A stretch of 55,547 bases of DNA from Chara braunii. Taxonomy: Eukaryota; Plantae; Charophyceae. Shown one piece after another: positions 1-55,547 of the stretch (position 1 is its first letter; every line of letters begins with the position of its first letter). The notes below the pieces were generated by a model. It saw only the letters and a list, made by a program, of their open reading frames with translations, did no database searches and was not told the DNA's origin. The stretch is from the NCBI GenBank assembly GCA_003427395.1, contig BFEA01000007.1, positions 76,760-132,306 on the forward strand, read 5' to 3'. A program made the translations under genes and the position numbers.

Positions 1-26529: not shown

Positions 26530-27290
26530 AAAGTCGAGGAGGAGAAGGAGGAGAAGAGGGAGGAGAAGGAGGAGGAGGAGGAGGAAGAAGAGGAGGAGGG
26601 AGGAGAGCACGCCGACGATGAGGAGGACGGGGAGGAGGAGGAGGAAGAAGAGGAGGACGAGAAGGAAGACGAGGAGGAAAGGGCCAACGCCAATGAGGAG
26701 GGAGGAAATCACGACGACGATGAGGAGGAGGGGGAGGAGGAGGGGAGGAGGGGGAAGAAGAAGAAGGAGAAGACGACAACGAGAAGTAGGAAGAGGAGGA
26801 CGAGGAGGAGGAAGAAGAGGACAAGGAGGAGTGAGGAGAGCACTACGACGATGAGGAAGAAGGGGAGGAGGAGGGGCAGGAAGAGAAGGAAGACGAATAG
26901 GAAAGGGCCGACGCCGACGAGGAGGGAGAAGAGCATGACGACGATGAGGAGGAGGGGGAGGAGGAGAAGGAGGGGGAGGAGGAAGAAGAAGAAGAAGTAG
27001 AAGACGAGGAGGTGGAGGAGGACGAGGAGGACGAGAAGGAGGAAGAAGTGGACGAGGAGGGAGGAGAGCACGGCGACGATGAGGAGCAACGGGAGGAGGA
27101 GGAGGGCGAAGAGGAGGAAGACGCGGAGGAAAGGGCCAAGGCCGACGAGGAGGGAGGAGAGCACGACGACGATGAGGAGAAGGGGGAGGAGGAGGAGGAA
27201 GAGGAGGGAGATGAGAGGAGGAAGAGGCGGCGGAGGTGGACTGGGGTTAAGGGGGAGGCCGGGCACCACCTGGAGGAGGAGGAGGAGGTT
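26530..27290. repeat. (GGA)-rich degenerate minisatellite
   Basis: Recurring GAAAGGGCC..CGCCGACGAGGAGGGAGGAGAGCACGACGACGATGAGGAG units; complementary-type tracts at 23520-24210. Confidence 0.8.
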
Positions 27291-27776
27291 TTCGTCGAAG
27301 AAGTTCAAGGCCGGCGACGATGACTCCAACACCAAAGCAGCGGGGAGGCGGGGCAGTTGTCCATCAGTGCTAAAGCAAAGGGGGGGGGAGCAACGTGTAG
27401 CGCGGCAACGGGGCAGCGGGCCGTTGGTGGGGAGGGATGGGGGGCAGGCCACTACACTGCGCGTAGCACGAAACCGGGGCTGCGCGATTTCAAAAAAAAA
27501 ACAAAGCCCGATCTGGGTCGTCGATCGTCGTCGATCAATGGTCCAAATCGGAATTTTTTTTTTTCAAAACCGGTCGACCGCCTTCACAATCTGAAAGTGG
27601 GACGGTGTTCAGGCTGCCACCCTATACCCCACCACACCCCAGATGCGATTTCCGAGCCTTGAGCATACTTTGCGCAGGTCCCGGAAAATGTATTTCCCAT
27701 AATATTCGGGGCCTTTTTTACGGCCGGATGAACCGGATTATTGGAGGTCCGCCAGATTCTCGAAAATTCTACTTAG

Positions 27777-28490
27777 AAATAAAGTGAAAACAAAAAGTAA
27801 AAAGTGAAAAAAAATGAAATAGTGAGTGGCCGAGCACGTTTCGACACCTTCATCTTTGGAGATTTGTAATGTTTTTTTGGATAAGCAAAATGACTTCAAA
27901 ATTTATAGGTATGTACCTCACATCATAGAGAACTCTTAAGAAATCATCAGAAAGATTTGGCGTGAGCCAAACCCCTTCAGGTTCAGACCCCTAACGTTCG
28001 AACGTACACAAGTCCGTCCGCGGGCCTACATACGTACGGGTTTGTTAAACTGTATATATATATATATATATACACAGTTGCCATGCCGAACGTTCGAGGG
28101 CCCCCGGGCAGACCCCTGAACGTTTGGGCGTTCGGGGCTCGAACCTAAAGGGGTTCGGTCCCCGCAAAAACATATTTCGGGGCCTAAACATTTTTTATTT
28201 TTATTTTTTTTTGTGACATGTTGTACACGCATATAAAATTTTACGGTATTTTATTGAGCCAAAAAAAAAAAAAAATTGTCAAAGATGACGGTGTTCAAAG
28301 GTGCTCGGCTACTTAGGTTTTTTTTTTCTTCACTTTTTACTTTTTTTGTGGTTTTATTTTGATGCCTCAAATATGTTATTATTTTTTGAAACTTTTTGCA
28401 TGAGTTTTGTAGCATGTGAAGCACACATATGTAAAGTTGCAGGGCATTTGGCTATGCCAAAATAAATTAAAAACCTCCAAAGATGGCGGT
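27777..28490. mobile_element. CAGGG-family MITE fragments
   Basis: Continuation of the split MITE, then a new copy after the (TA)n at ~28053-28072 that is truncated at 28490. Confidence 0.75.
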
Positions 28491-31360
28491 CTACCCACCT
28501 TTCCCCAGTTCATCCCCCTTATCTGGATTCAAACAACATAAACAATAAAAATAGATGAACTTCCTAGATGCAACTTCTTTACTTAATTTGAGTTAAATCC
28601 AAAAAGAAACAGAGATTCATAAGGCCACATGCATACATAGCATACAAATACAAGGATGCTGTACTTTAGTGGGTTTACACATGAATAACTTGACGAATTG
28701 CTATACATGAAAGTTCCCTGCCCGAGAACCTTGCATAGGTTCCGACAGAGTTCCCACAATCGGTGGGTAGATCTCCCAGAAGGCCTTGATGCAGTCCTAC
28801 GGGTTTCCAATTTCCCCCTGCCGCCTCCTCTCCGAACCACAGACGAGAATAAGAAGGGTAGAAAAAAGGGTTTCAAACTCTTTAAATATAAGAAAGGGCC
28901 AACTCAACTTGTATGAGAGGGTCTTGGTCTCTTAGAGCGTGTGTGGGCTTCGCAATAGTGGCCAAAAACGCAGTAAGGCAGTTAACCCTCGATTAAAATG
29001 CCGAGTAATGACCCTCTGACTAACCTTCAAGCCGCAACAATGACGCCCTCCTTACAGAGCCTAACCACTCCCTTAAGTCGTGATGTCGCTTCCTCTAACC
29101 AAACAACAGTCACACAGCCTAGATAGTCTGCATTGGAATAGAGCACACCCCCTGTGCTTTATTCGAGATGCAGGCAAAACGGAGCAGAAACTTCACAAAA
29201 CATTGCACGCACAGCAACCGTGCGCAACAATAGAGCACCGTGGCAATGCACAAAGTTAAACGCAGTAAGTTAATAACATCACACAATAAGGTTAAGCGGC
29301 TAAGTTGACTAACATTGCAGACGCACACAACAAAGCTCAGCAAAGTGCACAACAAGTGCACTGTGAGTCTAGAACAGAATGCTCAGTGAACTATTTTGCA
29401 AAGTGCATAACAGAGTTGCTCCGCGTGACACAGGACAACAGACAGCAAGGTGCACAATAGAGCAACAAGTCTAGTAAAGAACGCAAGGTCGTGTAGCAGC
29501 ACGCACAGTGAAACAGTTCAATAGCAATACTGCAAAACTCAGTAAGTAACAGTAAGGGACGACTAAGGCACTGCACAAATACAGCAGCGGGGAGCAGCAA
29601 CAAGAGACGTAGCAAACACTGACTCTACAGATCACCGCCACAACCAGGTAAGCGCCCACACCACCGACGATTTGCACCGATAGTCAAAATGAACTAATCT
29701 GTGAGGCATTGAAGAATCGATTGACCATGCTCTCATAGTCCGTACTCGCACTAAAATTCTGATTCCACTAAGTTACTGCCCCCTCTGTTATGCAGAAGAT
29801 CTCAACTCTTGTTGAGCCTGCCGTAAATACTTGTGCTGTCTGCTAACAAGTGTACTTCCCCAGCCTAATTTCTAAAAGACAAAGTTGCTCACCCTGAATG
29901 ACAAGCACGCCAATATTGGTGCGAGCCTCTACCAGTTCCCCTCTTATCCTGTCATGCTCAGACATTGCTCACTGTCCTTCGGCTCCCAATAGGCACACTC
30001 ACGCTCAGATGTTCTCATAGCAGATCATCGTGGCTGGCGGTAAAGTAAATAGACCGTGAAAACGTTACTTCTCCTTTCTATCCGAACTTCATTTCTCCTC
30101 AGGCCGAATCTTCCTCTATTACATGCATGTGCTCCGCCTCACTTCAAACGGGAAGCAGACATGTCTGCGCGGTTAGCGCTATGACGACGGCTACCACGAC
30201 GTGGAAACAAACATCGTGGAATCAAGGACGATGGAAGTGGCCATGATGACTGTGACGATGAGCTCGATCCAAGAGCGGGAAGTACCAACGCAATGAATGA
30301 TGACCATCATTGGGACGAGGAGCGTGGTAATGAGGACTACGACCGTGAGGAACACAAAAAAAAAACGTGCTACGATGAAAATCTTAGGCATGATCACCAA
30401 ACAGATGGCACCATGGCACGAATCTACCCCACTACTCATTAACTGTGCGAAATGAGAATGGATCCAACACGAGATCCTGTCGGGACAACTACGGCCTCAT
30501 GTAAACAATGACCATGAGGACAAAGGAACATGATCACAGGGAGGAAGATCGTCGGGAGGATTGCGGTCAACTGGTTAATGACGAGGACGACCAGATGGAT
30601 GATGATCATCAGAATGATGAGCGAAGGCACATGGTAATGAGCCTCAATAGTAAACAAGGCGATTAATAGGACGAGAACCTGCATATCGAGCACCATCTGA
30701 ATCGGAATGGTGAGCGACTCTTAAGAGAAACGTATCCCGTAAACTAGTATAAGCAAGAGCGCCAAAATGAAGATGGTGACTGCTCGAAGCATGATAGTGA
30801 CCATACACGCGGAGTGAAGGGGAATACAACCTTGGTCAGGAATAGTACTGACCACGGTCATCGACTTCGCTCCTTCTTGCTCTCCAAATATGCCAAAATG
30901 ATAATAATTTCCCACTACAACGTGGAAAGCTACATCACCCCTTAGGCCTTACTCCCGCTCGCTCCTGCGAGGTACGTGCCTTCCATCCTCCCTTTGCATA
31001 TAGACTCGACCTCTCCGTTGTTGTCAGTATTCTCTTTGCTTGCTGATATTGACGTTAACTCGCTCCAAAAACACCGCGCGGTAAAAAAAAAAAAAAAAAA
31101 ACGACCATGGGAACCTTTCTCGATTTTTTAGAGTCATCCTTGCGCAGGGTCCATACTAATCCTCTCCGAATTGTTCCAATTTTAACGGATGTCCCAAAGG
31201 ACTGCCTCGAGGGTACGGTCATGGGCATTCCCTCGAAACTGCTTCGTTCCCAGCAATTCAGAATTGTAGTATTTTACTTAATATCTCCTTCCTCTGGAGC
31301 CCGAACTCAAGTCTACATTTCAATAGTCCACGGGTGTACCAACCGAACTAAGCCAGTCAG
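28490..31360. mobile_element. U6-bearing retroelement-like segment, copy 1
   Basis: 28490-28975 is homologous to 36287-36770, and 31100-31360 to 38578-38790. Confidence 0.65.
31083..31202 (-). ncRNA. U6: U6 snRNA-derived sequence (variant or pseudogene), full length with T19 tail
   Basis: Minus strand GTCCTTTGGGACATCCGTTAAAATTGGAACAATTCGGAGAGGATTAGTATGGACCCTGCGCAAGGATGAC..AAATCGAGAAA..T19; ACAGAGA box altered; AGC->AGT. Confidence 0.9.
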
Positions 31361-34300
31361 TGTCACACCCGGTCCCAGTTCCAACACCGGTACCACAGCC
31401 TAAAAGTCTCAGAGTGGAACAACAAAATAATAATAATGATAATAATAAAATAAAAGGAAAGATTTGAGACTATACCGAGAAGGGGGGGGCTGTCGACACA
31501 CCTTTGTCTCACCAGCTTGTCCCCAATCAGGGATCGACGATAAATCCGAGGGTGCATGGTCCCACTAGACCCTCCCCCTCGGCTCCTTCAAGCTGCTTCA
31601 CCGCTCCTGTGTTGTCGGTCGCTAGCCGCGATCCCCAAACCTACCTGATGAAAGTCCAATACCGTAACCAGTAGTGTTAGCCCCAAGGTTGACACTAGCA
31701 ATTGCGGAGTTTCTTATAAAGGGGCTCAACACACTTGCGCAACCCTATTGAAACGCCCAAAGGCCAGACCTTGGCCTACCAGTCAAATCCACAACCGCCA
31801 GAGGGTGTAAACACGTCGCACTGAGCCGCCTGGTACCGCTCAATGCTGTTGTACGTTGTTGAGCGCATCGGTCCCGCACGGGGACCCTCCCGACCGCGTC
31901 ATGTAGGATTTTGCAGGACTTGTCGCAGAGAGCATTTGCCGCTCCGGCCGAGTGCGCAAGCCGTACCTCTCGCGAGCCCCTACGACAAGACAGGGTCACG
32001 CGAGGCACCGCTTACCTCTACCTGCGGGAGTTGTCACCATCCCTTGGGTGGGTGTATCCCCGCCGAGCTACTGAACCACATACGAAGGTTTTTCGTATGC
32101 AATTGCGGAGGTGGCCCAGCCAAGGGCGTTTCTCATTCGCTGTAGCATAGGGGGTACGCGCAGTCGAACGCCCAAAAATCGAACCTGCATGTGAATCGAC
32201 GCACTGGGGGGCTGAGGCCCCAAACGCGACTCGGTGCCGGTCGACTAGGACGCGTCACACACACCACGCGTTATACCACAACACTCACATCCACAAACAC
32301 ACGACGCAACAACACAACAATACAACAACACTCCTAGTCCCTTTAGTATCCAACCCATAACTTTCCGAAGCGAGAGTCAGATAGGCCTCGCTCACTGAAC
32401 TTGGCATAAAAAGTTGGGCGGGCGCATGACCCTCTCATATCAACTAGCCATGAGAGCATACGCAAGCAATTGCAACGATGGAGTACTACATGGTACCCAT
32501 AGTCGGGCAATCCTCAATAGTCTCGAGGGTCATGTTCGACACTCAAGTGTCGGCTGATAAGCGCTTTGAGCGGTTAATCTCTCGACCCTAAACAACCGCC
32601 AAGTGCGGTTGAAGACCACACCCTCTTTTGCACCCTGTGGAGAGGGGTTGAGTAGACAGCTTCAGGGCTGTCGTGGCGGCCAGAGATCAAGGGGTTTGAC
32701 TTTGATGGTTGTCACGGACTACAACGTCCAACTATAAAAACTCAAAAAGGAGGCGAACGCAGATAGAGAAAGAGGCTCACCCCCCTTTTCCCCTCTGCCT
32801 AGCCCATATACCAACTTGTACAGCCTGATAGGCCTATCAAATGGAAGAGGCAGGTCAGTACGAAAGGTGCGTGCGGATAATGCCCAAATCAGACCCATGT
32901 GCAAACCGACGTTCGAAACGTTGGAAGCTCGTATGCAGATCCCCATAGGTCGACTAGGACTAGTACTCCGTTCGCGCGTTGCTTCGCATTACCGGAGCTC
33001 GGGTCTACTTACCACAACATACTTTTGTCCTTTCTGCTCGACCCATAACTTTCCAATGCGGAGATCGGTAAGTGCTGCACGCAAGGTTTAGTATAAAACC
33101 GTGCAGGCGCAGGACCTACACATACAGACCAACAATGCAGTCCTACGTAAGCAGTCGTGGTGACGGCGCTTTTGTGGTGCCCTTAATCGAGTGGCCTTAT
33201 CTGAGTCATGGGGTCGTTCTCGACGCTCAGGCGTCGACTGAAGCTCGCCCTAAAAGGGGGGGAAACCTTTAGCGAGTGCAAAGGCGGCCTGAGGGCTTTA
33301 CCATCTTCTGCACCCTGAGGTGTCCCAAAGGGTGCGGGGTATGATGGTCCCTAGGGCAGAAAGGAATTCGGAGCGGTGGTGAGTTGTCTGGTGTACCACC
33401 AGCGACGCGCTAATCCTTCCGCCCGGAACTTTATCGTTCCCCCAAAAAATTAAAACAAGAAAAAAGAAAAGGAACACTCATTGTTAGCAGAAGAAAACAT
33501 GAACACCCCGTCGGACTGAGTTGTTGGGGGACAACCCCTCAGCCTCGCGGCGCGTCTGTCTCCCAGGTACAGCGTCGTGCGGCAAGTAAATCAGCCTCAG
33601 CGCGAGGGGTGATCCCCTCCGCGCTGAGCCTAAGACTTGGGACGTCCTCGACAAGGACCTCGAATTCCAGGCTCAAGACTAGCGTCCGACCAATTAAACC
33701 GGAAAAAGGATGACGTAGACATATGGTCGCATAGCCCCATGAGGGTTATCTGAACGTATGTCTACTTTAACTCTCACAATAGCAGGACGAGGAAAAGGAC
33801 AATCACAAGTAAAACAAAGAGTTGCGTGGTAGTTTACTCTCACGACAGTTATGTGGTTTGCCCATCTGGATCCAAAAACATAATCATTCAACAGGAATCA
33901 ATCGAGATTCTTCCAGACATACCTGCAATCATACGCACGACATTCAAACAACATCGCACACACTAAAGGGGTCAACTTTTCAACCTTCTACAACTCACAT
34001 CCTGCCTTATGCACATAAGCCCGACCATTTCCCCACCATTCCTCAACAAAAATACTCAATCTTTAAGAAATGACCATTTAGAAAAGATCAAGGTGAAAAC
34101 CAAAAAAAACATAAAACCCAACAAGGGTCAAGGCCTTAGGTTGAGAAGCAGAAGAGACAGGAAAGTTGAGTCGTGAACCGACGAATCGGCAACCGACCTC
34201 TTATCAGTGATAATAGAAAAGTGATCCTTCAAAGGATCAGGACGAACAGATCAAACCTTCAAGCGAAACACGAAAACCTTCATCACAGTACAGACAAAAC

Positions 34301-34910
34301 AAAGAACCACTACTATGTTCATGCCAAAGGGAAAGTACATCCCAAGTCGTAACCTAGCTCCTCTACTACTCTCATTATCAGCTCTCCTTACTAGTACCAA
34401 GTGACTCCTACCTGAAAATATTCTAACTCCTCAAATTCTACGAAATTTCGGCAGCGCTTCCCGTAGGAAAAGTGCCTTCTCAAAATTTTTACGAGCCAAA
34501 AAATGATTAACTCTTTCAGATTTACAGAAATTTCGGCAGCGCTTCCTGTAGGAATAGGAGGCTGTCAAGATTTGTACAAAGCTGAAAACAGAATGACAAA
34601 GCAAAACTATACTTGGGACCATTTTTTGACACTTGCTTGATAGTTAGGATTGAAGACAGTTTACACGATCCCTTTTCAGAAGATGGCATCATGAGTTATC
34701 GTCAATTCTATCTTCCAGTAAGGTCAGTCTTATCTTTATCCCAAACTTTCCCTCCCATCATCCATCTCATCTGCCTATAGCTCCAGCTCTCGGCGAACAT
34801 CTAAAACAACTAACATATCCAAAATATGCCCCAAAGTGAGAGCCCACAAGCATGCATAAACAAACATCTCTTACAATCCCACATCGATTTAGGCCAAGTA
34901 GTTCGTTACA
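31361..34910. mobile_element. LTR-like block (probably Ty3/gypsy); orientation and ends uncertain
   Basis: Starts TGTCACACCC, candidate end CGTTACA; PPT-like AGAAGGGGGGGG before TGTCGACA at 31491; repeated CATAACTTTCC and AAATTTCGGCAGCGCTTCC motifs; no clean TSD or PBS. Confidence 0.4.
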
Positions 34911-34960
34911 TCACTTAGTTCCTTCCCTTCTTATGTCCCCCCTCACTTATGACATACGAT

Positions 34961-36250
34961 CAGACAAGACCCTAACTTAAGGGTATGCCTGACCTACCTA
35001 AGTAAACAAGTAAAGTACGCATAATTGGACTGCTCATAACTTAAGGGTATGTCCATAACATGATGAAACGTATGTCCAGACTGCCGTAGCTTAAGGGTAT
35101 GCCCAACACAACATAAACTATGAACATGAAGCATATGACCAGACCGCCCTAACTTAAGGGTACGCCTGACTTCTGCCTAACTGACGAAATGAAGCATAAA
35201 ACTAGGTTGCCCTAAGTTAAGGGTATGCCTAATTAGCTTTAAACAAGTTACATAAGGCATAAAATTAGACTGCCCCAACTTAGGGGTGTGCCTAACCTGC
35301 CTAACACAAGTACAAACGACAAAAGGTCGGACCGCCCTAACTTAAGGGTACGTCCAACCTACATCACATCAACGACAAGAGCATATCGCTAGGCCGCCCC
35401 AACTTAGGGGTACGCCTAGTCTGCCTGAACAATTTAAATTACCTAAGGCAATCCGATCAAACCGCTCTAACTTAAGGGTACGCCTTATCTGCCTGAACAA
35501 GTACAAACGACGTATGACTAAACCGCCCTAACTTAAGAGTACGCTTAGCCTTCGCAACGTCAGTTTAAACAACCATGAATACTCTTTCACAAACTTTATA
35601 ATTTCCTTTCTTTTTAGGCAGATGGTCAGACCTACCCAACTTAGGGAGACATCCAACCCTGCCTTGTGTTTAGAAGGGAAAATAAATGAAGATTTATACT
35701 AACTCTCTGCACTTTTGTATTATCACGAGCATAAGACTGAACCGCCCTAACTTAAGGGTACGCTCAATCTGCCCGGGTTACCTTCACTTTATATTCTTCA
35801 TTTGTCTCTCTTCTCTTTTTGTTCTACCCGACTTACTGACTGGCTTTCCCAACTTAGGGTGCCCGGTCTGTCAGCTGATATAAATTCCTATAATATATAT
35901 CAACTTCTGCATTTTTGGTTGACTTTTAGTTCATAGCTTATGGCTAAGCCGCCCCAACTTAGGGGTACGCTTAGTCTTATGCCCTTGTTCCCCTCAGAAG
36001 AAACACACACAGAGCCAGGGCTACGCAACTTAGAATATCCTAGCTCTGTTTTCAACAACCCAAAAGAAACATCAGGATTCTGAGTCCTCCCAACTTAGGG
36101 TGTCCATCCTCCTGTTCAAAAACCCCAAAAGGAAACAAGTGGTTGCACCATCCAACTTAGGATAGTCCCAACCCAAAAAGATTATACATTCAGCCCAGCA
36201 AACATAAATAAAATACTGCACTGAACCCACTCCACTTAGAGGGATTACGC
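34961..36250. repeat. Array of ~18 stem-loops with conserved AACTTA loop
   Basis: Core CGCCCT-AACTTA-AGGGTACG at ~50-68 bp period for 10 units, then ~60-110 bp; compensatory changes in the stems. Confidence 0.9.
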
Positions 36251-36494
36251 CTTGGGTTGACCCGGTCAAACACATGCAAAACACCGTTCTCCAACCTTCC
36301 CCCAATTCATTTTGCCTGAATTCACTCAACGTTTATTTGAACTCTCATATATATCTGTTTATTTAACTTTTTACAAGACATGTCCTGACATACATCAAAA
36401 TAAAAGTAATAACCTTTCATAGTTATATTCAGATACCCAATGGAAATTATAGTTAGGGGAAGGGATCACACGTGTCAGACGAAATTATACCTGA

Positions 36495-36770
36495 AGTTCC
36501 CTGCCTCCAGAACCCCGTCTGGGCTCCGGCAGAGCTCCCACAATCGGTGGGTGGACCTCCCACAAGGTCTTGATGCGGACCTACGGGTTGCAATCCCGCC
36601 TGCCGCCTTCCTCTCGTAACCTTAGACTAGACTTAGAGTAAGAAGGGCAGAAGTAGGGGTCTTTTAGTCTCTCTGATACAAGGAAGGTGCGCTCAGACTC
36701 GCGGGAGAGGGCCTTGAATTCTTCTATCTCCTGTGGGCCCCACAATGATGGCCAAACCCACTGTCAAGAC
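36495..36770 (-). pseudogene. Decayed ORF remnant shared with 28712-28975
   Basis: SRPCGRSTHRLWELCR versus SRPSGRSTHRLWELCR with mostly third-position differences; strand not certain. Confidence 0.45.
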
Positions 36771-37256
36771 GCAACGCATAGATCCCTAGATAGACTTCCA
36801 AGTTGCGGCAGCCACCTCTCTGAGGCCCCCGGCGTGCGCAGCAAGGTGCGCAACAAAAATCGAAAAGCAGCAGAAAATGTGCCCTCCAACCTGTGCACAG
36901 TAACCGAGCACTGCTGTAATGCGCAGCGCAATGCTATGCATCCCCAAGCAGCCGAGATACCGACTGCAACAGTAACCTTGTGTCCATCAAATAATCCTGA
37001 CAGCCTCAGAGTTCAACAACCTCATCTCCCCCAACATCCTACTCAGTCACCATTGCTAGCGTTGTATCAGCCATAGTCCACCAAGCCAAAGCGTACAGGC
37101 TCAAACTGCAGTAATTGCAGTTTCCTCCCATACTGCACGCCAATAGTGGAAACACCAAAGGGCACGGTACCGCACGACGTATCAAAGGATACAGTCCCAA
37201 ACGTACCAAATGACTCGGAGTATGGAATCCCCAGTAACAACAAACAAGTAAGCCTC

Positions 37257-37258
<2 letters not shown>

Positions 37259-37331
<73 letters not shown>
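37259..37331. repeat. (CT)n microsatellite
   Basis: Seen directly. Confidence 0.95.
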
Positions 37332-37334
<3 letters not shown>

Positions 37335-38577
37335 TCACGGATACTTGGCGTTCTGCATTGCTATGTACAAGCAGATAGAGGGACTAAGTCGAAGGGACAA
37401 AAATGCAGGTCGAGCGAGATGGGAGTCAGCGAGAGGCAGCTCCAGTATCACCAACCAATACTGCAACAACGATCTGGCGTCTTCAAGAGGATAGCTGGGT
37501 TGCAGATGACGAGCGTGAACGCTGCAAACACACCGGTGGCTGCCCTCACGTCACTTTCATCGATAGTAGGGGCAAAATCGAATGAATCTTTCACTGGATC
37601 ACGACCATATGCACGCGACTTCACCTTGAGGTAAGTGTTCGCCCATTCTGGCTTTCTCATCCTTCTGCTTTCCCTCTTCCATCAATAGGATGAGCGGTTC
37701 TCGCTCCACCACTTTTAGGCATATATAAAAAAAAGGAAGTAACAAAATGTGAATCAATCTCTCGCTAAAAAGTGGAAAGATATCCTTCCTACAATTTGTC
37801 CCCGTTATGCACCGCGCAGCCCTCACCACTCGTGCAGCTAAATCCACTCACCTTATCACCGATCTGAGCTCAGCATCTAATGCGCGTCGCCTAAGAACCT
37901 CCAATCCGAGCCTTCACTCACTCGTTTTCGCTGAGAAACGAGCGAGCCATGCGATTTTCACTCCCGTTTTTCCTTCGTCCTTCTCCTCGATTCCTCTGGT
38001 GCAGCTACTTCATCAACAATCTCAAAAACTAACTACCAAACTCTAAATCTAACACCGCTACCACGTTCGCCACTCTTTAAAACCCCTAAAAACGACTCCT
38101 CTCTTGTTTCATTTCCCATACTACCGTATCCACGCACACGAGGCTCCCGCGCACAACTTTTTCCTATTAACTTTTTCTATACTAACTTTGATCTAAAACT
38201 AACGTTCGATTCGAGGTTATCATAGTCCAAACCCCCTACTTAGAATTTTATTTCGCTTAGTTCTATCAAGAATCGAGCGAGGTCACGATCTCCTCTCCCG
38301 CCATAGCTCGTTTCTTTTTGACATGTATCCGGCGCACTACGTCGTTCGGGTTCACCCCACCCTTGACTGCGCCCGTATCCTTCGTTAGTGGCTCGTCACT
38401 CCACCTTGGCGCTCGTCGTGTCTTTCCTACCTCCTTCTCCTCACCTCCGCCGTCTTCACCTTCATTCACCCTCCTGTTGCCCTTATAGCGCAGCGCCCAA
38501 CAATCAGCGTGGTCGAGAGGACGCGCAGCAACGGCAGCTCACCGCATGGCCACCCCAAGTGAAAGTATCGGGCTGCT

Positions 38578-38663
38578 CCCCGACTTTATACGTGTCACCC
38601 GGACGCAGGCGCCATACTAATCTTCTCTGTATCGTTCCAATTTTAACGGATGTCCCGAAGGAC
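38578..38663 (-). ncRNA. U6: U6 snRNA-derived sequence (variant), 3' end replaced, no T tract
   Basis: Minus strand GTCCTTCGGGACATCCGTTAAAATTGGAACGATACAGAGAAGATTAGTATGGCGCCTGCGTCCGGGTGACACGTATAAAGTCG; intact UUCG 5' stem and ACAGAGA box; AGC->AGT; ISL altered. Confidence 0.92.
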
Positions 38664-38793
38664 TGCTTCTTGCGCAGAGACCCAGAGTCGTCGGGTCTGC
38701 TGCCTTGGGTCAACTCCATCATCTAGAGTCGGACAGAGGTTTGTATCTAGGCAGTTCTTGTGTGTACCCACCGAGCCCAGCCTGTTGACTCAC

Positions 38794-38842
38794 CATTAAC
38801 GTCGTACTCTTCAAATGTCCCTTCCGAGCGCTTGCGTGCCAT
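38794..38842 (-). CDS. Putative first micro-exon (MARKRSEGTFEEYDVN) followed by a GTGAGT donor
   Basis: ATG at 38842, 49 nt open, consensus G|GTGAGT at 38793. Confidence 0.35.
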
Positions 38843-40524
38843 AGTCAACGTACTAGCTAAAGCAGCTATCACTTAAACTTGATTTATTCAAAAGCAGAAA
38901 AATTAACTGGCAAAAGCGTCAGCTTGCAACCCGAAAAAAAAGAATCATGTGCGCCGTAGACTGCGAGCCCACACACTCTCTACTTCCAGTCAAACATGCT
39001 ATTGGCCTAAAAATAAATATTACCGCGACTCGCACGGTGTACTGATTTTCAAATCAAAACCTATTTCCTATCACTTACAAAAATCACGGCGGATACCTTT
39101 GCAAGGGTATTCATGTCGACACCACTTTTAAAACTTATTATGTTTCTTGCACTTTTTCGCAATTTCTCGTCGGGGATCCATAAATTTATGTAGGACTTAC
39201 ACGCGCCTTAGTGGCCACACTAGGAATTTTGTTCGACAGTTGAGAATTCCAGGATTTGCGGCCATATTTCTCACTGACGTGTCCTTTCTTGCAAGTGAAT
39301 GTTCCTAAATTCAGCCGTGAAGGCTCTATGAAATTTCAGTAGGGATGTAAATAGGCGTAGGATTTTCTCGTGTCCAATCTCGCGCGAGGAATTTTTTTAT
39401 TTTTTTTCTCAATCTTGAATTATTTTTAGAGCTCGAATGGACGACGCATGACTCTTTCAGTGCCTTTTTGTCTCTGTGTCGCCACCATGCATGCAAACTT
39501 CCCTCGCTTCCGGCTATGTCTCATGTCATCTTCACTTTTTTTTTTTTCGCGCCTTCTTTCCTTCACCCATAAGTGTTTTCAATCCCTCTCGCTTCACACT
39601 TCTCTCCCTATCCTTTTTCGTATGCATTTTTTTCCACTCCGCACTACTCTTTGCACCCTCCTTCTCACTTGCATCCCCGTCCAGGAACTCCCTGTCGATT
39701 CTGCCAAGAGTGTTCGAGTCATCAGACTACATTGTGAAAGGAGGATACTCCCCTCCCATTGTAATCTGATTATCTACAAAGGAACTCATGAGGATCGATA
39801 TGGCTTTCGCCGGGCATTTAACCCTTACTCTCTCTTCACTCCCTCCTGCATCCACCTCATTTTCTCCCATCTTCTATCTTCCTCTTCGGAACTATCAAAT
39901 TTGCAAGTGCATCCGAAAAACTCTCTCTCAACTTATCTGTCACCTTCAAAGAAGTCGTGGCTAGATGATGTGTGTGTACGGCGAGTCGAAAAGTCATGAC
40001 GAGCTAACTGTAGTTTTGCAAGACCGTGCTCGGGGTGGTCGTGGCAGATTGCGGGATTTGGGCAAATCGATGTAGAAGCTGAGTTGGCGGAGTGGCGATC
40101 GCTATGGTGTGGAGGTTGGTATGTGGCGGTTGGGATCCTCAGTACCTGGATAAGGAAAGTGTGTGTGTACGAGTGTTTGCATGGCTTTGACCATAATTAG
40201 AGAGCAGAAGGCTTGCGCGCCTTGATCTTCGGTTCCTTCTCTTATTCTGGAAGCTTTTCCTCAAAGCTATTTGTATGCTCATAACTCCACTTTCCTTAAT
40301 CCTCTTCTTTGGTCAAGCTACGACTTTGTGCACATCTATTATTTTCTTTATGAATGCTTGAATGTTCAGATGACTCCCTCGATCCTACCAGCTCCTCAGG
40401 TCTTATCCTGCTTGTCTCGTTGAAGTCCATCGGATCTCGCAAGGACAAGTATCGTTGAATTTGAGAGACCAACATACTCAGGTGATCTTGGTTTCTCCCC
40501 CTCTTTGCTCCTTAGCATCTGATG

Positions 40525-41945
40525 GTTTATGCATGAGTGATTTTTTATCCCTATTTGTCTTTGATCATCGCAACTCCTTGGACGAATCCACGGGAGCATC
40601 GAAACAAATCATGTGAAAAATATTTTTCATGCATGCATCGATTGAGTTGTTGCTATGATAACAAAAACATATTAGGATACTGATATGAGTATTCTGATGC
40701 ATGCTTAACTTGCTCGGATGAATGATGATCGTTTTCTTAATTGGATCGAATTGCATAGACCCACGCCTCGGATCGGCTTGTACGATGGATGAAAGATATT
40801 GAGAACCTAGTGTTGTGTTTGTTTATTCCTTTGATCGAACAATGGATTGACTAGACATACACTACGTTGCAACTTGTATGAACCCCCGTACGAGTACAAA
40901 TTTTTTTGTGCTCGTACGCTACTCATACGGTACTTGTACACTAGGGACCCATACGGCTTTTTGTTTTTTTTCTTAAATTATAATAAGAATCTGCAGATGA
41001 CGCTCAACCAAATGTTGTTTGTTTTCTGATGTTGCAACAATTTTTTTTTCGTAGGTTTTTTATGATTTTGTTTTTTTTTCCTCATACAGGGGTGTACAAG
41101 ACGTACGGGTTTCCATACAGATATTATCTGACAGTGTACGTTTCATACCGAGAGACCCCGTACGTCTACGTTTGATAACGTATCACATTCAGCCTTGCTT
41201 ATGCCTTGTAGACCGATTACCCCGATCCGACTAGGAGTCGACTTCCTGTATTCCCACACGCCTATTCCCATATAACGAGGAAAAGTCCCGTGTATGTGAC
41301 CGAGACAGGAAAAGTTGTCACCAACTTCAGCGGGCGCTATTATTTTTATACCGAAACAAAGTACTCAGGGTTCGTAGGTGTTGGTTTTATCATTATTGTG
41401 CATGAGTGATCTCTTATCGCTATTTGTCTTTGATGATCGTCACTCGTTGGGTGAAACTCACCGGAGCATCGAAACAAATAAGGTGAAAGACATTTTCTCG
41501 TATGCAGCGATTGAGTTATTGCTCTGATGACGAGAATGAATAAGGATTCTGATATGGTTATTCCTTTGCATGCTTAACTAATTGTGCAAATGAATGATGA
41601 CCGTCCTCTTGATTGGATCGGATTTCATAGACCCACGCCTCGGATCAGCTTGTATTATGGATAGAAGATGATAAGAACATATTGTTGTGTCTATTTATTC
41701 CTTTGATCGAATAACGGATTGAGTAGATATACACAATCGGCCTTGCTTATGCCATGTGGACCAATTACCCCGATCCGACTGGATTCAACTTCATGTATTC
41801 TCGTGACGTCCATTCTTATATAACGAGGAAAGGACACGTGTATGAGAGTGAGACGTATGAGAAGTTGTCGCCAAGATCGGCGGGCGCTATTATTTTCCTC
41901 CCGAAACAATGTGCTCAAGATTCGTAGGCGCTGTTTTTGTTATTA
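40525..41945. repeat. Old ~550-bp tandem duplication; first copy carries a MITE
   Basis: GCATGAGTGAT..CTATTTGTCTTTGAT at ~40530/41400; ATAGACCCACGCCTCGGATC at ~40756/41627; CCGAAACAA at ~41351/41901. Confidence 0.85.
40862..41183. mobile_element. hAT-type MITE (CTACG family), older copy
   Basis: CTACGTTGC...ATAACGTAT; degenerate TSD GACATACA/CACATTCA; absent from the paralogous unit at ~41730. Confidence 0.8.
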
Positions 41946-43373
41946 TTGATACTCACTTTGCCTCGTACTCCTTATTATTGACTTTTAAAGAATTGATTGT
42001 CACCCTGTGGACGGCGGTGACACCTCATTGGCCCAACGCTGTGTAGTGATTGTCGTCACACCGAACGTTATCGGAAAAAGGGGTTCCACTACCGGGCACA
42101 TAGCGAGGACGAACACAAGGAAATAGCGACTAGGCTGAGGCCGTCCACGTCGAATTTCGTCCTCTGTAATGAATGACACCAAAACTTAATTCGAAACGAG
42201 ATCCTACGTGCGTACCCCTGCCTTTCCGTTCGAAAAGACGTCGAGTAACCCGCATGGAAACTTAAAGATATTTTTTGGATTAAACGAACGTTTGAAAGCA
42301 TCACACGCTATTTCTTTCCCGCGCCGCCATGACCATTTCTCATTAAAACTGGAACCATACGACGAATTTAAGTTACATCTGTGTCTTCACACTCAATTTT
42401 TCAAAAATCATTGGCACACCCCATTTTATTGTTTTTCAACGGCTTGTTCCGCATTTTTTGTCCTTCCGACCGGAAGATAGTACAGGGCGTGAGGTTGAAC
42501 GCCACACACTCCCACAATCATTTGCAACTTGTAGTGCAGCAGTAGACTATAGTCGTCTCTCTCGAATGCAATGCACCCTCATCATCGTTGTACGAGACCA
42601 GAAAGATAGCTTGTATATATCCACAATGGGGTTGAATTGTGTTCAAGGGACGACGGTAGTAGTACGCAGCACTTTGTTGGAAACCTTCCTTACTTGCTGG
42701 TCGGCATCTTGACCTAATCGACCAAAAACTTATAAAGAAGAAGACCGTTTGGTATCGTCCAGTTCAATCAACCCATCTCAAAACCCCATAAGCCAAGACT
42801 ATGGTAGCCCTAGATTTGGTGACCCAAAGTTTAAGGTTCAGATCCACAATTTTAATGTCGCCTAGTGCAACAATGGTGGTCCTCCATGCAAAGGTAGCGG
42901 AGCACCCGCAATCGATGTCAATATATTTTCTAAAAACAACAAGCGACAAACCTTTGGATTTCCTTCAAGTATTCTTCAAGTGCGCTCCTGTGGCTTTTTT
43001 TAACCCCCGAGGGCATTCATTGTAACAGTTCAAGTTGCAGTTTCTCATCAAAACCAAGCCTCTGAATCAGGTCTAAACTGCACATGCACAATCACTAAGC
43101 ATCAACTGAAGTTTCCAATCAACGCCTTGACATGCATCAGACTCATTTCTTAGCTCATGTCCATGGAGGATGTGGACGATAGGCCTCTAGGTAGGTAGGT
43201 AGTCTTCCAATCGTTCTTCATGCAGTGTGGTATGTATCATGGCCTACCAAGGACTTCGGGGGGTTATGTCCCCGAGGACTCCTACCCCTGACCACCACCC
43301 TTGTTTGGAAATAAGTCTTTGCACATAGGACCAGACCTGAGGGTCCAAGCAATGGTGCATAAGATGCTATTGT

Positions 43374-43556
43374 AACAACCATTTCGTTAAAATGAACTTT
43401 TGATATTTTTTGAACGAAATCGTGTGACTTAATTGAAGTCTATATACATCCAACGGGAACCCTGAAAAGGTAAAATGGTGATATTTTTAGGGTCAAATAC
43501 GTAGGTTTCAATTTCGTTCAAAAAATATAAAATGTCTGTTTAACGAAATCGTTGTT
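43374..43556. mobile_element. Small fold-back MITE with 4-bp TSD
   Basis: ~50-bp TIR AACAACCATTTCGTTAAA...TTTAACGAAATCGTTGTT flanked by TTGT/TTGT. Confidence 0.75.
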
Positions 43557-44143
43557 TTGTGACTCGGGGCAGTTGTGTTCAAGTTGCAACTGGGTTTGAG
43601 GACCTCTTTGGCAAGAGAGGAATCATGATGTATAGTTGTGCTCACCACTGTTTGGTTGTTAGTGGTGGGGACGGTGAAGAGGGGGGTACTATGTCGGCGC
43701 TTGTTTTCGGATTAAATTTTGCAAATTCACCAAGTTGCCGCAAAACTAAACGAGGAGTATGCAACCTGTGGGATATAGGTTCTAAAGAGCAAAGTTCGAC
43801 AAGAAACCCCCGACTCAGAAAAAAATACAAACGAACCCCTTCCCCAAACAACAAAAGTGGGCCTGGTTCCATGCATGAGCCACTTCACACAGATAGACTA
43901 TTAGACTAGAGCAAAAGTCTCCACAAAGAGGAAAAAAAGAGGTTGTTACATCTTGGGCACAGAAACAAGAAAAAATATTCATTTTGGTTCCTCGAGATGC
44001 ATCACGAATAAAGAGATCCATACGGGCCATTACGAGTCTGGTAGAGGTCGGGTCCACACTAAGGGAGCAAACGTCAGGCGTTCGAGGCGAGGGCTCCGCA
44101 AAACCTAGGATGGTAGGTCGAAGGCAGCCCAGGCGTGTGGCCT

Positions 44144-44203
44144 GGGGTTTAGGGTTTAGAGTTTAGGGTTTAGTGTTATAGGGTTCAAGGTTTGGGGTTT
44201 AGG
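44144..44203 (+). repeat. Degenerate interstitial telomeric (TTTAGGG)n
   Basis: GGGGTTTAGGGTTTAGAGTTTAGGGTTTAG...; a second tract at ~49763-49812. Confidence 0.8.
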
Positions 44204-44623
44204 TGCGTGAGGCATACTGCCTGCTGCAAACAGTGGGAAGGTCTATTTTCTACCACTTACCTCATCCCGAGGTACCAGACAGAACTCAGTCAAGGCAGTT
44301 GCTCAACACATTTTCCTCAGTGTTTCACTTCATGGACTGCCCGGAATGCCAAAGGTGCGTAGCACTAGCTATGTGAGCAAAAAGTGTGTCCCTTGAGCTA
44401 GAGCTTGACAACACCAGTATGGAGAAGCGTGGGACACTCGATTGAGCGATCTAGGATAGAGGAGGATTGTCATGACTTACCTTGAGGTGTTGAGGTGGAG
44501 GTCTGTGAAGGACACCTGAGTAAAGTTCTTGAGGTTTACCTTTTGAGAGGCACCACACTTCATTTAATTAGTCAGCATCATGTGTTGGTGAACATAACCA
44601 GAGCTCTGGTAGTGGTGCGAATT

Positions 44624-44668
<45 letters not shown>

Positions 44669-47183
44669 AAGAAAGAGAGAGCATTGAAAATTCCAAACGA
44701 ACTTCTTTGTTAATTATTTTCTACTTAATGAATTGGTTGATTATTTATTGATTCATTTCATCACTCTCTTAAGTGGTCAATGAATTGATTGATTATTCCT
44801 TCATTCATTTGATCGCTCTCTTTACTCGCCAATGAGTGCAACAGCCTAGACTTTTGTTTTCAATTTGAAAGGTTGTTATTTGAATTGAGATGAATATTTA
44901 ATTCTTGTCAAATAGTTACTGAACCCATTCATAAATAGCGATTGGAAATTGACATAGTAGTGGTTTTATGAATCTAACAAAAACCAAAGTAATAGAGCAC
45001 TGGTGTGAATTATGATTAACTTATAGTTTACATCAATCAACATGAAGGCTTGACTGACATATAGGAGTTACAATTTTAATGGAAATTCATAATTATTTAC
45101 ACGGATGAAGATTGTCATTATGCATAAACGATTAGGTTAGCTCACTGCAAGGCGAGATACTTAAGCATTCAACTTGACAGTTAGAAGTATTAAACACAAA
45201 GTTGGAAATATTAAGAAGTGACATGTGATGTTGTACCTACCTACCATAGTACGTGAGGAACACATTGCCATGGCGTTTTAATATTATAATCATGATCATG
45301 ATATGATGATAATATATTTACGTTATCAATGTGAATATATATGTTGGTTATCAGTATTATCCATGATGTCAATGACTTCTATCTTAAGATTTTGTATGGT
45401 GTTTTTTTTTTTTTTTTTGGCCACGTTTTGATAACGCATGTCTAATGAGTTGCTTGTTTTATTTTCGTTCTCCTAGATCGATCTATTACAGTGACTGTCC
45501 TTTACAATTTTATGTGACTAGCGAGGAGTTTCGCAAGTCAATAACAGAATACATCTCTTTTACATTTTATTATTTTGCACAACATTACATTTGTTTTCAA
45601 ATTTGGAGACTTTGGCACCATTGCGCCTTCTAGGTATACTAGGAATTTTGTCATCATCACATCACTCTACAACTCCGCCTATGTTCTTCGCTTTGGAGTT
45701 TGGACAATTCTCCTTACTACAATATTAGTCTTTCTACTCCTTCTTCGCGTACATGTACATGTTGTGTCCTGTCTTTTTTATGTTCGTACGTGGGTAACCA
45801 GCAGGGGTAGCCCAGTTATGCCATAAATAGATAAAATTTCGGTGAAGGTCCTCAACAGTCATAGTGTAATAAAAAAAAGAACTACAAAAAAAACTATGTT
45901 ATGCAGAATTACACATCAAAGTTATGAAATTATTTTTTGTTAAAGGTGATCCCGAAATTCATTATGAAAGTTTAAATAAAAATAAAAAGTAAAACATTAA
46001 ACTTGATTCCACCCCCTTTAAGTTGCTTTGAGAACCTTTGAACTCGCTCATACCTCACACACAATTTTTGATGAGACAACACAAATTCAAAAATATATCG
46101 AATTTCGACACATCTCAGTGAATATAAATTTTCGACAAGCAAAAGAAAACAAATAACCCTTTTTTTGTTCTCACCCGAGTACCCCTAGTTGATCGCCCCC
46201 CAGAAAGTTCGTCCGCGTCGCCCAACCAGATGCCCCGGTCAAGGCGACGCTTGTAGCCAATATATATCTCATTTAAGTAACTTCTATTTCAGCTAGTTTG
46301 CCTTCCAACCTTTTCCATTTTCTTTCCCATTTATCCCCAGTTCCCTTGCTCTCTTGTCTTTTTTTATTTCTACTTCATTCCAATTTGGATTGCCAAACAA
46401 CGAAGGATGTCGGATCGATGTGTGATATAGGGTGCAAATTTTCGTTGCTCGGCTTCATCATGCGTTATTTTAAAATTTTGAACGGTAGTGTATGAAATTA
46501 ATTACATATTTTGCATTTGTCTTTGTTTTTATTTTACGTGGGATTAACCTTTATTAAATTGTCCTTCCTTTCATGGGTTTGTTTCTTTTCGTTTTTGTTT
46601 TACAATACTGACCTCATCATGAGAGACTAACGACCTAAATTACATTTTAGTATCTAAAATCTTAGACAAACTCTTTAACCTAAATTTGAATCTCATTCCT
46701 AACTTCAATAAAAAAAAATGTAATCGACCTCTCACAAACATGGTAAGATATCTCAGATTATTATATATTGTAGAACTCGAATAAATTATTCAACAACCGA
46801 GATATAATTTGTACTTTTATGATCTTTATAAAATTTCTATTTTGGTTTATTAGAGTTCCTCATATGAAAAACAGTCAAGCATAAGAGACATAATGGTCTT
46901 AGTTTTACGAAAGATATGAGGGTCATATGATAGGAAGTAGATTAAAAAATTAAGATATTTTTTTTAGACGTTCTTAAGAGCTTATAAAAAAAAAATCCCT
47001 TTTTTTTATTTTTACATCAAAATAGGTTGTGAATTCCACTTTTATCTTTAAATATATATACATTTTATTACACATATGTTATTTAGAAAGTTTTCCATGT
47101 CCGGCCCAAGCGTGGCGCCCGCATGGGTCTGACGCCCAGGGAATCTGGGTGTGCAAAAAAAAAACAAAAAAACTCTCTATATA

Positions 47184-47469
47184 CTAGGCTACCAGTCGGG
47201 CGGCCCGGTTCCCAGGTGGCCAGCCCGTGCAAGGACGAGGGAAGGTTCCAGCAAAAAAAAAAAAAAAAAATCAAAATCCAAAAAATCCAAAAAAAAAACT
47301 ATGTTATGCAGCAAAATAAATTGAACAACTCTTGCCTCAGGGCCGCATCGAAATTCTTCACCAAATTTAGAATAAAAAATAAAATTAAAAAATAATTTTT
47401 ATTTTTTATTTTATTTTTATTTTTTTGGCCCGGCCGGGCAAGTGACCCCGGGCCACTCTGGTAGCCTAG
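47184..47469. mobile_element. hAT-type MITE (CTAGG family)
   Basis: TIR CTAGGCTACCAG...CTGGTAGCCTAG; TSD TCTATATA/TCTATACA. Confidence 0.85.
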
Positions 47470-47706
47470 TCTATACATATATTCTTGTTTTTCTGTGCTC
47501 TCCCAGAGGACCCCAAACCCGTCCTTATTTTATTTTTGGAGAGTTGGCTGTAAATGGGGGGAAAGGGGGGTATAAATTGATTTTAAAGGGGCTAAGAGGG
47601 TTTTAAAGGGGGGTTTTTTAGTATGCATTTTTTTTTTTAAATCTCCGATTCAGTGCGGAATTCGGATGTGACCCTCACCCAAAAGTTATTCGTATTGCAA
47701 TTCTAC

Positions 47707-47751
47707 CTAGGCTACTAGACTGGCCCGGGGTCACCAACCCGGCCGGGCGAA

Positions 47752-47824
<73 letters not shown>

Positions 47825-48018
47825 AATTTTTTTTCTAAATTTTGTGAAGAATTTTGGTGTGACCCTGAGGCAAAAGTTGTTCAGTTTAGTTTTTGGCATA
47901 ACATAGTTTTTTGTGGATTTATTTGATTTGCGTTTTTTTTTTTTTTTTTTTGGGGACCTCCTTTGGTCCTTACACGGGATGGCCACTCGGGACCCGGGCG
48001 ACCCGACTCGTAGCCGAG
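47707..48018. mobile_element. hAT-type MITE (CTAGG family), inverted copy
   Basis: CTAGGCTAC...GTAGCCGAG; TSD AATTCTAC/AATTCAAC; empty-site-like paralog near 48515. Confidence 0.8.
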
Positions 48019-49245
48019 AATTCAACACAACATTTTGTTTTTTTGGAATTTATTTCCTTTCGTTTTTTGTTTTTTTTTTTGGGTGTTGGAGCTGCCCGAA
48101 ACCCTGTCCAGGGGCCCAGAAAAACAACCTAATATTTTATTTTATTATTATTGTTTTTGAATTTTGTTTTTATTTTAGCCATGATGTCGATAAAGTAGAA
48201 TATGAAGTACAACCTCTATATTATGGATTACAATGCATATACAAAATAATTATATTTTGTATACACAAGAGATAGACTGCAATGAGCAACACATTGAGGG
48301 TAAATCTACTTGTACTCCTGATCAAACCAATCTAAAGCTAAGCCATCTTCATCCTAGCAGGAGCCTATCGCCTTACTACTAACTACACACCTAGAAAATT
48401 AAAAGAAGTAAAACGTAGTGAGGGAGGTGCCTTTGTGTGATTCTGTTATTTTCTTTTTTATCTCCGATTCAATGAGGAATCATAATGTGACCCTCAACCA
48501 AAAGTGGTTTGCATTTCAATCCTACAAAACATTTTTTTTTTTCGGAATTTTTTGAGTGTTTTTTTTTTTTTTTTTTGGCGCTGGGGCTGCTCGGAACCCT
48601 GCCCAGGGGTTATGCCCGGCCGGGCACCCGGGCGTGTACCTGGGCAGAAGTTGGGTGCCCGGGCGCCCGAGAAAACAACCTAGTTATAAATCACGCAATT
48701 TATGAATAAGGGTTTGTCTGAAACTTTCTATTAAATTGAAATCAAAATATAAAGAGTAAAATAATGTAACATCTCTTTGAGTCGTTTTAACCTCCTTTAA
48801 ACCTTTTAATACTTGTTTATACCTTGCATATCCCTTATATAAGTGGTCACTAAACTCAGAGGAATAGTTACGTTCTGACACTCACAGTGGGTGCAAAAAT
48901 GTCCCACGATCTCCTCCAATTATTTTTTTTAGCATCTCATTTTATAGTTTATCTCCTTTACTTAGATAAGTAGGTCCAAGTTATACTAATTTTAAAAGTT
49001 TTTTGTAACAACTCTTAAACGAGGTCATAAGTTTATAGGTGTAGATATTTGGATTTTGGCTACTATACATAAGCCTTAATGGTTTTCAACCAGTAATTTA
49101 AGTTATCCATCTACGGTATGGGCTAAGAGGATGTAAGACAAATTTTACGTTTTCATTTAATATACAGTATGTATTGCTTTGTAGTACTTCAAATAGCATG
49201 GGTTCTATATGGGTGACGTGTAATGATCGACGTGATAAATTTGGG

Positions 49246-49341
49246 CTACGTTACCGAACGTACACGTACGGGGCCTTTCCATACGAAACGTACAGATAAT
49301 ATCTGTACGGGAACTTGTGCGCCCCCCGTACGACCCGTACG

Positions 49342-49372
<31 letters not shown>

Positions 49373-49586
49373 CCAAAAAATCCGAAAAACATATATGTGA
49401 TGTAAAATCCTAGGACAAGAAACATTTGTTAGAGCACCATCTGCAGATTCTTATTAGAATTGGAGAAAAAAAATAAAAATTAAAATAAAAAATTAAAAAA
49501 AATCGTACGGGCCTTCAGTACGAGTAGCGTAAAAGAAATGAGTACAACTTGTACTCATACGGGGGTGAGTACAAATCGCAACGTAA
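49246..49586. mobile_element. hAT-type MITE (CTACG family)
   Basis: Near-identical to 1008-1363; TSD AATTTGGG. Confidence 0.9.
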
Positions 49587-49960
49587 AATTTGGGGATGTG
49601 TGCATTAAGGAAGAAATGAAGGTGGGGACATGTATACGGTTTTGCTTTATTTATTTTAGATGTTGTATTTCAAGTATAAAATGAGAGTATTACTTGCCCT
49701 TAAACGTTTAGGGACTATGATACGTATAGATTCAAGGCATATAGGCCCTGAATATATGTCATATAGGGTAAGGGTGTGGGTTTAGGGTTTAAGGTATAGC
49801 CTTAGGGTTTAGAATGTCGAGGTACGACCACAATATCGATATTAATCATAATCCTTACATCGAAAGTCCTCTACTGTAGCACGTGATTCGACAAAGTGCA
49901 AAAGTATATTAGCAGCAACAAAAGTACGATAACACAAAGATAATGTGATAAAGAACCAAG

Positions 49961-50326
49961 TTGCATTGCCACTTATACGCACCCTCGTACGAGTACGGAT
50001 TCGTACCCCTGTACTCGTACGTTACTCGTACGTTAGGGGCACCGTACTACGATGTTTTATTTTTTTTTAAAATCCGGTATTGCTTTTTTTTTTCCTCTCA
50101 AGTTCTAATAAAAATATGGAGATAATGCTCAACCAAATGTTGCTTGTTTTGTGCTGTTTCATCACATAGTTTTATTTTTTGGATTTTTTTGATGATTTTG
50201 TTTTTCTTCGCACGGGGGTGTACAAGACGTACAGGTTGCTGTACAGGTTCTTGTACAGATCCCGTACAAATATTACCTGTACGTTTCATACGGAAACACC
50301 CCGTACGTATACTCTACGCAACGTAG
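49961..50326. mobile_element. hAT-type MITE (CTACG family), inverted
   Basis: Homolog of 15638-16009; TSD GAACCAAG. Confidence 0.9.
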
Positions 50327-50794
50327 GAACCAAGTCAGAAAAAGAAAAGGTATTAATTTCTACCCTATCATTCTTCCAACTTCCTTCTATTACATTTTCG
50401 TCCTCTTACTTTCTACCACTTATCAAAGTTTTAATTCCTCAAACATGACGTTTTAAATTTTGAGTCACCCTATGGGGTTTATACTCAAAACCAACCTTTG
50501 GTGGTATTAGATAGTAGAAGTACCATTTAAACGTTTTATGAGACAAGGTGTAAGGTAGAACGTTATATGCGTTACTACCATTTAACATTTACCATGTTTC
50601 TACAAACTTCTAACAAAAGTAAGCGTAGAGGTGTAGGAACTTGCAAAATTTATATCTTATTGTGATTTCTTAGAACGCCATATGCGCTACCACCATTTGA
50701 CATTTTCCCTTTCCCGATGAACTTCCTAACAAAAGTAAGTGACAAGTATGAACATGCATAACTCATATTTTTTTCTAATATATATATATATATA

Positions 50795-51589
50795 CAAGGT
50801 TACCTGACCGACCGTTCGGGGGGCCCCGGGCTGGCCCCCGAACGTTTGGGCGTTCGGGATCCTGTTCGGGGGTTGAACACCTCCAGGTTTGGCCCTCACC
50901 AAAAAATATTTCGGGGCCTAAAAATAAGTTTTATTTTCTGAATTTGTTTTTGTGAGTTCTGTACAATGTAGCTTACACGCCTGTGAATTTTTAAGCTATT
51001 CTGCCAATCCAAAAAAATATTAAAAATCGTCAAAGATGGGGGTGTCAAAACGTGCTCGCCCACTCACTATTTTGTTTTTTTTCATTTTTTACTTTTGTTT
51101 TTCACTTTATTTCGGGGCCTAAAAAAAAATATTATTTTTATAAAAAAATTTTAATGAGTTATTGATTATGTAAACTATATATCTGTAAATTTTCAGGGCA
51201 TTTGTCAATGCCAAAAGATAATTAAAAGTCGGCAAAGATGGCGGTGTCGAAAAGGTGCTGGCACACTCACTCATTTTAATTCTGTTTTTATTTTTTCTTA
51301 TTTTTATCATAGTGTTTATTTTCTGTATTGGATTTTTAATTCAAATTTGGTAACGAATTTGGATGTAGTGCCCAGGCAAATGTTGTTTAATTTATTTTTC
51401 TCCATAACATATGTTTTTTTCGGAATGTTTTGATTTTTTTTTATTTTTATTTTTTTATTTATTATTTTTTTTTTTTNNNNNNNNNNNNNNNNNNNNNNNN
51501 NNNNNNNNNNNNNNNNCTTCCGAAGGGGTCCCGTACGTTTGGGCGTTCGGGTTCGGGCGTTCGGCCCGTCCCGAATGCCGGTAACCCTG
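50795..51589. mobile_element. CAGGG-family MITE in (TA)n
   Basis: CAAGGTTACC...GGTAACCCTG with TATATATA on both sides. Confidence 0.88.
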
Positions 51590-51748
51590 TATATATATAT
51601 ATTACATCGTAAATCCCTCCTTATGGTTTTTTATTTTAAAATAAAAAATGTATAAATTGTAAAGTAATATGTAGTAGTATAGATTTAGTCTACAATCTAC
51701 AAATAATGTTTTCACACTATATACATATACCGATGACAGTTCAATGCA

Positions 51749-51840
51749 GTAATTACACCACCCATACACTATGTAACTTATAAAGAGTGTAAAGTAATTA
51801 CACCACCCATACACTATGTAACTTATAAAGAGTGTAAAGT
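51749..51840. repeat. Perfect ~45-bp tandem duplication
   Basis: AGTAATTACACCACCCATACACTATGTAACTTATAAAGAGTGTAA twice. Confidence 0.9.
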
Positions 51841-52021
51841 CCATAGTTCTATGTACACGATGTTCATGTAGTGTATAACGCTTAGGTGTGTCATTTATAC
51901 ACCTGAAACTCTCCTATCATGTAGTAAAAAGGACGTATAGACCATGTCATTGGTCCATACTACGAGTTCTTCCCCCAGTGGGATCCCACTTCCTCGCTTG
52001 GGTAAAACGGTTAGTACGAGC

Positions 52022-52637
52022 CTGGGTAGCACGGCGTACACGTACGCGGGCTCCGCCTACGTGCATACGCGTATGCACGTATGCGCATACGTGTCGCATA
52101 CGTATGCGCGCGTACTCAAATTTAAGGCCCACGTACATGGTCACATCGGGTCTGTGTGTGTTTGTGTGTGTGTGTGTGTGAGAGAAAGAGAGAGAGAGAG
52201 AGAGACATAGAGCCTCCTCCTCCTCCTCCTGCCGATCTTCTTCGTCGTCCTGCTCCTCGGTCCGTGGTACTGTCTGTCTGTCTGTCTGTCCAGTACCACG
52301 GGCGGAGGAGGAGGGGTAGGAGGAGGAGACAGACAGACATACAGACAGAAAGAAAGTACGACGGGTAGAGGACAGACAGACAGACAGACAAAAAGACAGA
52401 CAGGAGGGGGAGGACAGACAAGAGGAGGAGGACAGACAAACAGACAAACTGACAAACTGACAGACAGACAGACAGACTGTACCACGGGAGGGGTAGGAGG
52501 AGGGGTAGGAGGAGGGGTAGGAGGAGGGGTAGGAGGAGGAGGAGGACGAAGATCACGATCGAGAGGAGGAGGAGGAGATATGTGACTAAATACTGACTAT
52601 ATATATTATATATACATTATATATATATTTGCAAAAG

Positions 52638-52678
<41 letters not shown>

Positions 52679-52684
52679 AAGGGG

Positions 52685-52724
<40 letters not shown>

Positions 52725-52813
52725 GAGTACGCGTATGCGGGTTTCTTGGCACGTACGCGTACGCGCGCATACGTACGTGTACGCACCGCATACGAGTACG
52801 TGGTGCTATCCAA
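52022..52813. mobile_element. Non-autonomous hAT-like element filled with simple repeats
   Basis: TIR CTGGGTAGCAC...GTGCTATCCAA; 8-bp TSD GTACGAGC; GTACGC subterminal repeats. Confidence 0.85.
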
Positions 52814-53904
52814 GTACGAGCATAATACAAGGGTGTCATATATTCGACTACCTTGAGGTATCTTCTATAGTCCACTAAATGATTCATTGTCTTTACATCA
52901 TTTTTCACACGTCATTCACTTCCTCTTCGTCGACTTGTCGTTGTTCCTAATGCTGATGACGATCATGGTAATTTTCAATCTTTCTTTTGGTTTTATCAAT
53001 TATCGTTGGGCATAGAGTAGTCATTAATGGCAGACACACAATTTTAATAAACTATTTAGCAAACACCCTAGTGCTTTTGTGTTCCATTTGGATATATTTA
53101 CAATTCAAAACAGTTAGGAAACCCCCGGTATGGTCATGCAACCTTTATTTATGATTCCCTTATAAATTATTCAACAACTAAAGAGTCTCACAAGACATTT
53201 TTAAGGTCAATGGATAATCAATTACATAAGAAAATTAGAAGTAAGTTCAAGCAACACATATATTTGAGCAGCAGTGCTGTTTGCGTTGAGCCGCAACACT
53301 TTAAACATGTTTATAACTTTATTATTAGTCTTTATACAGTCATTTGTGCAACTTATCTTATTTGAAAGTCCTCAAAACTGATGGGTAAGCATGTGAGACC
53401 CAACCTCACGCCATATGGGACTTTATTATCGGTGTGGGAGTAGGCCCAAAAGTGCTAATAAGTGGGTGTGCCAACGATTTTAGGAAAGAGCGTTGGAGTC
53501 CCTGATAGGAACGGAGATTTCGGGTGTCAAGGTTTTGGAGATGGGACTGGTAGGGAGTTGGCTCATTGACCAATCAAAACTTAGTTGGGAGGATGTTTCT
53601 AATGCTTTCTATAATGTGTTTTAATAAAGAGATAACAATGAGATGAAAGTGTGACGCTATTGGATCGAGCCCGTACCCCTACACTTTACACCTAAACAGT
53701 TCAAGAGTATCCATGGGGTTGTGCAACAAAAAAAAAAAATCCTAGAGTTAAATATAATCATTCCATAATAAAATTCTACTCTAAATTTTAATTTGTGTTT
53801 TATTTTCAAAATTGTTATTCCATTTTTAAAAATTATCGTTTTTTTTAAAAACTTTCCTTCCAAGAAATTCAATTGGCTATCCCTTCTTGTTTGAATCGTA
53901 TGCT

Positions 53905-54085
53905 AGAGATGGAATAAAAGTCCGGATGAGTTTATGAAGTATTTTAATTCAACTATAGTTCTATTACAAGGAGTTTCAAGTATATATCGGTTGATTCAGT
54001 CTTCGTTATAAGATATTAGTTGTAGTAGAACAAAAATTTAATAAAAATATTTCATAAACTCATCCAAAATTTTATTCCATCTTAA
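53905..54085. mobile_element. Fold-back/MITE-like inverted repeat
   Basis: AGATGGAATAAAA..GGATGAGTTTATGAA versus TTCATAAACTCATCC..TTTTATTCCATCT. Confidence 0.65.
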
Positions 54086-55126
54086 ACAAATAGATTTAGT
54101 TGGAAGGGAAAACTTGTCTTTAGATGGGAAGTCGAGAACTTAATTAAACTGGAAATTTTAGAATTGGAAGAACTTTGAAATATATATATATTTTTTCATA
54201 TGAATAATTTTTTTTAAATAATTATTTTTTTCATCTTTCATTTATTATGAGAATTTTTCTATTGAAGGTTTGACGTGTGAACTACAGGGATTACAAAGTT
54301 CAAAAGTTCGACACAGGGGCTCTTAGGGTCCTCTGACCAGACTTAAGGCAGAAAAAGGAATCCACGTCGATAGCTAGTCCGTGGTAAGAGAAGAAAATGG
54401 AGTACGGGGGAAATTAAGTTTAAACGATAATAAACCCAAACTCTAGAGTCTACGAACGTCGCACAATTAACTTGGTTGGAGAAGTAATAGAAGCGAGCGA
54501 TCCTACTAAAAACATCCTACTCACAAATTTCGAGTCTCTCTTTATGAAGAAAAAAAAAGTCGGTTTAATCAAGAGGGGCATCAAACAAACATCCCATGCC
54601 AATATATAATGTATACTTAGTCTATCCATTTTGCACATTTATCCTCAATTTCTTGTAACATTTTGCAAGAAATGAATTCAAAACAAAACCTCGTAACATG
54701 CAGTTTGTGAAAAAGTACACTAAGATGAATATTCATTTTGCAAAATTTTGCGGTTCTTTCCTCGAAAATGTAGGTATTTTTTTCGGGCGCCCTTGCACCC
54801 AACTTATGCCTGGGTACACACACATATGCCCGGGCGGGCACGACCCTTGTGCAGGGTTCCAGGCAACCCAATCCCGAAAATAATAATAATAAAAAAAAAA
54901 TGGTCAAAATATTATGGGGAAAATATATGTAGTTTAGAATTGAAATACAAACGACTTTTGGTTGCAGGTAACATTAGAAGTCCTAACAGAATCAAAGATA
55001 AAAAAAAAAAAACGGAATCACAATGATCAGACTAACGCATTTTTCTTTAAGCCCCTCTAGCCCCTTTAAAACCATTATATACCCCCTTCGCACCCCCAGG
55101 AACGTTAACTCGGTATACATATTCGT

Positions 55127-55429
55127 TGTCCCTTTTGTGCTCATGAACGCTATCAGAACTGCATGATGCCGCACTGTGATGAACGTCTTGCTGTTTTTTT
55201 TATATGTGGACAGCATGTCCTTTGTCAGGATTGTTTTGATGGGATGGTCTATGCTAGGCCTCCTGCTGAATGTTGTGCTGAAGTAGCTCTCCTTGGGTGT
55301 CCTTGTGAACATCCATGTCATCCTCAACGTTCATATCCTATTTGTCGGGCTAGGGGTTCCTCTTCCTGCTTGGTCAATAGAATCAAGCAATCAGGAGCAA
55401 CACTAATTGTAGGACAGATAAAACTTTGA
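55127..55429 (+). pseudogene. RING-finger (C3HC4-like) coding remnant
   Basis: In frame: CPFC..CMMPHC..ICGQHVLCQDCF...YPICR; the last CxxC pair reads YPIC (TAT versus TGT). Confidence 0.5.
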
Positions 55430-55547
55430 AATTCGATACTACCAAAAGATGTAGAACTGGAGAAAGAAGAAATAAAAAATTAAAAAATGAAAATGAAAAA
55501 AAATTAAAAAAATAAATGTAAATTTCAAAAAAAAAAAAAAAAAAAAA

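Follow-up and report, generated by a model that had tools for sequence, protein, structure and literature searches.

U6 snRNA-derived segments inside the very long LTRs of a Ty3/gypsy lineage in Chara braunii

The window analysed here is a 55,547-nt stretch of Chara braunii DNA (assembly GCA_003427395.1, contig BFEA01000007.1, positions 76,760 to 132,306), whose Ty3/gypsy family content is LTR sequence only: LTR A, interrupted by LTR B (Table 1). Among C. braunii loci, eight LTR starts carry the same start motif as A, and with B excised, positions 1-534 of A align contiguously to positions 45594-45092 of family locus L002. LTR B is colinear with the LTRs of L002, L009, L011, and L012 (84-88% identity to L012); its 3' end is intact (...GCTCAACA at 31857) and its 5' part is deleted. 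Since B is nested inside A (39121 to 28490), the A/B pair is not a local duplication. A sequence-only reading of this DNA had delimited two diverged homologous segments, 28490-31360 and 36287-38850, and these boundaries were wrong: the remainder of LTR B occupies 36286-31857, and LTR A also takes in 31361-31852 and 38852-39121. The divergence that it described for the middle of the segments was confirmed, no alignment above chance being found there. Three further readings were ruled out. The purine-rich motif at 28490 and 36290 does not mark an element end, since it lies within the LTR; TGTCACACCC at 31361 is not where an LTR ends, since alignments cross it; and no 7.5-kb unit was duplicated in tandem, since the sequence to the right of B does not resemble 31361-36286. 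Exact look-up of ten window ORFs in the protein collection found none of them, and Pfam gave no meaningful match on the window ORFs.

Table 1. Features of the nested LTRs (positions are those of the window).
Feature	Position	Strand	Basis or remark
LTR A, first 270 bp with family start motif (TGTCG...)	38852..39121	-	start motif, alignment
LTR A, remainder	28490..31852	-	abuts unrelated palindromic repeat at 28490; 3' half missing
LTR B, solo, 7 kb, inserted in LTR A	31857..38847	-	colinear with family LTRs
ACGT, candidate 4-bp target duplication of B, one copy	31853..31856	.	
ACGT, candidate target duplication of B, other copy	38848..38851	.	
LTR B internal repeated motifs	34412..36160	-	common to other family LTRs
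U6-derived segment in LTR A	31102..31202	-	Rfam RF00026, 69.8 bits
U6-derived segment in LTR B	38562..38663	-	Rfam RF00026, 65.1 bits
19-T run after U6 in A	31083..31101	-	left over from the U6 oligo-U end, or a possible terminator for Pol III
tRNA-SINE head in A	31286..31355	-	A-box-like 31343-31355, B-box-like 31296-31306
tRNA-SINE head in B	38715..38787	-	A-box-like 38768-38778, degenerate B box 38725-38734
Conserved non-coding structured block in A	28692..28966	-	ends at donor-like site near 28705
Conserved non-coding structured block in B	36478..36756	-	ends at donor-like site near 36490
Decayed sense LSU rRNA fragment in LTR A	29655..29867	-	RF02543, E=6e-5, below gathering score

The repeat to which A and B belong is an LTR, 5-8 kb long, from a Ty3/gypsy lineage of C. 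braunii that encodes proteins. At least 150 pol-related gene models of this species belong to the lineage, and the 120 pol relatives listed in our protein searches, for which single stop-free pieces or stored proteins served as queries, were all from C. braunii. The family was sampled at 11 C. braunii loci (8-9 lineages) picked via protein homology and not via U6. Direct LTR pairs, 91-97% identical and with the ends TGTCG...CGACA, were found in L005, L006, L008, and L010; the LTRs measure 5.1-8 kb with gag-pol in between. The gag region is followed by the order PR-RT-RH-INT (Pfam on P0036, P0027, P0073, P0088, and P0079), and Pfam detected neither a chromodomain nor a second RNase H family in these fragmentary gene models. 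A primer site of the TGGCGCCG.TGCCGGGG type lies 2 nt past the LTR end in L002, L005, L007, L008, L010, L011, and L012, and the polypurine tract is clear in L010 only. ACGT flanks B (5' end deleted), whereas the flanks of L010 mismatch; NCGN-type flanks occur at several family insertions. The domain order and the non-Met primer site resemble those of Athila/Tat and Phygy elements (PMC6317226), a likeness judged by features and not by an RT tree; these groups are defined by the lack of a chromodomain, an extra aRH in Tat only, and the NCGN preference in Phygy. OTA elements have very long LTRs with internal repeats as the Chara lineage does, and the NCGN-type flanks of several insertions recall Phygy, but Phygy elements are short. 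The Chara LTRs reach about 8 kb, compared with about 5 kb in a survey of non-chromoviruses (PMC6317226).

Both minus-strand U6 copies noticed in the sequence-only reading match across the whole Rfam model. In A the ACAGAGA box and the AGC triad are both mutated; in B nt 1-47 are identical to the majority of copies, the triad reads AGT, the 3' part is diverged with an altered stem-loop, and no T4 run follows. Their upstream flanks are homologous, as had been stated (local score 40 vs. ≤34 in 500 shuffles), and the shared motif described there is derived from a tRNA-SINE head. The reported absence of USE and TATA elements upstream also held for these land-plant motifs, which may not be those of Chara. 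Because the junction between SINE and U6 is the same in A and B, and both carry a C-to-T change in the AGC triad, they probably descend from one capture.

A sense U6 piece was present in the LTR, 0.3-1.5 kb from its start, in 8 of the 11 protein-selected loci. All 12 clear copies are in sense orientation, and no U6 was found outside family LTRs in the approximately 425 kb examined. The copies reside on eight other scaffolds and, in L008 and L010, in both LTRs of single elements; U6 is therefore internal cargo of a many-copy family, as had been proposed, and is not limited to the two copies of the window. Contrary to what had been claimed, its position is not fixed: in other copies the distance from the LTR start to U6 ranges from 342 to 1455 bp. 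U6 is absent from the L012 and L007a LTRs and almost gone in L004, by loss or replacement. The copies of L009 and L011 are identical at 98/101 positions, inherited within the subfamily; L002, L005, and L008 each have a decayed U6 trace plus a fresher copy downstream, and in L010 nothing but a near-pristine 3' half is present, next to an antisense SINE head. The single capture previously suggested thus probably holds for A and B but is not supported for the whole family, and we concluded that U6 was apparently picked up more than once and then spread with the element. Metagenome scans with a U6 variant and the LTR start motif as queries gave 0 matches.

Conservation was assessed against the majority sequence of the same LTR copies, which is not the true Chara U6; this majority sequence restores canonical U6. 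Conservation of nt 1-48 was 0.76, compared with 0.75 for the best (core) block of the LTR and chance level for the U6 flanks, so that the 5' half has not decayed at the rate of its surroundings; the U4-pairing part is more diverged (0.53). U6 identity is uncoupled from the identity of the LTR blocks (rho -0.20), and the tree of U6 copies has a star-like shape. Different parts are kept in different lineages (copy-by-region heterogeneity, p about 0.002): B has no difference in nt 1-47 (p=0.004), L009 keeps the stem-loop region, and L010 the 3' half. The 5' stem-loop is 91% paired, and the internal stem-loop 69% with no covariation; neither fold z-scores nor pair counts backed a by-eye hint of compensatory evolution in the latter. 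In no aligned copy are ACAGAGA, AGC, and the internal stem-loop all intact, and they are broken in differing ways. A run of at least four Ts at the U6 3' end is kept in 6/8 copies (background 11%, p=5e-5 in a window chosen post hoc), and the identity of the preceding 20 nt is at chance.

The LTRs also carry other sequences. The element common to A and B that had been read as an ORF remnant does exist as a 280-bp block (73% identity) but is non-coding; it lies 2.1 kb from U6 in A and 1.8 kb in B. Every frame is closed in at least one of the 11 copies, indels of 1-2 nt occur, and codon periodicity is absent (134/119/116); two copies alone hinted at third-position changes, a hint that was gone with 11 copies. 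The block folds with covariation, and from this alignment it is predicted to be a non-coding structured RNA with a splice-donor-like end. At least one gene model, CBR_g36417, has an exon made of this non-coding LTR block. The LSU rRNA fragment of LTR A was not found in other family copies; further captured pieces in family LTRs include a type III hammerhead and a group II intron end, and several of the non-U6 cargo pieces are antisense.

The reading that we prefer, with a probability of roughly one half (0.52), is that the LTR U6 was repeatedly captured, and refreshed, from co-packaged U6 during reverse transcription. Retroviruses package U6, at about one copy per RSV virion, as given in a review (PMC4752605, citing Giles et al. 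2004), and this packaging offers the proposed route, by which U6 is accessible to the reverse transcriptase. Particles of the Chara element would co-package U6 snRNA, and the reverse transcriptase would at times switch onto it, giving the first insertion; homology with the resident copy could then help to replace or re-add U6 parts, and between such events the copy of each lineage would decay. The insertion site, in the first 1.5 kb of the LTR, is probably U3; U6 is copied into both LTRs of an element and spread by each transposition. Under repeated refreshing the apparent conservation of U6 stems mainly from renewed copying of a host RNA that is itself conserved, so that no function is needed, although a weak benefit to the element may exist beside it. 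Antisense cargo is impossible by template switch; therefore LINE-type insertion at the DNA level also fed these LTRs and could have delivered U6. Two further observations count against refreshing: the survival of the T-run despite the chance-level 20 nt before it, which fits selection, and the extensive pairing that persists in the 5' stem-loop.

The main rival to refreshing is a selected Pol III cassette, in which the SINE A and B boxes would drive a SINE-U6 RNA of ~200-250 nt ending at the T-run or, by analogy with 5S in Cassandra, would recruit TFIIIC and keep the LTR open; taken together these forms are plausible but unlikely. Cassandra and Helenus provide a precedent (PMC10886601), an A/B-box-like head lies directly 5' of U6 in A, B, and L007c and 5' of decayed U6 in L002, L004, and L005, and most copies retain the T-run. 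This head is homologous to a free SINE with a poly-A tail and target duplication (about L002 8885-9070). Its A box region is conserved; the B box, however, does not exceed the columns around it in conservation and is degenerate in about half of the copies (B, L004, and L005), the head is absent from L006, L008, and L012 and antisense in L010, and LTR B has no T4 run. ARAGORN at default settings found no tRNA, and its relaxed calls on the SINE heads were inconsistent and not used as evidence. It is rather doubtful that an LTR-borne Pol III unit (tRNA-SINE promoter, U6 body, and T-run) expresses a U6 mimic that targets host factors handling U6, or affects the element's own replication, and that is renewed from host U6 upon decay.

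A cis-acting role, in which the U6 5' half near the 3' end of the genomic RNA would aid Gag binding, export, or stability, seems improbable: the constant sense orientation, a 5' half as conserved as the core block, and the selective uptake of U6 by retroviral particles (the same review, PMC4752605) speak for it, but L010 keeps the 3' half alone, L012 and L007a have no U6, and U6 lacks the covariation of the core block. The splicing decoy or variant spliceosomal RNA proposed in the sequence-only reading could draw on full-length Rfam matches in several copies and on the conserved 5' half; with at least one of its motifs broken in every aligned copy, the greater divergence in the U4-pairing part, an internal stem-loop poorly paired and free of covariation, no USE or TATA (again land-plant motifs that may not be Chara's), no match by eye of the variant U6 boxes to donor sites of the element itself, and U6 missing from some LTRs, we regard that function as very improbable. 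U6 retrocopies are common in genomes (PMC4476161), but a locally duplicated U6 pseudogene or independent retrocopies are scarcely credible here and are refuted for the family as a whole by the scattered scaffolds, the paired LTR copies of L008 and L010, and the subfamily inheritance in L009 and L011.

Each U6/LINE-1 chimera is a single, dead insertion in which a LINE piece carries U6 at its 5' end. As in the Chara element, U6 was joined to a retroelement by reverse transcription in these retrogenes (PMC4476161, PMC11838501), but the Chara U6 is internal to the LTR and amplified with the element. The SINEU elements of crocodilians (PMC4494074) likewise have recurrently added snRNA-derived parts; there U1 or U2 forms the 5' head of a non-LTR SINE, whereas in Chara U6 sits behind a tRNA-type head in an LTR. 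Closest in arrangement are the TRIMp3 elements Cassandra, Helenus, and Ajax (PMC10886601, PMC10853983), which also have small-RNA-derived sequence inside their LTRs, possibly by SINE insertion as in the Chara lineage, and Cassandra follows changes in the host RNA gene, a further likeness. TRIMp3 elements are non-coding and 0.3-1.3 kb long; their small-RNA parts derive from 5S or tRNA, and their promoter boxes are conserved. The Chara element in contrast has LTRs of 5-8 kb, gag-pol, and U6, with boxes often degenerate and a dispensable cargo. The term 'snRNA' does not occur in the Helenus/Ajax paper (PMC10886601), the retroviral review describes packaging and not U6 fixed in a replicating LTR (PMC4752605), and the searchable literature, which covers few subscription journals and leaves Repbase outside, yielded no account of snRNA, U6 included, within LTRs or in Chara.

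With this family, small-RNA-bearing LTRs are no longer confined to short non-coding 5S/tRNA elements but extend to a large family that encodes proteins and carries a spliceosomal RNA. The family supplies a natural many-copy record for testing the old proposal that co-packaged U6 is copied by LTR-type reverse transcriptases and recombined into their own genome, and a way to separate selection from repeated refreshing. Of the U6 matches in Chara, many are probably cargo of LTRs and not genes.

A profile built from the ~280-bp conserved block shared by the two U6-bearing copies in the window (28692-28966 in segment A, 36478-36756 in segment B) retrieved the gene model CBR_g36417 at a second C. 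braunii locus, L002, which holds a third copy with the same order of upstream motif, U6 5' half and shared block. Beyond the block, L002 is colinear with window positions 36196 down to 31857 and runs through the end of the LTR into a primer-binding site, followed by gag and protease; thus the window repeat is the LTR of a retrotransposon. The element has the domain order PR-RT-RH-INT and LTR pairs of 5-8 kb (91-97% identical, termini TGTCG...CGACA); with these and its primer-binding site it shows most of the defining features of a Ty3/gypsy element, and it works as one. Its clade is left unplaced, OTA and Phygy features both being present (PMC6317226). Searches with gag and pol matched 66 and at least 150 proteins, respectively, and all those listed were from C. 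braunii. LTR B, inserted in LTR A, is 84-88% identical to its closest relative, at locus L012. The window also matches the C. braunii assembly in how gaps and single Ns appear, which makes this species its most likely source. Family members are also nested or in tandem at L004, L007 and L008, and at L007 each of the two LTRs represents a separate subfamily.

Both minus-strand U6 copies proposed by the sequence-only reading were confirmed by full-model Rfam matches. Segments A and B have four parts in common: U6 (82% identity), another motif located 100-150 bp upstream of it, the shared block (73%) and a short motif rich in purines; outside these, their alignment was not above chance. The upstream flanks had been described as homologous, which holds for the motif common to A and B; this motif is a tRNA-type SINE head. 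A free copy of the SINE in L002 has a poly-A tail, a target duplication and both A and B boxes; in A, B and L007, the stretch immediately upstream of U6 aligns to the head and body of this copy. The shared block, previously taken for an ORF remnant, is non-coding and folds with covariation: 97.6% of cells are paired, and in seven pairs both partners have changed (6/500 shuffles; one helix possibly reflects an alignment shift). It terminates in a GT donor-like site in 11/11 copies and matched no Rfam family. We infer that the block is part of the transcript leader, in which case U6 would lie in U3; for the structured part (36478-36640, minus strand, and equivalents), candidate roles are those of a leader, a packaging signal or a dimerisation RNA. 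CBR_g36417 takes it as a 46-codon exon, probably a wrong annotation.

Among 11 loci picked by protein homology regardless of U6 content, eight carried a U6 piece inside an LTR. U6 reached the Rfam gathering score in L008 and L010 (both LTRs each), L009 and L011, and was detected by BLAST or by an HMM seeded with several of these copies in L002, L005, L006 and L007. L004 has a U6 trace only, L012 has no U6, and one L007 LTR has rRNA pieces at the U6 place. All 12 clear copies, the two window copies included, are in sense orientation; U6 lies 342-1455 bp from the LTR start where that start is present, and always upstream of the shared block where the block exists. In about 425 kb, no U6 turned up elsewhere than in these LTRs. 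These data show that U6-derived sequence is cargo of an abundant LTR family and spreads with it. L009 and L011 hold the same derived U6 (98/101 identical), so U6 is inherited within subfamilies; it was gained at least twice by the family, contrary to the single capture first proposed. Cassandra, Helenus and Ajax likewise carry small-RNA sequence in the LTR, but the Chara element falls outside their size and non-coding criteria (PMC10886601); it is neither a U6/LINE chimera nor SINEU. No report of U6 in LTRs was found in the searchable literature, of limited coverage.

U6 had been expected to be better conserved than its flanks. Among eight lineages, a small sample, mean identity was 0.76 over U6 nt 1-48, 0.53 over nt 49-80 and 0.28 over nt 81-102; the shared block reached 0.75 and the U6 flanks 0.29-0.38 (shuffled 0.32-0.36). 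The expectation is borne out in the 5' half, yet U6 does not vary as one constrained element would. Different lineages keep different U6 parts (p about 0.002): LTR B has 47 U6 nt without difference, L009 keeps the stem-loop region and L010 the 3' half only. U6 identity did not track LTR identity (rho -0.20), and the majority sequence of the copies, the reference used in place of the true Chara U6, restores canonical U6. L002, L005 and L008 each hold a decayed remnant at the ancestral site and, 140-430 bp downstream of it, a fresher copy (by eye; weak HMM support). Departures from the majority sequence within nt 1-80 are most often A-to-G (35/129).

We favor, at a probability of roughly one half (0.52), a reading in which element particles would co-package U6 RNA, as retroviruses do (PMC4752605), and reverse transcriptase would insert U6 sequence and later refresh the resident copy, so that conservation may reflect re-copying more than function. 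Selection on a SINE-U6 Pol III unit is the main rival, at a clearly lower probability: the SINE sequence lies next to U6 in A, B and L007, and a T run of at least four at the U6 end, kept in 6/8 copies vs 11% background, points towards selection. A cis signal within the element's genomic RNA, with which the uniform sense orientation is compatible, appears unlikely. The splicing decoy suggested earlier is very improbable: ACAGAGA, AGC and the internal stem-loop are kept together in no aligned copy, and U6 pairing showed no covariation. The U6-bearing LTR family is real, and any function of its U6 is putative.

Features of the window and of related C. braunii loci (L numbers; locus-internal positions)
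Feature	Location	Strand	Remark
LTR A start	39121	-	broken after 270 bp by LTR B
LTR B	38847-31857	-	ACGT at either side; 5' part missing
LTR A resumption	31852 down to 28490	-	cut off at 28490
U6-derived segment, LTR A	31102-31202	-	Rfam, whole model, 69.8 bits
U6-derived segment, LTR B	38562-38663	-	Rfam, whole model, 65.1 bits
LSU rRNA fragment, segment A	29655-29867		decayed; weaker Rfam search, E=6e-5
Broken retroelement	8284-12674	-	
Palindromic repeat family	27777-28490, 49-716, 21700-23300, 50778-51453		abundant; central AT microsatellites; MITE-like
Different repeat, about 1 kb	39154-40240; L009 20492-21559, 26304-27258; L010 1917-2999		60% identity
Two tandem units, about 550 bp	40527-41948		80% identical; first unit split by 320-bp repeat
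tRNA-type SINE family	L002 8885-9070 (-); 73461-73533, 74527-74645		intact boxes
Type III hammerhead ribozymes	L010 5955-6009 and 19240-19294 (-); L012 21868-21922 (+); L001 20935-20974		
Group II intron end	L003 5944-6032	+	42 bits; just past donor-like site of LTR block
Piece related to L003 intron end	L002 77944-77986		
LSU rRNA pieces	L007 2780-3135; L003 22133-22299		common to two LTRs

Other cargo in the U6-bearing family's LTRs comprises pieces of LSU rRNA, a type III hammerhead and a group II intron end. The rRNA pieces of L007 and L003 are common to two LTRs, so rRNA cargo is inherited too. Their Rfam-scored piece is antisense, with a short sense piece seen by eye, and the L010 hammerhead is antisense inside both LTRs (50.7 bits); antisense cargo indicates that DNA-level insertion occurs as well. 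Elsewhere in the window, a broken retroelement gave no Pfam match, and its ORF (9160-10404) matches C. braunii reverse-transcriptase-type gene models at only about 35%; it looks Penelope-like. The about 1-kb repeat adjoins family elements in the window and at L009 and L010, and the palindromic repeat adjoins LTR A at 28490.
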